Part shown: positions 1 to 64,000 of the stretch, piece after piece
How positions within the stretch are numbered: the stretch's first letter is position 1
How the letters are laid out: each line of letters begins with the position of its first letter
Origin: an uncultured Propionivibrio sp.
Lineage (GTDB): Bacteria > Pseudomonadota > Gammaproteobacteria > Burkholderiales > Rhodocyclaceae
Reading direction: 5' to 3'
Assembly (NCBI GenBank): GCA_964575415.1
Contig: CAZNQL010000017.1
Span: forward strand, 127-64,126
Length of the DNA stretch: 64,000 nucleotides
Notes under the pieces: model-generated
What the model was told of the DNA's origin: nothing
Seen by the model: only the letters and a program-made list of their open reading frames with translations
Database searches by the model: none
Translations under genes and position numbers: made by a program

Positions 1-994
1 TCCAGGAGGCAACTTCTTCCTTGGTCAGCGTGTCGAGATTGACGCGCGTCGCTTCCTTGAGATCCGGTGTCCAGGTGACGGCCGGCCAGTCTTCGAGCTT
101 CGGCGGTTCGAGCTTGGCCGGACCGGAGCCGTCGAGGTGAAAGTGCACGTGGCGGGTGGCCGCGCAGTTCGGAATCATCGCGATCGGCAGGTTCGCGGCG
201 TGTGTCGGGTACTCGGCGATCTTGACGTCGAGTACCGTGGTCAGGCCGCCGAGGCCTTGCGCGCCGATGCCCAACGCGTTGATCTTCTCATAGAGTTCGA
301 GGCGCAGTTCCTCGGCTTTGGTTTTGGCGCCGCGCTTTTGCAGATCGAGCATGTCGAGCGGTTCCATCAGCGCTTCCTTGGCCATCAGCATGGCTTTTTC
401 GGGTGTGCCGCCGATACCGATGCCGAGGATGCCAGGCGGGCACCAGCCGGCACCCATCTGCGGCACGGTCTTGTTCACCCAGTCGACGACTTCGTCGGAG
501 GGGTTGAGCATGGCGAACTTGGCCTTGGCCTCGGAGCCGCCGCCCTTGGCCGCGCAGATGACATCGACGCTGTCACCGGGGACGAGCTCGTAATAGACGA
601 TGGCCGGGGTGTTGTCCTTGGTGTTGGTGCGCTTGCCGGCTGGATCGGCAAGCACCGAGGCGCGCAGGGGGTTGTCCGCGTCAATGTAGGCACGCTTGAC
701 GCCTTCGTTGATCATGTCTTGGATGCTCATCGTGGCGTCCGGCCATTGCACGTTCATGCCCACCTTGATGAAGACGAGGCTGATCCCGGTATCCTGGCAG
801 ATCGGGCGGTGGCCTTCGGCCGACATGCGCGAGTTGGTCAGGATCTGGGCGATGGCGTCCTTGGCGGCGGGAGACTCCTCGCGCTCGTAGGCTTCGCCCA
901 TCGCTTTGATGAAGTCGAGCGGGTGGTAGTAGCTGATGTACTGGAATGCGTCGGCAATGCTCTGGATGAGATCTTCCTGGCGAATGTTGGTCAT
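1..994 (-). CDS. fumA: Class I (Fe-S) fumarate hydratase, 3' end beyond the window
   Basis: Manual translation from ATG at 994: MTNIRQEDLIQSIADAFQYISYYHPLDF...GHRPICQDTGI, the class I fumarase N-terminus. Missing from the ORF track because it has no stop in the window. Confidence 0.9.
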   Translation of the reverse strand, partial: MTNIRQEDLIQSIADAFQYISYYHPLDFIKAMGEAYEREESPAAKDAIAQILTNSRMSAEGHRPICQDTGISLVFIKVGMNVQWPDATMSIQDMINEGVKRAYIDADNPLRASVLADPAGKRTNTKDNTPAIVYYELVPGDSVDVICAAKGGGSEAKAKFAMLNPSDEVVDWVNKTVPQMGAGWCPPGILGIGIGGTPEKAMLMAKEALMEPLDMLDLQKRGAKTKAEELRLELYEKINALGIGAQGLGGLTTVLDVKIAEYPTHAANLPIAMIPNCAATRHVHFHLDGSGPAKLEPPKLEDWPAVTWTPDLKEATRVNLDTLTKEEVASW

Positions 995-1114
995 TTCAGG
1001 CTTTCTGTCAGAGGTTGATGGAAATATCCGGTATCTTGGGTATCGTTGTTATTCGTTTGTTCAAGGCAGGCGGTGCTTGCGTTTGAAGCGTCGATCTTAA
1101 CACCTTCGCGCGCG

Positions 1115-2050
1115 TCATTCGAGGGCGGCGGTCAATGTCGGTAGGGCATCGAACAGATCGGCGACGAGACCGTAATCGGCGACCTGGAAGATCGGGGCGT
1201 CCGGGTCCTTGTTGATGGCGACGATCACCTGGCTTTCGCGCATGCCGGCCAGGTGCTGGATGGCGCCGGAAAGGCCGACGGCGATGTAGAGCTCAGGGGC
1301 GACGACCTTGCCCGTCTGCCCGACCTGCCAGTCGTTGGGCGCGTAGCCGGCGTCGACGGCGGCGCGCGTCGCGCCCAGCGCCGCGCCCAGTTTATCGGCC
1401 AAAGGTTCGAGCAGCGCGTAGAAATTCTCGCGGCTACCGAGTCCGCGTCCGCCGGCGATGACGGTGCGGGCGTTTCCGAGTTCGTGGCGTGCCGAGGTCG
1501 TCAGTTCGCGTTTGAGTACGCGGCTCTTGCCGCAGTCGGCGGCGGCAGGCAATTTTTCGATGGCGGCCGGTGATTCGCTTTCACCGGCATCCGGAAAAGC
1601 CGTGGCGCGGACCGTGACGACCTTGATGACGTCGGCCGATTGCACCGTCGCCAGCACGTTGCCGGCGTAGATCTGGTGCACGAAGGTGTCGGGTGCGACG
1701 ACGTCGACGATCTCGGAAATTTGCGCCACGTCGAGCCGCGCCGCCACGCGCGGCATGAAACTCTTGCCGCTGCTGCTGGAGGCAGCGAGCACATGGCTGT
1801 AGCTGCTGACGATACCCGTGACCAGAGCCGTCAGATTTTCCGGCGAGGCGTCGGCGTAGTGCGCGGCGTCGACGAACAGAACCTTGGCGACGCCGTCGAT
1901 GCGTGCGGCGGCCTCGGCGACCGGCGCGCAATCGTTCCCGGCGACGAGCAGGTGGATGTCGCCGCCGATTCGGCGCGCCGCGCTGACCGCATGGCGCGTC
2001 GCTGGTTTGAGCGAAGCGTTGTCGTGTTCGGCAATGACGAGGAGGGTCAT
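1115..2050 (-). CDS. etfA: Electron transfer flavoprotein alpha subunit
   Basis: [33 protein letters not shown]-binding signature. Confidence 0.95.
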
Positions 2051-2805
2051 CGGATCACCTTAGCCTGGTTCTTGAGTCGATCGACCAGTTCGGCGACGTC
2101 GGCGACCCGGATCCCGGGCGGACGCGGCGGCGGCTCGACGACTTTCAGGGTTTTCAGGCGCGGCGCGACATCGACGCCGAGCGCCAGCGGCGTCAACGTG
2201 TCGAGCGGCTTCTTGCGCGCCTTCATGATGTTCGGCAGCGTCGCGTAACGCGGCTGGTTGAGGCGCAGGTCGGCGGTGATGACGGCCGGCAGCGCGATGT
2301 CGACGGTTTCCAGCCCGCCGTCGATTTCGCGCAGGACTGTCGTCCGGTTTCCGTCGGCCGTGATCGTGATTCCCGAAGCGCAAGTCGCCTGCGGCCAGTC
2401 GAGCAACACGGCCAGCATCTGGCCGGTCTGGTGAGCGTCGTCGTCGATGGCCTGTTTGCCGCAGAGGACGAGTTGCGGTTGTTCGCGTTCGCAGATGGCC
2501 TTCAACAGTTTGGCTACGGCCAGCGGCTGCAATTCGACATCGGTTTCGATCAATAACCCTCGGTCGGCGCCGAGGGCCAACGCCGTGCGCAAGGTTTCCT
2601 GGCAAGTCGCCGGCCCCGCCGAGACGGCAAAGACTTCGGTAGCGATGCCGCCTTCCTTGAGGCGCACCGCCTCCTCGACGGCGATTTCGTCGAAGGGGTT
2701 CATCGCCATGCGGGCGTGGGCAATGTCCACGCCGCTGCCGTCCGTTTTCGGGCGGACCTTGATGTTGTAATCGACCGCCCGTTTGACGGCGACGAGGATT
2801 TTCAA
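2047..2805 (-). CDS. etfB: Electron transfer flavoprotein beta subunit
   Basis: KILVAVKR..D, MNPFDEIAVEEA, GKQAIDDD motifs; TTG start. Confidence 0.95.
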   Translation of the reverse strand: MKILVAVKRAVDYNIKVRPKTDGSGVDIAHARMAMNPFDEIAVEEAVRLKEGGIATEVFAVSAGPATCQETLRTALALGADRGLLIETDVELQPLAVAKLLKAICEREQPQLVLCGKQAIDDDAHQTGQMLAVLLDWPQATCASGITITADGNRTTVLREIDGGLETVDIALPAVITADLRLNQPRYATLPNIMKARKKPLDTLTPLALGVDVAPRLKTLKVVEPPPRPPGIRVADVAELVDRLKNQAKVIR

Positions 2806-2814
2806 AGCATGCTC

Positions 2815-4461
2815 CTACATGTTCGGGTAGTTCGGACCGTCGCCGCCTTGCGGGGGGGTCCATACGATGTTCTGCGTCGGGTCCTTGATGTCGCAGGCTT
2901 TGCAGTGTACGCAATTTTGCGCGTTGATTTGCAGGCGCGGATTCTCGTCGGCGGCGTCGCGCAGGATTTCATAGACACCCGCCGGACAGTAGCGCTGCTC
3001 CGGAGCGTCGAAGTGCGCCAGATTGACGCGGAGCGGAACGCTCGCGTCTTTGAGCGTGAGATGACAGGGCTGGTTTTCTTCGTGGCGGGTGTGGGAGAGA
3101 TCGACCGACGACATGCGGTCGAAGCTGATCTGGCCGTCCGGTTTTGGGTAGGCGATTGGCCGGCAATCGGCGGTCTTCAGCAGCCGGGTATGGTCGGCGG
3201 CCCGGTGGCGCAGCGTCCACGGCGCCTTGCCCCGAAAGACGTGCTGATCGAGGGCGAACATTACGCTGCCGAGGTACAGCCCCTTGTTCATCCAGGGTTT
3301 GAAGTTGCGTCCTCGCTGCAATTCGTCGAAGAGCGGACTGGCGCAGAAGGCGCGCGGGTAGGCGAGCAGCTTGTCGTGGCTACGGCCGGCGGTCAGCGCT
3401 TCGAAGCAGGCGTCCGCCGCCAGCCTGCCCGAGTCGATGGCGCCATGTGCCCCCTTGAGGCGTGCGGCATTGAGAAAGCCGGCGTCGTCGCCGATCAGCG
3501 CGCCGCCCGGAAAAACCAGCCTGGGCAAAGACTGGACGCCGCCGGCGCTGAGCGTGCGCGCGCCGTAGGCGATGCGGCGACCGCCCTCGAGGGTTTTTCG
3601 CAGGGCCGGATGCGTTTTGTAGCGCTGGAATTCCTCGAACGTTGAAAGATAGGGGTTGCGATAGCCGAGGCCGGTGACGAGTCCGACCGCCACTTGGTTG
3701 TCCCGTAGGTGGTACAAGAAGCCGCCGCCGTAGGTCTGCGCGTCGAGCGGCCAGCCGACGCTGTGGATGACGCGTCCGGCTTGATGTTTTTCCGGAGGGA
3801 TTTCCCACAGTTCCTTGATGCCGAGCGCGTAGGTCTGCGGATCGGCGTGTTCGCGCAGGCGGAACCGGTCTTCGAGTTGCCGGCCGAGATGGCCGCGGCT
3901 GCCTTCGGCGAAAAGCGTGTAGCGCGCGAGCAGCGCCATGCCCGGCTGGTAGTTCGGACCGTGCGAACCGTTCTTGAGCACGCCAAGGTCGCCGGTGGCG
4001 ATGCCGACGACCGCGCCGTCTTCGTCGTAAAGAATCTCGCTGCCGGCGAATCCGGGGTAGATTTCGACGCCTAGCGTTTCTGCCTGCCGGCCAAGCCAGC
4101 GGCACAGTTCGGCGAGGCTGACGACGTGATTGCCCCGGTTGAGAAAGCAGTCCGGCAGCAGCCAGTCTGGAACCGCGATGCTGCCGCTTTCGTCGAGCAA
4201 CAGGAAACGGTCTTCGACGACCGGCGTATCGACGGGCGCGCCTTGCGCTTGCCAGTCCGGGAGCAGACGGTTCAGCGCGGACGGGTCGAGTATGGCCCCG
4301 GAGAGGATGTGACCGCCGATTTCCGCCGCTTTTTCGATCAGGCAGACATTGACGTCGGCACTCTTTTCGCCGGCGAGCTGCTTGAGACGGATCGCAGCGG
4401 CCAGCCCGGCCGGGCCGCCGCCGACGATCACCACATCGAATTCTATCGATTCTCTTTGCAT
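2815..4461 (-). CDS. etfD: ETF-ubiquinone oxidoreductase (single chain, FAD plus C-terminal Fe-S)
   Basis: DVVIVGGGPAGL, GHILSGA, YCPAGVYE, NCVHCKACDIKDP. Confidence 0.93.
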   Translation of the reverse strand: MQRESIEFDVVIVGGGPAGLAAAIRLKQLAGEKSADVNVCLIEKAAEIGGHILSGAILDPSALNRLLPDWQAQGAPVDTPVVEDRFLLLDESGSIAVPDWLLPDCFLNRGNHVVSLAELCRWLGRQAETLGVEIYPGFAGSEILYDEDGAVVGIATGDLGVLKNGSHGPNYQPGMALLARYTLFAEGSRGHLGRQLEDRFRLREHADPQTYALGIKELWEIPPEKHQAGRVIHSVGWPLDAQTYGGGFLYHLRDNQVAVGLVTGLGYRNPYLSTFEEFQRYKTHPALRKTLEGGRRIAYGARTLSAGGVQSLPRLVFPGGALIGDDAGFLNAARLKGAHGAIDSGRLAADACFEALTAGRSHDKLLAYPRAFCASPLFDELQRGRNFKPWMNKGLYLGSVMFALDQHVFRGKAPWTLRHRAADHTRLLKTADCRPIAYPKPDGQISFDRMSSVDLSHTRHEENQPCHLTLKDASVPLRVNLAHFDAPEQRYCPAGVYEILRDAADENPRLQINAQNCVHCKACDIKDPTQNIVWTPPQGGDGPNYPNM

Positions 4462-4577
4462 TCACCAGAGCCTTGAAAGCTTACGCGCCGGTTCGGGAAC
4501 ATCCCGGCGTCGGCGCAGTATACGGCATCGTTCGTTTGCGGTTGTACCGTTGCCGGCGAAGTTGTCGGTATTGTGTT

Positions 4578-4593
4578 TGTCGCTTTTGCGACA
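4578..4593 (+). promoter_or_regulatory. NifA upstream activator sequence
   Basis: TGT-cgcttttgcg-ACA is an exact TGT-N10-ACA, about 65 bp upstream of a -24/-12 promoter with an AT-rich stretch between. Confidence 0.8.
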
Positions 4594-4654
4594 AGGCGTC
4601 GGCTTTGTCGTATGCCTGTAATGTTCAACGCGTTGTTAATAAAAGAAAAACGGG

Positions 4655-4671
4655 CTGGCACCGGAATTGCT
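4655..4671 (+). promoter_or_regulatory. sigma54 (-24/-12) promoter of nifVWZM
   Basis: CTGGCAC-cggaa-TTGCT matches the consensus TGGCAC-N5-TTGCW. Confidence 0.88.
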
Positions 4672-4692
4672 CACATGAGGTCAGGAGGCCTT

Positions 4693-6201
4693 ATGTCACA
4701 AGCCGGACAGTCATTCATCGTCATCAACGATACGACGCTACGCGACGGCGAGCAATCGGCCGGGGTCGCTTTCACCCTCGACGAAAAGCTGGCCATCGCA
4801 CGCCATCTTGCCGCGCTGGGCGTGCCCGAACTCGAAGTCGGCATTCCGGCGATGGGCGAGGCCGAGCGCGAGAGCATCCGCGCCGTGGCCGCTCTGGGAC
4901 TGTCGTCGCGCCTGATGGTGTGGAGCCGCATGCACGAGAGCGACATCGCCGCCTGCTGCGGACTGGGGGCGCACCTGATCGACATTTCTGTGCCTTCGTC
5001 GGATCAACACCTCGCCCACAAGTTGCGCCGTGACCGCGCCTGGTTGCTGTCGCGCATCGGCTACCACATTTCGCTTGCCCTCGACGCCGGCTTCGAAGTC
5101 TGCATCGGCGCCGAGGATGCCTCGCGCGCCGATCCGGATTTCCTTGCACAAATCGCCGAAGCGGCACAGCGTGCCGGGGCGCGGCGGATTCGCTTCGCCG
5201 ATACGCTCGGCGTGCTCGATCCGTTCGCCGTCGCCGAGCGCATCGCGCGTCTGCGTGCGACAACCGACCTCGAAATCGAAATGCACGCCCACGACGACCT
5301 CGGTCTGGCGACGGCCAACACGCTGGCGGCGGTGCGTGCTGGCGCCACGCATGTCAATACCACGGTCAACGGCCTCGGCGAGCGTGCCGGCAACGCCGCG
5401 CTCGAAGAAGTCGTGCATGGATTGCACCAGTGCTACGGCATCGAAACCGGCGTCGATCTGCGCCAGTTCCCGGAAGTGTCGGCGCTGGTCGCGCAGGCGT
5501 CTGGACGGCCGGTGGCCTGGCAGAAGAGCCTCGTCGGTGAGGGGGTGTTCACGCACGAAGCCGGCATCCATGTCGACGGCCTCCTGAAACATCCCGACAA
5601 CTATCAGGGTTTCGACCCGCGCCTCGTCGGCCGCGACCACCGCGTCGTCCTCGGCAAGCATTCGGGCAAAGGCGGTGTGCAGGCCGTGTTTTCGATGCTC
5701 GGCAAGACGGTCGGCGATGAAGAGGCAGAAACGCTGGTCGGCGAAATTCGCGACTTCGTCAATCGTTGCAAGCGACCGTCGTCGCCGGAAGAGTTGTTGT
5801 TCATGCTGGCGGAGCAGCAATCGAAGGCCCGCGGCCAATTGTCCCCACTGATTTCAACCGAGAAGGAATGCACCATGAGCCTCGATGCCACCGACTTTGA
5901 GCAGGAAGTTGCCGAACTGGAATCCGCCGAGGATTTTCTCGAATATTTCAACATCGAATACGACCCAGCGGTCGTCCAGGTCAACCGGCTGCATATCCTG
6001 CAGCGTTTCCACGACTACCTGGCCCGGCGCGCTGAAACGCAGACGCTGACCTACGCCGAATACCGGACAAGCCTCGGCATGGCTTATGAGGATTTCGTCC
6101 GTTCCGATGCGGTGACCGAGAAAGTGTTCAAGGTCTTCAAACGGGCGTCGGGCATCGCAACCGTTCCGCTGTCCGCCATCGGCCGCGCGACGAGGCACTG
6201 A
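4693..6201 (+). CDS. nifV: Homocitrate synthase NifV, reading in frame into NifW
   Basis: [47 protein letters not shown]; RBS AGGAGG before ATG 4693; no stop before nifW. Confidence 0.92.
5875..6201 (+). CDS. nifW: Nitrogenase-stabilising protein NifW (own RBS and ATG inside the nifV frame)
   Basis: [35 protein letters not shown]...EKVFKVF; AGAAGGA at 5861-5867. Confidence 0.9.
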
Positions 6202-6665
6202 TGCAAACGCAATTCGATCTCGGCGATTCGGTGCGTGTCGTGCGCAATGTGCGCAACGACGGCACCTATCCCGGCGCGGCCATGGGCGATCTCCTGGTGC
6301 GTCTCGGCAGCGTCGGCACCGTTGTCGATATCGGCACCTTCCTCATGGATCAGATCATCTATACCGTGCACTTTCTCGATGACGACAAGATGGTCGGTTG
6401 CCGCGAGGAAGAAGTGATCGGCGCCGACGATCCCTGGGTGCCCAGCCTGTTCGAATCGCGCGAAAAAGTACGCGCGGGCAAGTTGCTCAAGCTCAGCGAG
6501 GATGCGCAAATACCGATCGGCGCCATCGGCGAAGTCCTGAAAGTCCTGCGCGACGAGGCCTCGGCTACCGTTCTTTACCATATGCATTTCGACTGCCTGC
6601 CGGGCCGCACGCTGGCCGTGCCCGAGTCGGCGCTTTCACCCCTGAGGGACGACCGTGCAGACTGA
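6201..6665 (+). CDS. nifZ: NifZ
   Basis: GDSVRVVRNVRNDGTYPG...GTFLMDQIIYTVHF...VGCREEE. Confidence 0.92.
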   Translation: MQTQFDLGDSVRVVRNVRNDGTYPGAAMGDLLVRLGSVGTVVDIGTFLMDQIIYTVHFLDDDKMVGCREEEVIGADDPWVPSLFESREKVRAGKLLKLSEDAQIPIGAIGEVLKVLRDEASATVLYHMHFDCLPGRTLAVPESALSPLRDDRAD

Positions 6666-6675
6666 AAGGAAAGCT

Positions 6676-7513
6676 GTGGATACCCCATCCTTATCTCCGC
6701 CTCAAGCTGGCGCAGGAGCTGTTCCGGAAAGCGCCCGACAAGCTCGAACCGGAGGAATGTAAACGCGTCGACGACGTCGTTGCGCGGCAGTTGCAGATCG
6801 AACGGCGCATCCTGTCCACGCCGGAAGCGGCGCAGGTCGTCCTGCCGTCGTCGTCGGTCGAGCAATCGCTGGGCGAGATTCGTCAGCGTTATCTGACCGA
6901 CGAGGAATTCGTCGCCGATCTCAACGTCTCCGGGCTGGACCCGGTCAGCCTCGCCGATGCGATCCGACGCGACTTGACCGTCGACGCCGTGCTCGACCGC
7001 ATCGCCAGCCGGGTTGCCGAAGTGACGGAAACCGACGTCGAAATCTTCTACCTGATGCACCGCGAACGCTTCAAGCGCCCGGAATTCCGCCGCTTCAAGC
7101 ACATTCTCGTCACCATCAACGAAAACATGGCCGGTAGCGATCGCCAGTCGGCGCGCGAAAAGATCGACGCCATCCGCGAACGGCTGCTCAAATCGCCCGG
7201 ACGCTTTGCCGAGCAGGCACTGAAACATTCCGAATGTCCGACGGCAACGAACGGCGGCGAGTTGGGCACGGTCAAGCGCGGCCAGTTGTTTCCAGAACTC
7301 GAACCGGCTGCCTTTGCGCTCGACGTTGAAGCGCTGTCGGAAGTGCTCGAATCGCCGATCGGTTTTCACCTGATGTGCTGCGAGGCCATCGAAGAAGCCC
7401 GCGAACTGCCGCTACCGGATGTGCGGGCAAAAATCCGCCAGCAATTGAGCGAAACGCGCCGCCGCTCGGTGCAGAAAACCTGGGTCGCCAGATTGTTCAA
7501 GCAGGAAGGTTGA
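6676..7513 (+). CDS. nifM: NifM parvulin-type PPIase; the likely start GTG 6676 is one base out of frame
   Basis: HPYLRLKLA, KHILVTINE, ALKHSECPTATNGGELG, VLESPIGFHL; position after nifZ. Confidence 0.85.
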
Positions 7514-7570
7514 TCAGGTTGCAGAGGCTAGCTGCGTGTAAGGTGTTTTGGCCGTCGGTCTGGGTGAGAA

Positions 7571-7641
7571 GGACAGAAAACGACCCTCAATAGCCATCCA
7601 TTGACCCAACGCCGAGCGACCGCTGCTTGACCAATGCTGCC
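7571..7641. repeat. Degenerate member of the recombinase-associated palindromic motif family
   Basis: Reverse strand reads GGCAGCATTGGTCAA...TTGGGTCAAT...GAGGGTCGTTTTCTGTCC, similar to motifs at 27426-27450 and 30972-30995. Confidence 0.5.
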
Positions 7642-7653
7642 AATAAATAACGT

Positions 7654-8265
7654 TCAGCGCGATGCAGAGGTGGCTATCTTTGCTGCTAAACCAAGTAGCA
7701 CTACTCCAACGACTCGGTCAAACCAAACCAAGCGGGATCCGAGCCAATCAAGGACGCGACGTGATGAAAACATAGCCGACACGATGCCGAACCAGAGGAA
7801 AGATTCCCCAACTAGCAGGACCCAGAGAAGCGCCGTATCAACGGTCCCCAGCTCTGGGGTAAGAACCTGCGAGAGAATCGAGCCGAAATAGAGCATTGCT
7901 TTTGGGTTCAATAGGTTGGTCAGGAACCCTGAAACGAATGCTTTTCCGACTTGACCGCGTGATTGCATCTCCGGCAATTGCCCCTTGGAGCGCAAACACT
8001 GAATGCCCAGCCACGCCAGATACATTGCACCAGTCACGGACAATAAAGTGGAAAGCCCTGGCAATGCCGCCAAGACCAAAGACAGTCCGAACGCGCAGAC
8101 CAATATATAGACTCCGATTGCGGCTGCAACACCTGCTGCTGCCCAGAGGCCAGTCTGGCGACCGGATACGATCGAGAGGCGAGTGACAATTGCGAAGTCA
8201 GGTCCGGGTGAAATCAAGGCGACTGCATGGATAGCCAGCACAAGGGTTAGAGCTTCCCAAGACAT
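7654..8265 (-). CDS. LysE/RhtB-family amino-acid exporter
   Basis: ISPGPDFAIV and GFLTNLLNPKAMLYF motifs; hydrophobic. Confidence 0.9.
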   Translation of the reverse strand: MSWEALTLVLAIHAVALISPGPDFAIVTRLSIVSGRQTGLWAAAGVAAAIGVYILVCAFGLSLVLAALPGLSTLLSVTGAMYLAWLGIQCLRSKGQLPEMQSRGQVGKAFVSGFLTNLLNPKAMLYFGSILSQVLTPELGTVDTALLWVLLVGESFLWFGIVSAMFSSRRVLDWLGSRLVWFDRVVGVVLLGLAAKIATSASR

Positions 8266-8398
8266 GTTGATTCTCTGAATAACAAGGAGCGGGTATTTTG
8301 AACGCTTCGGGGTGAAATAGGCAAAACAGTCATCGAAGCACGTGGCATTCTGTGGTCAGCATCAGTCAAAAACCTGCCTTTGCTACACGCTAGCAAAG

Positions 8399-8418
8399 AT
8401 GGCTGGAATTGGCCTATT
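8399..8418. repeat. 20-bp motif shared with the recombinase island
   Basis: ATGGCTGGAATTGGCCTATT is 19/20 identical to the reverse complement of 29333-29352. Confidence 0.7.
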
Positions 8419-8500
8419 TCACGACTGTATCGCTACCGGCGCAGAAATGCCATAACAATAACAAGGCGCGCAACGGTTTGCTGGCCGTGCGTCTTTTGAA

Positions 8501-9133
8501 TTAAGCCGGACTACGGGGTACGCTTACTATTTCGCCGCGTGCCTGACGGATGACGCTGATCGACGCCGAAATGGCCAGTGACGCAATGATGACGGCAACA
8601 AGCAGATCGGGCCACGCCGATGCGGTGCCGAAGACACCGATTGCTGCGAGGGCGATCGCGACGTTGACGATGGCGTCGTTGCGGCTGCACAGCCAGACGG
8701 AACGCATGTTGGCGTCGCCAGCGCGGAAGGCGTAAAGCATCAGCGCCACGCTGAGGTCGGCGACCAGCGCCACGAGGGCGATGGAGCCCATGGTGAAGGG
8801 TTCCGGCGGCACGCCGGAGAGTGAAGCCCAGCCGGTTTTGACCAGTACGAAGCCGCCGTAGAGGCCCATGGTCCAGCCTTTGACCAGCGCGGCGCGGGCA
8901 CGCCACAAGAGTCCTCTGGAAAGGACGGCCAGGGAGAGGCCGTAGTTGGCCGCGTCGCCAGCGAAATCGACGGCGTCAGCGAGCAGGGATACCGAGCCCG
9001 ATTTCAGGCCGCCGACGATTTCCACCGCGAACATCAGGGTGTTGATGACCAAGGCGACCCAGAGCGCCTTGCGAAAGCGTGGGTCGATTGCACTCTTGGC
9101 GGAAGAACAGCTTCCTGAACAGCAAGCGGACAT
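8501..9133 (-). CDS. Cation diffusion facilitator (CzcD-like, short) with Cys-rich N-terminus
   Basis: MSACCSGSC; SLLADAVDFAGDAANY; MRSVWLCSRNDAI. Confidence 0.88.
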   Translation of the reverse strand: MSACCSGSCSSAKSAIDPRFRKALWVALVINTLMFAVEIVGGLKSGSVSLLADAVDFAGDAANYGLSLAVLSRGLLWRARAALVKGWTMGLYGGFVLVKTGWASLSGVPPEPFTMGSIALVALVADLSVALMLYAFRAGDANMRSVWLCSRNDAIVNVAIALAAIGVFGTASAWPDLLVAVIIASLAISASISVIRQARGEIVSVPRSPA

Positions 9134-9159
9134 GGCATTTCTCCGTATTTGATAATTGC

Positions 9160-9190
9160 ATTGAAAACCCTGGAGCGACTCCAGTGTCAA
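9160..9190 (-). promoter_or_regulatory. MerR-type (CadR/PbrR) operator-promoter of the CDF gene
   Basis: Minus strand: TTGACA, 19-bp spacer containing the dyad CTGGAG-TCG-CTCCAG, then TTCAAT. The 19-bp spacing is the MerR hallmark. Confidence 0.85.
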
Positions 9191-9221
9191 CGCTCATAAT
9201 GTATGGCGAAAAGGAGTGGGT

Positions 9222-9614
9222 ATGCGTATTGGCGAATTGGCGCGGAAAACCGGACTCGGTATCGATACTATCCGTTACTACGAAAAATCCGGATTGCTCA
9301 CCGCACCGCCGAGACGTGGCAACGGGTACAGGGAGTATGGAGGCGATCATCTCGAACGATTGGCCTTCATCCGTCATTGCCGGGCGCTAGATATGCCGCT
9401 GGCCGATGTGCGGCGTTTGATCGATTTTCTGACCTGTCCCGAGGCGGATTGCGGCGACATCAATCGATTGATCGATAGTCAGTTGGCCTGTGTCAGAAAG
9501 AGGCTCGATAGTTTGCGGGCCCTGGAAAAGCAACTCATGGCGCTACGCGCTCAGTGCGGTGAAAATTCGGTCGCACGTAAGTGCGGCATCCTGCGCGAGC
9601 TGACTTCGCCCTGA
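9222..9614 (+). CDS. MerR-family Cd(II)/Pb(II)-responsive regulator
   Basis: MRIGELA..TIRYYEK.GLL; RHCRALDM; Cys at C..IN, QC and CGIL positions. Confidence 0.9.
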   Translation: MRIGELARKTGLGIDTIRYYEKSGLLTAPPRRGNGYREYGGDHLERLAFIRHCRALDMPLADVRRLIDFLTCPEADCGDINRLIDSQLACVRKRLDSLRALEKQLMALRAQCGENSVARKCGILRELTSP

Positions 9615-10227
9615 GTATTGGGCAAGGAACAGAAAATTAGGTCCGAAATCCGCACCGGGCGTCCATCCGGAATTGGCTGTTGCTGATTTCTGGTTGCCAT
9701 CCCATAAATGGATGAATGTTTTTTGAATCGGTCGAGTTCTGTCTGAAAGGGAGAGATATTGGCCAAGCGCAGGACCATGTTGCTCTGGCGCAGTGCCTTG
9801 ACCTTCATGTTTCGGGAACTTCATTCATTCCTGTTCCGCACTCGAACTCTCATTGCGGACACTTTCATCAATCTCGTACTACATTTCTCCTGACCGCGCA
9901 CAGGGAATCTTACGGTCGATCGATTTAACCGACGCTTATGGCAATGAGAAGCCTTTGTGCGCTTCCTGCATTATCCGTTCAGTGCGCTCTTTGGTTCCCT
10001 GTGAATGCTTATTTGACTCGTTCCTGGCAGCATTCTCTCAGGTCGTGGCGCACCCCGGATTTTTAGGGTGATTCGGGGTTAAGTTCTTGTTGGCATTAAT
10101 AAAATAGAGGTCTATAGTAGTAACAAGGATGAGGGAACGAGTAGGTATGTAAGAGTTGGTATTGATGTGGAAAGAGGAGGATATTTCTGCGCTAAGACTT
10201 GGTATTTAAGCGTAGGAGGTATTTGGA

Positions 10228-11118
10228 ATGAGCCAAAAGTTATCAGACAGTAAGACGAGCGTGGTGAGTAGTGAGCTCGTGCCGTTTATAGACCGACGAA
10301 GCGGGATTGATAGGCGTCATGCCGCTGATGCGGCGGCGGGTGGCGTTTCGCCGTGGGCAGATAGAAGAAAGGGTGACCGGCGGAAATCCACGTTGGGAGC
10401 GGCGATTTTATGTGTCTCGGCACTTTTTGTTTCAGATTTGGCAGTCAGTCCAGCTAGGGCGACCGAGAGAGTGAGTATTCCCGCTACGGAGGCTTTTACA
10501 TCTGACAACGTGGTGTTGCGGGGCGATATTAGCAAGCCTGAAGGGGATGGTCCTTTCCCGGCGGTGGTGTTAATGCATGGGTGCGGTGGGTGGCAGCCAG
10601 CCGTTCGTTATGCCATGAAGGCATATGCAGACTACTTGGTGAGGCACGGTTTCGTTGTCCTTGATCTCGATAGTTTTGGTCCGAGACATCTAGGGGGGGG
10701 TAAAGTGTGCGAAAGTCTCGGGAAATTGCGGGATGCCCGGGATTACCGTACGTATGATGCCTATGATGCTTTGAGGTATTTGCGGACGCAGAAATTCGTA
10801 GATGCGGCGAACGTATTCCTGATGGGGCAGAGTAATGGCGGAAGTGTCGCTATTAACGTCGCTAAGGGGGATGTGTCACAGAAAGTAAAAGAGAAGGATG
10901 GCGGTTTCCGTGCTGTCGCGGCTTATTATCCGTGGTGTGGTACGTTTGGCAGTCGAAAGATCGAACTGGAGTCGCCGTTGATCGTTTTTGCCGGTGGACA
11001 GGATGACTGGACGCCTGCGAGTGAGTGCAATGGGGTTAAGTCAACAGGGGCAGAGCTGACGGTTAAGACCTACCCGCAAGCCGCTCACTCCTTTGATCTG
11101 AAATACCGTGGGTTCTGA
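10228..11118 (+). CDS. Dienelactone hydrolase-family alpha/beta hydrolase, C-terminus truncated by an apparent frameshift (possible pseudogene)
   Basis: PAVVLMHGCGG, GQSNGG nucleophile elbow, DDWTP, AAHSFD; residual C-terminal helix-like text (LLAKNESKAR, LFLKHF) in other frames to about 11213. Confidence 0.75.
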   Translation: MSQKLSDSKTSVVSSELVPFIDRRSGIDRRHAADAAAGGVSPWADRRKGDRRKSTLGAAILCVSALFVSDLAVSPARATERVSIPATEAFTSDNVVLRGDISKPEGDGPFPAVVLMHGCGGWQPAVRYAMKAYADYLVRHGFVVLDLDSFGPRHLGGGKVCESLGKLRDARDYRTYDAYDALRYLRTQKFVDAANVFLMGQSNGGSVAINVAKGDVSQKVKEKDGGFRAVAAYYPWCGTFGSRKIELESPLIVFAGGQDDWTPASECNGVKSTGAELTVKTYPQAAHSFDLKYRGF

Positions 11119-11405
11119 CGTGAATACGAGTCCGATGCTTCTTGCGAAGAACGAAAGCAAAGCACGTACGGAATCTCGCTAGAGCGGCTTTATTCCTCAA
11201 ACATTTTGCATGACCGTTATCAGCGATAGCTGATAACGTGCCATAATTGACAGGCATATTCCCTTGTTCGCCTTTTTTTTGTAGTTTTGGCTGAGGCTCA
11301 TGCTTGCTTGGCTACGATTGTCTGTTTTAACGATTTTTCGGTCTGTGTCGAAACACGTTTGTGTTTGTTGTACACGCCGGCTTCTGCTAGAATGCGCCCT
11401 CTTCT

Positions 11406-11496
<91 letters not shown>

Positions 11497-11503
11497 GATA
11501 CTT

Positions 11504-11533
11504 TGCAAAACGGCCCTCTCGGGCCGTTTTGCA
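11504..11533 (+). terminator. Intrinsic terminator after the tRNA
   Basis: Perfect 13-bp stem TGCAAAACGGCCC-tctc-GGGCCGTTTTGCA. Confidence 0.85.
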
Positions 11534-11615
11534 TTTCAGGCTTGCCAATATCGCAAATTCAGCGCCGAGCAATGGCTTATGGTTAGAGTACGGTTAATTT
11601 CAATTAGGTGTCATT

Positions 11616-11697
11616 TGTAATCTTTATGTAATCAGGGTGTAACAAGGCTTGGGTAAATTTGAATTGCTTAGTGCCTGAAATTGGCCGATTAATCGCG
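11616..11697 (+). promoter_or_regulatory. Three TGTAA(T/C) direct repeats at 11-bp period, followed by a sigma54-like element
   Basis: TGTAAT 11616, TGTAAT 11627, TGTAAC 11638; TGGC-cgattaat-CGC (GG-N10-GC) at 11682-11696. Confidence 0.5.
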
Positions 11698-11758
11698 ATC
11701 CATGCATGTCCCGGATTGGCTGTTGGGAGTTCAAGGTGACGCTCAAGGGGAGTTCCTG

Positions 11759-11986
11759 ATGTCTGCAAAACCAGCAGAAGAGTACGTGGCAAAGGCTTTA
11801 CGTTTGACGAGCGAAGAGGTCGATATTTTGTTGGCGAGAATGCAAGTACATTATTCGCGCCGGATGCAGGATGCGCGACTCTCCAAGATCGAAGCGCTGG
11901 CTTTGCAACTTCAATTCGAGGATGAAGATTTGTTGTCCTGGCGTACTGTGATGGCGGAACTGCGAGCCAAGAGCGACGCACTGTGA
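11759..11986 (+). CDS. Small helical hypothetical protein (75 aa)
   Basis: RBS AAGGGGAG before ATG 11759; plausible amphipathic sequence. Confidence 0.6.
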   Translation: MSAKPAEEYVAKALRLTSEEVDILLARMQVHYSRRMQDARLSKIEALALQLQFEDEDLLSWRTVMAELRAKSDAL

Positions 11987-12213
11987 GCCGTTTCTCTCAC
12001 ATCTATTAATTGTCTCGTATTTCTTCGATGCCAACGCTATAGAGGAGGCGCGGGCCTGTACTGAATTTTGTGTAAACGGACTATTGGCTGGAAACTGCCG
12101 GGTTCTCTTGGGGCCTAATATCGCTTCTTGGCTTCCGGTCGGGGGCAGGCGATGGCGACCTTGATGTAAGCGGCTGCTATACTTCCCGCCGTTCGCGGCT
12201 AAGGAAAACAGAC

Positions 12214-12852
12214 ATGGCAATGAAATACCAGATTATCCCGGTTACTCCGTTCGAGCAGAACTGTACCCTTTTGTGGTGTGATGAGACGTTGCGCGCAGCG
12301 GTGGTCGATCCGGGCGGCGATGTTTCCCGCATCCTCAATGCGGTGAAGAAGGTTGGCGTCGAATTGGAGAAAATCCTCGTGACGCACGGCCATATCGACC
12401 ATGCTGGGGGTGTTGCCGAGCTTTCGGATCAACTCTCGCTACCGGTCGAAGGGCCGCAGCGCGAGGATCAGTTCTGGATCGATGGGATGCCGAAACAAAG
12501 TGTGATGTACGGTTTCCCGAATGTGCGCAGCTTTACGCCGGATCGCTGGCTGGAGCAGGGCGATTACGTGAATTTCGGCAATGTCGAGCTCGAGGTCCTG
12601 CATTGTCCGGGGCATACGCCCGGACATGTCGTGTTTTTTAATCGGACGGCGCGGCTGGCGCTCGTCGGGGACGTTCTGTTCAAGGGGTCGATCGGCCGGA
12701 CCGATTTTCCGAAGGGCGATTTCGATACCTTGATATCTTCGATCCGCAATCGTCTCTGGCCTCTGGGCGACGATGTGGCGTTCATTTCAGGCCACGGGCC
12801 GATGTCGACTTTCGGGGCCGAGCGGCGCAGCAATCCCTTCTGTGGCGATTGA
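12214..12852 (+). CDS. MBL-fold metallo-hydrolase (YcbL/GloC-like)
   Basis: THGHIDH, PGHTPGH, GDVLF.GSIGRTD, GHG. Confidence 0.92.
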   Translation: MAMKYQIIPVTPFEQNCTLLWCDETLRAAVVDPGGDVSRILNAVKKVGVELEKILVTHGHIDHAGGVAELSDQLSLPVEGPQREDQFWIDGMPKQSVMYGFPNVRSFTPDRWLEQGDYVNFGNVELEVLHCPGHTPGHVVFFNRTARLALVGDVLFKGSIGRTDFPKGDFDTLISSIRNRLWPLGDDVAFISGHGPMSTFGAERRSNPFCGD

Positions 12853-13234
12853 TTCTGCCGCCCCGAGAACCTATCAGTTGCTGATCGAAGTGACCGGGCC
12901 ACTTCGCTTGCGCGTCGGGCGTCTCGGGGCCTTTGATTTTCCTGCCGGGTTGTACCTTTATACAGGCAGCGCGTTACGCAATTTCGAGGCGAGAGTTCGT
13001 CGTCATCTTGCAATAAGCAAGAAATTGCACTGGCACATCGATTATCTCCTCTCTGCGCCGGGGGTCAGGGTGGTTGACGTGCTGCGACATAACGAGGCTG
13101 AATGCGACGTGAATCGGCGAGTCGATGGCGAGGTCGTGGTGCCTGGTTTCGGTGCAAGCGATTGCCGCGCCGGCTGTGGTAGTCACCTGAAACGAATTTC
13201 TTGCAGGGACGGCGGGACGCGGAAAGCGTCTTGA
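12842..13234 (+). CDS. DUF123 / GIY-YIG (Uri) superfamily protein
   Basis: G.YLYTGSA...RVRRH...KLHWHIDYL...EC...GFGASDC..GC.SHL. Confidence 0.8.
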   Translation: MAIDSAAPRTYQLLIEVTGPLRLRVGRLGAFDFPAGLYLYTGSALRNFEARVRRHLAISKKLHWHIDYLLSAPGVRVVDVLRHNEAECDVNRRVDGEVVVPGFGASDCRAGCGSHLKRISCRDGGTRKAS

Positions 13235-13353
13235 AATGCCGCGAGCGGGATGGGTTCGTGGGCGGGTGAGGTGCCTACAGCCAATCAAGTAAAGCAAGCT
13301 ACTTGCGTCAAACAAGCCAAAATGGAAATCGCCGCAAACTCTGCGGCGATTGC

Positions 13354-14568
13354 TTAATCCTGGTGCTCGACGTTGATATGGCTGGCCCAGTAGAACGAGT
13401 CGACCTGCGCCTTGGCGAACGTTTCCGGGGAAATGTTCAGGCGGGTGAGCGTCTCTATAGCCGAGCCGAAGTTGCCTGCCTCGCCGGCCGCAATCGCTGC
13501 CAGCAACTGGCTGAGAATTCCGCCCTGACCTGGCGTGAGTAGTGCCTCGACCACATCCTCGTGCATGGGCAATTCCTTGACGATCTCTTTCATCGGCAAA
13601 TTGATCAGCACATCGAGTAGCGAAAAGAGTCCGGTCAGGAATGCATGATCCTTGAGTTCGGAATCTTTCGACGCAGGATCGATCTGGGCGGAAAGCAGTT
13701 CGAGCAGGTGACCGCGGGCCGCGGCAAGCTGCATCAAGGGATTCGGAGTATTGGCGTCGGCCAGGTTGTTGGCGTAAACCAGCAATTGCAGCCAGCGTTG
13801 CAATTGCCGGCGACCGAGAATGGCGATCGCCTGCGAGAAGTTGCTGATCTTGGTCCGGGCGCCGACGGCAACGGAATTGACGAGCCGCAAAAGGTTATAC
13901 GAAAGTTTCGGTTCTTCACGGAAGATCGCCTCGATTTCGCGCGTGTCGCCGTCGTCCTTGACCAAGTTGAGCAGCTTGAGCAGTTTGAGTCGGGCAAGAT
14001 CGGGATCTTTGCCCTGGAGTGAGTGGTGCGCCTTAAGGAACTGGCTGTCGCAGAGATCAAAGCTTTTTTCCGACAGCCAGTGGAACATGTCGTGTGATCC
14101 GACTTTTGACGCAATTTTTCCGAAACCGGCATCTTGGGCATAAGCAAGGTCAGATGCCTCGATATCCTGGTAGATGCAAGCGGCATCGAAACGCAAAAAA
14201 TCGAAGACGGCAAAGGGGACGTTCCTGATCGTTTGCGATTTGTCGATATGCACGCCGAAGCGGTAGCCTTGGCTGTGATGGAATTTGCACCGCTCAATAA
14301 CCTGTGCATCTACTAAGCAACTGGCCGGGAGGATAAAGATGACCTGACCGGCTTCGTAGGCGTCCACAACCCCTCCCTGGGTGAACCACTCGGGTTCGGC
14401 TGTAACGACCAGTTGGAGGTTTTTCGCCAGAAGGCTGGCATTGGCGCCCGAAAAACAGCGGGCAAAATCAATATGCCCGGTCTTCGGATTTTCCGATTGC
14501 CAGGCCATTGCCGCCCAGCTTTGATCAGCTGCCACCAGCGGACGAAAGAAGAAATAAGGTGAGGTCAT
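13354..14568 (-). CDS. Degenerate-EAL plus HDOD signalling protein
   Basis: EPKLSYNLLRLVNS, AIAILGRRQLQRWL, AFLTGLFSLLD. Confidence 0.85.
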   Translation of the reverse strand: MTSPYFFFRPLVAADQSWAAMAWQSENPKTGHIDFARCFSGANASLLAKNLQLVVTAEPEWFTQGGVVDAYEAGQVIFILPASCLVDAQVIERCKFHHSQGYRFGVHIDKSQTIRNVPFAVFDFLRFDAACIYQDIEASDLAYAQDAGFGKIASKVGSHDMFHWLSEKSFDLCDSQFLKAHHSLQGKDPDLARLKLLKLLNLVKDDGDTREIEAIFREEPKLSYNLLRLVNSVAVGARTKISNFSQAIAILGRRQLQRWLQLLVYANNLADANTPNPLMQLAAARGHLLELLSAQIDPASKDSELKDHAFLTGLFSLLDVLINLPMKEIVKELPMHEDVVEALLTPGQGGILSQLLAAIAAGEAGNFGSAIETLTRLNISPETFAKAQVDSFYWASHINVEHQD

Positions 14569-14805
14569 TAAATTATGGGCACTGAAGCTGTATTTCTGCG
14601 GTGCTGCAGTCGGTGATCCGGAATGTTAGATGTAGCTAACGATTGTCTGGGGCGTATTCTACATTAGTTTACAGTCTAGTTTCTTCGTTTGGCAGCAGTG
14701 ATGGACATGTATTCCATTTTTAATCAATACACTAGTCAATATATTCATGTTTTGGAAATGCGGTAGATAATCTTTCCAAGGCGATCCAGAGTAAAATCCG
14801 TCCTT

Positions 14806-16470
14806 ATGAGTTACCAAGTACTGGCACGCAAATGGCGGCCGCGAACATTTGAGAGCCTTGTCGGGCAGGAGCATGTCGTGCGTGCCCTGACCCATGCCCT
14901 GACTGAAAAGCGTCTGCATCATGCCTACCTGTTTACGGGGACTCGTGGTGTCGGCAAGACTACCCTGGCGAGAATCCTCGCGAAGTCGTTCAACTGCGAA
15001 ACGGGCGTTACGGCCAAACCTTGCGGCGTTTGTTCCGCCTGTACCGAGATCGATTCCGGGCGATTTGTCGATCTCCTCGAGGTCGATGCCGCGACCAATA
15101 CCAAGGTCGACGAGATGCGTCAGCTCCTCGAGAATGCCGTCTATGCGCCAACAAGGGGGCGTTACAAGGTCTATGTGATCGACGAGGTCCATATGCTCTC
15201 GAATTCAGCGTTCAACGCAATGCTGAAGACGCTCGAAGAGCCGCCGGAGCACGTCAAATTCATCCTGGCAACGACCGATCCGCAAAAAATTCCGGTCACC
15301 GTGCTTTCGCGTTGTTTGCAGTTCAATCTCAAGCAGATGACGCCGCCGCTGATCGCCGGGCATCTGAAGCATATTCTCGAGGTGGAGTCGATCGATGCCG
15401 AGCCCGCCGCGCTCAATCTGCTTTCGCGGTCGGCATCGGGCAGCATGCGTGATGCGCTTTCCTTGCTTGATCAGGCCATCGCGCATGGGGCAGGGCGGGT
15501 CGAGGAAGCGCAAGTGCGTGAAATGCTTGGCACCGTTGATCTCGATTACCTGTTTTCGATTCTCGATGCTTTGTTGGCTGGCGATGTTGTCGGCATGCTG
15601 CGGGTTGCCGACAACATGGCCTTGCGCAGTTTGTCGTTCGATACCGCATTGCAGGGACTGGCCAGTCTGCTGACGCGTTTGCAAGTTGCCCAAATGGCAC
15701 CGAGTGCGATTGCCGACGACTTGCCGGAGCGCAAGCGTCTCTTGGACTTGGCTGGCCGGCTCGATCCCGAATTTGTGCAACTGGCCTATCAGATCGCCGT
15801 GCAGGGGCGCAAGGAATTGACGCTGGCACCCGATGAGCAGGCTGGATTCGTTATGACCCTGCTGCGGCTGCATGCCTTTCGTCCGGCGCAAACCGGCGAT
15901 TTTCCGGCATGGGGGCCGGACGTTGCGACGAGTCGCCCGGCCAGTGAAGTCATCGAATCTCCTGCGCAATTTCAAGCGCCCAATAAGGAAGCTGCTTCAG
16001 CGCGCGCCGAAGAACCCCCGCAGGCTGATCCGGTGGTAATGGCGGAAACAGGGGGAGGCGCGACTGCCGTTGATGCTGGAACAATGCCTTCTTCAGAAGT
16101 CGACTGGCATGATCTGTTGGCTTCGCTGAAGCTGGGCGGTATGGCTCGCGAACTCGGTCAGCATTGTCTCTTGCGTCGCATTCAGGGGGCTCAAGTCGTT
16201 CTTTGCTTATCGCCGACCCACCGCCATTTGTTGATGAAACCGGCGCAGGACAAGCTGCAGCAGGCGCTTTCGGAGCGTTTCGGTCGGGCGGTGCAACTGT
16301 CGGTCGAACTGGAAGCGGTCAGCGGAGAAACACCAGCCGCCGCTGCAGAGCAACGCCGGAAAGAGCGTCAGGATCATGCTGTCGCTGCTGTCGAACAGGA
16401 CGAGTTCGTGCGAGAAGTTATCGACCTGTTTGATGCCACATTGATTGAATCATCGATTAAACCCATTTAA
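14806..16470 (+). CDS. dnaX: DNA polymerase III gamma/tau
   Basis: [34 protein letters not shown]. Confidence 0.97.
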
Positions 16471-16492
16471 TCCCCAAGAAGAGGAAAGCAAC

Positions 16493-16816
16493 ATGATGAA
16501 AGGCGGAATCGCCGGCCTGATGAAGCAGGCGCAGCAAATGCAGGAGAACATGAAGAAGGCGCAGGAGCAGCTTGCTCAAGTTGAGGTCGAAGGCCAATCC
16601 GGTGCGGGCATGGTCAAGGTGATGATGACCTGTGCTCACGATGTTCGTCGGGTGACGATCGATCCGTCCGTGATGGACGACAAGGAAATGCTCGAAGACC
16701 TTCTCGCCGCCGCCGTCAACGATGCGGTGCGTCGTGCTGCGCAGGTTTCGCAGGAACGGATGGCCGGCTTCACGGCGGGGCTCAATCTGCCGGCTGGGAT
16801 GAAACTGCCGTTCTGA
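16493..16816 (+). CDS. ybaB: YbaB/EbfC nucleoid-associated protein
   Basis: [32 protein letters not shown]; synteny. Confidence 0.93.
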
Positions 16817-17418
16817 TGTCGACGCCATCGAGCCTCGAATCCCTGATCGAGGCATTGCGTTGTCTGCCGGGTATTGGTCCGAAGTCGGCACAGCGTATGG
16901 CTTACTACCTGATGCAGCATGATCGGCCAGGCGCTTCCCGCTTGGCCGATGCCTTGCAATGCGCGCTAGGCGCACTTCGCCATTGCCAGCGTTGCAATAC
17001 CTTTACCGAAAAGGAGATCTGTGAGCGTTGTTTGTCGACCAAACGTGACGCTAGCCTGCTTTGCGTCGTGGAAACGCCGGTCGACATGAATATGATGGAA
17101 CAAACTCACGCTTACTCTGGTCTCTATTACGTTTTGATGGGACGGGTCTCTCCGCTCGACGGGATTGGGCCGCGTGAGTTGCGCCTTGACCAATTGCTGG
17201 CGCGTGCCTGCGATGGCCTTGTCAAGGAAGTGATTTTGGCGACCAATTTCACCAATGAAGGCGAAGTGACCGCCCATTACCTGATGGAAATGCTGCGAAG
17301 CCGCGGTGTCAATGTTTCACGCATCGCGCGCGGTGTGCCGGTTGGCGGCGAACTCGAATATGTTGATTCGGGAACGTTGGCCCAAGCGGTTCGTGAGCGG
17401 AAGCTGCTTGAAAAATAG
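16816..17418 (+). CDS. recR: Recombination protein RecR
   Basis: [12 protein letters not shown]4 zinc finger, [20 protein letters not shown]. Confidence 0.97.
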
Positions 17419-17516
17419 ACATCAAGATTGTTTTGCCTAAATCGGGGGGTGGTCTTGGAATACGGTTCCGTATATTTGAATCCGGCATCGGTCAATGGGG
17501 CCAGGGAGGTTCTGGG

Positions 17517-18113
17517 ATGAGCGATGCGATCAAGATGGATTGCGGCAGGCGGCGGTTGATCGTCGCTACGGCCGCGGTTGGTGGTGCCGGAGCCGTGACG
17601 GCCATGGTGCCTTTCCTGTCCAGCATGTTGCCTTCCGAGCGAGCTAAAGCCGCGGGGGCGCCGGTCGAAGTCGACATCAGCAACTTGGCGCCTGGTCAGC
17701 TGATTACCGTCGAGTGGCGTGGCAAGCCGGTCTGGATCTTCAACCGCAGTGAAGAAATGCTCGGATCGTTGGCAAAGCTCGATTCGGCCGTGGCTGACCC
17801 GGGTTCCGAGGTCAAAAATCAACCTGCGTCATGCAAGAACGAGACGCGTTCGATCAAGCCAAACGTCTTGGTCGTTGTCGGTATTTGCATGCATCTAGGG
17901 TGTTCGCCGGGTCCTAAATTCAAAAAAGGTTCGGAGGAGAGCATGCCCGCTGACTGGCAAGGCGGTTTTCTGTGCCCGTGCCACGGTTCGACATTCGACT
18001 TTGCTGGCCGCGTGTTCAAGAACAAGCCGGCGCCCTCTAATCTTGTGGTGCCGCCGCACATGTATTTGTCTGATACGCGCATCCTGATCGGCGAAGAGAC
18101 GAAGGGGGCTTGA
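17517..18113 (+). CDS. petA: Ubiquinol-cytochrome c reductase Rieske subunit
   Basis: Tat-like RRR, C(M)HLGC and CPCHGS boxes. Confidence 0.95.
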   Translation: MSDAIKMDCGRRRLIVATAAVGGAGAVTAMVPFLSSMLPSERAKAAGAPVEVDISNLAPGQLITVEWRGKPVWIFNRSEEMLGSLAKLDSAVADPGSEVKNQPASCKNETRSIKPNVLVVVGICMHLGCSPGPKFKKGSEESMPADWQGGFLCPCHGSTFDFAGRVFKNKPAPSNLVVPPHMYLSDTRILIGEETKGA

Positions 18114-18115
18114 AC

Positions 18116-19438
18116 ATGGCGAACAACAGCGTTTTCGAAAAGTACAAGTCCGACGGTTCGCGTCTCGGAAACTTGCTCGAATGGTTCGACGCCCGTTTTC
18201 CGGCGACTTCAATGTGGCGCGGGCATTTGTCCGAATACTACGCACCGAAGAATTTCAACTTCTGGTACTTCTTCGGTTCCCTGGCCATCGTGGTGCTCGC
18301 TATCCAGATCATTACCGGGATTTTTCTGGTGATGTTCTACAAGCCGGATGCGGCACTCAATGCCAGCGGCGTGCCGGTGGCCTTTGCCAGCGTCGAGTAC
18401 ATCATGCGCGACGTGTCGTGGGGTTGGCTGATCCGCTACATGCATTCGACCGGCGCCTCGGCGTTCTTCGCCGTGGTCTATCTGCATATGTTCCGCGGTA
18501 TGCTCTATGGTTCTTATCGCAAGCCGAGGGAACTGATCTGGGTTTTCGGCACCGTCCTTTTTGTCGTGCTGATGGCGGAAGCGTTCATGGGCTATCTGCT
18601 GCCTTGGGGGCAGATGTCCTACTGGGGGGCGCAGGTCATCGTCAATCTATTCTCGGCCATTCCGTTTGTTGGCGAACCGCTGACTATCTGGATACGCGGC
18701 GATTACGTGGTCGGCGACGCAACCCTGAACCGATTCTTCTCCTTCCACGTGATTGCCGTTCCGCTGGCCTTGATGGGCCTCGTGGTAGCGCACATCCTGG
18801 CCTTGCATGAAGTTGGTTCGAACAATCCGGACGGGATCGAGATCAAGAAGAAGCTTGACGCCAACGGCATTCCGCTTGACGGCATTCCTTTTCATCCTTA
18901 CTACACCGTGAAGGATATCGTCGGCGTCGTCGGTTTCCTGATCGTATTTTTCGCTGTTGTCTTTTTCGCGCCCGAGGGCGGCGGCTACTTTCTGGAGTAC
19001 AACAACTTTTTTCCGGCCGATCCGCTCAAGACGCCGCAGCATATCGCTCCGGTCTGGTATTTCACACCGTTCTACTCGATGCTGCGCGCCATGGTTTGGC
19101 CTCTTTTCGGGCTCGATGCAAAACTCTGGGGCGTCATGGTGATGGGGGCGGGGGTCGTTATCCTCGGATTCCTTCCTTGGCTGGACCGCAGTCCGGTTAA
19201 GTCGATTCGCTATCGGGGGCCGATTTTCAAGACCCTGTTGACGCTTTTTGTCATTTCCTTTCTCCTGCTCGGCTTCTTGGGAACGAAACCGCCCGAGTAT
19301 GCCTTCTTCGGTCTGATCCCGGGCGCCTTGGTTGCTCAGATGATGACGGCTTACTACTTCCTGTTCTTTCTTACCATGCCCTGGTGGTCGAGAATCGACA
19401 AGTGCAAACCGGAACCGGAAAGGGTGACCTACAAATGA
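18116..19438 (+). CDS. petB: Cytochrome b
   Basis: RYMHSTGAS, PWGQMSYWG, HILALH, PVWY. Confidence 0.97.
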   Translation: MANNSVFEKYKSDGSRLGNLLEWFDARFPATSMWRGHLSEYYAPKNFNFWYFFGSLAIVVLAIQIITGIFLVMFYKPDAALNASGVPVAFASVEYIMRDVSWGWLIRYMHSTGASAFFAVVYLHMFRGMLYGSYRKPRELIWVFGTVLFVVLMAEAFMGYLLPWGQMSYWGAQVIVNLFSAIPFVGEPLTIWIRGDYVVGDATLNRFFSFHVIAVPLALMGLVVAHILALHEVGSNNPDGIEIKKKLDANGIPLDGIPFHPYYTVKDIVGVVGFLIVFFAVVFFAPEGGGYFLEYNNFFPADPLKTPQHIAPVWYFTPFYSMLRAMVWPLFGLDAKLWGVMVMGAGVVILGFLPWLDRSPVKSIRYRGPIFKTLLTLFVISFLLLGFLGTKPPEYAFFGLIPGALVAQMMTAYYFLFFLTMPWWSRIDKCKPEPERVTYK

Positions 19439-20166
19439 AAGCGATTCTCTTGAGGAAAATCCTGCTGGTTTTCTTGTGGGCGCCGCTCGCCGTTTTCGGG
19501 TCGGGGTCAGTTCATTTGGAGACGGCACCCGATCGGCAGGGAGACCAGGTGGCGTTGCAAAACGGGGCGCGGTTATTCGTCAATTACTGTTTAAGTTGCC
19601 ACGGTTTGAGCTTTGTCCGTTACAATCGCCTGACTGAACTTGGCTTGACCGATCAACAAGTTCGGGACAATCTGATGTTCACCGCCGATAAAATCGGTGA
19701 ACCGATGCGTATCGCGGCGCGTCCGGCGGACCAGAAAAAATGGTTTGGTGTGATGCCGCCCGATCTGTCGCTGGTTGCCCGGGCACGTGCTTCTGCCGAT
19801 GGCAGCGGTGCCGACTGGTTGTATACTTACCTGCGCTCGTTCTATCGCGACGACAGTCGACAAACCGGCTGGAATAATACGATATTTCCGAATGTCGGTA
19901 TGCCGCATGTTCTCTGGCAGTTGCAAGGGCAGCAGAGTTTGGATTCTGGGGCGAACAAGCTGGAAGTTGCCGTTCCTGGGCAGTTGTCGTTATCGGAGTA
20001 CGATAGCCAAGTGGCCGATTTGGTCGGGTTCCTGGTCTGGGCGGGTGAGCCGGGGGCGGGTTTCCGGAAGCTGTTGGGTTTTGGCGTTTTGGCGTTTCTT
20101 CTGATTCTGTTCGGCGTGTCCTATGCGTTGAAAAAGGAATACTGGAAAGACGTCAAGAAGAATTAG
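19435..20166 (+). CDS. petC: Cytochrome c1
   Basis: CLSCH haem motif, PPDLSL, GMPH, C-terminal TM anchor. Confidence 0.95.
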   Translation: MKAILLRKILLVFLWAPLAVFGSGSVHLETAPDRQGDQVALQNGARLFVNYCLSCHGLSFVRYNRLTELGLTDQQVRDNLMFTADKIGEPMRIAARPADQKKWFGVMPPDLSLVARARASADGSGADWLYTYLRSFYRDDSRQTGWNNTIFPNVGMPHVLWQLQGQQSLDSGANKLEVAVPGQLSLSEYDSQVADLVGFLVWAGEPGAGFRKLLGFGVLAFLLILFGVSYALKKEYWKDVKKN

Positions 20167-20272
20167 AAGCAGTAACTGCCTGTTTTTTCGGGTATCGGCA
20201 TCGCCGCCGCTATGTGCGCCAGATTAGACGCATGGCCTTCGCGATGCCGGTCAGTTTTTTGGGGTATTGATT

Positions 20273-20869
20273 ATGATGAACCTTTATTCGGGCACGACTT
20301 GCCCGTTCAGCCACCGTTGCCGTATCGTCCTGTACGAGAAGGGCATGGATTTTCAGGTGATCGATGTCGATCTTTTCGCCAAGCAGGAAGACATTGCCGT
20401 TATCAATCCCTATGGCCGTGTTCCGGTTCTGGTCGAGCGCGATCTGATCCTGTATGAACCGAACATCATCAACGAATACATTGACGAGCGTTTCCCGCAT
20501 CCGCAATTGATGCCGCCGGATCCGATCATGCGCGCCCGAGCCCGTCAGTTGCTGATTACGATGGAGCGTGAGGTCTTTTCACACATTGAAGCGTTGGAAA
20601 AGAATCTCAAAACGGCCGACAAAGCGCGCCAGACCATCCGTGAGCGGCTGACTGAGATGGCATCGATTTTTGTCAAGCAAAAACATATGCTGTGCGAGGA
20701 TTTTTCGATGCTTGATGTAGCGATTGCCCCGCTCTTGTGGCGTCTTGATCACTATGAAATCGAATTGCCGAAGTCCGCAGCGCCTTTGATGAAGTATGCC
20801 GAGCGCATTTTCAGCCGCCAAGGCTTTATCGATGCGATGACGCCTTCCGAAAAGGCGATGCGCCGTTAA
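20273..20869 (+). CDS. sspA: Stringent starvation protein A (GST-like)
   Basis: CPFSHRCRIVL.EKG, NPYG.VP.L, FPHPQLMP. Confidence 0.95.
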   Translation: MMNLYSGTTCPFSHRCRIVLYEKGMDFQVIDVDLFAKQEDIAVINPYGRVPVLVERDLILYEPNIINEYIDERFPHPQLMPPDPIMRARARQLLITMEREVFSHIEALEKNLKTADKARQTIRERLTEMASIFVKQKHMLCEDFSMLDVAIAPLLWRLDHYEIELPKSAAPLMKYAERIFSRQGFIDAMTPSEKAMRR

Positions 20870-20925
20870 ACCTGATGGACGCGTGCCGCCTTTCCCGGCG
20901 GTACGCGCATTGAAGATACCGGGGA

Positions 20926-21354
20926 ATGACCGTGGATTTGCCTTCGACCCGACCCTACCTGATCCGTGCCTGGCACGAATGGTGTTGTGACAACGGTTTC
21001 ACTTCCCACATTGCCGTGGTTGTCGACCAATGGACGCGAGTGCCTCGCGAATTCGTGCGCGATGGGCAGATCGTTCTTAACATCGGTTACGAGGCGACAG
21101 GCCATTTGAAGATCGGTAACGATCTGATTACTTTCCAGGCCCGTTTCGGCGGTGTAGCGAAAGAAATATCGGTGCCGATCGGCAACGTAGTGGCGATTTA
21201 TGCCCGGGAAAACGGGGCCGGCATGTCGTTCGAGCTGGAAAAGACTGCGCCGTCGATTGAGGCGGAAAATTTTACACCCGACGAGAATGGCGACGACACC
21301 GTGCCGCCACCTGCACCGCCAACTGGGCGACCCAAGTTACAGCGCATCAAGTAA
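20926..21354 (+). CDS. sspB: ClpXP adaptor SspB
   Basis: RPYLIRA..EW..DN, FQARFGG, IYARENG.GM, C-terminal LQRIK. Confidence 0.93.
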   Translation: MTVDLPSTRPYLIRAWHEWCCDNGFTSHIAVVVDQWTRVPREFVRDGQIVLNIGYEATGHLKIGNDLITFQARFGGVAKEISVPIGNVVAIYARENGAGMSFELEKTAPSIEAENFTPDENGDDTVPPPAPPTGRPKLQRIK

Positions 21355-21457
21355 AGCCGCCCATTCTTGAAGCATGACTTTCGGGCTTTGCACCAACTTG
21401 AAGCGATTTTATACTGACGGCATGCTTTTGTTCGTGTAACTTCTTGTTTTTTATGTG

Positions 21458-21473
21458 TGGCACGTCTGTTGCT
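21458..21473 (+). promoter_or_regulatory. sigma54 promoter upstream of ybiB
   Basis: TGGCAC-gtctg-TTGCT, an exact consensus; NtrC-like half site TGCACCA at 21389. Confidence 0.8.
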
Positions 21474-21619
21474 CAATTGAAGCAAGAGAAGATGCCATGA
21501 AGAAACCATTCCATTCGTTTGATCCCTGCGGTAGGGAATATGGGTTTCCCGGTGTGTTTGTTTGTTTAATTCACATCGGGAACCTTGGACGCGTTCGTCA
21601 ACAGCATTCCTTCTGTCCT

Positions 21620-21650
21620 CATGCTGCCTCGGTAAGGCGGCGTGTGTTTT
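21620..21650 (+). terminator. Terminator-like hairpin inside the ybiB leader
   Basis: CATGCTGCCT-cggta-AGGCGGCGTG (10 bp, 2 G-U) followed by TGTTTT, 16 nt before the ybiB ATG. Confidence 0.55.
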
Positions 21651-21666
21651 CTATCCGGGAGGTGGC

Positions 21667-22653
21667 ATGAGTTTCGGGCATTTGATCCGTGAAATCGGGC
21701 GGGGAGCGCAAGGCGCCCGCGACATGAATTTCGACGAGGCGCGGCAACTCTACGGTGCGATGCTCGACGGCGGCGTCCCCGAACTCGAACTCGGCGCGAT
21801 CGTCATGGCCTTACGCATAAAAGGCGAGTCCGTCGCTGAAATGTCGGGCTTCCTGGCGGCGACCCATGATCGGATGTATACGTTGCGGCGGCCTGCCGGG
21901 CGCTTTTTGCCCGTCGTCATTCCATCTTACAACGGCGCTCGCAAGGGCGCTAACTTGGCCCCTTTGCTGGCGATGTTGCTGAAACGCTTCGGCATTCCCG
22001 TGTTGATCCACGGTTTGATCGAAGGTTTCGGGCGGGTGACGACGGCGCAGGTTCTGCGCGAATTCGGGATGGCGCCGTGTGTCAGCTTGTCGCAAGCGCA
22101 GCAACAACTCGACGAGAACGGACTCGTTTATGTGCCGCTCTCGGTGATCTCGCCGGGGTTAAGCGATCAGCTCTCTTTGCGCAGCCGTCTTGGGTTGCGC
22201 AACAGTGCACATAGTCTGGTCAAGATGCTCGATCCTTTTCGCGGTGAGAGTTTATTGCTCGGTGCGGCGACCCATCCGGAGTATCTGGATATGATGCGTG
22301 AGGTGTATTGCTCACATGGCGTGCATGCTTTGCTGTTCAGGGCGAGCGAAGGTGAGGCGTTTGCCAATCCGAGAAAACGGCCGCGAATCGAACATCTGCG
22401 CGATGGCGCCTGTGAAATTCTGTTCGAAGCTGAGCACGAGAGTATCAAGGTCTTGCCGCATCTTCCCGAAGCTTGTGATGCGAAGACCACGGCAGACTGG
22501 ACGCGTAGCGTTCTGGCCGGTGAGTTTACTCTGCCTTCGCCAATCGCCAACCAGGTCGCCTGCTGTCTGTATGCGACGGGGTATGCCGACGACTTCAACC
22601 AAGCCAAGGCGATCGTCGCTGTTGAGGGTTCCGGTCTGTCCAGTTTGCCGTGA
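21667..22653 (+). CDS. ybiB: YbiB (TrpD2, anthranilate phosphoribosyltransferase-like DNA-binding protein)
   Basis: IGRG..GARD, RIKGES, PSYNGAR, GLRNSAHSLVK, EGE..ANP. Confidence 0.9.
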   Translation: MSFGHLIREIGRGAQGARDMNFDEARQLYGAMLDGGVPELELGAIVMALRIKGESVAEMSGFLAATHDRMYTLRRPAGRFLPVVIPSYNGARKGANLAPLLAMLLKRFGIPVLIHGLIEGFGRVTTAQVLREFGMAPCVSLSQAQQQLDENGLVYVPLSVISPGLSDQLSLRSRLGLRNSAHSLVKMLDPFRGESLLLGAATHPEYLDMMREVYCSHGVHALLFRASEGEAFANPRKRPRIEHLRDGACEILFEAEHESIKVLPHLPEACDAKTTADWTRSVLAGEFTLPSPIANQVACCLYATGYADDFNQAKAIVAVEGSGLSSLP

Positions 22654-22771
22654 TATCGTCATTGCTGAAGATTTTTAACGCCATAACAATCAGACGCTTA
22701 GCGCATAAATGCGGAGTGCCGCTATAATCCGAAAATTGCTCGTTTCGGCAATGGTTTTTCAGGCGGACTGA

Positions 22772-23533
22772 ATGGAATTTTTATCGCTTTTGACTAGCTT
22801 CGAGGTTTGGGTCGCTTTTTTCACCCTGACTGCGCTGGAGTTAGTGCTGGGCATTGATAACATCATTTTTATTTCCATCTTAGTCGGGCGTTTGCCACGC
22901 CATAATCGTGAAAAAGCGCGGCGCATCGTCCTGTTTTTTGCCATGTTCATGCGTATCGGCCTGCTGGTTGTCCTCTCCCTGATCGTCGGGGCGACGACCC
23001 CCTTGTTTAGCATTCTTGGCAAGGAAATTTCGCCTCGCGACATTGTATTGATTCTCGGTGGGCTTTTCCTGATCTGGAAAAGTACCCAGGAAATCCACCA
23101 GTTGCTGGAAGGCGAGAGTGAAGACCCAAGCAATGTGGTCCGGGTGTCGTTTACGGCGATCATTCTTCAGATCATCATCATCGATCTGGTTTTCTCGCTC
23201 GATTCCATCATCACGGCTGTTGGCATGGTCAGGAACATTCCGGTGATGATCGCCGCCGTCGTCGCCTCGGTCGCCCTGATGATGCTCTTCGCCAAGGCGA
23301 TCGGCGACTTCGTGACCGAGCATCCGACAATCAAGATGCTCGCGCTGTCTTTCCTGCTGGTGGTCGGGGTGGTTCTCGTCGCCGAAGGTTTCGGGCACGC
23401 AGTACCGAAGGGGTACATCTATTTCGCAATGGCGTTCTCGGTGACCGTCGAAATGCTCAATCTCCGGATGCGCAAGAAGCGCGTCGAACCGGTGCAATTT
23501 CACGAACCTTACAGTCGCAAGGTGCCCGATTGA
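22772..23533 (+). CDS. TerC-family membrane protein
   Basis: LELVLGIDNIIF, DLVFSLDSIITAVG, VPKGYIYFAM. Confidence 0.92.
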   Translation: MEFLSLLTSFEVWVAFFTLTALELVLGIDNIIFISILVGRLPRHNREKARRIVLFFAMFMRIGLLVVLSLIVGATTPLFSILGKEISPRDIVLILGGLFLIWKSTQEIHQLLEGESEDPSNVVRVSFTAIILQIIIIDLVFSLDSIITAVGMVRNIPVMIAAVVASVALMMLFAKAIGDFVTEHPTIKMLALSFLLVVGVVLVAEGFGHAVPKGYIYFAMAFSVTVEMLNLRMRKKRVEPVQFHEPYSRKVPD

Positions 23534-23599
23534 CGTGGTTTGGATGGCATCACGCGGCGTCGATCCTTTTTTACCGATAACCCGGTGATGTAGATCTTA

Positions 23600-24907
23600 A
23601 TGGACGTTGTATTTCTCCTCTTGCTCATTCTGCTTAACGGCGCGCTCGCCATGTCGGAGATCGCGCTTGTCTCCTCGCGCAAGACACGCCTTCAGAAGCT
23701 GGCTGAGGATGGGAGCGTCGGCGCGCGTTCGGCGCTGGAACTGAGCAACGAGCCCTCCGCTTTTCTATCGACCGTGCAGGTCGGGATCACGACAGTCGGG
23801 ATTCTCAGCGGCGCCATCGGCGAGAATGCATTGGCTGATCCGCTCAGCGAATGGTTGTCCGGATTCCATTGGCTGGAACCGTACGCGAGGGGCTTGTCGC
23901 TGACCATCGTCGTTGTCGGGTTGACCTACTTCTCTGTGGTGGTCGGGGAATTGGTGCCGAAACGCCTTGGGCTGCTGGCACCGGAAGCCATCGCATCGTT
24001 GATCGCCGCGCCGATGAATTTCCTGGCCAGGATAGCGCGTCCCATGGTCTGGCTCTTGTCTTCGTCGTCTTCGTTGGTGTTACGGGTGATTGGGGCGCGC
24101 CAGCGCGGCGAAGCACCGGTATCCAATGATGAAATCCACATTTTGATGGAGCAAGGAGCCGAAGCGGGCGTGTTCCATCAGAGCGAGCAGGCGATCGTGT
24201 CGAACGTGTTGCGTCTCGACGAGCAGCGCATCAGCGCGATCATGACGCACCGCAACGATATTTACGTTCTCGATCTCGATCAGCCCGAAGCTGCGATACG
24301 CCAATGTATTGCCGATTGCCCGCATGCCCGGATCGTTGTTTGTCGCGATGGTTTGGAGCATATCGTCGGGGTTTTGCGTACAGCCGATTTATTGAAGACG
24401 GCGTTAGCCGGGGAAAAACTCAACGTCGAAAGCTCTCTGCGCCCGCCGCTTTACGTTCCGGAGGGCGTGACGACGACGCATCTGCTCGAGAATTTCCGGA
24501 AGGCACGCCAGCAATGCGCATTGGTCATCGACGAATACGGTGAGCTGCAGGGGCTGGTGACGCTGACGGACGTGCTGATCGCCATTGTTGGCGATCTTCC
24601 TTCCTCCGACGTTGCCGAGGAGCAGGATATGGTCGAGCGCGCCGACGGCTCCTGGCTGATCGACGGCAGCGTCGCCATCGACCGCGTCAAATCGGTCATG
24701 AAGATCGAAGACGATTTCCCCGGCGAGGACGAGAACGCGTTCAATACCTTGGGCGGTCTGGTGATGTATATCCTTGGTCGTATCCCGCAGGTCGCAGACA
24801 ATTTCGTGGCCGCCGGCTGCCGCATCGAAGTCGTTGATATGGACAGAAATCGCGTTGACAAGGTCCTGATCTTGAAACTTCCGGATGCTGATGATGTCGA
24901 GGCTTGA
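23600..24907 (+). CDS. CNNM/HlyC-CorC family protein (DUF21-CBS-CorC)
   Basis: MSEIALVSSRK, GELVPKR, CBS pair DEYG..GLVT..D, C-terminal CorC domain. Confidence 0.92.
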   Translation: MDVVFLLLLILLNGALAMSEIALVSSRKTRLQKLAEDGSVGARSALELSNEPSAFLSTVQVGITTVGILSGAIGENALADPLSEWLSGFHWLEPYARGLSLTIVVVGLTYFSVVVGELVPKRLGLLAPEAIASLIAAPMNFLARIARPMVWLLSSSSSLVLRVIGARQRGEAPVSNDEIHILMEQGAEAGVFHQSEQAIVSNVLRLDEQRISAIMTHRNDIYVLDLDQPEAAIRQCIADCPHARIVVCRDGLEHIVGVLRTADLLKTALAGEKLNVESSLRPPLYVPEGVTTTHLLENFRKARQQCALVIDEYGELQGLVTLTDVLIAIVGDLPSSDVAEEQDMVERADGSWLIDGSVAIDRVKSVMKIEDDFPGEDENAFNTLGGLVMYILGRIPQVADNFVAAGCRIEVVDMDRNRVDKVLILKLPDADDVEA

Positions 24908-24938
24908 TTCAATATGGCGAACGGAATTTTGAGGTAAT

Positions 24939-25376
24939 TTGATGGATTCACATGTTGTTGATATTTCGCGGGTCATCCAGCTTGCTGTGGCGCCGGTTTT
25001 CCTCCTGACCGCCATCGCTACCATGATCAATGCGATGAACACCCGGCTTGGGCGGATTGTCGACCGGCGGCGCAAAGTTTCAGAACGGCTCAACGATCCC
25101 AATGAGGAAGTGGCATTCGAGGCCAAAAGCGAATTGCGTTCCCTTTTCCGCCGCATCCGGCTGGCTTATATCAGCATTCTTTTCTCGGTGCTGTCGGGGC
25201 TTCTGATTTGCCTGGTGATTGCTGGCGCTTTCATTGGCGCCCTGGTCTCCGTAGATTTGGCCCGGGTTGTCGCGGTGACCTTCGTGCTTGCCATGTTCTC
25301 CATGGTGATTTCACTCGGCATGTTCCTGCGCGAGGTCTATCTTGCGGTCAGCTCCGGTTCGCACAAAATTAGTTAA
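24939..25376 (+). CDS. DUF2721-like membrane protein
   Basis: IQLAVAPVFLL..RLGRIVDR..FLREV. Confidence 0.75.
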   Translation: MMDSHVVDISRVIQLAVAPVFLLTAIATMINAMNTRLGRIVDRRRKVSERLNDPNEEVAFEAKSELRSLFRRIRLAYISILFSVLSGLLICLVIAGAFIGALVSVDLARVVAVTFVLAMFSMVISLGMFLREVYLAVSSGSHKIS

Positions 25377-25391
25377 CCTTTGAGAGGTCTC

Positions 25392-25766
25392 ATGTCTAAA
25401 ACTGCACTCATCCTCATTGCCCATGGTTCGCGCGATCCCGAATGGGCCGCACCTTTCAAGAAGGTTTGCCGCGTGGTCGGGGAGAAGTCCCCGCAATTGC
25501 GTCTTGAACTGGCTTTCATGGAATTGATGTCGCCGGGTTTGGCAGAGAGCGCCGACAAGCTTGTCGGCGAAGGCTTCGAACGCATCGTCGTGTTACCGAT
25601 GTTCCTTGCCCAGGGCGGACATCTCAAGGAAGACATCCCGCAGCTGCTCAACGAGGTGCGCGAGCGTCACCCGCAAACCTGCTTCGAACTGACCTCCGCG
25701 CTGGGTGATTCGGAAGACATCGTGCAGGCAATGGCCGTACATGTCCTGGCGCTGGCGGCCGGATAA
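25392..25766 (+). CDS. Short CbiX/SirB-type chelatase
   Basis: AHGSRDP, LAFMEL..P, PMFLAQGGHL..DIP. Confidence 0.88.
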   Translation: MSKTALILIAHGSRDPEWAAPFKKVCRVVGEKSPQLRLELAFMELMSPGLAESADKLVGEGFERIVVLPMFLAQGGHLKEDIPQLLNEVRERHPQTCFELTSALGDSEDIVQAMAVHVLALAAG

Positions 25767-25775
25767 GACCGCTTC

Positions 25776-26531
25776 TCAGATTATCAACCGATTCCGGATC
25801 AAGGTTCCCGCATTCTGCAGCCTTGGAATGGTCGAGGCCAGATTGAGCCCGGTTTCCTGGAATAAGCGTTCGGTCCGGGCGATCAATTCCTCGAGCGAGA
25901 CGTCAACCGGTTCACCGCCGTTGGCGAAGGCGATGCGGTTGCCGCTATCCACCGACGGAAAGACCAGCGCGCGGTCATCAAAGGCCGCGGCGATGCGTTC
26001 CGAGCTGGCCTCGAAGCCCGCCGAGCGGCCGAGCAGATTGATCGACAGCAGTCCCTCGTCGCTCAGGCGGGAGCGGCAGGCCTGGTAGAAGGGCAAGGTG
26101 TCGAGCACGCCGGCGCGCCCTTCCTTGTCGAAACCATCGACGAGGATGTAATCGTAGGATTTTCCGTCCTTGAGCATGTATTCCGCGCCGTCGCCGATGA
26201 CGATTCGCAACCGGCGCGGGTCGTCCGGCAGCTTGAAGTGGAGCAGGGCGACGGTCTCGACCTTGGGGTCGATTTCGACGACGGTGATCCGGGTGTCGGG
26301 AAACTTGTGATAAATGAATTTCGCCAGCGAGCCGGCACCGAGGCCGATGAGCAGAGCTTCGCGCGGCCAGGGCGGATCGCGCAGCAGCAGGCCGGCCATC
26401 ATTTCGCGGGTATAGGCCAGTTCCAGATCGACCGGGCGCTGGATGCGCATCGCGCCCTGGATCCAGTCGCGGCTGAAGTGCAGATAACGGACTCCGGATT
26501 TCTCACTGATGTCGATGGCGTTGTCGGACAT
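25776..26531 (-). CDS. Spermidine synthase-like SAM methyltransferase
   Basis: IQGAMRI, LAYTREM, IGLGAGSL, VEIDP, DYILVDGF. Confidence 0.85.
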   Translation of the reverse strand: MSDNAIDISEKSGVRYLHFSRDWIQGAMRIQRPVDLELAYTREMMAGLLLRDPPWPREALLIGLGAGSLAKFIYHKFPDTRITVVEIDPKVETVALLHFKLPDDPRRLRIVIGDGAEYMLKDGKSYDYILVDGFDKEGRAGVLDTLPFYQACRSRLSDEGLLSINLLGRSAGFEASSERIAAAFDDRALVFPSVDSGNRIAFANGGEPVDVSLEELIARTERLFQETGLNLASTIPRLQNAGTLIRNRLII

Positions 26532-26637
26532 GCGGCAGGGCTGGCTTCGAATAGAGATAAAGACGAATCTTAACGCCTGCGCGCGCCATCCGGAATACTT
26601 GCGCGGCATGTCGTTGTTTCCGGTGTATCCTGCGCGG

Positions 26638-27422
26638 ATGACGAAAACGACGCCCACGACAACTTCTGCCACTCCCTTTGCCAGCCTGACGCCCGATTCC
26701 ATGCTCGATGCCCTGGAGAGCATCGGACTGACTCCCGATGGCCGTCTGCTTGCGCTCAACAGTTACGAGAACCGCGTTTATCAGGTGTTCATGGACGACG
26801 GCCGGCCGCTGATCGTCAAGTTCTACCGCGCCGGGCGCTGGTCGGACGCGGCGATCCTCGAAGAGCATGCGTTTACGACCGAGCTTGCCGAGCGGGAATT
26901 GCCGGTCGTCGCGCCACGGCCGATCAACGGGCAGACCCTGCATCATTTTGGCGACTTGCGTTTCGCCGTTTTCCCCCGGCAGGGCGGGCGCCCGAATTCG
27001 ACCGCGCCAGCAGCTTCGCCACGCTACGCCTGCATGGCGATTGCCACGCCGGCAACGTCCTCTGGCAGGAGGAGAGTGGCCCCTGCTTCGTCGACTTCGA
27101 CGATGCGCGCATGGGGCCGGCGGTGCAGGACCTGTGGATGCTGCTCTCCGGCGAACGTGCGGATCAGGTTCGCCAGTTGGCCGACGTACTCGCCGGCTAC
27201 GAGGACTTTTTCGAGTTCGACGCACGCGAACTGCATCTCGTCGAAGCCTTGCGCACGCTGCGCCTGATTCACTACGCCGGCTGGCTGGCGCGGCGCTGGG
27301 ACGATCCGGCGTTCCCCGCCGCTTTCCCCTGGTTCAACACCCAGCGCTATTGGCAGGACCGCATCCTCGAATTGCGTGAACAGATCGCCCTGATGGACGA
27401 ACCGCCGCTGTGGGTGGGGTGA
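26638..27422 (+). pseudogene. srkA: Ser/Thr kinase SrkA/RdoA (YihE) with a frameshift and an internal deletion
   Basis: LNSYENRVY, KFYR.GRWS, EEH in frame 1; LRLHGDCH.GNVL, DFDD, PAVQDLWM, RWDDPAFP in another frame; switch near 26990; central segment missing. Confidence 0.85.
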
Positions 27423-27460
27423 ACGGGCTGGATTTCGGCCAAAGCTGCCGGTAGCCTTCC

Positions 27461-27501
27461 CAATGAAAGATGGCCGGTTCTGATACCAGACCGGCCATTT
27501 G
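27461..27501. repeat. Left end site (palindrome ATGGCCGGT..ACCGGCCAT)
   Basis: Reverse complement matches 31036-31076 at 33/41; 7 of the 8 mismatches form the central spacer. Confidence 0.85.
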
Positions 27502-27882
27502 CTTTGTAAGAGAGGTTTCAATCAAGCTACGTCGACTTCTGACCCCCAAGAGCCTTCATCGTCTTGATGGCTGTGCGGCAAGTGTCCCGCATTCAGCATC
27601 CCTTGCCATTCATATGGCGCCACATTGCGGAGTTGATTGCACGACTTTCCATGTGCAGAACTAATCATTCAATCCCCATTCTTGCTGTGGGTCAAGACTA
27701 GACATTTTCGGCAGGAGGAGTAGTCTATGACCGTGCCTGATGCGTAGTAGATCGGGCCACCCAGTAACAACGCGACTGGAGGCAAGATGGTCGAATGTCC
27801 GCCGCAGTGCGTGATGATTGCGTAGTACCCAAACGGCGAATGCCGAATACCTTGGTCAATCGCTACGAGGTCAAGGATTTAC

Positions 27883-27952
27883 GAAGCCCATGTCCGACCG
27901 GCATGGGCTTCACGCATTATGCGTCCCCGAATTGAAGCGGAACGTCCGCTTC
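27883..27952. repeat. Two perfect palindromes in the ORF-free left arm of the island
   Basis: GAAGCCCATG-N9-CATGGGCTTC (27883-27911) and GAAGCGGA-ACG-TCCGCTTC (27934-27952). Confidence 0.7.
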
Positions 27953-28124
27953 ACAAGTCAGCAAACTCACACACACGACCCTGATCCGACCTTCAGAGTT
28001 TGTAAAAGCGGACAATCAACTCTGAAAAATGATCGAAAAACCGCGTAACATGAGGAAGGCATGCGCTATGACTGCCGACATCGACCCTAGCACCACCAAC
28101 TCACTCCTTTAAACGAATACATCA

Positions 28125-28445
28125 ATGAAAAAGCAACTATTTAACTACGCACTAATTTGCATATTGCTTACGTTTGCCTCGGTGTCAAAAGCAGAAGACA
28201 TCGACTACCCCCCGGCAATTCAGAGGCTCAAAGATTATAATGGCATGTCGATTATAAAAAAATTTCCTGCGGTTAGTGGACTAACTGGATGGGTTGTCAA
28301 AGATAACGAAACAAACAAGTATGCCATTATGTATTTCACACAGGACGGTCAAAGTATAGTCGCAGGCATGCTTGTCGACATTAAAGGCAATAATTTAACG
28401 AAAACATACGCGGATAAATATTTAACAAAACTACGGAGTGAATGA
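28125..28445 (+). CDS. Secreted protein resembling a stand-alone DsbG N-terminal dimerisation domain
   Basis: Signal peptide to SKA/ED; PAIQRL..GMSIIKKF.A.SGLTGW..IMYFTQDG..I.AG.L.D.KGNNLT; no CXXC. Confidence 0.65.
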   Translation: MKKQLFNYALICILLTFASVSKAEDIDYPPAIQRLKDYNGMSIIKKFPAVSGLTGWVVKDNETNKYAIMYFTQDGQSIVAGMLVDIKGNNLTKTYADKYLTKLRSE

Positions 28446-28639
28446 CTGTGCCCTGATGGACAAAGCACAGCTACACTCCGATAGTTTTTAGTTTGCTCAG
28501 GACAATGTCTGCTTTTTTTTTGGGCGAGTAAGCAAGTGTCCGCTCGTGGCCGATTGTACGCATTCGGCATCCGAAGGGAAAGCTGCCTTTGCACTTTAGG
28601 TGAAAAATCAGACTCCGATTAACAAAGAAGGAGTCTGTC

Positions 28640-29254
28640 ATGGAATCAAATAGATACCGCGAACCCTGGAATAAAAGAAAGTTGGTCGGTCAGAAGCCCC
28701 CGTTAAAGCCAAAAGACATCTGGGCGATCCGGATCAATCTGCAAAACACAGGCCAGATAAGAGGCCTAGCCATGTTCAATCTGGCGATTGACAGCAAGCT
28801 TCGTGGTTGTGACCTCGTCAGTCTCCGCGTTCGTGACATAACCCACGGTAACCAAGTCTTGACCCGTGCGATGGTCGTCCAAAGGAAAACACAGCGGCCT
28901 GTTCAGTTTGAGCTGACCGAACCGACACGGGCATCGGTTACAGCGTGGATCGAAAAAGCCAAGCTGAGGCAGGATCAATACCTTTTCCCCTGCCGCCTCT
29001 CAAAATCACCGCACGTCTCTACAAGGCAATATGCACGAATAGTCCATCAGTGGGTTGCTGCTGCGGGTCTTGATCCCAGTGTTTATGGTACGCACACAAT
29101 GGGCCGAACCAAGGCCACGTTAATCTATAAGCGTACTAAGAACCTGAGGGCAGTACAGATTCTGCTGGGGCACACAAAGCTTGAGAGCACCGTTCGATAC
29201 CTTGGAATCGAGGTTGATGACGCGCTTGAAATCTCTGAACAAACTGAGATTTAG
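28640..29254 (+). CDS. Minimal (204 aa) tyrosine recombinase, catalytic domain only
   Basis: AIDSKLRGCDL (R), QRKT (K), HTMGR (HxxR altered to G), LLGH, TVRYL (Y). Confidence 0.92.
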   Translation: MESNRYREPWNKRKLVGQKPPLKPKDIWAIRINLQNTGQIRGLAMFNLAIDSKLRGCDLVSLRVRDITHGNQVLTRAMVVQRKTQRPVQFELTEPTRASVTAWIEKAKLRQDQYLFPCRLSKSPHVSTRQYARIVHQWVAAAGLDPSVYGTHTMGRTKATLIYKRTKNLRAVQILLGHTKLESTVRYLGIEVDDALEISEQTEI

Positions 29255-29465
29255 CGTCCTGAATCACGGTCGCGCGCAGGATACGACATTTTCTTCGTGC
29301 GACCGCTTTCCGGCAAGATTCCAAATGCGTACAATCGGCCAATTCCAGCCATTCAGAATATTTCTCGTAAGCGGACGTCAGCCTCCTGTACGCATTATTA
29401 ACAATTACTTGACAATTCTGCTTCCGATCAACTGTAGGTAATTATTATTCACAAAGCGAGGGTTT

Positions 29466-29798
29466 ATGATTGAACAACAAGAAATGAAGCGACTCACCAC
29501 TGGCAACATCTTCAAATTGCTTCTGCTTGGAACTTCTTGCTCAATTATTCCCTTTTCTCTGGTAATGGGCATTCTCAGCATTTTTGGGGCATCAACAGTT
29601 ACATGGAATGATCAGCCTTTAACTGGAGTTACAGGCCTAATCGCGTCCCCCTTTATCGGGGCGTTTATTGCCTTGCTGCTTTCTGGAATATTTGGCCTCT
29701 TTATCGCATTAGGGCTATGGTTCTACTCCCGCTTCAAACCTCTAACCGTTCAATATTGGTGTGTTGATTCTCAAGCTGAGAGCAAGGTCACCACCTAA
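29466..29798 (+). CDS. Small membrane protein, cassette-like ORF
   Basis: Two to three hydrophobic helices; stop TAA lies within ACCTAAC. Confidence 0.7.
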   Translation: MIEQQEMKRLTTGNIFKLLLLGTSCSIIPFSLVMGILSIFGASTVTWNDQPLTGVTGLIASPFIGAFIALLLSGIFGLFIALGLWFYSRFKPLTVQYWCVDSQAESKVTT

Positions 29799-29874
29799 CA
29801 TGGCGGTTAAGGACGCTCTCTCTGGTCGCCGGGACTCGCTGCAAGTGGAGCGTCCCTCACCTTGACCGTTGAAG
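29793..29874 (+). other. Integron attC-like recombination site
   Basis: R'' ACCTAAC ... R' GTTGAAG; internal stem GGACGCTC/GAGCGTCC and CGGTTAA/TTGACCG; 82 bp. Confidence 0.6.
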
Positions 29875-30075
29875 GTCCGTTTTACTCACTGGTGACAGAC
29901 TGCCTTTGGTCGAAAGTATGCATTGACGGTATTTGGAAGCCGCCGTTAGACTGATGGAATACAGCCCAAAGCTGAAACCGGTCAGAAGCAGCCATATCGC
30001 CAATTCTTCTTAAGCTGCCATTTCAACGTTATTTAGTTCATCCATAAACGCCAAAAAGGATGTGTAAGCTCGGCC

Positions 30076-30888
30076 ATGAAAAAAACTCTCCTTACTTTGC
30101 TTGCCTTACTTCCTCTTACCTTCGTAGCCAAAGAAGCAACCTCAGGAACAATGCCACCTGAATGGTGTGAGGAAAAATGGCAAGCCGAGACGTCTGCGCT
30201 TTACCCTGAGACGGGACAGTCTGTAAATGTTGCTGAGACGTGGCTGAAATACAAAGACCAGTGCGAAGGAACTGTTACGTTCGAGAGCAGGCTTGCAATT
30301 GCATATGCAATGAATGGTCAATTCGATAACGCAAGGAATGTTTCCCAGTCAATAACAGCCAAGGATAGCAAGTATGAATACTTGGCAACCTTTTCAGGTA
30401 TAGCTATCGACTACTTTGGGATTATGCACAAAGACCGAATTTCTGAATTTGATGTAAGAACCATAAAAGACAAGTTGGTTGCCTATGTCGGCAAATATCC
30501 AGATTTTCCTGACGCAAATGGACTGCTTGGCGGGCTGTATTCTATGTTGGGCGAACATCAAGCAGCTATTGCATCTTTAGAGCGCGCTAAAGATACAAAA
30601 ATGGACGCTAGTGGCGTTTATAGAAATTTAACAATCAGTCTAACTGAGGTTGGTAGATACCAAGAAGCCATAAATGCAGGAAATACTGCTTATCGTTTGA
30701 AGAAAGCTGTTACTTCTGATCAGTATTTTGCTTATGCAATAGCGAAAGCGGATGCTGGCATAGGGGACTTCAAGTCTGCCATAACTGCATTGCAAGTAAT
30801 TGCTCATAAGAAGCCAGAAGTACGGTCTGATCCGGAATTTAAGGCAACAGTTGATTTTGTGAAAAATAAACACAATACCGCCAAATAA
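30076..30888 (+). CDS. Exported TPR-like helical-repeat protein
   Basis: Signal peptide MKKTLLTLLALLP; TPR-like segments YPDFPDA..LLG.LY...G....AI..LERA and Y.NL...L...GRYQEAI. Confidence 0.7.
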   Translation: MKKTLLTLLALLPLTFVAKEATSGTMPPEWCEEKWQAETSALYPETGQSVNVAETWLKYKDQCEGTVTFESRLAIAYAMNGQFDNARNVSQSITAKDSKYEYLATFSGIAIDYFGIMHKDRISEFDVRTIKDKLVAYVGKYPDFPDANGLLGGLYSMLGEHQAAIASLERAKDTKMDASGVYRNLTISLTEVGRYQEAINAGNTAYRLKKAVTSDQYFAYAIAKADAGIGDFKSAITALQVIAHKKPEVRSDPEFKATVDFVKNKHNTAK

Positions 30889-31035
30889 AAATTGAATATG
30901 GTCGGGGAAAGCGGTCCGAGAATGCGAAGGGAAACGTTGGAGATGGACGTCTGCTTTTCTGCTAGCTGACTGACCGAAATGGGTCGATAGCCGAAGTAGC
31001 CAGCCAAAGAAGCTGACTTTTCACCGTTTAAAGTT

Positions 31036-31076
31036 CAAATGGCCGGTCTATATGTCGAACCGGCCATTTTTCATTG
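31036..31076. repeat. Right end site, inverted relative to 27461-27501
   Basis: CAAATGGCCGGTCT-atatgtc-GAACCGGCCATTTTTCATTG. Confidence 0.85.
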
Positions 31077-31256
31077 ATGACGTATCTGGCCGCAAAGGCC
31101 GAGAACCGGACGCAAACGCGCCGTTAGCGTCTCCAAATACCTTGAAGCGCATTCTTTTCTGGGATGAAAAGCAAAAAGCTAAGCTCAGATAGGCTGGCTT
31201 TGACGTGGAAGCATACCCTTGCCAAACGGCAAAGTGATGGTTGCAGGAATAGGCGC

Positions 31257-32168
31257 CTACGGGTAAGCGTGCGATTCGAAGCGGAAGAGCGCCGGTTCGT
31301 CGGTGTCGATGATGACCTTGATCCATCCCATCCACGGGTAGCCGAAGGTTTCGAGGCGGGTGAAGTTGGCGATCGGGCCTTGGCCGTCGGGGCGGCGCAG
31401 AGGATGGTCGATGCGGTGCCAGTGCGTGTCGCCATGCACGAGCAGCACCTGGCCGGGGAAGTCGAGCGTTTCCTGGCGCAGGGTTTCGAGCAGGTCGCGG
31501 AATCCGTTCTTGGCGAGGCCGGCGGCGAACAGCTTGAAGATAGGGTCGGCCTGCATGACGACGACGATGCCGGGCGCATGCTCTCGTCGCGCCAGCGCGA
31601 AGCCCTGCCGCAGCCAGTCGAGGATCGCCGGGTTGCGCGCCGCAAACTCCGGGCTGGGTTGTTTTCGGATGCCGTGATTGTTGTTCGGGCCGGGGACGTT
31701 GATCGTCAGGAAACGTACCGGTCCGAGCCGCCAGCGCAGGTTTTCCGGAAAGTCAGCGGACTGGCGTTCGACGGCGATTTTCCGTTGCCCCAGAGACTGC
31801 GGCTCGGCGAAGAAGATTTCCCGCAGCCGGTTCAGGCGTTCGACCGGGTCGTAATCACCGGCGACGAGTACCTTGCAGTCCGTCCATTCGTTGTCGCCGG
31901 GCGTGTACAGGAAAGGCACGCGCGACGAATCGAAGAGGGCCTTGCGGTCGAGCAGAATTTCGTCGCTGCATTTCGCCGAGCTGCGCTTGATGTCGCCGGC
32001 ATGGACGATGAATTCCGGCTGCTCATTCTCGATCAGCCTGAGCAGGGACGGCATTTCCCGGCGTTCGTAGTCGCTGTAGGGAACGTCGCCGATGACGGCG
32101 AACTTCCAGGTCTCGGCCTGCGCCGTGGCGGCCAGCAGCAGGCAGCACGCGGCGAGCAGCGTTTTCAT
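31257..32168 (-). CDS. Exported calcineurin-like metallophosphoesterase
   Basis: GDVPY, HAGDIK, PGDNEWTDC, HGDTH; signal peptide. Confidence 0.88.
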   Translation of the reverse strand: MKTLLAACCLLLAATAQAETWKFAVIGDVPYSDYERREMPSLLRLIENEQPEFIVHAGDIKRSSAKCSDEILLDRKALFDSSRVPFLYTPGDNEWTDCKVLVAGDYDPVERLNRLREIFFAEPQSLGQRKIAVERQSADFPENLRWRLGPVRFLTINVPGPNNNHGIRKQPSPEFAARNPAILDWLRQGFALARREHAPGIVVVMQADPIFKLFAAGLAKNGFRDLLETLRQETLDFPGQVLLVHGDTHWHRIDHPLRRPDGQGPIANFTRLETFGYPWMGWIKVIIDTDEPALFRFESHAYP

Positions 32169-32326
32169 ACTGCCCCCCCTTGTTTAACCACAGCGGCCAC
32201 GGCGAGAATCCTGATTTTTCGGCCAGTTTTTGCAGTCACCCATCGGGTGATCAATCAAGCCGGCATAAGCTCTTGGATTTTCGCCGTGTTCTCTGCGCTC
32301 GCGGTGGTTATCTGCTTTTTCCAGGT

Positions 32327-34924
32327 TCATTTTTGCAGGCGCTTCAACTCGTAAAGGGCTTCGAGCGCCTGTTTCGGCGTCAGCTCGTCGGGGTCGATGG
32401 CGTCCAGGTGTTCGAGTGCCGGATGCGCTTCGACGTCCTCGGGTTCCGGTGTGACGGGCAGCGCGGGGGCAAACAAGTCCGGCTGCGGGGAACTGGTTGC
32501 GGCGCGTTGTTCGAGTTCGCGCAATTGCCGACGCGCCGCCTTGACGACGGAGGTCGGGATGCCGGCCAGCGCCGCGACCTGGATACCGTAGCTCTGGTTG
32601 GCCGGGCCTTCCTCGACCGCGTGCAGGAAGACGATCTTCTCGCCATGCTCGACGGCGCCGAGGTGCACGTTGGCCAGTTCGGGGTATTCGCCGGCGAGCA
32701 GCGTGAGTTCGAAGTAATGCGTGGCGAACAGTGTCAGCGCGCGGTTTTTCTCGACGAGATGGCGGCAGATGGCGAAGGCCAGCGCCAGGCCGTCGAAGGT
32801 CGAGGTGCCGCGCCCGATCTCGTCCATCAGCACCAGGCTGTTGGCGGTCGCGTGGTGCAGGATCGCCGCCGACTCGGTCATTTCGACCATGAAGGTCGAA
32901 CGCCCGGAGGCGAGGTCATCGGAGGCGCCGATACGCGTGAAGATCTGGTCGAGCGGGCCGAGGACGACGCGGTTGGCCGGCACGAAGCTGCCGACGTGGG
33001 CCATCAGGGCGATCAGTGCCGTCTGCCGCATGTAGGTCGATTTACCGCCCATGTTCGGGCCGGTGATGAGCAGCAGGCGGCGGCCATCGCCCAAGCGGGT
33101 GTCGTTGGCGATGAACGATTCGCCGCCGGCCAGTTCGTTCTCGACGACTGGGTGGCGGCCGCCTTCGATCAGCAGGCCGGGCTCCGGGGAAAACTGCGGC
33201 CGGCAGTAATTGCGCGCCAGCGCCACGTCGGCGAAGGCGGCGAGCAGATCGACCTGCGCGACGGCGCGGGCGATTTCCTGCAGGCGCGGCAAATCGTCCT
33301 GCAGGGCGGCGAGCACGCCTTCGTAGAGGATCTTCTCGCGCGCCAGTGCGCGATCCTGTGCCGAGAGCGCCTTGTCTTCGAAGCTTTTCAGCTCCGGCGT
33401 GATGTAGCGCTCGGCGTTCTTCAGCGTCTGCCGGCGGCGGTAGTCGTCCGGCACCTTGTCGGCGTTGGCGTGGGTGACCTCGATGTAGAAGCCATGCACG
33501 CGGTTGTATTCGACCTTGAGGTTGGCGATGCCGGTGCGCTCGCGTTCGCGGGTTTCGAGATCGACGAGGAAGGCGCCGCAGTTGTCGTTGATGTTGCGCA
33601 GTTCGTCGAGTTCGGCGTCGAAGCCGGCGGCGATCACGTTGCCGTCGCGGATCAGCGCGTTCGGCTCGTGCAGGATGGCGCGGCCGAGCAGATCAAGCGC
33701 CGCTGCCGGGGTGTCCAGCGCGGCGATCAATTCGTCGAGCAACGGCGACGGCGAGCCGGTCAGCGGCATGCGCAGGTCGTCCAGACGATGCAAACTTTCG
33801 CGCAGGCTGGAGAGGTCGCGCGGACGCGCGGAAAAGAGCGCGATGCGGCCGGCAATACGTTCGATATCGGCAATGCCGCGCAGGGCTTGGCGGACATCGC
33901 GCTGGCGGCCGGCGCCGTCGTCGAGCAGGGCTTCGACGGCGGCTTGGCGCGCCGCCGGAATTGCCGGGTCGCGCAAGGGATGGTGCAGGGCATGGCGCAG
34001 CGCGCGCGAGCCCATCGCGGTGACGCAGGTGTCGAGCAGGCTGCACAGCGTCGGCGCCGGTTGGCCGCGCAGGGTCTCGGTGAGTTCGAGATTGCGCCGC
34101 GTGGCCGGGTCGAGGCCGAGGAAGGTCGCGTCGCGTTCGACGCTCATGGCGCGCACGTGGGGCAGGGCGCGCGCCTGGGTCGCCTGCGCGTAGCGTAGCA
34201 GGGCGCCAGCGGCGGCAATGCCGGGGCGCAGGCCGTCGGCGCCAAAGCCGGAGAGCGAGGCCGTCTTGAAGTGCGCGCACAATTCGCGTTCCGCGGCCTC
34301 GGCGTCGAAGTGCCAGTCGGGGCGGCGTGTCAGGGCTGCTTCCGGTGTGAAAGACAGTTCGAGGCTTTCTGGGAGGACGATTTCCGACGGGCGGATACGC
34401 TCGATGGTTGCCGCGAGTTTGTCGGCGCCGACCTCGCTGACGCGGAAATCGCCACTCGCTAGGTTGAGCCAGGCGAGGCCGCAGTTCTGCCGCGTGACGG
34501 CGATGGCGAGCAGCAGCACGTCGCGCTTGTCGTCGAGCAGCGCCGCGTCGGTCAGCGTGCCGGGGGTGACGATGCGCGCCACGGCGCGTTCGACCGGCCC
34601 CTTGCTCGTCGCCGGATCGCCGACCTGCTCACAGATCACCACCGATTCGCCCAGCTTGACGAGGCGGGCGATGTACTGCTCTGCGGCGTGGTACGGCACG
34701 CCGGCCATCTTGATCGGCACGCCGGCACTCTGGCCGCGCGTCGTCAGCGTGATGTCGAGCAGGCGCGCGGCCTTCTCGGCGTCCTCATAGAACAGCTCGT
34801 AGAAATCCCCCATCCGGTAGAAGAGCAGGAGGTCCGGATGCTGGGCCTTGAGGCCGAGATACTGGCGCATCATCGGGGTGTGCTTGTCCAGCCCGTCGTC
34901 GATTGGGGATGAGGTCTTCTGCAT
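32327..34924 (-). CDS. mutS: DNA mismatch repair protein MutS
   Basis: [50 protein letters not shown]. Confidence 0.98.
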
Positions 34925-35238
34925 TATTTTTCGGTGTGTATTGGCAGCGGGAATGCCGCGCCACGCGTTTTCGGGAAGGGGGCTATCTTACCAGCAGGCG
35001 CCGCCGGTGAGCTTACCGCATAGTCTCGTTTGTTAGCGGCGATGGGGCATCCTAGCACTAGCAAGGGGTGATTTCTATCTGGTGGCTTGCTTAATGGCTT
35101 CTCCTTGTCATTGCTGCTAGTTGTAAACGCTGGCGCGCTTGGCTCGCAATTTTCGGTGAGCGAACTATATTACCTACTTGCATTGATCATTTTTCGTGCA
35201 TCAGAAAGCGGCTGTCCCCAGCAAGAAAGGAGTTCCGC

Positions 35239-35703
35239 ATGTTCATCTCATCGAGTGCTTTTCCGCCAGGAGGAACGATTCCGATGGTGAATACCTGCGA
35301 GGGCGCCAATGTTTCGCCGCCGCTGGCGTGGGGCGATGTACCGGCTGGTGCCAAGAGCTTGGTGCTGATTGTCGATGATCCCGACGCGCCGGATCCCGGC
35401 GCGCCGCAGATGACCTGGGTGCATTGGGTGTTGTACAACCTGCCGGCCAATTGCCGGGAATTGCCGGAGGCGGTTCAGACTTTGCCTGCGGGAACCTTAG
35501 AAGGGGTGAGCGATTGGAAGCGCACCGGCTACGGCGGGCCGTGTCCGCCCATCGGGCGGCACCGCTATTTCCACAAGCTCTATGCACTCGACGTTGTCTT
35601 GCCTGATCTGCATAGGCCTGACAAGAAGCGGCTGGAGCTGGCCATGCGCGGGCATGTGCTGGCCGAGGCGCAACTGGTGGGTACATACCAGAATGCGTTG
35701 TAA
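35239..35703 (+). CDS. YbhB/YbcL (PEBP) family protein
   Basis: G.NVSPPL.W, DDPDAP, WVHWVL.N, YGGPCPP.G.HRY. Confidence 0.92.
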   Translation: MFISSSAFPPGGTIPMVNTCEGANVSPPLAWGDVPAGAKSLVLIVDDPDAPDPGAPQMTWVHWVLYNLPANCRELPEAVQTLPAGTLEGVSDWKRTGYGGPCPPIGRHRYFHKLYALDVVLPDLHRPDKKRLELAMRGHVLAEAQLVGTYQNAL

Positions 35704-35740
35704 TTTCAGCCGGTCGCTGGTTTTGTGTGGGAGATGAAAG

Positions 35741-36481
35741 GTGGCAGTGCTGAGAAATTCGGTCGAGCTGCGTTTCTACGCCGAGCTGGCGGATTTTCTT
35801 CCTCCCGTCTTGCGCGGCCGAAGTTTCACGCACGCCGTCGCACCGCATGAATCGGTTAAACACGTCATCGAAGCGCTGGGGGTGCCGCATACTGAAGTTG
35901 GCATCCTGCTCGTCAATGGCGAGATGGCGGACATGGGGCGTCGCTTGCAGGCGGACGACCGGGTTGCAGTACTGCCGGCGTTGCGGCGCTTGCTGCCGCG
36001 TGCTGGGGTGGCGCCGCGCTTCGCTGCCGACGCGCATCTCGGGCGTCTGGCGCGTTATTTGCGCTTTGCCGGATTCGATACGCTCTGGGATAACGCCTGG
36101 GACGATGCCGATCTCGTCGCCGCTGCTTCGGTCGAGGCGCGTGTCGTCCTGACCCGCGACCGGGCGTTGCTGATGCACCGCGCCTTGCAGGAAGGCTGCT
36201 ATTTGCGCGACATGGCGCCGCTGGCGCAATTGGCCGATGTCGCGACGCGTTACACGCTCGATCTCGATACTGTTCGTCCGGGGCGTTGTCTCGCATGCAA
36301 CGTCGTGCTCGAAGCCATTGCCAAACGCGAGGTCGCAGACCGCCTGTTACCAGGGACACTCGCCGGTTTCGACGACTTCTGGCGTTGCCGTCGTTGCGGT
36401 GGCGTGTTCTGGCGCGGTGCGCACTGGAAACGCATGCGCGACGCCATGACGCGAGTCATGGCGTATTCTCGTGGGGCATGA
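35741..36481 (+). CDS. Mut7-C RNase (ubiquitin-like + PIN + Zn ribbon)
   Basis: SVKHVIEALGVPHTEV, ADAHLGRLARYLR..GFD, RC..CN / C..CG.VFW.G.H. Confidence 0.9.
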   Translation: MAVLRNSVELRFYAELADFLPPVLRGRSFTHAVAPHESVKHVIEALGVPHTEVGILLVNGEMADMGRRLQADDRVAVLPALRRLLPRAGVAPRFAADAHLGRLARYLRFAGFDTLWDNAWDDADLVAAASVEARVVLTRDRALLMHRALQEGCYLRDMAPLAQLADVATRYTLDLDTVRPGRCLACNVVLEAIAKREVADRLLPGTLAGFDDFWRCRRCGGVFWRGAHWKRMRDAMTRVMAYSRGA

Positions 36482-37685
36482 CAAATTACCGGCTTTTGTC
36501 CGGCCGCTCATCCTGTTCGGCGCGTTCGATCGCCATAATTTCGGCGATCTGCTCCTCGGCGAAATTGCCGCCGCGCTGATCCGTCCGCAGCCGGTTACGT
36601 TCGCCGGCTTGGTCGAACGGGATATGTCGGCCTATGGTGCCAGGCGAGTGAGAGCGATTACGGCACTGGCCCGCGAGTGGGCGGGCGATGTCGCCGACGT
36701 CGTGCACGTCGGCGGCGAACTGCTGACTTGTACCCTTTATGAAGCGGCGGTAATGCTGCAAACCGATGACGAAGCGCAAGCCGTCATCGCTCGTTACGAT
36801 GCCGATCCGCAACGCGGCCATGCTTGGGCGGCGCGCCAGCTCGGGCTCGATCAGGCGGTTGCTTATTTGGTGCACCGGGATTTTTTCCGGCGTTCCGGCG
36901 TTTTTACCTATCTCGGCGTCGGCGGCGTCGAACTCGATCGGTTGCCGGAAGCGGCGCGCGCACAGGTCCATGCTGGCCTCGCGGCGGCGAATTTTGTCTG
37001 GGTGCGGGACCGGGAAACTGCTCGTCACTTGCAAATGGCCGGCGTGCCGGCGCTGCTGGCCCCTGATCCGGCCGAAATGACGTCGGCGCTATTCGGCACC
37101 GTCGTCCGCGAGCAGGCATCGTGTGCGCGGTAGGCGGCGATTCATGAGCGCTTTCCCGGCGGGTATCTGGCGGTGCAGTTCAGCGCCTATTTCGGTGACG
37201 ACGCGACGCTTGATGTCATCGGCCGGCAACTGGTGCAGATTCACCGCGAGCAGGGCTTGGGCATCGTCCTTTTTTGTGCCGGCGCGGCGCCTTGGTACGA
37301 CCGCTTGGACGTCTATCGAAGGCTTGTGCAAGGAACGGCCGGACTCGGCGCCGTTATTTTCGAGGCGTTGGATATCTGGGAGATTTGCGCGCTTCTTGCC
37401 GGTAGCTGCGGCACTATCGGATCGAGCCTGCACGCGCGCATCGTCGCCGAAGCTTTCGGGTGCCCGGCCGCGAGTTTGGTGCGGAATAGCAGCGAGCGGT
37501 CGAAGGTCGGGGCCTATGTGGCGACCTGGATTCCCGGCGCGCTGGCGACGGTCGTGTCGCCGGAGGAAATGGTTTCCGCCTGGCGGCGGGCGTTGACGTT
37601 CGAACCCGGCAACAGCCGACAATTGCAACAGGCCATCGCCGCCGCGAATATCTTCCGTGAGGCGCGAGGTTTGCCGCCGCTCTAG
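36471..37685 (+). pseudogene. Polysaccharide pyruvyl transferase-family protein interrupted by an in-frame TAG at 37131-37133
   Basis: GAFDRHNFGDLL, WVRD, PDPA, GSSLH.RI; both ORF halves share one frame (702 nt apart). Confidence 0.75.
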
Positions 37686-37912
37686 AACCAGCTTTCCACT
37701 TTTTCCCGGCTCGGTACGCCGCCGGAATGCACGACGGTGCCGTCGATCACGACGCCGGGCGTCGACATGACGCCGTAGGCGGCAATCGACGGGAAGTCCT
37801 CGACTTTGTCGATGCTGATGGCGACGTTTTTCTCCTTGGCGACGGCTTCGACGAGGGCGTAGGTGTTGCGGCAGTTGGCGCAGCCGCTGCCGAGAATCTT
37901 GATGTTTTTCAT
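37682..37912 (-). CDS. Small thioredoxin-like redox-active disulfide protein (MTH895 type)
   Basis: IKILGSGCANC, YGVMSTPG.VIDG. Confidence 0.9.
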   Translation of the reverse strand: MKNIKILGSGCANCRNTYALVEAVAKEKNVAISIDKVEDFPSIAAYGVMSTPGVVIDGTVVHSGGVPSREKVESWF

Positions 37913-37950
37913 CTGTATGCTCTCCTTTGAAATTGAATGGCTGTTGTCGC

Positions 37951-39009
37951 TCAAAACACTGCGTTGAAGACGTATCCCACCATCAGGATGCCGGCGGCGA
38001 CGACGCCGGCGAAGATGGCGATCAGGCGCGGCTTCAACACCTTACGCAGGATGATCATTTCCGGCGCCGAGAGGGCGATCACCGCCATCATGAAAGCCAG
38101 CACGGTTCCCAGCGCCGCGCCCTTGCCGATGAGCGCTTCGATGACGGGGACGATGCCGGCGGCGTTGGAGTACATCGGTACACCGAGCAGCACGGCTGCC
38201 GGCACCGTCCACCAAGCGTCACGACCTATGAGCGATGCCATGAAATCTTCAGGGACGTAGCCATGAATGGCGGCGCCCAGACCGATGCCAGCCAGGAGAT
38301 AGGGAAAGACCTTGCCGACGATTTGCCTGACGTGTGCCCAGCCTGATTCGAAGCGCTCAATCCATGACATCGAAAAGCCGTTGTGGGGATGCGCCTCGCC
38401 GGTTTGAAGTGCGCGGACCAACTCTTCAAGGTGCTTCTCCATGCCGAGCGCGCCAATGACCAGGCCGGATAGGATGGCGACCAGCAGCCCCAAGGCGAGG
38501 TACAGTCCGGCGACTTTCCAGCCGAACATGCCAAAGAGCAGTACCAGCGCCACTTCATTGACCATCGGCGCTGAAATCAGGAAGGAAAACGTCACGCCCA
38601 ACGGTACGTCGGCCGAGAGGAAGCCGATGAACAGGGGCACGGCGGAACACGAGCAGAAGGGCGTCACGATGCCGAGCGTCGCGGCGAGAACATTGCCGAT
38701 CCCGAGGCGCTTGCCCGACAACAGCGCGCGGGTCCGTTCCGGCACGAAGAAGGTCTGGACGATGCCCATCACGAAGACGATGCCGATCAGGAGCATGAGG
38801 ACTTTGGGTGTGTCGTAGCTGAAGAAGTGGATCGCTTCACCGAGCCGCGTGTTCCGCGTCAGTCCGAGCGCGCCGATCACGGCGTCCGCGAAATCGGTCA
38901 GATGGCTATAGATTGCAATCCAGGCGAATGAAGTCAGGACGAGAATACCCGTCCAGCCGAATACGCTGGATTTGGTCCTTTGAGCGGGCGAAACGGAAAC
39001 CTCCGACAT
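37951..39009 (-). CDS. ArsP/DUF318-type permease
   Basis: TPFCSCSAVP, FSFLISAPMVNE, GVPMYSNAAG, LSAPEMIIL. Confidence 0.9.
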   Translation of the reverse strand: MSEVSVSPAQRTKSSVFGWTGILVLTSFAWIAIYSHLTDFADAVIGALGLTRNTRLGEAIHFFSYDTPKVLMLLIGIVFVMGIVQTFFVPERTRALLSGKRLGIGNVLAATLGIVTPFCSCSAVPLFIGFLSADVPLGVTFSFLISAPMVNEVALVLLFGMFGWKVAGLYLALGLLVAILSGLVIGALGMEKHLEELVRALQTGEAHPHNGFSMSWIERFESGWAHVRQIVGKVFPYLLAGIGLGAAIHGYVPEDFMASLIGRDAWWTVPAAVLLGVPMYSNAAGIVPVIEALIGKGAALGTVLAFMMAVIALSAPEMIILRKVLKPRLIAIFAGVVAAGILMVGYVFNAVF

Positions 39010-39086
39010 GCAAAACTCCGGGTGATCGGTCTGTTCGAAAAGGTGGACGAAGCGGCGCGAAAAAGGATGCCGTATTTCCGGAAAAT

Positions 39087-39662
39087 TTATTCTTGATTGC
39101 GATTGCCCACGGCGAGCGGCGGTCGCGGCACGAAACAGCAGACTTCTCCCCGGTCGCCAAATTCGACCTGGCAGGCTTCGACCAGGCGGGACTGCAAGCG
39201 GCGTCTGGCGCGCTGCACGCGCGATTTCGCTGCCGGAAGCGAAATTTTTAGACGATCCGCGAATTCCTGCTGGGTCAGCCCTTTCAGGTCGCAGAGGGTG
39301 ATGGCTTCGCGATCCTCGGCGGAGAGTTCGGACAGGACGCGCGGCAGGCATTGCGCCAATGCGTCTACCGTGTCCGATTGCGGTTCGTCCTCGGCGCGCA
39401 AGTCATCGGGCAAGGGAACTTGTTCGCGGCTGAGCCGGAAACGGTCGATCAATAGATTCCGGGCGACACGGAATAACCAGGCACGCGGATTGTCGAGCTC
39501 GCAGAACGCCCGGTCGAGAAGCAGTGCTTTCAGAAAAACCTCTTGCAACAGATCATCCGCTTCCGCCTTGTCGGCGACACGTCCGGCCAGAAAGTTGCCG
39601 ATCTCGGCCTTGTGGGCTCGCCAGGCGCGATTAAGGCAGGTGAAGGCGGTTACCGCGTTCAT
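39087..39662 (-). CDS. sigZ: ECF sigma factor, SigZ-like
   Basis: ADDLLQEVFLK, AWLFRVARN, AKSRVQRAR, terminal CC. Confidence 0.75.
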   Translation of the reverse strand: MNAVTAFTCLNRAWRAHKAEIGNFLAGRVADKAEADDLLQEVFLKALLLDRAFCELDNPRAWLFRVARNLLIDRFRLSREQVPLPDDLRAEDEPQSDTVDALAQCLPRVLSELSAEDREAITLCDLKGLTQQEFADRLKISLPAAKSRVQRARRRLQSRLVEACQVEFGDRGEVCCFVPRPPLAVGNRNQE

Positions 39663-39685
39663 GCGCCTGCCGCTTCGGCTTGTTG

Positions 39686-40483
39686 TTACGCTTTCTGATG
39701 CTTCTCGATGACCTGCAGCAATTGGGCAAAAACCTTGGGCGAGCCACCGACGATGTTGCCGGTCTTCATGTAGGTTTGGCCGCCGGAGAGGTCACTGACC
39801 AGGCCGCCGGCTTCGGTGATGAGCAGGCATCCCGCCGCCATGTCCCAAGGGGACAGGCCGAATTCCCAGAAGCCGTCGAGGCGTCCGCAGGCGACGTAGG
39901 CAAGATCGAGTGAAGCGGCGCCGGGGCGGCGTAGCCCCGCCGCGCCTTGCGCCAGATCCTTGAAGATGCTCATGTAGGAATCGAGCTGGTTGAAGACGCG
40001 GTAGGGGAAGCCGGTGCCGATCAGCGCGTCTTCGAGCTTGAGGCATTTGCTGACGCGGATGCGGCGCTCGTTGAGGAAAGCACCGCCGCCCTTGCTGGCC
40101 GTAAACATCTCGTTACGCAGGGTGTCGTAGACGACGGCCTGGTTCATTTGCCCTTTATAGGCCAAACCGATCGAGACGGCGTATTGCGGGAAGCCGTGGA
40201 TGAAATTGGTCGTGCCGTCGAGCGGGTCGATGATCCATTGGTAGTTGTTGCCGTCCCCTGTGCCCGGGGTTTCGCCGGACTCTTCTGCTAGAATCCCGTA
40301 ATCGGGATACGCTTCGCGCAGAACTTCGATGATGGCTGCTTCGGCGGCTCTGTCGACTTCGGTGACGAAATCGCTCTGCTGCTTGCGGGTGATTTTGAGG
40401 TGCTCGATGTCCTGCGAGGCGCGGTTGATGATCTGGCTGGCGCGGCGCGCGGCCTTGACCATGATGTTCAGTGCTGGATGCAT
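39686..40483 (-). CDS. suhB: Inositol monophosphatase SuhB
   Basis: MHPALNI.VKAAR, WIIDPLDGTTNF, GAASLDL, PWDMAAG. Confidence 0.95.
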   Translation of the reverse strand: MHPALNIMVKAARRASQIINRASQDIEHLKITRKQQSDFVTEVDRAAEAAIIEVLREAYPDYGILAEESGETPGTGDGNNYQWIIDPLDGTTNFIHGFPQYAVSIGLAYKGQMNQAVVYDTLRNEMFTASKGGGAFLNERRIRVSKCLKLEDALIGTGFPYRVFNQLDSYMSIFKDLAQGAAGLRRPGAASLDLAYVACGRLDGFWEFGLSPWDMAAGCLLITEAGGLVSDLSGGQTYMKTGNIVGGSPKVFAQLLQVIEKHQKA

Positions 40484-40563
40484 GGCGTGTCTTTATAAAA
40501 TCCGACGGGCGGCCAGTGGATGCTGGTTCCGCCCGATTCGTTTGTGGAATCGCGTATTTTAAT

Positions 40564-41355
40564 ATGAACCAGCCCTCGGCGTCTCCTTCTCCACGGTTGT
40601 CTCCCGAGGAATTGCTCGGCAGAATTCGCATCGTGCTTTCCCATCCCAGTCATCCGGGCAATATCGGCGCGGCGGCGCGGGCGATGAAAACGATGGGGCT
40701 CTCCCGTCTTTGTCTTGTCAATCCCAAGCTGTTCCCAGATGCCGAGGCGACGGCGCGCGCGGCGGGAGCGGCGGGAGCGGATGACATTCTCGAGCAAGCG
40801 GTGATTTGTTCGAGCCTGGACGAGGCGTTGGCCGGGACGATATTCGCTGTCGCTTTGTCAGCACGGCACCGCAATCTCGGTCCGACGCCGTTACCGGCGC
40901 GCGAAGCGGCACCAGAAATCCGGACGTTGGCGGCACAAGGGGATGTCGCCCTGGTGTTCGGCAACGAGACCAAGGGCTTGTCCAATGAGGAAGTGCAACG
41001 CTGTCGGCGTACGGTGTTCATTGCAGCCAATCCGGAATACACCTCGCTCAACCTGGGCGCGGCGGTCCAGCTCTTGTGCTATGAGCTGCGTCTCGCTGTG
41101 TTCGGCGGCACGCCGCCGGTGCAGACCAAAGCCGTCGCTTTTTCCTCGCCCCTGGCGACCAGCGACGATGTCGAGCGCTTCTATTCTCATCTGGAACGAG
41201 TGATGGTCGCGACCGGCTTTCTCGATCCGCAGCAGCCCAAGCGGCTGATGCCGAAACTGCGCCGGCTTTTCGGGCGCACTGAATTGGAACGGGATGAAAT
41301 CAACATCCTGCGTGGCATTCTCGATGCCGTCGATAAGAATTTGCCTGGGCGATGA
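40564..41355 (+). CDS. trmJ: tRNA (C32/U32) 2'-O-methyltransferase TrmJ
   Basis: PSHPGNIGAAARAMKTMG, FGNE..GL, SLNLG.AVQ, ILRGIL. Confidence 0.93.
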   Translation: MNQPSASPSPRLSPEELLGRIRIVLSHPSHPGNIGAAARAMKTMGLSRLCLVNPKLFPDAEATARAAGAAGADDILEQAVICSSLDEALAGTIFAVALSARHRNLGPTPLPAREAAPEIRTLAAQGDVALVFGNETKGLSNEEVQRCRRTVFIAANPEYTSLNLGAAVQLLCYELRLAVFGGTPPVQTKAVAFSSPLATSDDVERFYSHLERVMVATGFLDPQQPKRLMPKLRRLFGRTELERDEINILRGILDAVDKNLPGR

Positions 41356-41379
41356 TGTGTTCAGGAAACTTGTCTGAAT

Positions 41380-41404
41380 AATGTTGATAGAAACAGTCGG
41401 GTAT
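41380..41404. promoter_or_regulatory. IscR type-1-like site upstream of cysE
   Basis: AATGTTGATAGAAACAGTCGGGTAT; right half fits YAGTCRRSTAT exactly. Confidence 0.65.
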
Positions 41405-41444
41405 TCTAGAATTAGCCCCAAGGACTTAATGGAGATTCACTTTC

Positions 41445-42197
41445 ATGTTTAGTCGCTTGCGTGATGACATCAATTCGGTATTTGCCAGAGATCCGGCCGC
41501 TCGGACGCGCTGGGAAATCCTGACCTGCTACCCCGGCATTCATGCGGCGCAGATGCATCGTCTCGCGCACTGGTTCTGGATGCACAGAATGCGTTGGCTC
41601 GGTCGTTTCGTATCACACATTTCGCGTTTCCTGACCGGCATCGAAATTCACCCGGGCGCGACTATCGGCCGCCGCTTTTTCATCGATCACGGGATGGGGG
41701 TGGTGATCGGGGAAACAGCAGTCATCGGTGACGACGTCACGCTCTATCACGGCGTGACGCTGGGCGGAACGTCATGGGCGAAAGGCAAACGCCATCCGAC
41801 ACTCGAAGATGGTGTCGTGATTGGCGCCGGCGCACAGGTCCTCGGTCCGATCACGATCGGCGCAGGCGCCAAAGTCGGTTCAAACGCCGTTGTCGTCAAG
41901 CCGGTGCCGCCGGGAACGACCGCAGTGGGCAATCCGGCGCGCATCATCGATACGGCGCAGGCCGAGAAGCGCGAGGAAAAGGCCGGACAGATGGGGTTTT
42001 CAGCCTATGCGCTTGGCGGCAAGCAAGACGACCCGCTGGCCAAGGCGATCCACGGCTTGCTGGATCATGCCGTGGAAACCGACCGCCGAATCGAGTTGCT
42101 CCGCAAGAAACTTGAAAATTCGGGGGTTTCGGTTGAGGATGAACTGGCGACGGCTGACAAGTTTGACCCGAAATACCTGAGTAAAATTGTTGACTAA
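41445..42197 (+). CDS. cysE: Serine O-acetyltransferase
   Basis: [33 protein letters not shown]. Confidence 0.96.
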
Positions 42198-42214
42198 TTG
42201 GCGGTGTTTTCTTT

Positions 42215-42239
42215 ATAGTTGATGAAAATAGTCAGGTAC
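42215..42239. promoter_or_regulatory. IscR type-1 site upstream of iscR
   Basis: ATAGTTGATGAAAATAGTCAGGTAC against consensus ATASYYGACTRWWWYAGTCRRSTAT. Confidence 0.75.
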
Positions 42240-42254
42240 TGATAAGGAGCAACC

Positions 42255-42746
42255 ATGCGACTGACCACCAAAGGTCGTTTCGCCGTGACTGCGATGATTG
42301 ATCTTGGATTGCGCGGTACGGACGGGCCGGTCACTCTGGCGGGCATCAGCGAACGCCAAAAAATTTCGTTGTCTTATCTGGAGCAATTGTTCGGTAAATT
42401 GCGTCACCGACACTTGGTCGATAGCGTGCGCGGGCCCGGGGGCGGCTATTGCCTGGCGCGGCCGGCGGAGCAGATCAGCGTTGCCGATATCGTGCGTGCG
42501 GTCGACGAGGCGCTCGATGCGACGCAATGCGGCGGTCACGAGAATTGCAAGCGCGAGGAGCGCTGCATGAACCACGATCTGTGGACAAACCTGAACGCCA
42601 GGATGTACGAGTATCTGGATTCGGTCAGCCTGCACGATCTTGTGGATCAGCAGTTGCGCAAGGCGAGTGGCGAACAGGCCGTGCTTGTTGACGAGCGAAA
42701 GACGGTTTCGGGTTCGAAGACGAATTCGATGAGCGCCATTGTCTGA
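42255..42746 (+). CDS. iscR: Fe-S cluster regulator IscR
   Basis: MRLTTKGRFAVTAM, SLSYLEQLF, RGPGGGY, three Cys plus H ligands. Confidence 0.96.
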   Translation: MRLTTKGRFAVTAMIDLGLRGTDGPVTLAGISERQKISLSYLEQLFGKLRHRHLVDSVRGPGGGYCLARPAEQISVADIVRAVDEALDATQCGGHENCKREERCMNHDLWTNLNARMYEYLDSVSLHDLVDQQLRKASGEQAVLVDERKTVSGSKTNSMSAIV

Positions 42747-42751
42747 CCACG

Positions 42752-43909
42752 ATGTTTGCCCCGGTCTTTTTCGATCACAACGCGACAACGCCGTTGCGGC
42801 CGCAGGTGCTGGACGCGATGCTGCCTTGGTTGAGCGAGCACTTCGGCAATGCGTCGAGCCGCCACGAGTACGGTCGCGCCGCGCGACGGGCGATCGACGA
42901 GGCGCGCGGGCAAGTGGCGGCGGCTGTCGGGGCGCATCCGACAGAGGTGGTTTTTACCAGCGGCGGCAGCGAGGCCAACAACCTCTTTCTCAAGGGTGCA
43001 GCGGCTTGCCTGAAGCCCGGTTTGCTGGCGGTTGGTGCCATCGAGCATCCGTGCGTGATCAAGCCGGCGGAACAACTGGCGCGTCGAGGTTGGATGCTGG
43101 AGAAGCTGGCTGTCGATGGTGAAGGGCGGATCGATACGGCGAATTTCGAGGCGGTCATGGCGCGCAAGCCGAAGCTGGTTTCGGTGATGACGGCCAACAA
43201 CGAAACGGGCGTCTTGCAGGACATCGAGGTGCTGGCTGGGCTAGCGAAACCTTCCAACGCCTGGTTTCACACCGATGCCGTGCAGGCGTTGGGCAAGGAG
43301 GCGGTCGATTTTCGCCGCTGGAATGCGGCTGGCGTGCATGGCATGACGATCTCGGCGCACAAGATCGGCGGACCGAAGGGCACAGCAGCTTTGTTGCTGG
43401 ATAAGCGCGTCGAACTTGAACCTTTGATCGCTGGCGGCGGTCATGAACGTGGGTTGCGTTCGGGGACCGAGAATGTTGCCGCCATCGTTGGCTTTGGTCG
43501 GGCGTGCGAATTGGCGGTGAAGGAGTTGGCCGATTACCGCATGCAGCTGCCGGCCTTACGTGAGCGTTTGGAGCGCGGTCTCGTTGAAATGGGGGCGACG
43601 CTGTTTTCGTCCGAAACCTCGCGTTTGCCGAATACGGTGTATTTCGCCTGGCCCGATCTGGGCGGCGAGACGCTGGTTGGCCAACTTGACCGGGCCGGAT
43701 TTGCGGTCGCCAGCGGCGCGGCGTGTTCGAGTGCGAATCCCGAACCTTCGCATGTCCTGCAGGCGATGGGTGTGCCGTCACAATTGGCGCGCGGTGCTGT
43801 GCGCGTCAGTCTTGGCATGGCCAATACGGTAGAACAGATTGACGAATTTTTATCGACGCTGCAGAGCACGGTGTCGAAACTGCAACACATGATCGCGATG
43901 GCGGTCTGA
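42752..43909 (+). CDS. Additional group I cysteine desulfurase
   Basis: [35 protein letters not shown]. Confidence 0.92.
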
Positions 43910-43935
43910 TTGAATCTCACCATGGAGTACGTGAA

Positions 43936-45147
43936 ATGCTGAAACTGCCGATTTATCTCGATTATTCGGCGACCACGCCGGTCGATCCCCGCGTGGCGGA
44001 GAAAATGATTCCCTACCTCGTCGAAAATTTCGGCAATCCCGCGTCTCGTTCGCACAGCTTCGGCTGGAAGGCCGAAGCCGCCGTCGAGGAAGCACGGGAG
44101 GAAGTTGCGAAGCTCGTTAATGCCGATTCCAAGGAAATCGTCTGGACCTCCGGGGCGACGGAGTCCAACAACCTGGCGATCAAGGGCGCGGCGCATTTCT
44201 ATTCCGGCAAGGGCAAGCATCTGGTGACGGTCAAGACCGAGCATAAGGCAGTCCTCGATACCTGTCGCGAACTGGAGCGCCAGGGGTTCGAGGTCACCTA
44301 TCTCGACGTGCAGGAGAACGGTCTGATCGACCTCGAAGCGTTCAAGGCTGCACTGCGCTCGGATACCATCCTGGCCTCGGTGATGTTCGTGAACAACGAA
44401 ATTGGCGTCATTCAGCCGGTTGCCGAAATCGGGGAAATCTGTCGCGAGAAAGGCATCATTTTTCATGTCGATGCGGCGCAGGCGACGGGCAAGGTCGATA
44501 TCGATCTCGGAGCACTCAAGGTCGACCTGATGAGTTTTTCGGCACACAAGACCTACGGTCCGAAGGGCATCGGCGCCTTGTACATCCGGCGCAAGCCACG
44601 CGTTCGCCTGGAGGCGCTGATGCACGGCGGCGGTCATGAGCGCGGTTTCCGTTCCGGGACGCTGCCAACGCATCAGATTGTCGGTATGGGCGAGGCCTTC
44701 CGCATTGCCCGCGAGGAAATGGCGGAAGAGAACCTGCGCATCGGTAAGCTGCGCGACAAGTTGCTGAAGGGCCTCACCGATATCGAACAGGTGTACATCA
44801 ACGGCGACATGGAACACCGCGTTCCGCACAACCTGAACATCAGTTTCGCCTATGTCGAGGGCGAGTCGATGTTGATGGCGATCAAGGATCTGGCGGTATC
44901 GTCCGGCTCGGCTTGTACCTCGGCCTCGCTTGAGCCTTCGTATGTGCTGCGCGCGCTTGGTCGTGACGATGAATTGGCGCACAGTTCGATCCGGTTTACA
45001 TTGGGTCGCTTCACTACTGAAGAGGAAATCGACTACGCGATCAAGTTGTTACATGAAAAAATCGGCAAGCTGCGCGAACTTTCGCCGTTGTGGGAAATGG
45101 TGCAGGAAGGTGTCGACCTCTCCACGGTCCAGTGGGCCGCGCATTAA
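43936..45147 (+). CDS. iscS: Cysteine desulfurase IscS
   Basis: [38 protein letters not shown] end. Confidence 0.97.
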
Positions 45148-45171
45148 GTCAGGATTAAAGGAGTAATCACT

Positions 45172-45558
45172 ATGTCATATAGCGAAAAAGTGCTGGATCA
45201 TTATGAAAACCCGCGTAACGTCGGTTCTTTCGGCAAGGAAGAAGAGGGCGTGGCGACCGGCATGGTCGGGGCGCCGGCTTGCGGCGACGTGATGAAGCTG
45301 CAGATCAAGGTCGGCAAGGATGGCGTTATCGAAGACGCCAAGTTCAAGACCTATGGCTGCGGGTCGGCGATCGCCTCGTCGTCGCTGGTCACGGAGTGGG
45401 TGAAGGGCAAGACGATCGAACAGGTGCTGGAGATCAAAAATACGCAGATCGCCGAGGAGCTGGCCTTGCCGCCCGTGAAAATCCATTGCTCGATTCTTGC
45501 GGAAGACGCCATCAAGGCGGCGGTCGCCGATTACAAGAAAAAGCAGGGCAGCGAATAA
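45172..45558 (+). CDS. iscU: Scaffold IscU
   Basis: [25 protein letters not shown]. Confidence 0.97.
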
Positions 45559-45590
45559 TCCGCCTAGAGGGCTATGAAGGAGAAACTGAA

Positions 45591-45914
45591 ATGGCGGTGA
45601 CGCTTACCGAAAAGGCTGCAAAGCATGTGGCCAACTATATGGCCAAGCGCGGCAAGGGGATCGGCCTGCGGCTCGGCGTGCGTACGAGCGGCTGTTCCGG
45701 TGTCGCGTACAAGTTGGAGTTCGTCGATGTTCTGGAGTCGGACGATCTGGAGTTCGAGTCGCATGGCGTCAAGGTTATGGTCGACAGCAAGAGCTTGCCT
45801 TACCTCGACGGCACCGAACTCGATTATGCGCGTGAGGGTTTGAATGAGGGGTTCAAGTTCAACAACCCGAACGTCAAGGACGCTTGCGGTTGCGGCGAGA
45901 GCTTCAGCGTTTAG
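45591..45914 (+). CDS. iscA: IscA
   Basis: SGCSG..Y, F.FNNPN....CGCGESF. Confidence 0.96.
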
Positions 45915-45934
45915 TTGACTTGCCTTGATAGACA

Positions 45935-46471
45935 ATGACGACGATGGATTTCAACGCTGACCATTTTGCGCTGTTTCAGCAGCCGTGCCGGTTTAGACAG
46001 GACGTTGCCCTGCTCGACAAGCGTTATATCGACGCTCAGGCGCAAGTGCACCCGGACCGCTTCGCGCATGCTGGCGAGGCCGAACGCCGGCTTTCGCTGC
46101 AATGGGCGACTCGTGTTAACGAGGCCTACCAGACGCTGAAGAAGCCGTTGACGCGTGCAAAGTATCTGCTCATGCTCGCTGGCCACGATTTGGGCGAAGA
46201 GAACAATACGGCGATGCCCGCAGATTTCCTGATGGAGCAGATGGAATGGCGCGAAGCCTTGGAGGAAGCCCGAACTGCGGGGAATCATCATGAACTGGAA
46301 GCCATGCACCGGCGTATCCGTCAACGCATGAACGACAGTTATGAAGAAATCGCCGTTCTGCTAGATGACAAGGAAGACCATGTGTCTGCGGCGGCATGCG
46401 TCCGGCGTCTGATGTTTCTCGAAAAACTCCTGGCGGACATCGATGAGGCTATCGCCTCGCTCGAAGAATAG
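45935..46471 (+). CDS. hscB: Co-chaperone HscB
   Basis: J-domain HPD, NEAYQTLK.P..RA.YL, FLMEQMEWRE. Confidence 0.95.
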   Translation: MTTMDFNADHFALFQQPCRFRQDVALLDKRYIDAQAQVHPDRFAHAGEAERRLSLQWATRVNEAYQTLKKPLTRAKYLLMLAGHDLGEENNTAMPADFLMEQMEWREALEEARTAGNHHELEAMHRRIRQRMNDSYEEIAVLLDDKEDHVSAAACVRRLMFLEKLLADIDEAIASLEE

Positions 46472-46531
46472 GCCGCGCTTCCAGTCAAGCGACGCGCGAA
46501 GAAATCGACTCAACAAGGGAACAACATTCTG

Positions 46532-48436
46532 ATGTCACTTTTACAGATCGCAGAACCTGGGGAATCGGCGGCGCCGCACCAGCACAAGCTGGCGGTCGGT
46601 ATCGATCTCGGCACAACCAATTCTCTCGTCGCCACGGTGCGCAGCGGCATGTCGGTCGTCATCAGCGACGAACTGGGGCGCCCCTTGCTGCCTTCGGTCG
46701 TGCACTACCGTGCCGACGGTGACAAGATCGTCGGCTACGAGGCCGAGGCTCAGAAGGCGGTCGATCCACGCAACGTCATCGTTTCGGCGAAGCGTTTCAT
46801 GGGGCGCGGTCTCAAGGACATCGCCCACCGTGAGTCGATGCCCTACGATTTCGAAGACAATCCCGACATGGTTCGCCTGCGCACGGTGGCCGGCGTCAAG
46901 AGTCCGGTCGAAGTGTCGGCGGAAATTCTGAACGTCTTGCGCAAGCGCGCCGAGGCTGCGCTTGGCGGTACCCTGGTGGGCGCGGTGATCACCGTTCCGG
47001 CTTACTTCGACGATGCCCAGCGCCAAGCGACCAAGGACGCGGCGAAACTGGCCGGCATCAATATGCTGCGCTTGCTCAACGAGCCAACAGCGGCGGCTAT
47101 CGCTTACGGTCTCGACAATGCGGCGGAGGGTGTCTACGCCGTCTATGACCTCGGTGGCGGAACCTTCGATATTTCGATTCTGCGCTTGTCCCGAGGCGTG
47201 TTCGAAGTGTTGTCCACCGGCGGCGATTCGTCGCTCGGCGGTGACGATTTCGATCAGCGGATTTTCTGCTGGATCATCGAGGCGGCCGGACTCAAGCCGC
47301 TTTCCGCTGGGGATGCGCGGCTCCTGCTGACAAGCGCGCGCGAGGCCAAGGAATACCTGACGCAGCATGCCGTGGCGCCGATTGCCGCACGACTTGCCAG
47401 CGGCGAGGAAGTTGATCTCAAACTGACGACGGAAATTTTCACCGAGATCAGCAAAACGCTGGTGACCAAGACCATCCAGCCGGTGCGCAAGGCCTTGCGC
47501 GACGCCGGACTGACGGTTGAGGACGTAAAGGGCGTGGTCATGGTCGGCGGGGCAACCCGCATGCCGCAAATTCAGCGTGCGGTCGGCGAGTTCTTTGGTC
47601 AGGCACCATTGAATAATCTTGATCCGGACAAGGTGGTCGCCCTCGGTGCCGCAACGCAGGCCAATCTCCTTGCCGGTAATCTGACCGGCGACGACAACTG
47701 GTTGCTGCTTGACGTCATTCCCTTGTCGCTCGGTCTGGAAACCATGGGGGGGCTGGTCGAGCGGATTATTCCGCGCAATTCGACAATTCCTGTGGAGCGT
47801 GCTCAGGAATTTACGACCTTCAAGGACGGCCAGACCGCGCTTGCGGTTCACGTGATTCAGGGCGAGCGCGATCTGGTGAGCGATTGCCGTTCTCTGGCGC
47901 GTTTCGAACTACGCGGGATTCCGCCGATGGTGGCCGGGGCAGCAAGAATCCGGGTAACTTTTCAGGTCGATGCCGATGGCTTGTTGTCGGTCACGGCCCG
48001 AGAGATGACGACCGGCGTCGAATCGAGTATTACCGTCAAACCTTCGTACGGGCTTTCCGACGATGAAGTGGCGAGCATGCTCAAGGATTCGATGCTGCAT
48101 AGCAAGGACGATGCGCTCCGTCGCGCGCTCAAGGAATCCCAGGTCGAGGCACAGCGGCTGATCGAGGCGGTGCAATCGGCGTTGCGCAACGATGGGGAGC
48201 TTCTTGCCGACGAGCAGCGCGGCAAGATCGAGGCGGCGATTTCCCGGTTGCAGGACGCTGTGCTTGGCGAGGACAAGCAACAGTTGGGGGTGGCAATGAA
48301 TGACCTCGAAGCCGAAACGCGCGAATTCGCTGCGAAGCGCATGGATAAGTCGATTCGTACCGTCTTTGCCGGTAAAAATATTGACGAACTGGAAAGTGTC
48401 GCAGCATCGGAAAAGTCTTCAGGAGAGAGAGCATGA
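46532..48436 (+). CDS. hscA: Hsp70 chaperone HscA
   Basis: [36 protein letters not shown]. Confidence 0.97.
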
Positions 48437-48774
48437 CGCAGATCATTGTTCTTCCGCACATCGAGCTTTGCCCGGAAGGCGCGGTTATTGAGGCTAAGCC
48501 GGGGGAATCGATTTGCCATAATCTGCTCGACAATGGAATCCCCATCGAGCATGCCTGTGAAATGTCCTGCGCCTGCACGACCTGTCACGTCATCGTTCGC
48601 GAAGGTTTCGAAGCTCTGGAACCTTCGGAAGAGTTGGAGGATGATCTGCTCGACAAGGCTTGGGGGTTGGAGCCGAATTCACGCCTGTCCTGTCAGGCCA
48701 TCGTCAATGAAACGCCACTGGTAGTCGAGATTCCGCGTTACTCGATCAATATGGCGAAAGAAGGAAAGCACTAG
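48433..48774 (+). CDS. fdx: ISC [2Fe-2S] ferredoxin
   Basis: [19 protein letters not shown]. Confidence 0.96.
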
Positions 48775-48785
48775 GAGATACCGGG

Positions 48786-48980
48786 ATGAAATGGACCGAC
48801 GTCAACGATCTTGCCATCGAGCTTTCGGAAACCCATCCCGATGTGGATCCGCTCCGGGTTAATTTCGTCGATTTGATGAACTGGGTCGTCGCCTTGCCCG
48901 GTTTCGACGACGATCCGAAGCATTGTGGCGAAAAAATCCTGGAGGCGATCCAGCAGGCGTGGATCGACGAGGTGTCATGA
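48786..48980 (+). CDS. iscX: IscX (YfhJ)
   Basis: MKWTD..D.A..L...HPD.DP, EKILEAIQ..W. Confidence 0.94.
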   Translation: MKWTDVNDLAIELSETHPDVDPLRVNFVDLMNWVVALPGFDDDPKHCGEKILEAIQQAWIDEVS

Positions 48981-51140
48981 ATTGATGGCCAGGCAGCGTT
49001 TCTCGCGGATCATGCGTTCGAATTCCGTCGCGGTGACCGGTGGGCTGAACAGGTAGCCCTGCAATTGGTCGCAGCCGAGGTGGCGCATGAAATGCATTTG
49101 GGCCTTGGTTTCGACGCCTTCCGCGACGATTTCCTGTCTTAACTGCTTGCCCATGGTGACAATCGCCTGGGCAATCGCGCAGTCGTTTTCATCACCCGGT
49201 ACACCGACAACAAAACTACGATCGATCTTGAGCGTCGAAATCGGGAAGCGCTTGAGATAGGCGAGGCTGGAGTAGCCGGTACCGAAATCGTCCAGGGACA
49301 GGGTGAAACCCATGGCCACCAGTTCGTTCATGATGGGGACGATGATTTCCGGTCCGCGCATCAGCAGACTTTCGGTGATTTCGAGTTTTAGCCATCGACT
49401 AGAGATTTGGTGGCGCGCGATGCTTTCCTGCAAACGTTGCGGAAGCATGGGATCGAACTGTTTGGCTGAAAGATTGATAGCCACGGGAACATGTTCGATA
49501 TTGGCATCTTTCCAGGCGCGAATTTGTCGGCAAGCTTCGTCCAGAATCCAAGCACCCAGTTCATAAATCAATCCCGTTTCTTCGGCGACGGGGATGAATT
49601 TCCCCGGCGGGATGAAGCCATGCTGGCGATGGTTCCAGCGGGCGAGGGCTTCGGCGCCAACGATGCGTCCATTGCGCAGGCTGACTTTAGGCTGGTAGTG
49701 CAGTTGCAGTTCGCAATTGACCAACGCTTGCCTGAGTTCGCTCTCGAGCGTCCATTGTTCCCAGGCTCGCTCGTTCATTTCCGGGCTGTAGAACAGGTAT
49801 CCCGGCGCCTTGTTGCCCTTGACCCGTTTTCTTGCCACGTCGGCGCACTGCAATAGCGTCGCGGTGTCGTTCGCGTCCTCAGGGTAAATGGCGATGCCGA
49901 TGCTGGCGCCGATATGCAGGGCTTGCGAGTCGATGAGGAAGGGAAGCTCCAGAGCAAGGAGAAGTTTATTAGCGACCAAGCCAGCGTGTTCTTTTTTCTG
50001 AATGTCGACAAGACCGACGACGAATTCGTCCGAACCAATTCGGGCGAGGATGTCTTCATCGCGCAAGGCTTGCCGAAAGCGCTGGCCAGTCTGGCGCAGC
50101 AATTCGTCGCCGGCCGCGTGTCCGAGGGTGTCATTGACCGAAGTGAAGCGATTGAGATTGACGATCATCAGTGCGCCGTGATCGTTTTTACGTCGCGCTT
50201 CGAGCAAGGCTTGTTCAATCAGCTGGTGAAACAGGGTGCGGTTGGGGAGCCCGGTCAGACTGTCATAATTGGCGATGCGCTGCATGCGTTGTTCGGCGGC
50301 GCGAAGGATGCTGATGTCTGAAAAAATGGAATAGGTGTGCGTGATCATGTTGTCGACGCTGCGAACGACGCCGATGGTGACCGATTGCGGAAACTGTTCC
50401 CCGTTTTTCCTTTTGCTGAATATTTCTCCGTGCCAAGCTCCCGATCCTTGCATGGCTTCGCCAATGCGCGCATGCAGATCGGCTTCGTGCCGGCCAGCGC
50501 CAAGAAATTCCGGCGTGCGGCCAATGGACTCGCTCGCCGTATAGCCGGTGATGCGGGTAAACGCCATATTGACCGAAACGATTCGTTCCTCTGCATCGGT
50601 GATCAGGATGCCTTCGTCACTGTTCTCGATAATCAGGGCGTGCAATTTCCTCTTTTCTTCCGCTGACAGGCGGTCCGGCACTTCGGTCAGGCGAGCGATC
50701 ATGCCAATCGAAATATTGTCATCATCTATGACGTGCGATAACGACAGGTTGGCGCGAAAGATCTCGCCGGATTTCTTGCGTCGACGCACTTCAATGATCG
50801 AGCTGCCGTGGTCAAGGAAGAGTTCATTGACGTCACCGTTAAGATCATTCGGTTCATCGGCATAGAGGAAAAGAATATGCTGTCCGATGGCCTCATTTTG
50901 CGCGTAACCGAAGAGTATCTCTGCGCCCCGATTCCATTCGGTAATGTAGCCGGCCATATCCATGGTGATGACGGGCTCGTATTGCAGGGAAGAAACGCCG
51001 AGTGATCGTTCGGCGTGCGATGACTTCAAGCGGACGAGCTCATTCTTCAACTCGTCGAGCAGGCGCGGGCGATCGGTGTCGCTTGCCGTTTGGGACCGGA
51101 CGCAGAGGTCGAGGCATCGATCAAGGTGCAAATCAGGCAT
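48975..51140 (-). CDS. PAS-PAS-GGDEF(GSDEF)-EAL protein
   Basis: Two PAS domains, YDSLTGLPNR, RDED I-site with GSDEF, AEALARW, DDFGTGYSSL. Confidence 0.9.
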   Translation of the reverse strand: MPDLHLDRCLDLCVRSQTASDTDRPRLLDELKNELVRLKSSHAERSLGVSSLQYEPVITMDMAGYITEWNRGAEILFGYAQNEAIGQHILFLYADEPNDLNGDVNELFLDHGSSIIEVRRRKKSGEIFRANLSLSHVIDDDNISIGMIARLTEVPDRLSAEEKRKLHALIIENSDEGILITDAEERIVSVNMAFTRITGYTASESIGRTPEFLGAGRHEADLHARIGEAMQGSGAWHGEIFSKRKNGEQFPQSVTIGVVRSVDNMITHTYSIFSDISILRAAEQRMQRIANYDSLTGLPNRTLFHQLIEQALLEARRKNDHGALMIVNLNRFTSVNDTLGHAAGDELLRQTGQRFRQALRDEDILARIGSDEFVVGLVDIQKKEHAGLVANKLLLALELPFLIDSQALHIGASIGIAIYPEDANDTATLLQCADVARKRVKGNKAPGYLFYSPEMNERAWEQWTLESELRQALVNCELQLHYQPKVSLRNGRIVGAEALARWNHRQHGFIPPGKFIPVAEETGLIYELGAWILDEACRQIRAWKDANIEHVPVAINLSAKQFDPMLPQRLQESIARHQISSRWLKLEITESLLMRGPEIIVPIMNELVAMGFTLSLDDFGTGYSSLAYLKRFPISTLKIDRSFVVGVPGDENDCAIAQAIVTMGKQLRQEIVAEGVETKAQMHFMRHLGCDQLQGYLFSPPVTATEFERMIREKRCLAINS

Positions 51141-52119
51141 CGACGGCTTCCCGTTTGTTTTGCACGACGGCCAGCATCCATTGATGTGACTCAAAAACGA
51201 TCTGGTTACAGTTCTCGGTATCCACGGCAATTTGTGTTTGCAATTCCTCAATGACGGAGGCGTCGCCGTTTTCCAGTTTTTCGCTCGCTTGAAGCAGAAA
51301 TCCAAGTTCGCCTTCGCGATGCAGCACAGCGTCTGTCAATCCATCAGCCAGTTTTAGCGGCGGCAGGATTTCGGGAAGCGGCATGCCGAAGAGCACACCA
51401 AGAAGCGAGAACATGCCGGCCATGAACGCGAGTTCCTGCGTGGAGCGATCAAGTCCGGCCGATTTTGCCAGCAGTTCCATGAGGCGGGCGCGAACGGTCA
51501 CGCGGGCTAGCAGCATGCCGGAGCGGTAATCATCGCGGTTGGCGGCGAAAAGCATCAGATTCAACCAGCGTTTGAGCTGTTGCCGACCGAGGATGAGGAT
51601 GGCCTGGGAAAAACTGGAAATATGCCGTCCCATGCCGACCCCAAGGGAATTGACCAGGCGTAACAGGTGGTAGGCGAGAACGGGGTCCTGGCGGAAGATT
51701 GTCTCGATTTCGCAGGTGTCGGCGTCGGTCGCGACTAGGTGCAGGAGTTTCAACGCCAGAATCCGGGAGGCGGCTTGGCTGTGCGATTTATGTTGCGGCG
51801 GACCGAGATACCAGTCGCCAGAGAGCCACTGCGTGGCGTCGTTGAGGACGGGACGGAAGGTTGCATCAAGTGTTGCACCGATGTGGCAGGAGCGAAAGCA
51901 CCGCCCGCATTCAGGAAGGCGTCAATCGATTCTTGTGAGAGTTCTGGTGCGAGGCCCTGATCCGCAAGCCAGGGAAAGCCATCGTGGCGTTCCGGGAACA
52001 ACGGGTCTTGCAGAAACGGTAGCACAGCCTCGATTCCGTCTGGCCCTGAACGGAGTCTGATGGCTCCGGGGTTCAGGTTTCGATCGGCAAGAATTTCAAG
52101 GAGCAATGGTTTTTGCATA
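51133..52119 (-). pseudogene. HDOD-domain protein split by a single-base frameshift near 51840
   Basis: Shifted frame gives FRPVLNDATQWLSGDWYLGPP..SQAASRILALKLLHLVATDAD, continuous with ORF 51133-51753; 5' start approximate. Confidence 0.75.
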
Positions 52120-52378
52120 GTCGTGTCGTCGTTGCCGACTGGTTGGCTTTTCTCGTTTTCGCTCATTCGGCAAACGAACGTTCGGTTTTTGCAAACTGGG
52201 TACATTACCGATGCCTGGTGACGTCTATTTGTTTTGATCGATGGCGCAAGTCGACCGGTCCAGAATATAACCCGTAACCGGGTTTACGACTACTTTGTCG
52301 CTCCGGGAACCGGGTTTTTCTGACCTGGAGCGGCGGTTGCTCGTCATGGAATAGATGGATCAAATGTTTCAGTGGCTT

Positions 52379-53287
52379 CTAGCTGATTTCCGGGTCGAGG
52401 CAGAAGCGGTTGCGACCGGTTTTCTTGGCGTTGAGTAACAGGGACTGGCAGCGCTCGAGTAGTGCGGCTGAGGTTTCTCCAGCATATCCGGCAATACCAC
52501 CGCTGATGGTGATCGCCAGATGATCAATAAATGGATGGGTTTCGATTTGGGAGCGCAGGCGTTCGACGCCAACGACCGCCTCGCTCTGCCGGACGTTGGG
52601 CAGGATAACCAGAAACTCATCAACGTCAAGGCGTCCGATCATGTCAATCTCGCGCACGCCTTCGCGGAGGATTTTGCCAACGCTGGCAAGGACCAGGTCG
52701 CCGTTAAACCGGCCATGTTTTTCACAGATTTCAGAAAAGTGGTCGATGTCGAGTAATGCAATCGAGAAAGGCGTTCCGTAACGTTGTGCCCGACGAATTT
52801 CGTTTTCGAGCAGATGCGAGATTACATCCTTGTTGAACGCGCCGGAGAGGCTGTCGTGCGTGGTCAGTCGGCTGACTTCGCGTTGCAATTGGCGTAGATC
52901 GGTGATGTCGTTCAGGGTTAGCAATACCCGGCGAATCTTTCCAGTTTCCGAGAAGACCGGGAGGGCATTGACGCTCAACCAGATGGTTCCGCCAGTTCCA
53001 TCGTCGACTGTCAGCGTTGTGTCGAAAACCGGTTGCTCGGTCTTGAGTGAGATTTTCTGGGGTAATTCGTCGCGTGGTACGGCTTTGCCGTGATGATCCA
53101 TCCAATGATGGGGTTTTTCACCCAGCAGGCGGTCGGCAACATTATTGCTCATGCAGGGCAGAGCGTCGATGGAGTAAACGACGAGACCAATGCCGAGGTT
53201 GTCCAAGAGCATCGCATAACGCCGGATCTCACTGTCGTCTGCGTTAACGTTCGGAAGTGACGGATAGTAATTGGCAGCTGCGTTCAT
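52379..53287 (-). CDS. PAS plus degenerate GGDEF (DVDEF) protein
   Basis: HDSLSG.FN, LLDIDHF, REID I-site, GRLDVDEF. Confidence 0.88.
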   Translation of the reverse strand: MNAAANYYPSLPNVNADDSEIRRYAMLLDNLGIGLVVYSIDALPCMSNNVADRLLGEKPHHWMDHHGKAVPRDELPQKISLKTEQPVFDTTLTVDDGTGGTIWLSVNALPVFSETGKIRRVLLTLNDITDLRQLQREVSRLTTHDSLSGAFNKDVISHLLENEIRRAQRYGTPFSIALLDIDHFSEICEKHGRFNGDLVLASVGKILREGVREIDMIGRLDVDEFLVILPNVRQSEAVVGVERLRSQIETHPFIDHLAITISGGIAGYAGETSAALLERCQSLLLNAKKTGRNRFCLDPEIS

Positions 53288-53426
53288 GGTGATTCGCCTG
53301 AAATACCGACGCACTTATCATAGAACAGTAGGATGGTTTGTTGGTAAATAAACCTCCAAGGTGTGCAAAATGGGGGTAAGGCCAACGTCTTGGGCGATGG
53401 CCTTGGTGTGAAAGCCGGCCCGGAAT

Positions 53427-54590
53427 TCAGGCGGCTGCCAGTGCCTGATCAAGGTCGGCAATCAGATCGTCGATGTGTTCGATGCCAATCGAGAGGCGGA
53501 TCATGTCGGCGGAGACGCCGGCCTTGACCATTTCTTCCGGGGTGAGTTGACGATGCGTTATCGATGCCGGATGGCAAGCCAGCGACTTGCTGTCGCCGAT
53601 GTTGACCAGACGGGTGAAGAGCTTCAGGGCATCCTGGAAGCGGCCGCCGCCCTCGATGCCATTCTTGACGCCGAAGGTAAGTACGCCTGATGCCTTGCCG
53701 TCCATGTATTTCTGGACGAGCGCGTGGTCAGCGTGGTCCGTCAGGCCAGCGTAATTGACCCAGAAAACCTTGGCGTGGCTCTTGAGAAATTCAGCGACCT
53801 TGACCGAGTTTTCGCAGATGCGGTCCATGCGCAGCGCCAGGGTTTCCAGGCCTTGCAGGATCAGGAAGACGTTGAACGGAGAAATCGCCGCCCCCATGTT
53901 ACGCAGTGGCACGACACGGGCGCGGCCGATAAAGGCTGCAGCGCCGAGCGCTTCGGTGTAGACAACGCCATGGTAGGAGACATCAGGTTCGTTCAGTCGC
54001 TTGAAGCGCGCCTTGTGTTCAGCCCAAGGGAATTTCCCGCTATCGACGATGATGCCGCCGATCAGCGGCACGCCGTGGCGGTGCGCGATCTCGGCCAGCT
54101 TTTCGAAGTCGGTGATGTTGCCGAGCGGGTTGCCGATCGATTCGCAATAGATCGCCTTCGTCTTGTTGTAGATCTGTTTTTCGAATGAGGCCGGGTCGCG
54201 GTAGTCGGCAAAGCGCACGTTGATACCGTATTGCGGTAGGGTGTGGGCGAAAAGGTTGTAGGTGCCGCCGTAAAGCGTGGATGCCGAAACGATGTTGTCA
54301 CCGGCCTCGGCAATGGTCATGATCGCGTAGGTGATGGCTGCTTGTCCCGAGGCTAGCGCCAGGGCAGCTATGCCGCCTTCAAGCGCGGCAACACGTTTCT
54401 CGAGGACGTCCTGGGTCGGATTCATGATCCGGGTGTAGATGTTGCCCGCCACCTTGAGGTCAAAGAGGTCGGCACCGTGCTGCGTGCTGTCGAAGGAATA
54501 CGACGTCGTCTGATAAATCGGTACGGCGACCGCCTTGGTCGTCGCTTCGGGGGTGTAGCCGGCATGCAGGGCCAGGGTTTCAAGTTTCAT
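53427..54590 (-). pseudogene. metY: O-acetylhomoserine sulfhydrylase MetY with an in-frame deletion of the PLP-lysine segment
   Basis: AVPIYQTTSY, GNIYTRIMNP, RLVNIGD, RLSIGIE; reads HGVPLI|GGIIVD and lacks the VDNT...H(S/A)xTK..GGHG block; 387 aa. Confidence 0.85.
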
Positions 54591-54677
54591 CAAGGGTCTC
54601 TCGGTGATCGATTCGGGAAGCCGAAATCTTAGCGGCAATAGAACCAGAATTCATATCCAAATAACCGGTCGCCTTTA

Positions 54678-54709
54678 ACGAAAAAACGCCCCACAGGGCG
54701 CTTTTTCGT
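54678..54709 (-). terminator. Intrinsic terminator downstream of lysS
   Basis: ACGAAAAAACGCCC-cac-AGGGCGCTTTTTCGT hairpin with A/T tracts on both sides. Confidence 0.75.
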
Positions 54710-54735
54710 CTTGGTTCAGATATAAGACTTTTCTG

Positions 54736-54881
54736 GTCGTGCCCGATGGGCACTTCTTCATTCGTCGCCGAGCGTCTCATTCAGGGCGCACCCCAAGGGC
54801 ACTTCTTCGTGATACGCCTTGCGGCGTATCACTCAGGGCGCCCCTGAAGGGACTTCCTACGTTCGCTCTTTCGTTACTCAC
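54736..54881. repeat. Tandem modular palindromic (REP/MITE-like) cluster
   Basis: GGGCACTTCTTC at 54748 and 54797, GGGACTTCCTAC at 54849; TCAGGGCGC at 54781 and 54833; variable inserts of 21, 24 and about 21 nt. Confidence 0.75.
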
Positions 54882-56392
54882 TCCGGTCGCATCTGCGGGA
54901 AGAGGATGACGTCGCGGATGTTCGCCGAGTCGGTCAGCAGCATGACCAGGCGATCGATGCCGATGCCGCAGCCGCCGGTCGGCGGCAGGCCGTATTCAAG
55001 AGCGCGGATGTAGTCAGCGTCGTAGTACATGGCTTCTTCGTCGCCGGCATCCTTGGCCTTCGCCTGAGCCATGAAACGCTCGGCCTGGTCTTCCGGGTCG
55101 TTCAGTTCGGAGAAGCCGTTGGCGATTTCGCGGCCGACGATGAACAGTTCGAAGCGCTCGGTGATGTCCGGGTTGCTGTCGCTGCTGCGCGCCAACGGGC
55201 TGATTTCCGTCGGGTAGTCGATAATGAAGGTCGGATCCCAGAGCTTCGCCTCCGTCGATTCCTCGAACATCAGCAGTTGCAGGGTGCCGAGTCCGGTCGT
55301 CGGTTTGAACTCGACCTTCATCGCGGTCAGTTTCTGGCGCAGCCATTCGGCGTCTTCAAGTTGCTCGCGGGTGTATTGCGGGCAATATTTCATGATGGCT
55401 TCGACCATGGTCAGCCGGTCGAACGGTTTCGAGAGATCAAGCACGCGTCCCTGATACTCGAAAATTTCGGTACCCAGCGCGTTCCGTGCCGAGTGGCGCA
55501 GCAGACCCTCGGTGAAATCCATCAGCTTCTTGTATTCGCTGTAGGCTTCGTAGAACTCCATCATCGTGAACTCTGGATTGTGCCGCGGGCTCATGCCTTC
55601 GTTGCGGAAATTCCGGTTCATTTCGAAGACTTTTTCGAAGCCGCCGACGACGAGTTTCTTCAGGTACAGCTCGGGAGCGATACGCAGGAACAACTCCATG
55701 TCCAGCGCGTTGTGATGCGTCTTGAATGGTTTGGCCGACGCGCCGCCCGGGATCGGATGCATCATCGGCGTTTCGACTTCGAGGAAGCCGTGGTTCGTCA
55801 TGTAGTTGCGGATCGACTGCATCATGCGGCTGCGCGCCGTGAAGGTAAAGCGCGAGTGCTCGTTCATGATCAGGTCGAGGTAGCGCATGCGGTACTTCTG
55901 TTCCTGATCGGTCAGGCCATGGAACTTCTCGGGCAGCGGACGCAGCGATTTGGACAGCAGGCGGATTTCCGTGCTATGGACCGTCAGCTCGCCGGTCTTG
56001 GTGCGGAAAAGGGTGCCGACGACGCCAATGATGTCGCCGATGTCCCAGCGCTTGAAGGCGGTGTAGGTTTCCTCGCCGACCTTGTCGCGGGTAATGAACA
56101 CCTGGATGCGTCCGGAAAGGTCGGAAAGCGTGACGAAGGACGCTTTGCCCATGATGCGCTTGAGCATGATGCGGCCGGCGATCTTGACTTCGACGGGGTT
56201 GGCTTCGAGTTCCTCGCCGGATTTCGATTCATAGACTTCGCTGATCTTGCCGGCCGTGTTCTCGCGCGAGAAATCGTTCGGGTAGGCTTTGCCGGTCGCC
56301 CGCCATTCGGCGAGCTTGGCACGGCGTTCCGCAATGATGTGGTTTTCATCCTGATCGGAAACGGGGTTCTGGGCGTTGTTTTGCTCGGTCAT
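54878..56392 (-). CDS. lysS: Lysyl-tRNA synthetase (class II)
   Basis: [39 protein letters not shown]. Confidence 0.98.
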
Positions 56393-56429
56393 GATGTTTT
56401 CGCAATCCAGTAAAAGGGTGGGGCAGTCG

Positions 56430-57534
56430 TCAAACGCCTTGCTTCAGGCTGGCTTCGATGAACTGGTCAAGATCACCGTCGAGCACGCTCTGCGTATTGC
56501 CGACTTCGACGTTGGTGCGCAGATCCTTGATGCGCGACTGATCGAGCACATAGGAGCGAATTTGATGACCCCAACCGATATCGGTCTTGGCGTCCTCGAG
56601 CTTCTGCTGTTCGGCCTGCCGTTTGCGCATTTCGGTTTCATACAGGCGCGATTTCAGCATGGCCATGGCCTCGGCGCGGTTGCGGTGCTGCGAACGGTCG
56701 TTCTGGCACTGCACGACGATACCGGACGGAATGTGCGTGATCCGCACTGCCGAGTCCGTCTTGTTGATGTGCTGGCCGCCGGCACCGGAAGCGCGATAGG
56801 TGTCGATGCGCAGATCGGCCGGGTTGACCTCGATTTCGAACGAATCGTCGATTTCCGGATAGACGAAGATCGACGCGAAGCTGGTGTGGCGACGTGCGTT
56901 CGAGTCGAACGGCGATTTGCGCACCAGGCGATGAATGCCGGTTTCGGAACGCAGCATGCCGAAGCAATATTCTCCGGTTAGTTTGATGGTGGCGGTCTTG
57001 ATGCCGGCAACGTCGCCTTCGGATTCTTCAAGCACCTCGACGCCGTAGCCCTTGCGCTCGCCGTACTTGACGTACATGCGCAACAACATCGATGCCCAGT
57101 CCTGCGCCTCGGTGCCGCCGGCGCCGGCCTGGATGTCGACAAAACAGTTGAGGGGATCGGCGGGGTTGTTGAACATGCGGCGGAATTCGAGACTGGCGAC
57201 GCGCTTCTCGATACCGTCGATATCGGCGGCGACGGCGTGCAGTGTGTCGTCGTCGTTCTCCTCGCGTGCCATCTCGAACAATTCTTCGGCATCCTTGAGG
57301 CCTTCGCCGACTTCGTCAAGCGTGACGACGACGTTTTCCAGCGCCCGTTTTTCCTTGCCGAGTTCCTGCGCGCGCTCGGCGTTGTCCCAGACCTTCGGGT
57401 CTTCGAGTTCGCGGCTGACTGCGTTCAGTTGATCCTTCTTCTGATCGTAGTCAAAGATACCTCCGTAGCTCGGAGGCGCGCTGGGCGATGTCCTCGAGCC
57501 GGTTGGAGATGCTGTTGAGTTGTTCTGCTTCCAT
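56430..57534 (-). CDS. prfB: Peptide chain release factor 2 with programmed +1 frameshift
   Basis: ATG 57534 MEAEQLN..ELRRYL, then CTT TGA C (57456-57450) preceded by the SD-like GGAGG; SPF and GGQ motifs. Confidence 0.97.
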
Positions 57535-57671
57535 GATGATCCAGGGGGTTGGCGAAACCCTACATTATATATCCTTGACGCCATGCATTCATGGTTTGGT
57601 CCGGCGCGCTTGGCGGTTTTTTCGCTAGCCTGCTAAGATGCCGCGCAGGATTATTTGAAACGGATAACGCG

Positions 57672-57893
57672 ATGGCCCGAAAGAAAACGACCTGGATGCC
57701 GCAGATCGGCGGCTTGGCGACCTACATCGGGCGTGCCAGCAAACTGGCCAAAGGCGGCTACAACGTGCGGGTGGTCGCGGAAAGCTGTGCCGACCGGATG
57801 CTCGTCGAAGCGGTCGGTCGCAGCGGGGCGCCGGTGCGTTTTGCCGTCAAGCGCGAAAACCTGGCGCCATTGCAACCCGGCCTCTTCGACTAG
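57672..57893 (+). CDS. Small hypothetical protein (73 aa) ending QPGLFD
   Basis: ATG 57672, GC-rich codon usage like its neighbours, beta-rich pattern. Confidence 0.6.
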   Translation: MARKKTTWMPQIGGLATYIGRASKLAKGGYNVRVVAESCADRMLVEAVGRSGAPVRFAVKRENLAPLQPGLFD

Positions 57894-58201
57894 GCCCGGT
57901 TTTCTCCGGGCGTTCCGGAAATTTCATCGGCATAACGACGCTTGGCCTGCGCCGAAAGCTTCTTGACGGCGCATTCCGCCTTGAGCGCACTCGAACGGTC
58001 CGGGTATTCCCGGCTGGCGAGCAATCTGGCCGGCGGATGCATGCGCGTATAGCGTGCGCTTGTGCCGTTGGCGTGCGCGGCGTAACGCGCCGACACGTTC
58101 TTCGCGATTCCCGTGTAGATACTGCCGTCGCGGCACTCGATCAGATACAGGAACCAAGTAGTCGGTTTCGTTTTCCCGTCTTCGTTAGCGACGTCAGTCA
58201 T
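57890..58201 (-). CDS. GIY-YIG nuclease (UPF0213/YhbQ-like)
   Basis: WFLYLIEC.DGSIYTGI...R...H..G..ARYTR. Confidence 0.9.
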   Translation of the reverse strand: MTDVANEDGKTKPTTWFLYLIECRDGSIYTGIAKNVSARYAAHANGTSARYTRMHPPARLLASREYPDRSSALKAECAVKKLSAQAKRRYADEISGTPGENRA

Positions 58202-58226
58202 GATCCGGCCCGTCCGCTGGCGGAAC

Positions 58227-59126
58227 TCAGATGTCGGCAACCTGTTCCCCGCCCATGGCTTGCAGCAGGTCGTCGAGCAGGCGCGCAACTTCGCCGCTCA
58301 TCAACGTGAAATCGATATCGAAGCGTTCATCCTCGTTCTCCGCCTGGCCCTCCGACTGCTCCTTGAGGATGTCAAGAAACGCCAGGCGCTTGATTTGCAG
58401 GTTCTCGGTGAGCATGAAGGAAATGCGGTCGTTCCAGGTCAGCGCCAGGCGCGTGACGACCTTGCCTTCCGCGATATGCTGGCGGATTTCCTCGCCTTCC
58501 AGCGTATGGCGGACGTAGCGCACGGTGGCTTTTTCGGTGGATTTCAGTTCCAGGTCCTGATCGATCGTAAATCCGGCCGGGGCTTCGCCGTCGGCGATCC
58601 AGGCGGTCATGGCCGCAGAAGGCGATTGGACCGTTTGCAGGAAACGGGCCGGAAAACCCTCGACGGATCGATGCAGGTGCTCGAGGAATTCATCTGCCTT
58701 GGCCGTCGACGCGGCGTCGATGACCAGCCAGCCGTTGACCGGGTCGATCCAGCCGAAGGTCGTGCGGCGGTTGATGAACGCGCGTGGCAACAACTCAAGG
58801 CTGACCGCTTCGCGCAGTTCCCGCATCTCGCGGCGGCCGACGTTGCGGGCTTGTGTTTCCTGGATGGTTCGGGCGCGTTCGAAAGCCACCTGTTTGACGA
58901 CCGACGAAGGCAGTAATTTCTGCTCGACGCCAAGCGCCAGCAGCCATTGGCGGTTGACGGAATGAATCAGGCTGGCGCCATCGCGCGGCGCGATCCAGCC
59001 GACGCTCTTCAACTCGGTGGCGCTACAGGATTGAAGCGGAAATGAGGCCAGTTGTGTTTCAAGAGCATCGATCGTGGTCGCCCACTTGCTGGGCAACCGA
59101 TAAATTTGGAGATTTCTGAACCACAT
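58227..59126 (-). CDS. rdgC: Recombination-associated protein RdgC
   Basis: MWFRNLQIYRL, KLLP..V, ELLPRAF, F.LM.GE. Confidence 0.95.
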   Translation of the reverse strand: MWFRNLQIYRLPSKWATTIDALETQLASFPLQSCSATELKSVGWIAPRDGASLIHSVNRQWLLALGVEQKLLPSSVVKQVAFERARTIQETQARNVGRREMRELREAVSLELLPRAFINRRTTFGWIDPVNGWLVIDAASTAKADEFLEHLHRSVEGFPARFLQTVQSPSAAMTAWIADGEAPAGFTIDQDLELKSTEKATVRYVRHTLEGEEIRQHIAEGKVVTRLALTWNDRISFMLTENLQIKRLAFLDILKEQSEGQAENEDERFDIDFTLMSGEVARLLDDLLQAMGGEQVADI

Positions 59127-59244
59127 GAATTCGACCCAAAAGCCGAGATTATAGGGCGGAAAATCTTGTTGAAAGTGAGTCAGGAAAACTTTGACATGCT
59201 TCTGGGAGTTGAACGAATTGCATCCTCTGGTTCATAATGCGCAC

Positions 59245-59601
59245 ATGGATGATTCGCAAACAATTGATCCGCGACGCCGAATCCGGGAATTGATGGCCAT
59301 TCCCGAGCGGGATCGGACGGACGAGCAATGGGATGAGTTGAACGAACTCGAGATTCGCACGGCGCCTGGTAATCGCGATACCGACCGGCCTTTCGAACGG
59401 CACGGCGAAAAGCGGCAAAATCATGGCGGTCAAGGGCGTCGTCCCGATCGAGGGCAGGGGCAAAAGCAGGGTCAAAAAAATACCAACGGTCAGAGGCCGC
59501 AGGATGCTAAACCAGCCGAAGGGCGACCGGAGGGGCGGCCGCCGAAGCGTCAGCATCGGCGCCCAAAGCGCCCGCAGGAAACGCCCGGCAACAGCAATTA
59601 A
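59245..59601 (+). CDS. Hypothetical protein: helical N-terminus, basic low-complexity tail
   Basis: RIRELMAIPERDRTDEQWDELNELEI followed by a G/R/Q/P-rich tail; hairpin and T-run downstream (59623-59657). Confidence 0.65.
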   Translation: MDDSQTIDPRRRIRELMAIPERDRTDEQWDELNELEIRTAPGNRDTDRPFERHGEKRQNHGGQGRRPDRGQGQKQGQKNTNGQRPQDAKPAEGRPEGRPPKRQHRRPKRPQETPGNSN

Positions 59602-59744
59602 GCGCCAAAACCTGTGAATTCCAAAACCCGGGATGTCCCTCTCTCGGGTTTTTTTATGGCTCAATGGTAATTTTCATGGATGTGCGGGATGGGTTTGATA
59701 ACCCTTGATCTACCGATCCACTAGTTATATAAGGAAAATCGATC

Positions 59745-60071
59745 ATGGCGCGACCGCTGAAAAACCGGCTTGTCAGCTGTGTCCCCGCAGCGAGTTATTT
59801 CAAACCGGTGGGGATTCCCATGCGGGATCTGGAAGAAATAGTTCTTGGTTTGGATGAACTCGAGGCCATGCGGCTAACCGATCTCGATGGTTTGTACCAA
59901 GCCGAGGCCGCCGTAAAAATGGGGGTTTCCCGTCAGACGATCGGCAACATTCTCAATAGTGCACACCGTAAGCTGGCCGATGCCTTGTTGAACGGCAAAG
60001 CACTGAAAATCGGTCCCCACTCCGGAAACCGGGAGGCGGTCGATTGTTCCCCCAAAGCGGTGGAATCCTGA
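59745..60071 (+). CDS. DUF134 (sigma-70 region 4-like HTH) protein
   Basis: MARPLK.R, FKP.GIP, ELEAMRL.D..GL.Q.EAA..MGVSRQT...L..A.RK.A.AL..G. Confidence 0.9.
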   Translation: MARPLKNRLVSCVPAASYFKPVGIPMRDLEEIVLGLDELEAMRLTDLDGLYQAEAAVKMGVSRQTIGNILNSAHRKLADALLNGKALKIGPHSGNREAVDCSPKAVES

Positions 60072-60168
60072 TCGGTTATCGCCTCCCGAACCTGCCGGGC
60101 GGTCTTGCGGAAAAAGTGGCATATGCTATAAACTTGACGGAGTTGATCATTTTCCGGAAGAGTCTCCC

Positions 60169-61038
60169 ATGAAAATCTGCATTCCCGTGACGTCGCCTGA
60201 AGGGCTGGAGTCAGCCGTTGAGCCCCATTTGCCTGATGCCGCACACATCCTGATTTTCGATCTATTGACCCGTCAGTACGAGCAGATCGACCTCGCCGCG
60301 CAGAACCCGGCTTCGTCCACACCGGTCCGCATGGACGCCGTTCTTTGCGGTAGCCTCAACCGCATGACCTTGCGTGTGCTGGCGCAGCAGGGCATCAAGA
60401 TCTACGGCATGGCTGCGGAAACCGTCGCGCAGGCCATCGCCCAGTTCGAGAACGGCGAACTCGAATGCGTCGAAGTTCCGGCGGGGGGCTGCGGTCGGCA
60501 TGCCGGCGAGCAGGGGTATCACAGAGGCGGCTGTTGCGGCGGCGAAAAACATGACGAGGCTGGCGGCGGTTGTTGCGGCGGTCACGGCCATGAAGGTGAA
60601 GCGCAAGGCTGTTGCGGAGAAGGTGGCAGTTGCGAGGGTCACGATCATGGCGACGACGGCGGGTGCGCTCATGGTGGCGAAGGCAAGGCCAACGAAGCGG
60701 CACGCAAGCCGGCAGACGAAAAATTCAAGATCGCCGTCTGCAGCCAGAATCGAAAGACCGTCACCGAACACGCTGGCAAGTGCCGCAAATTCTGGGTGTA
60801 TGACATTGAGCAAGGCCGCGTGGTCGGCAAGAATCTGCTCGAACTTGCCAAGGAACAGTCGTTTCACGAAACCACGCACGGCCAGGAGCACCTGCTCGAC
60901 GGCGTCGCCATCATGCTGGGCGCTAGCATGGGAGACGGCTTGAAGCGAAAACTCGAGCAGCGCGGCATCCAGGGCGTGTTAACGACCGAGAACGATCCCG
61001 ATCAGGCCGTGGCTGTCTTGCTGGCGAGCTGGCAGTAA
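60169..61038 (+). CDS. Protein with two NifB/NifX-family domains and a Gly/Cys/His-rich linker
   Basis: MKICIP..V.PH..DA..., second domain KIAV.SQNRKTVTEHAGKCR.F.VY..MG.GL. Confidence 0.8.
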   Translation: MKICIPVTSPEGLESAVEPHLPDAAHILIFDLLTRQYEQIDLAAQNPASSTPVRMDAVLCGSLNRMTLRVLAQQGIKIYGMAAETVAQAIAQFENGELECVEVPAGGCGRHAGEQGYHRGGCCGGEKHDEAGGGCCGGHGHEGEAQGCCGEGGSCEGHDHGDDGGCAHGGEGKANEAARKPADEKFKIAVCSQNRKTVTEHAGKCRKFWVYDIEQGRVVGKNLLELAKEQSFHETTHGQEHLLDGVAIMLGASMGDGLKRKLEQRGIQGVLTTENDPDQAVAVLLASWQ

Positions 61039-61125
61039 CCGGGGCCGCATTAGCAAAGCGCCGGCCACGCGGATTTCAGGCCGGGGGGTCGCAACCGGAC
61101 TGCGTTCGCGAACTGTAAAACCGGG

Positions 61126-62058
61126 TTACTGCGCTACGCCATGCTTGAGGATGAGGGCAAGGTAGCCGCCATAGAGCATCAGGAGCAGGACACCCCGGCG
61201 GCGGCCGATAAATCCGCTGCCTTCCGGATACGTGAAAACCAAGGCAGCGATGCCGAACGTTAGCGCGATTGCCAGGTCGTGCCAGGGGACGACGATCGGA
61301 TGGATCATGGCGGCGATACTGACGATGAATAGTCCGTTGAAGATATTGCTGCCCAGGATCGTTCCTAGGCCGACTTCGTCGTGCCCCCGAAACTTGGCAA
61401 TCATCGTCGTGGCGAGTTCGGGCACGGTCGTGCCGACAGACACGACCGTTGCGGCGATGATGAACTCATCGATGCCGAAGGCCAGAGCGATGCTCTTTGA
61501 CCCATCAACGATGAAATTGCCGGCGGTTATTAGCAAACCCAGACCGACGATACAGTACAGGGCGATCTGCCACGTTTGATGCACGCCGAGAACCTTTTCG
61601 GCGGCGCTGCGTTGTTTTCTGGCTTCCAGAACGGTGGCCGTAAACCAAGCCAGGAACATGCCCATCATCAGGACCCCGTCAAAGCGCGAAAGCTCGCCGT
61701 CAAGAAGCAGGAGCCCCGTAAATATTGGCACGGCAAGGGCGACCGGAAAGTCCTGTTTCACACTGGTGCGCGGACACTGGATGCCGGCAACGACAAGCGA
61801 GAGGCCGAGAATCAGCGCGACGTTCAGAACGTTGCTGCCGAGCGCATTGCCAAGCGCGATTCTCGGGGTTTCCGCCAGCGCAGCATTGATCGCGACCGAT
61901 AATTCCGGACTCGATGTGGCGAAGGCGGCCACCGTCGCGCCGATGATGCCTGGCGAAATCCGGAACGAATGCGCGAGGCTCACTGAACCGCGCACAAAAA
62001 GCTCGCCACCGATACCCGCGCAGACGATGCCGAGAAGGAAAGTTAGGTAAGGGTTCAA
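61126..62058 (-). CDS. Ca2+/Na+ antiporter (YrbG/CaCA family)
   Basis: alpha-1 repeat ATSSPEL..GN.LGSN and alpha-2 repeat GTTVPEL..G.ILGSNIFN. Confidence 0.92.
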   Translation of the reverse strand: MNPYLTFLLGIVCAGIGGELFVRGSVSLAHSFRISPGIIGATVAAFATSSPELSVAINAALAETPRIALGNALGSNVLNVALILGLSLVVAGIQCPRTSVKQDFPVALAVPIFTGLLLLDGELSRFDGVLMMGMFLAWFTATVLEARKQRSAAEKVLGVHQTWQIALYCIVGLGLLITAGNFIVDGSKSIALAFGIDEFIIAATVVSVGTTVPELATTMIAKFRGHDEVGLGTILGSNIFNGLFIVSIAAMIHPIVVPWHDLAIALTFGIAALVFTYPEGSGFIGRRRGVLLLMLYGGYLALILKHGVAQ

Positions 62059-62124
62059 TGCGTTCTCGCTTGCTCCGATTCGCTCAATTTACATTGGAAC
62101 ACCAGAAAGTTTTTTTGCAAATGA

Positions 62125-63189
62125 TCACAGGTTGCTTTGCTGTGGTTTGAGCGCATTATGGTCGCAATGCCCCTTGCCGCAATGGAAACAGAAGTTCGAA
62201 AATGCCACTTTCCGGGTTCCGCAGGACATGCATTGATCAAAAATTTCGATGCCGCAATGCTGGCAGAAGTTGTCTGTTTCCTTCGTGATCGGTCTTTCGC
62301 AACTGGGGCAAATGCCCTTGCCGATTCGAGTTAACGCCTGATCGTACTGAATATCCTTTTTACGTTGGGAGTCAGGCTGTTTTTCCAGATTGCGTTGTTG
62401 CTCTATGTAGCGTTGCAGCGCTGCGATAGCGTATTTGCCGGCAACCAGCGTGACCACCACACCAACCGTATAACGGACGTATCCGCCGTAGCTCGGCAGA
62501 TAAGGCACCAGTTCGACAAAAAATGCGAACAAGCTGAAGAATATGAAACCCCAGACAAAGGGCCAGTACGATTTCTTGCGGTGTTTGATGAACAGATAGG
62601 TCGCAACGAGCAGCAGGGGCAAGACGAACATCAGTCGGTAAATGAAGACGCGAAGCTCTATTTTCTTCTGCGTCGATTCGAATTCAGTTCTCGCCGTACT
62701 CTCCAGCGTCGCGATTTCCCGGTTGATTTGTGCTTTGGCCTGACGGGTATCGAGCAACTGCTTTTGAATGGCTTCAACGGCGGTCAAGGACTCCCGCTCC
62801 CTTTTTCGCAGATTCTCGAGGCTGGCCGTGCGACCGATCAGGTCATTGTTTTGCTCGGCGCGCTGCGTCGCATTTCTGGTGGTGACCCAGGCATCGAAGG
62901 CCTGTTTTGATGACTGATAGTCGGCACGTGCGGCCTGGAGCTGCAACTTGGCTTGCTCGAATTTCTCATTCGCGGTGTCTTCTTCCTTTTTCAGGACTTT
63001 AAGCTTGTCGGTCAGCAGGGTACGAGCACCCTTGTCCACGAAATTTTCGAGCGAAAGCCTGCTTTCGATTTTCGGAAGGTCACCGACGATGGTGCCGCCC
63101 AGGCCGATCAGAAAATAGGCAAACAGAAAAGCAATCAGCCATAAACCCCGGTTGAACCACTTTTCGGATAGTCTCAAGTGATTTGCCAT
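62125..63189 (-). CDS. Membrane-anchored coiled-coil protein with C-terminal double zinc ribbon
   Basis: TM1, long coiled coil, three TM helices, CPSC..FCQHCG..CMSCG..FCFHCG. Confidence 0.8.
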   Translation of the reverse strand: MANHLRLSEKWFNRGLWLIAFLFAYFLIGLGGTIVGDLPKIESRLSLENFVDKGARTLLTDKLKVLKKEEDTANEKFEQAKLQLQAARADYQSSKQAFDAWVTTRNATQRAEQNNDLIGRTASLENLRKRERESLTAVEAIQKQLLDTRQAKAQINREIATLESTARTEFESTQKKIELRVFIYRLMFVLPLLLVATYLFIKHRKKSYWPFVWGFIFFSLFAFFVELVPYLPSYGGYVRYTVGVVVTLVAGKYAIAALQRYIEQQRNLEKQPDSQRKKDIQYDQALTRIGKGICPSCERPITKETDNFCQHCGIEIFDQCMSCGTRKVAFSNFCFHCGKGHCDHNALKPQQSNL

Positions 63190-64000
63190 ATGGTTTCCCC
63201 GTTGTAGATTGTCTTAAGAATGAGTTTCCGATGCCTCGATCACGAGCCAGGTTGTAAGTAGCCGGACAAGCGCATAATGCGCGGCCCTTCCGGAGAGTAT
63301 CTCCCAAAACGCTCAAGACTACCCATGCCGAAGCCGGCAGACAATGGCCCGCAAGATGGCTCGCCAGGCCCAAAACATTTTACTTACCAAAAGTATGACA
63401 TGGCCAAGTTCGGTTGAAAGCAATTCCTCTAAACGCTCGAATAAACGCTGGAAATCAGTCAAGCGGCGTGGCTATATCACGGCGCGGCCCCTGAATTATG
63501 GGGGCGGATACACTAATTTCGAGGTTTTGTCGCGCATCGTCCGGTATGCGACGCGAACGGGAACTGTAGCCGCAAATCCAGCCTGATAAACCGAGTCAGA
63601 ATGCCTATATCGAATCTTAACTGGTGTCAGCGCGACGAATGCCTGAACGAAGCGCCAAAGGGGACGGAGTGATTGTAAATTTCAAATGTCTCCTTTGGCG
63701 CCGAAATTGACTTATCGAGCGAATTCGGCCAGAAGGGTTCCGAGTCCTCGTCCACGTTCAGCCATGCGCTCGCGCTTACGGTGATTTCTCGGTTTTTCCG
63801 TGGCGGTAATGGGCGGTGGCTTCTGAACGGAAATACCTGCGCCGGCATGATAGACCGGCAACATGGGGCCGCCACGCGACCGTTGCCAACTGCCGATGTG
63901 AATGCGCAGCTGCGCGATGAGCGCACTCAGATAACCGCTATTCTTGACCGTATTCGGAGATAATCCCGAAAATCGGGCGATGTCGTGGTAATTCAGAGGC

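Follow-up and report, generated by a model that had tools for sequence, protein, structure and literature searches.

The window analyzed here, a stretch of 64,000 nucleotides, carries a block of accessory genes between nifM and a tRNA-Ser gene (Table 1). Next to nifM lies a gene for a LysE/RhtB-family exporter. The predicted protein matched PF01810 with 121.8 bits (gathering threshold, 25.6) over profile positions 3 to 191 of 193, which places it in this family. It is RhtC-like, yet it fell below the RhtC equivalog cutoff (118.7 versus 288 bits). The GC content of the gene is 0.51 to 0.56, versus 0.60 to 0.66 in its neighbors on both sides. It is followed by a cation efflux gene, a regulator gene, a stretch in which we found no convincing gene, and a hydrolase gene. 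A small tyrosine-recombinase cassette lies elsewhere in the window and serves as the reference element in what follows.

Table 1. Coordinates of the block, its right-hand neighbors, and the reference cassette in the window
Feature	Position(s)	Strand	Remarks
nifM-LysE spacer	7514-7653	.	No recognizable recombination site
LysE/RhtB-family exporter gene	7654-8265	-	203 aa; PF01810, 3.2e-35
Inverted partner (13/14) of 8409-8422	8312-8325		83 nt between the arms; 8409-8422 overlaps the solo-site inner arm
Solo core-type site	8396-8419	-	144 nt upstream of LysE start; 16 bases identical to cassette right site
Outer arm of solo site	8396-8404	-
6-bp spacer of solo site	8405-8410	-
Inner arm of solo site	8411-8419	-
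Short CDF-family cation efflux gene	8501-9190	-	PF01545; likely true start, ATG 9136
Palindrome CTGGAG..CTCCAG	~9170-9186		CDF/MerR common promoter region
CadR/PbrR-type MerR regulator gene	9216-9614	+	PF13411, PF09278; divergent from CDF
613-nt stretch without convincing gene	9615-10227	.	GC 0.41-0.51
Dienelactone-hydrolase-type alpha/beta hydrolase gene	10228-11118	+	PF01738; accessory gene
tRNA-Ser(GGA)	11406-11496	+	ARAGORN, Rfam; right limit of variable interval
Mini-cassette	28547-29341	+	~795 bp; 204-aa catalytic-domain-only tyrosine recombinase between inverted core sites
Recombinase gene	28640-29254		204 aa; inside mini-cassette
Cassette left core site	28533-28556		Inverted relative to right site; from a 37-nt inverted repeat
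Cassette right core site	29332-29355		Inverted relative to left site; from the same repeat

The cassette has the makeup by which we define this kind of element from the 80 loci described below, namely, a recombinase of ~204 aa that is flanked by inverted arm/6-bp spacer/arm sites, with a total length of ~0.8 kb. PF00589 is the sole Pfam domain match of the recombinase, which is present in a single copy in the source genome and has no copy inside the block. Its match to the FimB/FimE-type model of NCBIfam, NF007371, was weak (E = 0.0039; 16.7 bits versus a cutoff of 222). At least 566 relatives were found in the genome-contig collection, and 80 recombinase loci were kept for analysis. One contig of 797 bp (L023) starts and ends exactly at the inverted termini of the cassette. 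The terminal 15-mer, with at most four mismatches, was present in 64 of the 154 end stretches cut from the recombinase loci, and the common end pattern runs 12 nt beyond the cassette ends, resolving into two inverted 9-nt arms with a 6-nt spacer. Ends of this form are kept in many of the 80 loci; the distance from the cassette end to the next gene, as judged from ORFs, is scattered and not fixed. The cassette is a discrete unit, and its family is widespread in Betaproteobacteria. In the literature on mini tyrosine-recombinase cassettes or modules, we found no published name for such a system.

The original prediction held that nucleotides 8399 to 8418 match the reverse complement of 29333 to 29352 at 19 of 20 positions. 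They do, with 16 exact bases, one mismatch, and three further bases, and the 20-nt match coincides exactly with the right-hand core site of the cassette. Of the 16 identical bases, 4 are the terminal nucleotides of the inner arm, 6 make up the entire spacer, and 6 open the outer arm. In a full-end model, similarity to the cassette was gone beyond ~14 nt inside the solo site.

We built a family site matrix from 59 cassette ends of other genomes. It gave the solo site 9.0 bits, rank 96 of ~5 million genome positions, with true ends at 34 to 38 bits; by our estimate, the spacers on the two sides of LysE, 375 nt in all, should contain ~0.014 matches at the score of the solo site. An outer-flank HMM (nhmmer; a 56-sequence model of the hairpin and the following motif) matched neither the solo site nor anything else in the block. 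Its matches in the genome were at C15, C23, C16, C20, and both cassette ends. The genome scans revealed recombinase-less satellite islands with such sites at their borders, both at sharp drops in GC content: one at C15:61572 (38 bits) and one at C23:26559 (16.2 bits; flank-HMM E = 0.0015). A variant pattern, GGCC.AAYNCC.WGCC, which was drawn up after the match had been seen, has three matches in the genome, two of which are the solo site and the cassette right site. It has four matches in the 80 recombinase loci, two of them at cassette ends (L032 and L049), but LysE loci (680,276 positions) and other relatives (422,412 positions) contain none.

The LysE subfamily is rare: within the genus it was found in 8 of the 53 other species, within the family in 11 of 400 genomes, and within the order in none of 400. 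In a contig from another genus (L043, which equals L180), an intact cassette is followed, 143 nt past its right end, by a LysE with 78% amino acid identity. In the source window, the solo site is 144 nt from LysE, in the same orientation as in L043. When the 264 window ORFs of at least 100 aa were compared with the 80 recombinase loci, only the recombinase and LysE exceeded 56% identity. The 143-nt and 144-nt spacers do not align and have no residual homology. We noticed the L043 arrangement after the fact, and it is a single case among the 80 recombinase loci.

Downstream of LysE, we found no second site: the spacer between nifM and LysE contains no matrix score above 0 bits and no flank-HMM match. 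A candidate picked out by eye at ~7612 to 7637 (17 of 24 positions in agreement with the consensus) was discarded, as its matrix score is below 0 bits and the sister lineage described below has an insertion inside it. A general association of LysE genes with sites was likewise not found across the LysE loci tested. The 77 loci contained 11 matches of at least 9 bits versus 12.5 expected, the top matrix score in 47 other LysE upstream regions was at most 10.3 bits, and the recombinase was missing from all 68 metagenome LysE loci and from 10 of the 11 LysE loci of the family. LysE is probably the cargo of a single-gene module.

One alternative is chance, i.e., that the 16-nt identity is accidental and that the adjacency of LysE and the cassette in L043 is a coincidence of accessory elements in a variable region. 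By length alone the match is at chance level: the window contains eight maximal exact repeats of at least 16 nt (mean, 1.4 in 30 block shuffles), of which one is the inverted repeat of the recombinase cassette and one is a palindrome. The others, save the match tested, link unrelated GC-rich coding stretches, and the block (7514 to 10227) has six exact matches of at least 16 nt in the whole genome. Chance would also fit the matrix rank of the solo site, the silence of the flank HMM, the lack of conservation of the site in the sister lineage, and the lack of general site enrichment at LysE loci, and the clustering of accessory genes with mobile elements raises the rate of accidental adjacency. 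The match rises above chance because of its position and context, not its length. An accidental repeat would have to hit exactly the crossover core in either of the two 24-nt sites, for which we estimate a probability of ~0.01 to 0.015 given about six accidental window repeats. It would also have to lie upstream of the one window gene that has a close homolog beside a cassette elsewhere, in identical orientation and at a distance within 1 nt of that in L043. Even when tenfold clustering is allowed for, a rough joint estimate is <1e-3. We consider chance fairly unlikely.

The sole close relative of the source genome that we found is a sister lineage with 97% identity and identical gene order; for the remaining 53 species of the genus, identity is ~70%, without common synteny. 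The sister lineage has three substitutions in the 24-nt solo site, and the site is therefore not under constraint there. Identity to the sister lineage is 99.3% for LysE, 100% for MerR, and 94 to 97% for the nif genes. In the nifM-LysE spacer, the sister lineage has one extra base behind 7629, and in the 613-nt stretch it is 98% identical with a 14-nt indel. Mosaic divergence from the sister lineage was considered and set aside; the patches of identity do not coincide with the solo site. Read contigs of four runs were compared with positions 4000 to 14000 of the window. One run yielded the 97% sister lineage in the same order, and three yielded short identical pieces; in this interval we saw no credible join across LysE or CDF-MerR. 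The sole skip in a read contig spans 2,165 nt, with one side of 21 nt at a likeness below 95. A degenerate pattern for the nifM C terminus matched none of the metagenome contigs.

The substitutions also bear on the idea that nucleotides 8312 to 8325 and 8409 to 8422 form an operator or leader of LysE, whose resemblance to a recombinase site would then be incidental. This inverted pair, with 13 of 14 positions matching, brackets 83 nt upstream of LysE, and we estimate that only ~0.004 such pairs are expected in the 235-nt spacer; part of the pair coincides with the inner arm of the putative site. However, two of the three substitutions in the sister lineage, at 8411 and 8419, change the arm at 8409 to 8422, even though LysE is 99.3% identical; the arm at 8312 to 8325 is unaltered. 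In addition, there is no similar repeat or motif upstream of the other LysE homologs inspected and no match to an Rfam family, and a regulatory element would not account for the agreement with the cassette end in the spacer and outer arm. A regulatory origin of the similarity appears improbable.

The CDF-MerR pair had also been proposed as material delivered by the recombinase. This was not borne out. There is no site-matrix or flank-HMM match at the pair, and CDF, MerR, and the hydrolase are all missing from the 80 recombinase loci. Homologs of CDF with ~73% amino acid identity are paired with MerR in other species, on contigs other than those of LysE, and these CDF-MerR loci have no site-matrix matches. 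The CDF gene has a GC content of 0.63 to 0.68, and its relatives align only from residue 9 to 20 on. MerR has clear Pfam domains and came close to the TIGR02047 cutoff (147.0 versus 151.45 bits). In the 613-nt stretch, ORF 9716-9928 has no Pfam match, and the stretch has no Rfam match. The DNA of the hydrolase gene has no match at E ≤ 1e-20 in the 53 other species of the genus. CDF-MerR, the 613-nt stretch, and the hydrolase are ordinary accessory DNA with no detectable tie to the system.

The shorter motifs fared unevenly. The 11-mer AACGTTATTTA does occur where the note placed it, once on the minus strand at the 3′ end of LysE and once at 30025 to 30035, and these are its sole two copies in the 2.52-Mb assembly; by our estimate, the LysE flanks would have ~0.7 11-mers in common with the 3.8-kb island around the cassette by chance. 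The motifs TTGGGTCAA, GAGGGTCG, and GGCAGC are indeed present on the minus strand at 7571 to 7641, but their supposed likeness to motifs of the island lacks support. Their counts in the genome (11, 36, and 2,967, respectively) are at chance level, and the island-edge motifs at 27426 to 27450 and 30972 to 30995, tried as models for this region, have only 6-mers in common with it. The degenerate motifs reported at 9710 to 9930 reduce to one 10-mer, GCGGACACTT, with five copies genome-wide, which is all that the 613-nt stretch has in common with the left flank of the cassette. The attC-like ends ascribed to LysE did not survive inspection either, as GCTGAAC falls outside RYYYAAC and GTTATTC falls outside GTTRRRY. 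Capture of LysE as an integron-like cassette, with attC-like ends and an integron-type integrase acting in trans, is scarcely credible: a tyrosine recombinase does lie close to small cargo genes within an island of low GC content, and a single overlapping ACCCAAC/GTTGGGT is found at 7604, but the two LysE-flanking spacers hold no other attC core (none at all in 8266 to 8500) and no core pair around LysE, the recombinase comprises merely a 204-aa catalytic domain that scored 24.7 bits against TIGR02249 (integron integrase; cutoff, 265), and the real sites are inverted pairs of the duplex type. Judged by its sequence, the recombinase is not an integron integrase.

With moderate confidence, we favor the reading that 8396 to 8419 is a site of the recombinase system, either a relic or a secondary one, marking a LysE module. 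The solo site would be a degenerate copy of the arm/6-bp spacer/arm site that bounds the cassette, and LysE would be the single gene of a module whose upstream edge the site marks. Site-specific recombination may have joined this module to its present neighbor, the 3′ side of CDF, with the recombinase supplied in trans by a resident or earlier cassette, and the solo site would now be decaying. The original prediction, that the recombinase acts in trans at satellite sites, thus holds in part: the matched sequence is a core site, satellite islands exist, and LysE is linked to the system, but there is no support for the integron/attC framing, the short motifs, or the delivery of CDF-MerR.

Acinetobacter plasmid pdif (dif) modules are reported to be recombined by XerC/XerD (PMC6449649, PMC7399989, and PMC13141974). 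As described there, pdif modules resemble the system here in being discrete gene modules between short arm/spacer/arm sites that are inverted around the module, in the joining of neighbors at the sites, and in the occurrence of the same module in different contexts. Here, in contrast, the sites go with their own 204-aa catalytic-domain-only recombinase in a ~795-bp cassette and not with host Xer proteins, and the context is a betaproteobacterial chromosome. Xer sites have arms of 11 nt, whereas those here read as 9 nt, and pdif modules have two sites, whereas only one is recognizable beside LysE. Because the sites co-occur with their own recombinase, the sequence comparison argues for an analogy with pdif modules rather than for membership.

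As here, integrons and CALINs contain single cargo genes that look promoterless and adjoin a tyrosine recombinase, as well as solo sites away from it, with action in trans proposed. Unlike in integrons, there is no IntI signature and there are no attC cores here, the sites are short duplex-type dyads and not long folded attC hairpins, and the recombinase gene sits inside the site-bounded cassette. Nothing in the block or the cassette is, as far as sequence features tell, an integron. FimB/FimE invertases are similar in size (~200 aa), in having no separate N-terminal DNA-binding domain, and in having inverted sites around a short segment. Here, however, the recombinase gene itself lies between the inverted sites, the window cassette has a different spacer in each of its two sites, and the unit is multicopy and spread across genera, with an NF007371 score far below the cutoff. 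The block also resembles tRNA-linked islands in being a variable, lower-GC stretch beside tRNA-Ser with accessory transport and resistance genes, but its variable DNA is located 5′ of the tRNA. The ORFs of 4.5 to 14.5 kb include no integrase domain, and no repeat of the tRNA 3′ end was found at the far boundary; the only candidate, D7 (15/16), is inside the LysE coding sequence and is likewise 5′ of the tRNA.

If the relic reading is right, a very small and widespread recombinase would have put a transporter gene beside a nitrogen-fixation operon, and the system would shuffle single genes at 24-bp sites. Solo sites would then be footprints that trace such events in genomes where the recombinase was lost from that spot or was never there, and they could be used to map the reach of the system, its cargo, and its rules, such as spacer identity and arm variants. 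For the block itself, this would leave one credible relic site among otherwise ordinary accessory genes.

A stronger version, in which LysE is an active module of an undescribed pdif-like system and the solo site is still a substrate, seems rather unlikely on the present sequence comparisons. The solo site and the cassette right site have an identical 6-bp spacer, are in inverted orientation, and lie 20.9 kb apart. If the site were live, the resident recombinase could therefore invert the interval from 8.4 to 29.3 kb, including tRNA-Ser, and the cassette would then come to lie immediately upstream of LysE, as in L043. A single 21-kb inversion, whose reversal would restore the layout of L043, was also considered as the origin of the present order and rejected. 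The orientation of tRNA-Ser and fumA is already the same in G011 and G006, and the present order therefore looks ancestral.

The 204-aa tyrosine recombinase of the 27.4- to 31.1-kb island has the catalytic domain only (PF00589); the classification passage in PMC8138268 gives simple tyrosine recombinases a core-binding plus a catalytic domain. Full-text literature searches turned up no description of such a catalytic-domain-only recombinase cassette. The gene is flanked by a 37-nt inverted repeat (28547-28583 and 29305-29341), which delimits a cassette of ~795 bp. A search of genome contigs returned 566 relatives of the recombinase, and we kept 80 for analysis, 75 to 90% identical in protein sequence and from many betaproteobacterial genera. 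One relative's 797-bp contig (L023) has both ends exactly at the cassette termini, with the contig break in the site spacer, and looks like a collapsed multi-copy unit. The terminal 15-mer was present with at most 4 mismatches in 64 of 154 end stretches (80 loci plus the window), and the common pattern of the 59 non-window ends ran 12 nt past the termini. Each cassette end reads as a dyad in which a 6-nt spacer separates inner and outer arms of 9 nt each, the core-site layout of a tyrosine recombinase. The original prediction of an attC-like system with attC-like ends on LysE is unsupported, since the attC core patterns fail there and the recombinase scored 24.7 bits against an integron-integrase model with a cut-off of 265.

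We then scanned the assembly (2.52 Mb in 41 contigs; the window is on C17) with a site matrix covering positions -17 to +13 of 59 ends from other genomes. Both cassette ends and a solo end on contig C15 scored 34 to 38 bits, a site within the island (29906) scored 19.1 bits, and the solo site upstream of LysE in the accessory block beside nifM scored 9.0 bits, ranking 96th genome-wide. A flank HMM from 56 ends matched C15, C23, C16, C20, and both cassette ends and did not match the block. Solo family sites without a recombinase were found at C15:61500-64200, C23:26559, C16:43091-43196, and C20:14508-14553. Recombinase-less satellite islands, as predicted, do exist in this genome, because GC falls sharply (down to 0.42-0.47) at both C15:61572 and C23:26559, and these drops bound low-GC islands of 1.7 to 2.6 kb. 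Such islands are far more clear-cut than the LysE block. Window positions 27555-27981, reversed, match C15:63645-64072 at 92% identity.

A terminator-like hairpin (stem ATGGCCGGT..ACCGGCCAT) is common to both island edges (27461-27500 and 31036-31072) and also occurs at the C15 island edge (C15:64141-64178); it may be an insertion target or part of the island ends. Immediately left of the island, an aminoglycoside-phosphotransferase-like gene (26509-27422) is spread over ORFs in different reading frames (26509-27267, 26867-27379, and 27111-27422) and may be frameshifted. The island's small membrane protein (29466-29798) has a 42% homolog in another genus, ~1.9 kb from a recombinase cassette (L046:725-1012).

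The 19/20 match of 8399-8418 to the reverse complement of 29333-29352 is present as described, as is the 11-mer common to the LysE 3' end and 30025-30035. By length alone, both are unremarkable: the window holds 8 exact repeats of at least 16 nt (30 shuffles averaged 1.4), most linking unrelated GC-rich coding stretches, and the block has 6 exact matches of at least 16 nt to the whole genome. Chance is a serious, if less likely, rival explanation of the 20-mer. On the cassette right site, the shared 16-mer takes in the inner arm's final 4 nt, the entire spacer, and the outer arm's opening 6 nt; the spacer of both copies (AATTCC) is unlike the common one. A loosened pattern, GGCC.AAYNCC.WGCC, occurred at cassette ends in two loci (L032 and L049), near cassettes in L062 and L090, nowhere in the 1.1 million positions scanned in LysE loci and in other relatives, and just once in this genome besides the right site and the block site. 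Because it was derived after the match was known, the pattern establishes the matched bases as a genuine variant of the site, not the match as independent. The remaining motifs dissolved: those at 7571-7641 are common words by genome counts, and those at 9710-9930 come down to a single 10-mer present 5 times in the genome.

Features of the fumA to tRNA-Ser interval and elements of the two core-type sites
Feature	Position	Strand
fumA	2-994	-
etfBA	1115-2805	-
ETF-QO	2815-4461	-
nifV-nifW fusion	4573-6201	+
nifZ	6201-6665	+
nifM	about 6686-7513	+
LysE/RhtB-type exporter	7654-8265	-
Outer arm, block copy	8396-8404	-
Spacer, block copy	8405-8410	-
Inner arm, block copy	8411-8419	-
Short CDF transporter	8501-9190	-
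CadR/PbrR-type MerR regulator, divergent from CDF	9216-9614	+
613 nt without convincing gene	9615-10227	
Dienelactone-hydrolase-type hydrolase	10228-11118	+
tRNA-Ser(GGA)	11406-11496	+
Inner arm, right site	29332-29340	+
Spacer, right site	29341-29346	+
Outer arm, right site	29347-29355	+

Searching the block proteins against the 80 recombinase loci yielded a 78%-identical LysE homolog in L043, a locus of another genus. No homolog of CDF, MerR, or the hydrolase was found there, leaving the proposed delivery of CDF-MerR by the recombinase system unsupported. Among 264 window ORFs of at least 100 aa, only the recombinase and LysE exceeded 56% identity in these loci. The LysE start lies 143 nt from the cassette right end in L043 and 144 nt from the site boundary in the window, in the same relative orientation; the two spacers do not align. 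Members of this LysE subfamily are scarce: a DNA search placed them in 8 of the genus's 53 other species, and they occur in 11 of 400 family genomes and 0 of 400 genomes sampled from the order. We estimate, after the fact, that LysE-cassette adjacency at equal distance has a chance of <1e-3 even with tenfold accessory clustering allowed. The adjacency is a single case: all 68 metagenome LysE loci and 10 of the 11 from the family lacked the recombinase, and sites of at least 9 bits were not enriched in 77 LysE and CDF-MerR loci (11 observed versus 12.5 expected). Nothing site-like lies downstream of LysE, and the idea of motifs on both its sides is unsupported. On balance, the 20-mer is probably a core site of the mini-recombinase system, either relic or secondary, that marks the upstream edge of a LysE module.

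Spotted by eye, and not relied on, was the 13-mer ATTCCAGCCATTC, which the outer flank of the cassette right end shares without mismatch; it lies 17 nt past the stop codon of a LysE homolog (70% identical) in another genus (L185:2122; L162:482, same sequence). Directly 3' of the closest same-genus LysE (79%), around L106:2150-2265 (L115 is the same sequence), is a 13.3-bit site-like sequence, then words like the cassette outer-flank motifs, including GACATTCGACC.

The nifVWZM genes are kept across the genus, and the DNA 3' of nifM differed in all four relatives examined. Homologs of LysE and CDF-MerR were always on separate contigs in genomes with both, and the hydrolase had no match in 53 species of the genus. 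The 1-11.4 kb arrangement is lineage-specific, because fumA adjoins tRNA-Ser(GGA) in two other species of the genus (G006 and G011; loci L010 and L022); here about 10 kb separates them, comprising the etf genes, nifVWZM, and the accessory block. GC content is mosaic: 0.60-0.64 in the nif genes, 0.51-0.56 in LysE, 0.63-0.68 in CDF, about 0.57 in MerR, and 0.41-0.53 in the 613-nt spacer and hydrolase.

A sister lineage (metagenome contig L109) is 96.9% identical over 6448 nt with gene order unchanged from nifV to the hydrolase, and an 8624-nt contig of run X2 is probably the same lineage; other relatives are about 70% identical. Divergence from L109 (4657-11190) is mosaic: LysE (99.3%), MerR (100%), and the hydrolase (99%) are more alike than nifZ (94%), CDF (95.5%), and nifM (95.8%), and 7933-8341 and 9081-9700 have zero differences. 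The block site is decaying there rather than maintained, since it carries 3 substitutions within its 24 nt.

The apparent nifV-nifW fusion is a single 542-aa frame in which homocitrate-synthase (NifV) domains precede a NifW domain, and is one frame in some relatives too. Finally, a 19/20 inverted repeat (10523-10542/11535-11554), equal in length to the 8399-8418 match, brackets tRNA-Ser, with one arm within the hydrolase gene and the other 40 nt 3' of the tRNA.

Follow-up and report, generated by a model that had tools for sequence, protein, structure and literature searches.

The locus examined here raises the question of how a block of foreign, low-GC DNA of ~3.7 kb came to lie between convergent srkA and metallophosphoesterase genes in an uncultured Propionivibrio sp., and what set its limits. 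The window, i.e., the whole stretch of DNA that was analysed, is 64,000 nucleotides long. A first-pass annotation of this DNA had described the block as an AT-richer insertion at 27423-31130 and as a gene-capture array analogous to an integron, in which a small recombinase adds and removes single genes. The insertion is borne out by the composition, given that the interior (3.64 kb between two core sites) has a GC content of 0.465, versus 0.625 and 0.630 in the 2-kb flanks, while its limits are corrected by these cores to 27441-31096. From sequence comparison, we consider it on balance probable that the island was acquired horizontally, and that it was built and delimited by the site-specific recombination system of a family of tyrosine recombinases that is widespread and whose members, of 204 aa, are composed of the catalytic domain only.

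Core sites and the limits of the island

The ends of the island contain the following features:

27426..27449, plus strand: left core, GGCTGGATT-TCGGCC-AAAGCTGCC, with 9-6-9 palindromic arms and an asymmetric TCGGCC (exact match to GNCNGNWWWTCGGCCWWWGCNGNC)
27470..27498, no strand: hairpin ATGGCCGGT-N11-ACCGGCCAT with A and T tracts beside it, a further pair of motifs located immediately inward of the left core
31039..31067, no strand: right-hand hairpin ATGGCCGGT-N11-ACCGGCCAT, counterpart of 27470-27498, found by repeat search
31088..31111, minus strand: right core, GTCCGGTTC-TCGGCC-TTTGCGGCC as read on the minus strand, inverted relative to the left core (pattern match with one mismatch)

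The left core begins 4 nt past the stop codon of srkA, a pseudogene in which profile positions 116-224 are missing. TCGGCC faces inward at both ends of the island, and further copies of the arm motif are found 20-50 nt inward of the core. The two hairpins match each other directly (D2, 74% identical), the left one also belongs to inverted repeat I5 and the right one to inverted repeat I1 (51-nt arms, 71% complementary), and a further similar copy occurs on contig C15; the hairpin at 27470-27498 looks like a bidirectional terminator.

In the 2.5-Mb genome, the 24-nt core pattern (GNCNGNWWW-TCGGCC-WWWGCNGNC) has five matches, and the reversed pattern used as the control has none. These cores are tied to island edges genome-wide, as a second inverted pair on C15 (16360, plus; 20866, minus) brackets a 4.48-kb island with Mrr-type nuclease and DUF4365 genes and a GC content of 0.51, versus 0.61 and 0.65 in its flanks, and the fifth core is at the border of a patch of low GC. 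A like architecture is present in two further small low-GC islands of the same genome (C15:61532-64173 and C23:26553 to about 28284).

The search for an empty site was negative, given that srkA and the phosphoesterase gene are adjacent in none of the 30 relatives checked, which counts against the explanation preferred here. The ends also bear on whether the block is the decayed remnant of a prophage or ICE with a conventional attL/attR pair, its motifs being chance occurrences or leftovers. Such a remnant could have the low GC, the gene fragments and the dead integrase-family gene observed here, and some recombinase homologues are located in regions with conjugation genes. However, no direct repeats surround the block, its ends being an inverted pair of a site with five copies in the genome, and family-profile searches of the block found neither phage nor transfer genes; the assignment was rejected on these grounds. 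In addition, the motif enrichment exceeds 300 of 300 shuffles and the module ends are conserved in ~60 loci (see below). Conserved flank motifs exist and no conventional attL/attR pair is present, so that neither of these findings that would have refuted the first-pass annotation was obtained. We regard a prophage or ICE remnant as scarcely credible.

Recurring motifs and the non-coding arm

The recurring motifs that had been pointed out between the genes are all present, and enrichment is confirmed for GTCCGC (five in 1626 nt of spacers versus 0.8-1.0 expected, reached by 0 of 300 shuffles) and for AAGCTGCC (three versus 0.06-0.1 expected in the island spacers). The motif TGGGTCGA is also found at 30980, but as one copy, which alone is not significant (15 of 300 shuffles). 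GTCCGC and AAGCTGCC are parts of a single motif, AAGCNGNC, which was defined independently, from other loci, and which has 13 copies in the 1626 nt of spacers and one within a gene versus about 1.0-1.8 expected (0 of 300 shuffles reach this), a 7- to 12-fold enrichment in the island spacers. Three features outside the genes are as follows:

27555..28013, no strand: non-coding arm with two copies in the genome and hairpins at 27883-27912 and 27933-27955
29898..29950, minus strand: solo degenerate left-end-type site, GACTGCCTT/TGGTCGAAAGTATGCATTGACGG...GGAAGCCGCC, which aligns with the module ends (moderate support)
30949..31017, plus strand: candidate degenerate right-end-type site, GTCTGCTT...AAATGGGTCGATAGCCGAAG...AAGCTGAC, a motif pair 61 nt apart that contains TGGGTCGA

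The ORF-free, palindrome-rich character ascribed to the arm is upheld by three perfect hairpins of at least 8 bp versus 0.1 expected, and by substitutions at the three codon positions (14/11/11) that have no codon periodicity. The arm is 87-91% identical to C15:63645-64173, and its copies in the window and on C15 adjoin different cargo. It has no match in Rfam or among plasmids, and it was not found in 300 genomes of the order.

The site at 29898-29950 has an nhmmer E-value of 0.13 in the window and a PWM score of 15.1, which is roughly the 40th genome-wide, while that at 30949-31017 is a possible right-end-type site that aligns weakly with the module ends. Both of these internal sites are weak, and they count against the explanation preferred here.

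The recombinase and its module

The recombinase gene lies within a module of its own:

28547..29341, plus strand: recombinase module of 0.79 kb with inverted ends of about 55 nt, composed of the left inverted end TGGCCGATTGTACGCAT...GAAAGCTGCC from 28547, the gene, a stem-loop and the right end ...ATGCGTACAATCGGCCA to 29341
28640..29254, plus strand: tyrosine recombinase gene, 204 aa (PF00589 is the sole match, residues 33-188)
29341..29381, plus strand: flank motifs AATTCCAGCCATTCAG and TAAGCGGACGTCAG of the right module end, in the two-motif layout of homologous modules and swapped partners

The enzyme had been described as lacking an arm-binding domain and as distinct from IntI, and this proved accurate, as it matches PF00589 alone, without N-terminal DNA-binding domains, and scores 24.7 bits with the IntI integrase profile (TIGR02249) versus a cut-off of 265, which no protein exceeds genome-wide. 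The protein is 83-90% identical to hundreds of 204-aa proteins, and modules of this family are found very widely among Betaproteobacteria. It sits between the family-type ends TGGCCGATTGTACGCA... and ...TGCGTACAATCGGCCA, both of which match a profile of ends built from other loci (nhmmer E = 2e-9 and 1e-11), and a relative aligns at the DNA level precisely end to end (window 28542-29341). When the flanks of the homologues were examined for conserved motifs, as had been suggested, the module ends and flank motifs were found in ~60 of the 79 homologous loci, most of which carry just the two module ends. The inner arm of these ends is GCGTACAAT, unlike the arms of the core; that one small protein should bind both types of site is a difficulty for the preferred explanation.

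In the HxxR box, the window protein has the change R155G (HTMGRT versus HTMRRT or HSMRRT in all 11 aligned homologues), and three further changes (G13R, S118C and L174I) fall at near-invariant columns. L116, in which the same sequence was assembled independently, shows full (100%) identity. Given the loss of the catalytic arginine and the presence of no other copy in the assembly, the locus is probably inert, and, with several sites degenerate, the system in this genome may be read as a fossil.

The inverted ends around a recombinase of roughly 200 aa with no core-binding domain might also suggest a self-inverting switch, in which an enzyme of FimB/FimE size flips its own segment and toggles the neighbouring genes, which lie on the same strand, and the protein matches the DNA-invertase profile PRK09871, though weakly (E = 0.004). 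On the other hand, ~30 contexts of identical proteins are all collinear, with no inverted copy of the module, a count in which consensus assemblies could mask minority orientations and which also weighs against the preferred explanation. The module ends are just 81% complementary (inverted repeat I2, 37 nt), a promoter scan found nothing above chance, and near-identical modules across species point to mobility and not to a resident switch, which we hold to be very improbable.

Cargo genes and the integron analogy

The remaining genes and gene fragments of the island are as follows:

28068..28112, plus strand: 14-codon stub, MTADIDPSTTNSLL, kept as MIVGIDPGTTNSLLYV in the unrelated contig L114
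28125..28445, plus strand: DsbG N-terminal fragment, 106 aa, with a signal peptide and without the thioredoxin domain (NF008657 profile match)
29466..29798, plus strand: cargo gene for a 110-aa hydrophobic membrane protein (two long hydrophobic stretches in the translation)
30076..30888, plus strand: cargo gene for a 270-aa secreted TPR protein with a signal peptide (matches to TPR families)

The three single genes reported in the first-pass annotation are all real, but its DsbG-like gene appears to be a neutrally decaying fragment beside the stub, which we take to bear a weak resemblance to the N-terminus of an Hsp70/actin-fold ATPase. The 106-aa protein covers positions 9-94, and no more, of the 251-position DsbG profile, and differs from its only homologue of similar length by 24 non-synonymous and 10 synonymous codons; the block at 28017-28501 is 87% identical to L114. 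The fragment is probably a gene remnant. The membrane protein has no matches in Pfam or NCBIfam. Only eight homologues of the TPR protein were found, and those at 42% identity are placed 16 nt downstream of Rhs/YD-repeat toxin genes; the gene is possibly an orphan of the immunity type. A homologue with 62% identity looks, by eye, like an integron cassette bounded by attC, which the attC script did not pick up.

These genes bear on the integron-like platform, in which a resident small recombinase would build up an array by inserting and removing, at palindromic sites, circular cassettes of one gene each. As in integrons, a tyrosine recombinase is associated here with short imperfect palindromes lying between small genes that are unrelated and often orphans, and a homologue of the TPR cargo seems to be a true attC cassette elsewhere. 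Each spacer contains the arm motif, the cargo beside the shared arm varies, junctions switch at the box (see below), and some genomes have modules of one or two genes beside parA/parB that are delimited by directly oriented 107-nt composite sites. However, neither an IntI-specific domain nor attC-type boxes were seen here, and the sites are, by eye, of another type. The attC regex (RYYYAAC...GTTRRRY) found none either but carries no weight, as it also missed the apparent attC in L107. In 78 related loci, the motif is denser only up to ~500 nt from the gene, which means that arrays are not a general feature, and most loci have two module ends alone. One of the supposed cassettes is a decaying gene fragment, and the window recombinase is inactive by R155G. 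Given also that the sites alternate in orientation and that the island ends in an inverted pair, recombination would invert or exchange DNA, and not excise it. We thus consider an integron-like platform improbable, and neither the analogy with one-by-one gain and loss of genes nor single-gene capture into an array is supported, while the motifs stand as genuine sites tied to a non-IntI recombinase family.

Core sites across the order

Among 301 genomes of the order, the core has ~234 matches versus ~44 for the control, a 5-fold enrichment in counts that were tallied by hand from a table and may err by a few. The core site is strongly associated with the presence of the recombinase gene: 79 cores are found in the 36 positive genomes (2.2 per genome) and 155 in the other 265 (0.58 per genome), i.e., a density 3.8-fold higher per genome with the recombinase, and at least three cores are present in 17 of the 36 versus 16 of the 265. 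The presence of one or more cores in 82 of the 265 genomes that lack the gene nevertheless counts against the preferred explanation. In at least nine more cases, two cores form a convergent (+,-) pair at a distance of 2-14 kb, in one case with the recombinase gene inside, while the opposite order (-,+) occurs back to back only, with 38-42 nt between the cores. The 107-nt composite site overlaps the recombinase-positive genomes weakly (8 observed versus 4.1 expected).

Partner switching at TCGGCC

Partners are switched exactly at TCGGCC. For example, contigs that encode one identical recombinase are 98.5-100% identical on the left side over at least 2.5 kb, and are followed by five different right partners, joined exactly after ...GGGTAATCGGCC, every new flank opening with the arm motif. 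In another set, three different left contexts meet at TCGGCC/TCAACGGCCATTCG, while L021 and L022, which are 99.9% identical over 9.5 kb, diverge at TCGGCC/TGAACGGCC, and the pairs L059/L065 and L033/L035 diverge at the module end. These sets are composed of short metagenome contigs, in which the pattern fits insertion, exchange or rearrangement alike. One apparent switch was rejected, as an IS91-like element had been inserted into the box.

An alternative is that the island is a pile-up of independent insertions, in which the module moves on its own, like an IS, into a family of short palindromic repeats resident in the host, the motifs and cores are mere preferred targets, and the cargo arrived by other routes. 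The module does behave as a unit, given that 772-783 bp are 99.2-99.7% identical between two Vogesella species with 80% identity in the flank, one contig of 797 bp starts and stops exactly at the module ends, and many contigs with the recombinase gene are about 0.7-1.2 kb long. At each locus, the module is flanked by the arm motif in inverted copies, as would be seen after insertion into a palindrome, many genomes that lack the recombinase nevertheless contain cores and 107-nt units, and the unrelated IS91-like element struck the same box twice. On the other hand, one flank, and not both, varies in the identical-protein sets, and each genome carries few copies (1-4). A passive target leaves the convergent pairs of cores exactly at island edges unaccounted for, and the greater density of cores in recombinase-positive genomes also speaks against it. 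We regard such a pile-up as unlikely, and a site-specific recombination system remains the preferred reading.

Comparison with known systems

Discrete modules flanked by inversely oriented short sites that alternate along the DNA, known as pdif modules, were reportedly described by Blackwell and Hall in 2017. They occur in different contexts and are recombined by the host XerC/XerD, and how inverted sites move a module is also unsettled in their case. Inversely oriented flanking sites are likewise found here, at 27426 (+)/31088 (-), 28547 (-)/29341 (+) and 29898 (-). To our knowledge, the core site bears no resemblance to dif: it has a 9-6-9 structure with GnCnGnWWW arms and TCGGCC, in contrast with the 11-6-11 XerC/XerD boxes of the 28-nt dif-like site, and one of the modules carries a recombinase of its own, of 204 aa and with no core-binding domain. 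Such pdif (dif) modules have been described in Acinetobacter plasmids (PMC7399989; PMC9771954), whereas the hosts here are Betaproteobacteria chromosomes and ICE-like regions, and the cargo is not resistance genes.

Other assignments were also rejected. XerC/XerD profiles score below their cut-offs (TIGR02224, 57.6 bits versus 335; TIGR02225, 43.7 bits versus 330), and separate full-length Xer-like genes are located elsewhere in the genome (C20 and C2). An insertion sequence in the ISfinder sense has a DDE, DEDD, HUH or serine transposase, terminal inverted repeats and a target-site duplication; the module has inverted ends, but its sole gene is a tyrosine recombinase and no direct target duplication was seen around it. 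For a FimB/FimE-type invertase, PRK09871 gives 16.7 bits versus a cut-off of 222, and the agreement is limited to size (about 200 aa) and domain layout, with almost nothing before the catalytic domain. In both FimB/FimE and Hin/hix, a short segment lies between inverted sites, and in Hin/hix the enzyme gene is also inside the invertible-type segment; here, however, no inversion was seen, the module moves between species, and the sites also bracket multi-kb islands. No description of the recombinase/core-site system was found in the searchable literature.

Proposed mechanism and implications

The island would be composed of segments that alternate between the two inverted cores: cargo made up of the non-coding arm and gene fragments; the 0.79-kb recombinase module with its own inverted ends; cargo with the membrane protein gene; a putative second, degenerate module-like unit with the TPR gene; and a short terminal piece. 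The working site would be the 24-nt core, in which 9-nt arms (GnCnGnWWW and WWWGCnGnC) surround the asymmetric 6-nt overlap TCGGCC, with the 204-aa protein as the presumed enzyme and a crossover predicted to fall within TCGGCC. Given that inverted identical sites cannot excise the intervening DNA, the expected reaction is inversion, or an exchange by double crossover, in which the entire segment between the sites is swapped for that of incoming DNA bearing the same pair. In recombinase-mediated cassette exchange, a segment between inverted lox or FRT sites is likewise inverted or swapped by double crossover, and not excised, which is the reaction that the architecture predicts here, although the laboratory version employs engineered Cre/Flp and the arrangement found here is natural. 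Given this, the island may be read as the fossil of a module-exchange system that resembles the pdif modules.

These 204-aa tyrosine recombinases are tiny and widespread, and apparently unstudied. It is plausible, though we stop just short of calling it probable, that Betaproteobacteria (in the GTDB order sampled) carry a widespread, undescribed recombination system, composed of a mobile 0.8-kb module and TCGGCC cores, by which islands are inverted or exchanged wholesale. If this is true, it would represent a natural mechanism of cassette exchange, distinct from integrons, Xer/pdif modules and lambda-type integration, and the islands between convergent cores would include genes of the defence and immunity types.

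A low-GC island between convergent core sites

The block between the srkA and metallophosphoesterase genes (27441-31096) is clearly foreign DNA: the GC content of its interior is 0.465, and that of the 2 kb on either side is 0.625 and 0.630. Its four ORFs all lie on one strand, and each of its ends holds a 24-nt core site, made up of 9-nt arms around the box TCGGCC; on the island side of each core, a second motif pair makes up a terminator-like hairpin. The orientations of the sites alternate along the island, which can therefore be divided into a cargo segment, the recombinase module, a membrane-protein cargo segment, a module-like unit with a TPR gene and a short final segment.

Sites along the island, in order (window positions, strand, description)
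27426-27449, + strand: core at the left end of the island, GGCTGGATT-TCGGCC-AAAGCTGCC, 4 nt past the srkA stop codon
28547, - strand: left inverted end of the recombinase module
29341, + strand: right inverted end of the recombinase module
29898-29950, - strand: solo degenerate site of the left-end type (profile E = 0.13; PWM 15.1)
30949-31017, + strand: weak candidate for a degenerate site of the right-end type, possible only
31088-31111, - strand: core at the right end of the island, reading GTCCGGTTC-TCGGCC-TTTGCGGCC on the inverse strand

The short motifs to which the first-pass annotation drew attention are present at every position that it listed, and both GTCCGC/GCGGAC and AAGCTGCC are genuine, being instances of a single arm motif, AAGCNGNC, which was worked out independently, using the flanking DNA of homologous loci. 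The spacers, 1626 nt in all, contain 13 copies of this motif and a gene contains one more, where 1.0-1.8 would be expected, and its spacer count was equalled in none of 300 dinucleotide shuffles. The description of an ORF-free arm rich in palindromes (27555-28013) also held, given that it has three perfect hairpins, each 8 bp or longer, where chance would give 0.1, and this arm has no Rfam family, no plasmid match and no copy among 300 genomes of the order. A loose regular expression for the box plus the motif was uninformative in this GC-rich genome, and a 28-nt PWM restricted to the box carries too little information, ranking the weak sites of the window about 40th or lower genome-wide.

Around the island, srkA and the phosphoesterase gene adjoined each other, as in an empty site, in 0 of 30 relatives, and the DNA 3' of srkA differed in all five relatives examined. 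The srkA gene (26632-27422) is itself a pseudogene, whose N-terminal part (profile positions 3-115) and C-terminal part (225-326) are in different frames with only ~113 nt between them, so that ~110 codons, including the kinase core, have been deleted. Between the island and the phosphoesterase stop codon, 51 nt (31192-31242) are 84% identical to a stretch of an unrelated contig (L114, 238-288), which lies ~330 nt upstream of a block with a DsbG fragment, in an order relative to that block opposite to the order in the window. A contig from another run (L117), 99.7% identical to 27535-28540, breaks off at 28540, no more than 7 nt short of the left end of the module, which could be due to chance or to a variant junction in that sample.

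The recombinase module as a unit

The recombinase gene (28640-29254) is flanked by a 37-nt inverted repeat with 81% complementarity (28547-28583 and 29305-29341). In ~60 of the 79 homologous loci the ends are shared: the left one reads TGGCCGATTGTACGCA...GAAAGCnGCC, the right one is its inverse, and the arm motif lies directly outside each. A profile of these ends recovered exactly three sites in the genome of the window, of which two flank the gene and the third stands alone on contig C15 of the same assembly.

By sequence comparison, this 0.79-kb module (28547-29341) is a discrete unit. One relative aligns with it at the DNA level exactly from module end to module end, a 797-bp contig begins and stops at the module ends, and two Vogesella species share a 772-783-bp unit with 99.2-99.7% identity while the adjoining chromosome is 80% identical. 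No flipped module was found among ~30 contexts, a result that also counts against a simple phase switch. At each module end, an attC-like pairing of the inner with the outer arm motif into a long hairpin was considered and ruled out, given that the variable positions do not covary.

A minimal recombinase of a large and patchy family

The encoded protein was correctly described as a small recombinase devoid of an arm-binding domain. It has 204 aa, with only a Phage_integrase catalytic domain (residues 33-188), and its closest solved relative is the C-terminal domain of XerD, with residues 37-191 aligning to XerD 128-281; no structures were found for it beyond those of Xer relatives. An AlphaFold model built from a 12-sequence alignment is of low confidence (pLDDT 61), and only the secondary structure was taken from it, in which residues 1-22 are predicted to be disordered and are followed by the usual order of helix, beta-hairpin and helix. 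Given the catalytic-only domain match, the XerD alignment and this low-confidence model, the protein therefore has neither an arm-binding nor a core-binding domain. As the first-pass annotation had proposed, it is also not IntI-based, scoring 24.7 bits on the integron-integrase model against a cut-off of 265, and the genome has no IntI; its Pfam and NCBIfam matches are generic only.

The copy in the window is defective, with the second catalytic arginine lost through R155G: the motif is HTMRRT or HSMRRT in 11 of 11 aligned homologues and HTMGRT here. Further changes at near-invariant columns are G13R, S118C and L174I, and an independent assembly is 100% identical, so these changes are not a consensus error. 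It is the single copy in a 95%-complete assembly.

The family is very large, with more than 8000 candidates scored, of which the best 120 are nearly all exactly 204 aa long and 83-87% identical, in hosts such as Thiobacillus, Dechloromonas, Accumulibacter, Zoogloea, Sulfuritalea, Vogesella and Paraburkholderia, among others. Many of these genes are on contigs 0.7-1.2 kb long. Members of the family occur patchily, in 36 of 301 genomes and 32 of 143 genera of the order; a genome with the gene contains 1-4 copies of it, and many copies in this survey have stop codons or truncations. In one subfamily (L090, 6541-9947; L096, 562-3966), a 3.4-kb insertion interrupts the gene near codon 182; it has inverted repeats of 32-36 nt and carries another tyrosine recombinase, and beyond it lie the last 22 codons of the gene and the right end of the module.

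Core sites in the genome and across the order

A search of the whole genome for GNCNGNWWWTCGGCCWWWGCNGNC, allowing at most one mismatch, gave five matches, and the reversed control none. Two are the ends of the island, two lie on C15 and the fifth is at the edge of a low-GC patch. The pair on C15 (16360, +; 20866, -) is convergent and brackets a second island of 4.48 kb (C15:16360-20889; L162, 2361-6890), with a GC content of 0.51 and flanks of 0.61 and 0.65, and with a cargo resembling that of defence islands (a Mrr_cat nuclease-like protein, a DUF4365/TPR protein and two unknown proteins). Two more small low-GC islands (C15:61532-64173, i.e., L014 5533-8174; C23:26553 to ~28284, i.e., L154 254-1985, on another contig of the assembly) have a TCGGCC box or hairpin on one side and a solo site of the module-left-end type on the other, and the first of them carries the 470-nt non-coding arm of the window, 87-91% identical, together with two different unknown genes. 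A search with the joined flanks of this C15 island revealed no empty site in the 54 genomes of the genus that it covered.

Across 301 genomes of the order, the 24-nt core is associated with the recombinase, and its pattern gave ~234 matches against ~44 for a control, totals that were summed by hand and are hence approximate.

Core matches in genomes with and without the recombinase
With recombinase: n = 36; 79 core matches; 2.2 per genome; at least three matches in 17
Without recombinase: n = 265; 155 core matches; 0.58 per genome; at least three matches in 16

The cores in the many genomes without the recombinase could be relics, sites served in trans from plasmids or ICEs, or independent repeats. 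Convergent (+,-) pairs 2-14 kb apart were found at nine or more other places, one of them enclosing the recombinase gene, and the (-,+) order was seen only as back-to-back sites 38-42 nt apart; the bracketed DNA therefore lies 3' of TCGGCC at both ends. Some of the bracketed segments elsewhere are not low in GC. The locus in the window is mainly a well-delimited fossil, which helped to define the core site and this polarity.

A 107-nt composite, consisting of two TCGGCC boxes and several arm motifs, was rejected as the key site given its weak overlap with the recombinase-positive genomes (8 against 4.1 expected), and the clear signal came from the 24-nt core instead. In some genomes, composites in direct orientation bound one- or two-gene modules beside parA/parB. 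Those of L155 (G111:C4, 4186-5654) and L157 (G252:C44, 6155-9608) consist of an unknown 351-aa gene and of a TetR and epimerase-hydrolase pair, with SIR2_2 and ankyrin genes adjoining, and genome G252 has 12 composite sites and no 204-aa recombinase in its assembly.

Partner switching at the TCGGCC box

Contigs from different samples that share one identical recombinase are 98.5-100% identical on the left side over at least 2.5 kb, and carry on the right side five different sequences, each joined exactly after ...GGGTAATCGGCC. The new right flanks open with the arm motif (ACTGCCGCCGTT, TTTGCTGCCA, ACTGCTGCCGTT, TGACCGGCCATT), a second copy of which follows 30-48 nt further on. In another set, three different left contexts meet at TCGGCC|TCAACGGCCATTCG, ~3 kb from the gene. 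Two contigs from MAGs, with 99.9% identity across 9.5 kb, diverge at TCGGCC|TGAACGGCC, and two further contig pairs diverge at the module end. In every switch TCGGCC is present in both partners, and it resembles in its behaviour the overlap region in the core site of a tyrosine recombinase. The switching contigs are short, so that a resumption of the old flank beyond the junction is not visible in them.

One apparent cargo swap, in one group of contigs (the P0101 set), was discarded, as it is a 2564-bp IS91-like element seated in the box, beyond which the old flank resumes. This element (L150, 5066-7629) encodes an IS91-type Y2 transposase and its own 291-aa tyrosine recombinase, is inserted within a TGGCCGA box upstream of the 204-aa gene with a duplicated TG, and has a terminus, TTAAGGGTTGTACG, similar to the module end; in another contig (L124, ~640-660), it lies 6-8 nt off and in the opposite orientation.

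Cargo genes

Besides the recombinase, the island encodes three proteins.

Cargo ORFs of the island
106-aa protein: N-terminal dimerisation part of DsbG only (profile positions 9-94 of 251)
110-aa hydrophobic protein: no family
270-aa secreted protein: TPR

The 28017-28501 block, which contains a 14-codon stub (MTADIDPSTTNSLL*) and, after it, the DsbG fragment, has 87% identity with a contig of a different metagenome. Between the two, the protein of the fragment is only 78% identical, with 24 non-synonymous and 10 synonymous codon changes, which points to a DsbG fragment in neutral decay.

The TPR protein is rare, with eight homologues. Those that are 42% identical (L112; L113, 4001-4831) follow large Rhs/YD-repeat (LysM) proteins at a distance of 16 nt, and the spot right behind an Rhs/YD toxin gene is the usual position of an immunity gene. 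The 62%-identical homologue (L107, L108) sits in what is, by eye, a classical integron cassette, where the attC script gave no match; ...CGTTAGCC lies upstream, and downstream come GGCTAAC...GTTAGCC (~78 nt) and then a further small ORF.

Relationship to integrons and a possible mechanism

The first-pass annotation had taken the island for an integron-like gene-capture array, and for this window its observation is confirmed and its interpretation partly supported. The motifs are real and the junctions do switch at the box; the array architecture did not hold up, given that the arm-motif density over 78 related loci is raised, to 0.22-0.29 per 100 nt from 0.11, only up to ~500 nt away from the gene, that most related loci have two module ends only, and that the alternating orientation of the sites in the window counts against such an array.

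The comparisons show a conserved recombinase module, a recombinase-associated core placed in convergent pairs at the edges of islands, and a switching of junctions at TCGGCC. In the mechanism proposed here, the 204-aa protein would cleave within TCGGCC, and the bracketed DNA would be inverted, or replaced, through a double crossover, by incoming DNA that carries the same core pair; it would not be excised, because the paired cores are inverted. This mechanism does not account for the inner arm of the module ends, GCGTACAAT, which differs from the core arms, or for the cores of the many genomes without the recombinase. Such a system would be closer to pdif modules and to laboratory cassette exchange than to integrons.

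No description of the recombinase system was found in the full-text literature searched, end sequences included, which does not prove its absence, and such a group is not mentioned in a classification paper (PMC8138268). The locus in the window looks like a fossil member of an undescribed variant of site-specific module exchange.

The minimal recombinase stands in thousands of database entries, labelled merely "integrase", and, together with its 24-nt site, may be of interest to tool builders. If true, the mechanism would offer a concrete model for the unsolved movement of modules flanked by inverted sites, such as pdif modules, and, if the family works as proposed, it would represent one more general way in which bacteria take up and exchange small genomic islands.

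What the first reader, a model, noticed from the sequence alone, without database searches (positions are those of the whole stretch)
27461..31076. Inverted lox-like end sites: conserved arms, completely different 7-bp spacer
Seen: the left site read on the reverse strand is CAAATGGCCGGTCT-ggtatca-GAACCGGCCATcTTTCATTG (27461-27501). The right site is CAAATGGCCGGTCT-atatgtc-GAACCGGCCATtTTTCATTG (31036-31076). They match at 33/41, and all seven spacer bases differ. Each site is itself a palindrome, and each is followed outward by a GGC.GC..GGCCGA motif. Established: tyrosine recombinase sites (loxP, FRT, dif) are inverted arms around a 6-8 bp spacer and normally need spacer identity. Inference: conserved arms with a free spacer point to single-strand hairpin recognition as in attC, or to homology-independent exchange.
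Basis: partly seen in the sequence, partly recalled or inferred. Interest (0 to 1): 0.75.

Follow-up and report, generated by a model that had tools for sequence, protein, structure and literature searches.

The report
Hairpin end-modules bounding a cassette island
The two palindromes are real, inverted copies of a rare ~80-130-base non-coding module that caps a 3.7-kb foreign DNA island, but DNA exchange maps to a conserved TCGGCC core about 30 bases outside each hairpin, so the variable "spacer" is only a hairpin loop.

Summary
Two 41-nt palindromes match at 33/41, and all 7 central bases differ. The motif occurs only three times in the 2.5-Mb genome, so it is not a REP.

The third copy has a 3-nt "spacer", and across about 30 genomes the centre follows T-CTG-N4-5-CAG. 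It is therefore a bulged stem-loop, not a fixed 6-8-bp crossover region.

Each hairpin belongs to a conserved module of TCGGCC box, AAGCnGnCGGTGGC arm, A-tract and hairpin. Homology between modules in unrelated genomes starts exactly at the TCGGCC box. The 0.8-kb recombinase-only unit nested in the island (28547-29341) is bounded by GGCCGA...TCGGCC, and related loci diverge exactly there. TCGGCC is flanked by inverted AGCnGnC arms. This makes it the better candidate for the lox-like crossover site, with an invariant spacer.

The hairpin arms are another inverted pair of the same motif. Their variable positions covary, so base pairing is selected. I read the hairpin as an accessory subsite and/or bidirectional terminator.

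Two points weaken the recombinase link. The window's recombinase carries Gly at the catalytic Arg (XerD R247 equivalent) and is probably inactive. Hairpin modules and recombinase genes do not co-occur genome-wide. I found no published description.

The parts
27424..27452 (+). Left candidate crossover core: arm CGGGCTGGATT, TCGGCC (27435-27440), arm AAAGCTGCCGGT
   Evidence: Sequence. Module homology in other genomes starts at this box. Inverted symmetry of the arms around TCGGCC is 44%, against 18-27% at shifted registers.
27429..27510 (+). Left end module (TCGGCC box, arm, A-tract, hairpin); the TCGGCC side faces the host flank
   Evidence: Covariance model R1 scores 90.2 bits. The module is 79.5% identical to L027:3488-3573 in Dechloromonas hankyongensis, although the flanks there are unrelated.
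27461..27501 (-). Left hairpin site as reported; stem 27470-27478/27490-27498, centre TCTGATACCAG
27555..27981 (.). 428-bp non-coding repeat just inside the left hairpin; a second copy (92% identical) lies just inside the C15 hairpin
28125..28445 (+). Cargo ORF, 106 aa, signal peptide plus DsbG/DsbC N-terminal dimerisation domain only
   Evidence: Pfam DsbC_N at E = 3.4e-5. NCBIfam DsbG at E = 3.7e-14, below the curated cut-off.
28547..29341 (+). 795-bp recombinase-only mobile unit with 37-nt terminal inverted repeats (TGGCCGATTGTACGCA...TGCGTACAATCGGCCA)
   Evidence: Inverted repeat I2. Homology in 80 loci stops at these ends, and a 797-bp contig (L004) equals the unit. The unit is 100% identical between two Vogesella species while the flanks differ.
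28640..29254 (+). 204-aa tyrosine recombinase without a core-binding domain; Gly155 (codon 29102-29104) replaces the catalytic Arg II
   Evidence: PF00589 at E = 4e-18. It reads HTMGR where 7 homologues read HTMRR. G155 aligns with XerD R247.
29466..29798 (+). Cargo ORF, 110 aa, hydrophobic, followed by an attC-like imperfect palindrome (about 29790-29875)
   Evidence: Canonical attC sites occur in related loci.
30076..30888 (+). Cargo ORF, 270 aa, TPR-repeat protein with a signal peptide
31036..31076 (+). Right hairpin site as reported; stem 31039-31047/31059-31067, centre CTATATGTCGA, followed by TTTTT
31027..31108 (-). Right end module, inverted relative to the left one
   Evidence: Covariance model R1 scores 92.9 bits.
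31088..31113 (-). Right candidate crossover core: arm GGCCGCAAA, GGCCGA (31097-31102), arm GAACCGGACGC
   Evidence: Sequence. A relative (G015) shares 31097-31224 at 82%, and that homology begins exactly at GGCCGA.
31097..31224 (+). Separate 128-nt conserved module abutting the right core; it carries a terminator-like hairpin

Best explanation
The two palindromes are the stem-loops of two inverted copies of a conserved non-coding end module. The core of the module is about 80 nt, and fuller copies reach about 130 nt. Its layout is TCGGCC box, AAGCnGnCGGTGGC arm, A-tract, an 11-bp stem with a bulged T and a CTG/CAG extension, then an inner inverted arm.

The two copies bound a 3.67-kb low-GC cargo segment (27436-31101). 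A separate 0.8-kb recombinase-only unit (28547-29341) is nested inside that segment.

The DNA joints in this mosaic lie at the TCGGCC/GGCCGA hexamers. Each hexamer is flanked by inverted AGCnGnC arms, so these are the actual lox-like cores, with an invariant, asymmetric 6-bp spacer. The island contains four such cores in alternating orientation.

The hairpin is a second, non-exchanging inverted pair of the same motif. Its centre is a loop, free to vary in sequence and length. It most likely serves as an accessory or architectural subsite, comparable to res sites II/III or the accessory repeats of the Tn4430 IRS. Its A-tract/stem/T-tract form also allows it to act as a bidirectional terminator that insulates the cassette.

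Shown here: the anatomy, copy number, homology breakpoints, covariation, and the Arg-to-Gly change in the resident recombinase.

Inferred: that TCGGCC is the cleavage and overlap region, that the 204-aa recombinase family is the enzyme, and what the hairpin does.
For: 1. The motif is rare. It has 3 copies in the genome, all at boundaries between low-GC islands and the core genome.
2. The centre length differs within this genome, 3 against 7 nt. It follows T-CTG-N4-5-CAG in about 25 other betaproteobacterial copies.
3. Pairwise homology between modules in unrelated genomes begins at -33/-34, which is the CGGCC box, in more than 60 comparisons. Loci L147 and L165 share the module plus 4.2 kb at 97% identity but differ outward of the box.
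4. The recombinase unit is bounded by GGCCGA...TCGGCC. Loci L020 and L022 are identical up to ...AAAGGCCGA and then diverge. Loci L049 and L051 carry units that are 100% identical, with diverged flanks.
5. 44 right ends and 39 left ends of the unit show the outward consensus TCGGCC-A..AGC.G.C. Module cores show inverted symmetry at register 0 only.
6. The invariant positions of the hairpin arms (G.C.G / C.G.C) coincide with those of the core-arm motif, while the intervening positions covary.
7. The same architecture recurs in locus L148: two inverted modules flank 2.2 kb of low-GC cargo.
8. Relatives lack the hairpin after the orthologous flanking genes, so it belongs to the insert.
9. R1-type modules are about 300-fold denser within 6 kb of recombinase genes than in whole genomes of the family.
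Against: - No recombination product was observed.
- At genome level, modules and the recombinase do not co-occur: 10 and 31 of 201 genomes, overlapping only in this genome against 1.5 expected.
- None of about 25 exact-stem modules has the recombinase within its 8-kb locus, and no conserved protein gene neighbours them.
- The inner arm at the ends of the recombinase unit (ATGCGTACAA) does not resemble the AGCnGnC arm.
- Module homology often ends 10-12 nt inside the hairpin, so a second junction near the hairpin cannot be excluded.
- Perfect palindromy at positions outside the motif is not needed for an accessory double-stranded binding site.
- The arm motif is short and degenerate, and is not enriched genome-wide.
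Confidence: 0.45

Rival explanations
1. One reading: the hairpin itself is the recombination site. The recombinase recognises it as a folded single strand, as IntI recognises attC, or exchanges strands without spacer homology. The loop is free because it is not read.
For: - The stem covaries, which is significant against shuffles and against slid controls.
- G:T and A:C mismatches are balanced, 13 against 11, which argues against selection acting only at the RNA level.
- A conserved extrahelical T gives the hairpin polarity, as the extrahelical bases of attC do.
- The hairpin arm TGGCCGGTTCT matches the unit terminus TGGCCGGTTGT of several loci at 10/11.
- Module homology often ends just inside the hairpin.
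- Canonical attC arrays share these islands.
Against: - The best-defined breakpoints are at TCGGCC, not at the hairpin.
- Sequences on both sides of the hairpin stay associated across genomes, from -34 to +96.
- There are no RYYYAAC/GTTRRRY boxes.
- Most copies are singletons without a nearby recombinase.
- There is no genome-level co-occurrence.
Confidence: 0.13
2. The hairpin is simply a strong bidirectional intrinsic terminator carried at cassette ends, or sitting between convergent genes. It has no role in recombination, and its conservation reflects recent spread of the module.
For: - It has a GC-rich 9-11-bp stem. An A-tract is conserved on one side, and TTTTT follows the right copy and the C15 copy.
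- Both window copies face convergent flanking genes.
- In Propionivibrio dicarboxylicus a solo copy sits between convergent genes, with no TCGGCC box.
- Another core-plus-arm in the window (about 8360-8420) is followed by an unrelated, ordinary terminator-like hairpin.
- The stem covaries.
Against: - The consensus terminator scan does not call it, because the loop exceeds 8 nt and the T-tract on the left copy is weak.
- The stem has invariant G.C.G positions that match the arm motif, and the bulged T is conserved. A terminator needs neither.
- There is no G:U over A:C bias.
Confidence: 0.22
3. The hairpins are inert relics. They could be miniature, internally deleted derivatives of the recombinase unit (two termini back to back), or MITE-like terminal repeats of a dead element. 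In either case they are no longer recognised by anything.
For: - The arms resemble the unit termini.
- The resident recombinase has lost the catalytic Arg.
- Most genomes with modules lack the recombinase.
- Solo unit ends exist, at L084:5530-5573 and in L153.
Against: The stem, the bulged T and the flanking motifs are conserved across several betaproteobacterial orders, with compensatory changes. This indicates ongoing selection.
Confidence: 0.1

Closest known systems
Acinetobacter pdif (dif) modules recombined by XerC/XerD
   Same: Cargo modules are bounded by short recombination sites in alternating, inverted orientation. The result is mosaic arrays, the modules carry no transposase, and joints fall at a short conserved core.
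   Different: The core here is TCGGCC flanked by AGCnGnC arms and has no similarity to dif. A dedicated 204-aa recombinase unit is associated locally. Each site carries an adjacent stem-loop. The setting is the chromosome of Betaproteobacteria.
Integron attC sites and gene cassettes (IntI)
   Same: Both are imperfect palindromes with a variable loop and a conserved extrahelical base, attached to variable promoter-less cargo. True attC sites occur in the same islands.
   Different: There are no RYYYAAC/GTTRRRY boxes. No IntI is present in the genome. Copies are single or inverted pairs rather than same-orientation arrays. Breakpoints lie about 30 nt outside the hairpin.
Multi-subsite recombination sites: Tn3/gamma-delta res (sites I-III) and the Tn4430 IRS (TnpI; IR1-IR2 core plus DR1-DR2)
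   Same: Several copies of one binding motif lie within about 120 bp. One inverted pair surrounds the crossover point. Further pairs with different spacing would act as accessory sites.
   Different: Binding has not been shown. The enzyme differs, being a tyrosine recombinase that lacks a core-binding domain. The accessory pair here is a perfect palindrome with covarying positions.
loxP / FRT / dif simple core sites
   Same: They have inverted arms of 9-13 bp around a short centre. The TCGGCC core fits this geometry, with a 6-bp invariant asymmetric spacer.
FimB/FimE-type small tyrosine DNA invertases
   Same: The recombinase is about 200 aa, has almost no N-terminal domain, and sits among inverted repeats. 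The NCBIfam invertase model gives a weak hit at E = 0.004.
   Different: The match is far below the family cut-off. The unit behaves as a mobile 0.8-kb element present in hundreds of genomes and plasmids, not as a fixed phase switch.
REP/BIME elements and bidirectional intrinsic terminators
   Same: They are GC-rich stem-loops between convergent genes, with A/T tracts on both sides.
   Different: There are only 3 copies per genome rather than hundreds. Specific stem positions are invariant, and the hairpin is tied to a TCGGCC box at a fixed distance.

Membership tests
lox/FRT/dif-type core site (the hairpin as crossover site) | Two inverted recombinase-binding arms of about 9-13 bp | tested here: met
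   ATGGCCGGT(TC)/(AG)ACCGGCCAT.
lox/FRT/dif-type core site (the hairpin as crossover site) | Fixed 6-8-bp spacer | tested here: not met
   Within this genome the centre between the 11-nt arms is 7, 7 and 3 nt, or 11, 11 and 7 nt between the 9-nt stems.
lox/FRT/dif-type core site (the hairpin as crossover site) | Spacer identity between partner sites | tested here: not met
   0 of 7 positions are identical between the left and right copies. There are 19 distinct 7-mers among 25 other copies.
lox/FRT/dif-type core site (the hairpin as crossover site) | Recombination joints fall in the spacer | tested here: not met
   Homology breakpoints lie at the TCGGCC box at -34, and in some pairs 10-12 nt beyond the hairpin. 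None lies in the loop.
lox/FRT/dif-type core site (the TCGGCC box as crossover site) | Inverted arms around a conserved 6-8-bp overlap region that coincides with the joints | tested here: met
   TCGGCC is invariant in 35 of 37 modules. Arm symmetry is 44% at register 0 against 18-27% at shifted registers. Joints fall here.
lox/FRT/dif-type core site (the TCGGCC box as crossover site) | Binding and cleavage by the cognate tyrosine recombinase | not testable with these tools
   This needs EMSA and cleavage assays.
Integron attC | R''/R' boxes RYYYAAC ... GTTRRRY | tested here: not met
   They are absent from both sites. Canonical examples from related loci serve for comparison.
Integron attC | Imperfect palindrome with conserved extrahelical bases and a variable loop | tested here: inconclusive
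   A bulged T and a variable loop are conserved. Whether they are read as single-stranded DNA is unknown.
Integron attC | An integron integrase (IntI) in the genome | tested here: not met
   No TIGR02249 hit exceeds the cut-off in a genome that is 94.7% complete.
REP / BIME | High-copy dispersed extragenic palindrome | tested here: not met
   There are 3 copies in the own genome. 10 of 201 family genomes carry 1-3 copies.
Intrinsic (rho-independent) terminator | GC-rich stem, short loop, and a T-tract immediately 3' | tested here: inconclusive
   The stem and TTTTT are present on the right copy and the C15 copy. The loop is 7-11 nt and the left copy has CTTTC. The scan does not call these sites.
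Known RNA families (Rfam 15) | A match to any covariance model | tested here: not met
   No match at E <= 1 across 26500-32000.
Catalytically competent tyrosine recombinase (the resident gene) | The R...HxxR...H/W...Y catalytic residues | tested here: not met
   R55, H152, H178 and Y187 are present. Arg II is Gly155, where all 7 homologues have Arg and the aligned XerD residue is R247.

The most novel reading that the evidence does not exclude
The ~130-bp modules are the attC equivalents of a second gene-cassette system that is independent of integrons. It is widespread in Betaproteobacteria and on plasmids. A 204-aa tyrosine recombinase without a core-binding domain exchanges strands at the invariant TCGGCC core. 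The sequence-conserved hairpin with its bulged T is read as folded single-stranded or cruciform DNA and sets strand choice and orientation, as IntI reads attC.
Probability: 0.15. Interest if true: 0.85.

Novelty: new variant of a known kind. Interest (0 to 1): 0.55.

Why it matters
If the model holds, a very common but unnamed 0.8-kb recombinase unit is the visible part of a cassette-shuffling system. The unit has thousands of homologues, including on 346 plasmids in PLSDB, some of them from Enterobacteriaceae. The system would be distinct from integrons and from pdif modules. It would have composite sites with one exchanging core and a structured accessory element.

That would add a new route for mosaic island formation. 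It would also provide a minimal tyrosine recombinase with a short, defined site that might be useful as a tool.

For annotation, the work shows that the obvious palindrome is not the joint. Island boundaries should be set at the TCGGCC boxes.

Tried and rejected
- **REP or dispersed repeat:** rejected. There are 3 copies in the genome.
- **Known RNA family:** none found.
- **Canonical attC or integron:** no R boxes and no IntI. A simple attC heuristic on the flanks was uninformative, giving 2 hits on the inner side and 0 on the outer side.
- **Conserved host terminator of the flanking genes:** rejected. Orthologous genes in about 20 relatives lack the hairpin.
- **Clean empty site:** not found. 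The right-hand gene normally faces a slyD-like gene, so synteny is broken.
- **Conserved protein partner next to the modules:** none among 27 loci.
- **Genome-level co-occurrence with the recombinase:** none.
- **The module on plasmids:** no blastn hit.
- **Annotated name for the recombinase on plasmids:** only "site-specific integrase".
- **Literature:** three full-text searches found no description.
- **Pairing between the inner GGCnGCTTTC and the outer GAAGCnGCC at the unit ends:** no covariation, so these are treated as separate motifs.
- **Genome-wide enrichment of the short arm motif:** not seen, because the motif is too degenerate.
Full report
**Observation**

They match at 33/41, and all seven central bases differ. 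The outward GGC.GC..GGCCGA motif is present, and the inverted repeat extends to 27430-27480 / 31057-31107.

ATGGCCGGT-N11-ACCGGCCAT is absent from 100 shuffles of the window. In the 2.5-Mb genome it has only these two palindromic hits. BLAST and half-site scans found a third copy on contig C15 (64141-64175) whose centre is 4 nt shorter: AAATGGCCGGTCT-GTA-GAACCGGCCAT. All three fold strongly as single-stranded DNA, with z-scores of -5.5 to -6.8.

**Setting**

The sites bound a low-GC segment, 41-53% against 60-70% in the flanks. This segment lies between two convergent host genes, an APH-family gene ending at 27422 and a metallophosphoesterase gene ending at 31257. Inside the segment are:

- a 428-bp repeat that recurs next to the C15 hairpin;
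- a stand-alone DsbG-N-like ORF;
- a 204-aa tyrosine recombinase;
- a small membrane ORF followed by an attC-like palindrome;
- a TPR protein.

Orthologues of both flanking genes in about 20 congeners are not followed by the hairpin, so it belongs to the insert. Named records that match the congeners' sites identify the genus as Propionivibrio.

No clean empty site exists, because the right-hand gene normally faces a slyD-like gene.

**The recombinase unit**

The recombinase gene sits in a 795-bp unit with 37-nt terminal inverted repeats (28547-28583 / 29305-29341). In 80 loci from other genomes, DNA homology stops at exactly these ends. One 797-bp contig is the whole unit.

DNA identity between units is about 73% while protein identity is about 85%, which indicates purifying selection on the protein. 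Thousands of homologues exist, including on 346 plasmids, and they are annotated only as "integrase".

Two Vogesella species carry units that are 100% identical from GGCCGA to TCGGCC, with diverged flanks. Two Thiobacillus loci are identical up to ...AAAGGCCGA and then diverge. The joints are therefore at the GGCC hexamer.

Outward of both ends, 83 unit ends share TCGGCC-A..AGC.G.C.

The window's own copy reads HTMGR where seven homologues read HTMRR. Gly155 aligns with the catalytic Arg247 of XerD. From established knowledge of tyrosine recombinases, loss of Arg II abolishes catalysis, so this copy is probably inactive.

**The hairpin module**

A covariance model of the sites finds them in:

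- 3 places in this genome;
- 2 of 40 relatives;
- 10 of 201 genomes of the family, at 1-3 copies each;
- 5-7 of the 80 recombinase loci.

An exact-stem scan of 185,579 species' genomes returned about 25 betaproteobacterial copies. Most of them (about 19-21 of 25) share a TCGGCC box 34 nt upstream, and nearly all share the arm AAGCnGnCGGTGGC and the A-tract. Often they also carry an inner inverted arm (...GAACGACAGCTT).

Pairwise homology between modules in unrelated genomes starts at -33/-34, which is the box, and runs to between +30 and +96. No protein-coding gene is consistently adjacent.

Locus L148 repeats the window's architecture: two inverted modules flank 2.2 kb of low-GC cargo, with no recombinase.

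**The centre is a loop**

Across copies the centre reads T-CTG-N4-5-CAG: a bulged T, a 3-bp stem extension and a small loop. There are 19 distinct 7-mers among 25 copies. The window's right-hand copy and the C15 copy are the deviants.

On an alignment of 46 modules, 9 of 11 stem pairs show compensatory changes. None of 500 shuffles, and no slid control, reaches the observed values. That alignment was fitted to the model, which is a caveat.

G, C and G at alternate stem positions are invariant, and the positions between them covary. G:T and A:C mismatches are balanced, 13 against 11. Base pairing and sequence are therefore both constrained, and there is no strand-specific RNA signature.

**The better lox-like candidate**

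Around TCGGCC, the outer flank is the reverse complement of the inner arm only at register 0: 44% identity against 18-27% at shifted registers. The consensus is G.C.GCT-nn-TCGGCC-nn-AGC.G.C.

This is the canonical geometry for a tyrosine recombinase core, with an invariant and asymmetric 6-bp centre. It satisfies the spacer-identity rule that the hairpins violate.

The island has four such cores in alternating orientation, at 27435, 28548, 29335 and 31097. Joining the two outer flanks in silico gives a GGCC-centred imperfect palindrome. A 128-nt module to the right (31097-31224) recurs in a congener, and its homology begins exactly at GGCCGA.

**What the hairpin does**

The hairpin arms, A(G/C)CnGnCATT, are the same motif as the core arms and have the same invariant positions. 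I therefore read the hairpin as a second, non-exchanging subsite, analogous to res II/III or the Tn4430 IRS. This is an inference.

Its A-tract/stem/T-tract form also fits a bidirectional terminator. So do a solo copy between convergent genes in P. dicarboxylicus and an unrelated terminator-like hairpin behind another core-plus-arm at about 8360-8420. However, the consensus terminator scan does not call the sites.

**Weak points**

- Modules and recombinase genes do not co-occur across 201 genomes. The overlap is this genome only, against 1.5 expected, even though modules are about 300-fold denser near recombinase genes.
- The enzyme assignment is therefore an inference.
- A junction just inside the hairpin cannot be excluded.

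**Novelty**

There is no Rfam family and no IntI. No paper was found in three full-text searches. Earlier unchecked notes from this scan describe the same recombinase family and "CGGCCAGAAGCGGCC" sites. I reached the unit boundaries and the core independently.

Noticed in passing
window 29102-29104: The resident recombinase has GGC (Gly155) where all compared homologues have Arg, the catalytic Arg II that aligns with XerD R247. It also has several other unique changes at otherwise invariant positions, which suggests a decaying copy.
   Followed up: yes
L084 (G000:C15:56000-68016) 5530-8210: A second low-GC island lies on contig C15. Its left edge is a solo right terminal repeat of the recombinase unit with no gene (...GAATGAGTACAATCGGCCA|GAAGCGGACATTCG). 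It contains two cargo ORFs, a chimeric canonical attC pair (7498-7621) and the 428-bp repeat. Its right edge is the third hairpin.
   Followed up: partly
window 27555-27981: This 428-bp non-coding repeat has two copies in the genome (92% identical), each just inside a hairpin module. It contains a strong stem-loop, GAAGCCCATG-N9-CATGGGCTTC (27883-27911). It was not found in other loci.
   Followed up: partly
window 31097-31224: A 128-nt conserved module starts exactly at GGCCGA. It carries an attC-like ...GCGCCGTTAGCG and a terminator-like hairpin. It is 82% identical to a copy next to a tRNA gene in a congener (L118).
   Followed up: partly
window 8360-8420: Another core-plus-arm lies here, AATAGGCCAATTCCAGCCAT on the minus strand. 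It matches 29333-29352 at 19/20 and is followed by an unrelated hairpin, CTTTGCTA-GCGTG-TAGCAAAG, and then GGTTTTT.
   Followed up: partly
window 26509-27422: The APH-family gene upstream is split into two overlapping frames (26509-27267 and 27111-27422). It lacks about 215 nt that are present between the corresponding parts in congeners, so it may be a pseudogene.
   Followed up: partly
window 32181-32332: An unrelated repeat of about 150 nt has copies on at least 4 other contigs of this genome and many copies in congeners.
   Followed up: no
L027 6001-6615: The recombinase homologue in Dechloromonas hankyongensis has an in-frame stop at 6214-6216. Several other homologues in the family are truncated or carry stops.
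   Followed up: no
L134, L136, L142, L143, L159, L162, L163, L166, L168, L179, L181: One alphaproteobacterial MAG carries many copies of a ~100-nt repeat containing ATGGCCGGTTC-A-AGACCGGCCAT. The stem is the same as in the window but the loop is 1 nt. This looks like a true high-copy REP-like element and is probably convergent.
   Followed up: no
L040 8222-12411; L024; L038: Loci that hold this recombinase often also hold classical integron attC arrays (GCCTAAC...GTTAGGC, spaced about 0.5-1.3 kb apart). The recombinase unit therefore lives in or beside sedentary integron or CALIN arrays.
   Followed up: partly

Follow-up and report, generated by a model that had tools for sequence, protein, structure and literature searches.

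A short gene that ends in what looks like the attC site of an integron cassette, and that lies behind a tyrosine recombinase other than an integron integrase, raises the question of whether the cassette is genuine and, if so, which recombinase placed it there. The gene is found in a 64-kb stretch of DNA from an uncultured Propionivibrio sp. (positions 127-64,126 of the forward strand of contig CAZNQL010000017.1, assembly GCA_964575415.1), referred to here as the window, for which a sequence-only reading had proposed that an island with a non-IntI recombinase had captured true integron cassettes and thus linked two separate recombination systems. In known integrons, an attC site acts through its bottom strand, which forms a hairpin that displays R and L boxes as well as extrahelical bases. 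The hairpin is bound by the integrase IntI, which cuts between the G and the TT of the R' box, whereby the cassette is excised or inserted.

Results

Layout of the low-GC block

The gene lies in a block of 3.7 kb, which on the GC profile has a GC content of 43-48% against about 60% in the surrounding DNA. An APH/SrkA-like kinase gene flanks the block on one side and a phosphoesterase-mutS pair on the other, and by Pfam and NCBIfam searches the block holds four genes, which are an ORF comprising only a DsbG N-terminal domain, a 204-aa tyrosine recombinase, the 110-aa ORF of interest and a TPR protein. Apart from the cassette and its left margin, the features of the block are the following.

27430-27480: left terminal inverted repeat of the block, 51 nt, imperfect (repeat search, GC profile); overlaps a hairpin ATGGCCGG..CCGGCCAT at 27470-27500
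27463-27981 (+): non-coding end module of 0.5 kb, also present in a second island of the same genome (C15)
28125-28445 (+): DsbG/DsbC-type ORF, 106 aa, N-terminal dimerisation domain only (Pfam, NCBIfam)
28535-29357 (+): tyrosine-recombinase module of about 0.8 kb, with the gene at 28640-29254 (204 aa) and inverted repeats at 28547-28583 and 29305-29341
30021-30033 (+): motif ATTTCAACGTTAT, resembling the right end of an attC
30076-30888 (+): TPR-repeat protein, 270 aa (Pfam TPR families)
31057-31107: right terminal inverted repeat of the block, 51 nt (repeat search); overlaps a hairpin at 31039-31069, also ATGGCCGG..CCGGCCAT

The repeat and hairpin at either end resemble the termini of an element inserted between convergent core genes, or a palindromic target that was duplicated there. 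The two 51-nt repeats are 71% complementary to each other. The segment 31037-31103 also matches an island end on contig C15 of the same genome, and the end module 27463-27981 shares 86.5% identity over 534 nt with G000:C15:63645-64173 (L144 7646-8174) in inverted orientation, where the copy comes directly after an attC at L144 7548-7606; related islands thus seem to be the vehicles of the genome's orphan cassettes. A scan of 27500-31500 against Rfam, which covered the end module from 27500 on, returned nothing, attC families included, and the end module also has no plasmid match and no convincing ORF. When an empty site was sought in relatives, the mutS-phosphoesterase pair was found to be conserved and to lack attCs, the other flank differed, and no clean pre-insertion site was seen. 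The APH/SrkA-like kinase gene at 26509-27422 appears to be split over two frames (26509-27267 and 27111-27422), which may reflect a frameshift or an assembly error.

Identification of the attC site

The ORF at 29466-29798 stops inside the motif ACCTAAC, and the palindrome that follows ends in GTTGAAG and has an inner stem of GGACGCTC (29811-29818) with GAGCGTCC (29848-29855), as the sequence-only reading had described. Covariance models and an alignment to attCs of arrays divide the site as follows.

29790-29876 (+, top strand): attC site (family and general covariance models; alignment to array attCs)
29793-29799: R'' box ACCTAAC, 7/7 against RYYYAAC, holding the stop codon TAA (29796-29798) of the ORF
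29800-29804: 5' spacer ATGGC
29805-29812: L'' box GGTTAAGG
29813-29854: variable stem region
29855-29861: L' box CCTCACC
29862-29867: 3' spacer TTGACC
29868-29874: R' box GTTGAAG, 6/7 against GTTRRRY

The pair of boxes that marks an attC (RYYYAAC and GTTRRRY on the coding strand, separated by 50-150 nt and directly behind an ORF) is thus present at 29793-29874, and R' variants such as GTTGAAC and GTTGAGG are present in real arrays. Inside this pair, GGT[T]AAGG of the L'' box pairs with CCTCACC of the L' box around an extrahelical base, with the spacers ATGGC and TTGACC left unpaired.

The site was scored with three covariance models, all trained on attCs of a few arrays and different from the model of IntegronFinder. 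R1 is a general model of ten attCs, none from the family of the window site; R2 is a family model of 13 members; and R3 is a general model of 150 of the 291 attCs that R1 found in 83 loci obtained by a pattern scan. The family was recognized from the attCs at L007 7216-7297 and L008 950-1037, which align with the window site over the full length with a mean column identity of 70%, and follows the pattern ..CTAACATKGCGSTCAAS..CGCTCCCTTCGGTCGCTGGGAC..CCTTACC..ACGTTRRRY. A scan with its conserved 5'-half pattern detects members of the family in over 60 named genomes, mostly of Rhodocyclales, Nitrosomonadales, Burkholderiales and Methylococcales, and many of the attC arrays in the 83 loci from the pattern scan adjoin full-length IntI genes. 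The L box of the family has three pairs with compensatory changes, and its covariation of 0.244, compared with 0.150 after shuffling, is reached by 0/500 shuffles and collapses once the partners are slid.

With R2, the segment 29790-29876 scores 56.6 bits (E 1.3e-13) and is the sole real match in the 64-kb window. The general models see the site less clearly. R1, which recovers held-out members of the family at 24-35 bits, has the window site as its sole match in the block with filters off, at 13.9 bits (E 0.026 in 4.5 kb), and scores it 11.1 bits (E 3.6 in 115 kb) in a larger search; the score with R3 is 19.8 bits (E 4.7e-4 in 4 kb), again as the sole match in the block, with E 0.087 in a search of 754 kb. 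The palindrome is therefore significant with the family model and marginal with the general models in large searches, which suggests that a generic detector might miss it; under R1, members of the family in arrays score 24-40 bits, compared with 11-14 bits for the window site. Judged by the full-length alignment and the R2 score, 29790-29876 is a true integron attC of a widespread family, common in cassette arrays of betaproteobacterial type.

No further attC was found in the block with R1 and R3, filters off, neither after the TPR gene nor at 30020-30032, where the right end of a second site had been proposed. The motif ATTTCAACGTTAT is indeed present, one base off at 30021-30033, but it is not part of an attC that R1 or R3 detects. 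The same two models find no attC associated with the ORF at 28125-28445 and none recognisable before or after the TPR gene at 30076-30888, 29877-31300 being without a match.

Divergence of the site

Several features of the window site depart from those of its family. In the family-invariant column 19, which holds the bulged extrahelical base, the window site has a T instead of a C, the pair 20-80 is A.C in the window site and A-T in 13/13 family members, and its variable region has kept only an eroded version of the long GC stem. Either strand of the palindrome folds at -11 to -14.6 kcal/mol, with z-scores of -0.1 to -0.7 against shuffled sequences, while canonical family members fold at -17 to -20 kcal/mol with z-scores of -0.9 to -2.1. 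Folding of the bottom strand, which had been suggested as a check, thus gives no stability above that of shuffles. As the fold is at the shuffle level, thermodynamics alone gives no support for an attC, and folding alone would wrongly dismiss the site. Compared with its relatives, the attC of the window is real but diverged and somewhat decayed, with a mismatch in the L box, an altered extrahelical base and a weakened stem.

The 110-aa ORF and its homologues

The gene in front of the attC is listed here.

29466-29798 (+): cassette ORF, 110 aa, small membrane protein (ORF list), with the conserved motif FGASTVTWN.QPLTG..GLIASPFIG

The ORF belongs to no Pfam or NCBIfam family and has 25 homologues of 42-72% identity, mostly metagenomic. 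These form a conserved family of small membrane proteins; in their alignment the core is conserved, and the C-terminal tail varies and extends into the R'' box. It had been asked whether such homologues sit in integron arrays, and some of them do. The homologue P0002, 71% identical, constitutes one cassette (5975-6395) in an array of 12 attCs on L007, where an attI-like GTTAGGC is followed by twelve short ORFs on the same strand, each with a terminal attC (..AACGTTAGRY). This array adjoins an IntI remnant, two fragments of which match positions 1-61 and 82-181 of TIGR02249, their best NCBIfam model. Another homologue, P0010, sits in a decayed array on L008-L010, and the R'' box CACCTAAC of L013 and L008 is located at, or just past, the stop codon. 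By homology, then, the 110-aa ORF is a true gene cassette, with homologues that are cassettes as well.

In the acidobacterium Geothrix (CP126625; L011, 3448-8354), a homologue of the ORF lies downstream of CNNM, NTP-transferase and APH genes, and CNNM and APH genes are likewise found upstream of the ORF in the window. R1 found no attC in L011, and the resemblance in gene set was treated as a coincidence.

The left cassette boundary and an attI-like platform

In a linear cassette, the first bases should be those of the distal portion of the cassette's own R' box and hence complementary to R''. Upstream of the ORF, the following features were found (here and below, a slash within a motif marks the crossover).

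29432-29438 (+): left cassette boundary TG/T-AGGT, the complement of the cassette's own R'' box ACCTAAC (G/TTAGGT) minus one T, 33 nt ahead of the ATG
29367-29438 (+): attI-like platform remnant (pairwise alignment to L215 and L153; multiple alignment with L237, L153 and L215)

The same spacing of 33 nt to the ATG is seen in homologous cassettes, which begin with GTTAGCC in L007 and with GTTAGGT in L013. Upstream of the boundary, 29386-29438 is identical to L215 at 38/53 positions (72%), with a local score of 29 compared with 15.4 +/- 2.2 for shuffled sequences, which 0/1000 shuffles reach; the adjacent 29367-29385 matches L153 with a score that 20/1000 shuffles reach. The matched sequence is part of a conserved platform of about 190 nt that stands directly ahead of the first cassette in L215, L153, L237, L238 and L125 and ends in ..AATRACTG/TTRGG; several metagenome and MAG loci have it at the head of a cassette array. 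It reads AGACATTC..CATATGCGGAC..AATAATACGGACC..TCTAATRACTG/TTRGG, with a short hairpin approximately 10 nt ahead of the crossover. Its copies are located as follows.

L237 3234-3377: platform copy
L238 8228-8372: platform copy
L153 4655-4790 (minus): platform copy
L215 about 4666-4850 (minus): platform copy
L125 4650-4790: platform copy
L081 about 250-320: platform copy

In the seven platform loci sampled, no intact intI was found beside the platform. Five of the seven have the recombinase module, one an IS30-like end (L081) and one neither (L125), a distribution subject to ascertainment bias as five of the loci were chosen via the recombinase. The true integrons of genus relatives have an attI different from this platform, and a search for the platform in 400 genomes of the class gave weak, uninformative matches only. 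From a match of 53 nt at 72% to a platform never seen beside an intact intI, we infer that 29367-29438 would be an attI-type remnant, and the cassette of the window is probably the first cassette beside it.

Integron integrase and other orphan attCs

That the window contains no intI, as noted in the sequence-only reading, holds, and it can be extended to the genome assembly as a whole. No protein encoded on its 41 contigs exceeds the TIGR02249 cut-off of 265 bits, the best matches being XerC/D-like, and at a completeness of 94.7% an intI could lie in the missing part. A tblastn search of the block for IntI remnants matched only the catalytic region of the recombinase, and the cassette accordingly has no adjacent intI above the cut-off that would make it a complete integron. 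Among genus relatives, a full-length IntI is present in 13/31.

Elsewhere in the genome, further attCs without an integrase were found.

G000:C13:6941-8975 (L142): array of three attCs, with cassettes for a 374-aa protein, a DUF2726-like ORF and a 337-aa protein
G000:C22:32186-32264 (L143): single attC
G000:C15:63547-63605 (L144): single attC

In the C13 array, the R' box of the middle site has decayed to GTCACGA. The unrelated loci L145 (5742-5840) and L058 (6129-6245) keep only the first 41-43 codons of intI, beside attI and cassettes; the fragment abuts an acetyltransferase gene in L058 and the recombinase module in L145.

The recombinase module

The 204-aa recombinase has a Pfam Phage_integrase match and scores 24.7 bits against the IntI model TIGR02249 (cut-off 265), over residues 124-188 only, with higher scores for the XerA, XerC and XerD models. 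An IntI would be expected to match the model over its full length, N-terminal domain and IntI-specific insertion included; the match here covers far less, and the protein lacks the N-terminal domain. Its family is very large and tightly conserved: more than 8000 relatives were found, and the best 120 listed are 83-87% identical and nearly all 204 aa long. The module occurs on 346 plasmids and in thousands of contexts. Each arm of its inverted repeats contains an exact 17-mer, and between unrelated contexts DNA conservation covers the gene and both repeats (approximately 28535-29357) and stops there; the module is therefore self-contained.

AttCs are found near 4/80 metagenome copies and 1/10 genome copies of the module, or about 5% of the copies sampled. 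The module is found near the cassette-side core of the platform, in either orientation and with a gap of 178-358 nt between gene and core, in L237, L238, L153/L150, L215 and the window, and in each of these loci different cassettes with canonical attCs follow. In L145, it abuts an N-terminal IntI fragment (residues 11-43) plus a cassette. The recombinase is not an IntI and belongs to a separate mobile module, and its recurrence beside the platform in several independent loci is more than incidental adjacency alone would lead one to expect.

The notion that the inverted repeats of the module are the halves of a split attC was rejected, as the repeats accompany the module, and are conserved, also where no attC is present. 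Within a nine-attC array in L215 (1931-11115), the module is accompanied by an IS91-type element with a Y2 transposase and a 290-aa tyrosine recombinase of its own, and the same IS91-type pair adjoins the module in L150-L152. Solo module ends without the gene also occur, as window positions 8399-8418 are the reverse complement of 29333-29352 at 19/20, and the C15 island has a 34-nt copy of the left repeat at 88% identity (L144 5550-5583), likewise without the gene.

Discussion

Origin of the cassette

The locus is likely explained as a real cassette with a diverged attC, located at the decayed start of an integron that no longer has an IntI, with an unrelated recombinase module beside it. Under this explanation, 29433-29874 is one genuine integron cassette consisting of a promoterless gene for a 110-aa membrane protein and its attC; an IntI would have made the arrangement and then been lost, or would have acted in trans. 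The cassette would now be a fossil, with a drifted attC, no IntI in the genome and a remnant of an attI-like platform at its left, and an independent module of 0.8 kb sits where intI would be expected. We infer both the order of these events and the present immobility of the cassette, and the module would have arrived separately, presumably with no action on attC. The presence of IntI in 13/31 genus relatives and the other orphan attCs in the genome suggest that a lost or trans-acting IntI better explains the cassette than capture by the recombinase. The proposal that an island had captured true integron cassettes therefore stands as far as the attC and the cassette are concerned, given the homologues in L007 and L008, but one attC allows for one cassette and not several. 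The proposed link between two recombination systems is not supported, as nothing indicates that the recombinase captured the cassette: its IntI score is 24.7 bits against 265, the module is self-contained, and attCs are rarely near it.

A palindrome or terminator that carries RYYYAAC/GTTRRRY-like ends by chance would agree with a fold no better than shuffles and with an R' box of only 6/7, but it is hardly credible beside the 87-nt homology to an attC family (E 1e-13), the homologues of the ORF that are cassettes and the left boundary complementary to R'', and it appears effectively refuted by the family alignment and the R2 score. A more serious competitor would have a trans-acting IntI insert the circular cassette of the 110-aa ORF directly at an attG (G/WT) site, in which case neither an attI nor an integron was ever present here and the locus would be a single attC without an integron integrase (SALIN). 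Isolated cassettes are common, and IntI inserts at G/WT sites (10.1101/2022.09.11.507474). The single attC, the absence of IntI from the genome, the further single attCs on C15 and C22 and the junctions, which fit G/WT both on the left (..CAACTG/T(T)AGGT) and on the right (..CCG/TTGAAGG), are all in line with such an insertion. A random attG, however, would not be preceded by 50-70 nt resembling the platform of L215, L153, L237, L238 and L125, and we therefore regard direct insertion as unlikely.

The adjacency of module and platform can also be read as functional, which would be a form of the link between two systems proposed by the sequence-only reading, with the module homing beside attI/intI and displacing intI, or with its recombinase serving the arrays in place of IntI by recombining the platform core (..AATRACTG/TTRGG) with attC. 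That the module lies repeatedly near the same core, in either orientation and with different canonical cassettes after each, that in L145 it abuts an IntI fragment plus a cassette, that the platform heads live-looking arrays, and that no intI was seen beside it in seven loci would all agree with such a tie. Most copies of the module nevertheless have no attC nearby (4/80 metagenome and 1/10 genome loci do), its distance and orientation to the core vary, and the platform adjoins an IS30-like end in L081 and has no recombinase gene beside it in L125. The protein, moreover, has no N-terminal domain and fails the IntI model, and the recombinase had served to select five of the seven platform loci, which biases the association by ascertainment. 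A tie of this kind seems quite improbable. The decayed integron start with an unrelated module beside it is thus retained as the preferred explanation.

Relation to known systems

Single attCs and attC clusters without an integron integrase are known as SALIN and CALIN, respectively (Cury et al. 2016, PMC4889954; IntegronFinder 2.0, 10.1101/2022.02.28.482270; 10.1101/2022.09.11.507474). With one attC, the block lacks the at least two clustered sites of a CALIN and would count as a SALIN, and the three-site cluster is found on C13. Like these elements, the window has an attC behind an ORF, and intI is missing both from its vicinity and from the rest of the genome assembly; further orphan attCs, among them the C13 cluster, occur in the genome, and relatives have complete integrons. 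It differs in that an attI-like platform remnant seems to survive left of the cassette and that its attC is visibly degraded; the surviving platform suggests a decayed integron start and not a purely isolated insertion. The sedentary chromosomal arrays of Rhodocyclales, Nitrosomonadales and other groups (L007, L049, L081, L020 and L052) have attCs of the same family as the window, and L007 and L008 also share its cassette gene family. Such arrays, however, consist of many cassettes, often with an intact IntI, whereas the window has a single cassette and no IntI.

The IS1111-attC group and the group IIC-attC introns are insertion elements that land in integrons, and the module resembles them as a small mobile unit that recurs in or at the edge of arrays, inside the array in L215. 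It encodes, however, a 204-aa tyrosine recombinase and neither a DEDD transposase nor a reverse transcriptase, it leaves attC hairpins uninterrupted, and most of its copies are far from integrons. The invertases FimB and FimE are similar in their size of about 200 aa, in lacking an N-terminal core-binding domain and in having a gene that lies between inverted repeats. The match of the recombinase to the invertase model is weak, though (E 0.004, 16.7 bits against a cut-off of 222), and the repeats of the module enclose its own recombinase gene and move together with that gene.

The locus is therefore a known kind of object, a SALIN or decayed integron, and an ordinary integron fossil. As one more orphan cassette, from a lineage with chromosomal integrons among its relatives, it is of limited value in itself, and it corrects the idea of a non-IntI recombinase capturing integron cassettes. 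It also illustrates how close a generic attC search can come to overlooking degraded sites which family-level homology identifies with certainty. If it were true that the module targets platforms or replaces IntI, cassette arrays without intI would need a different interpretation.
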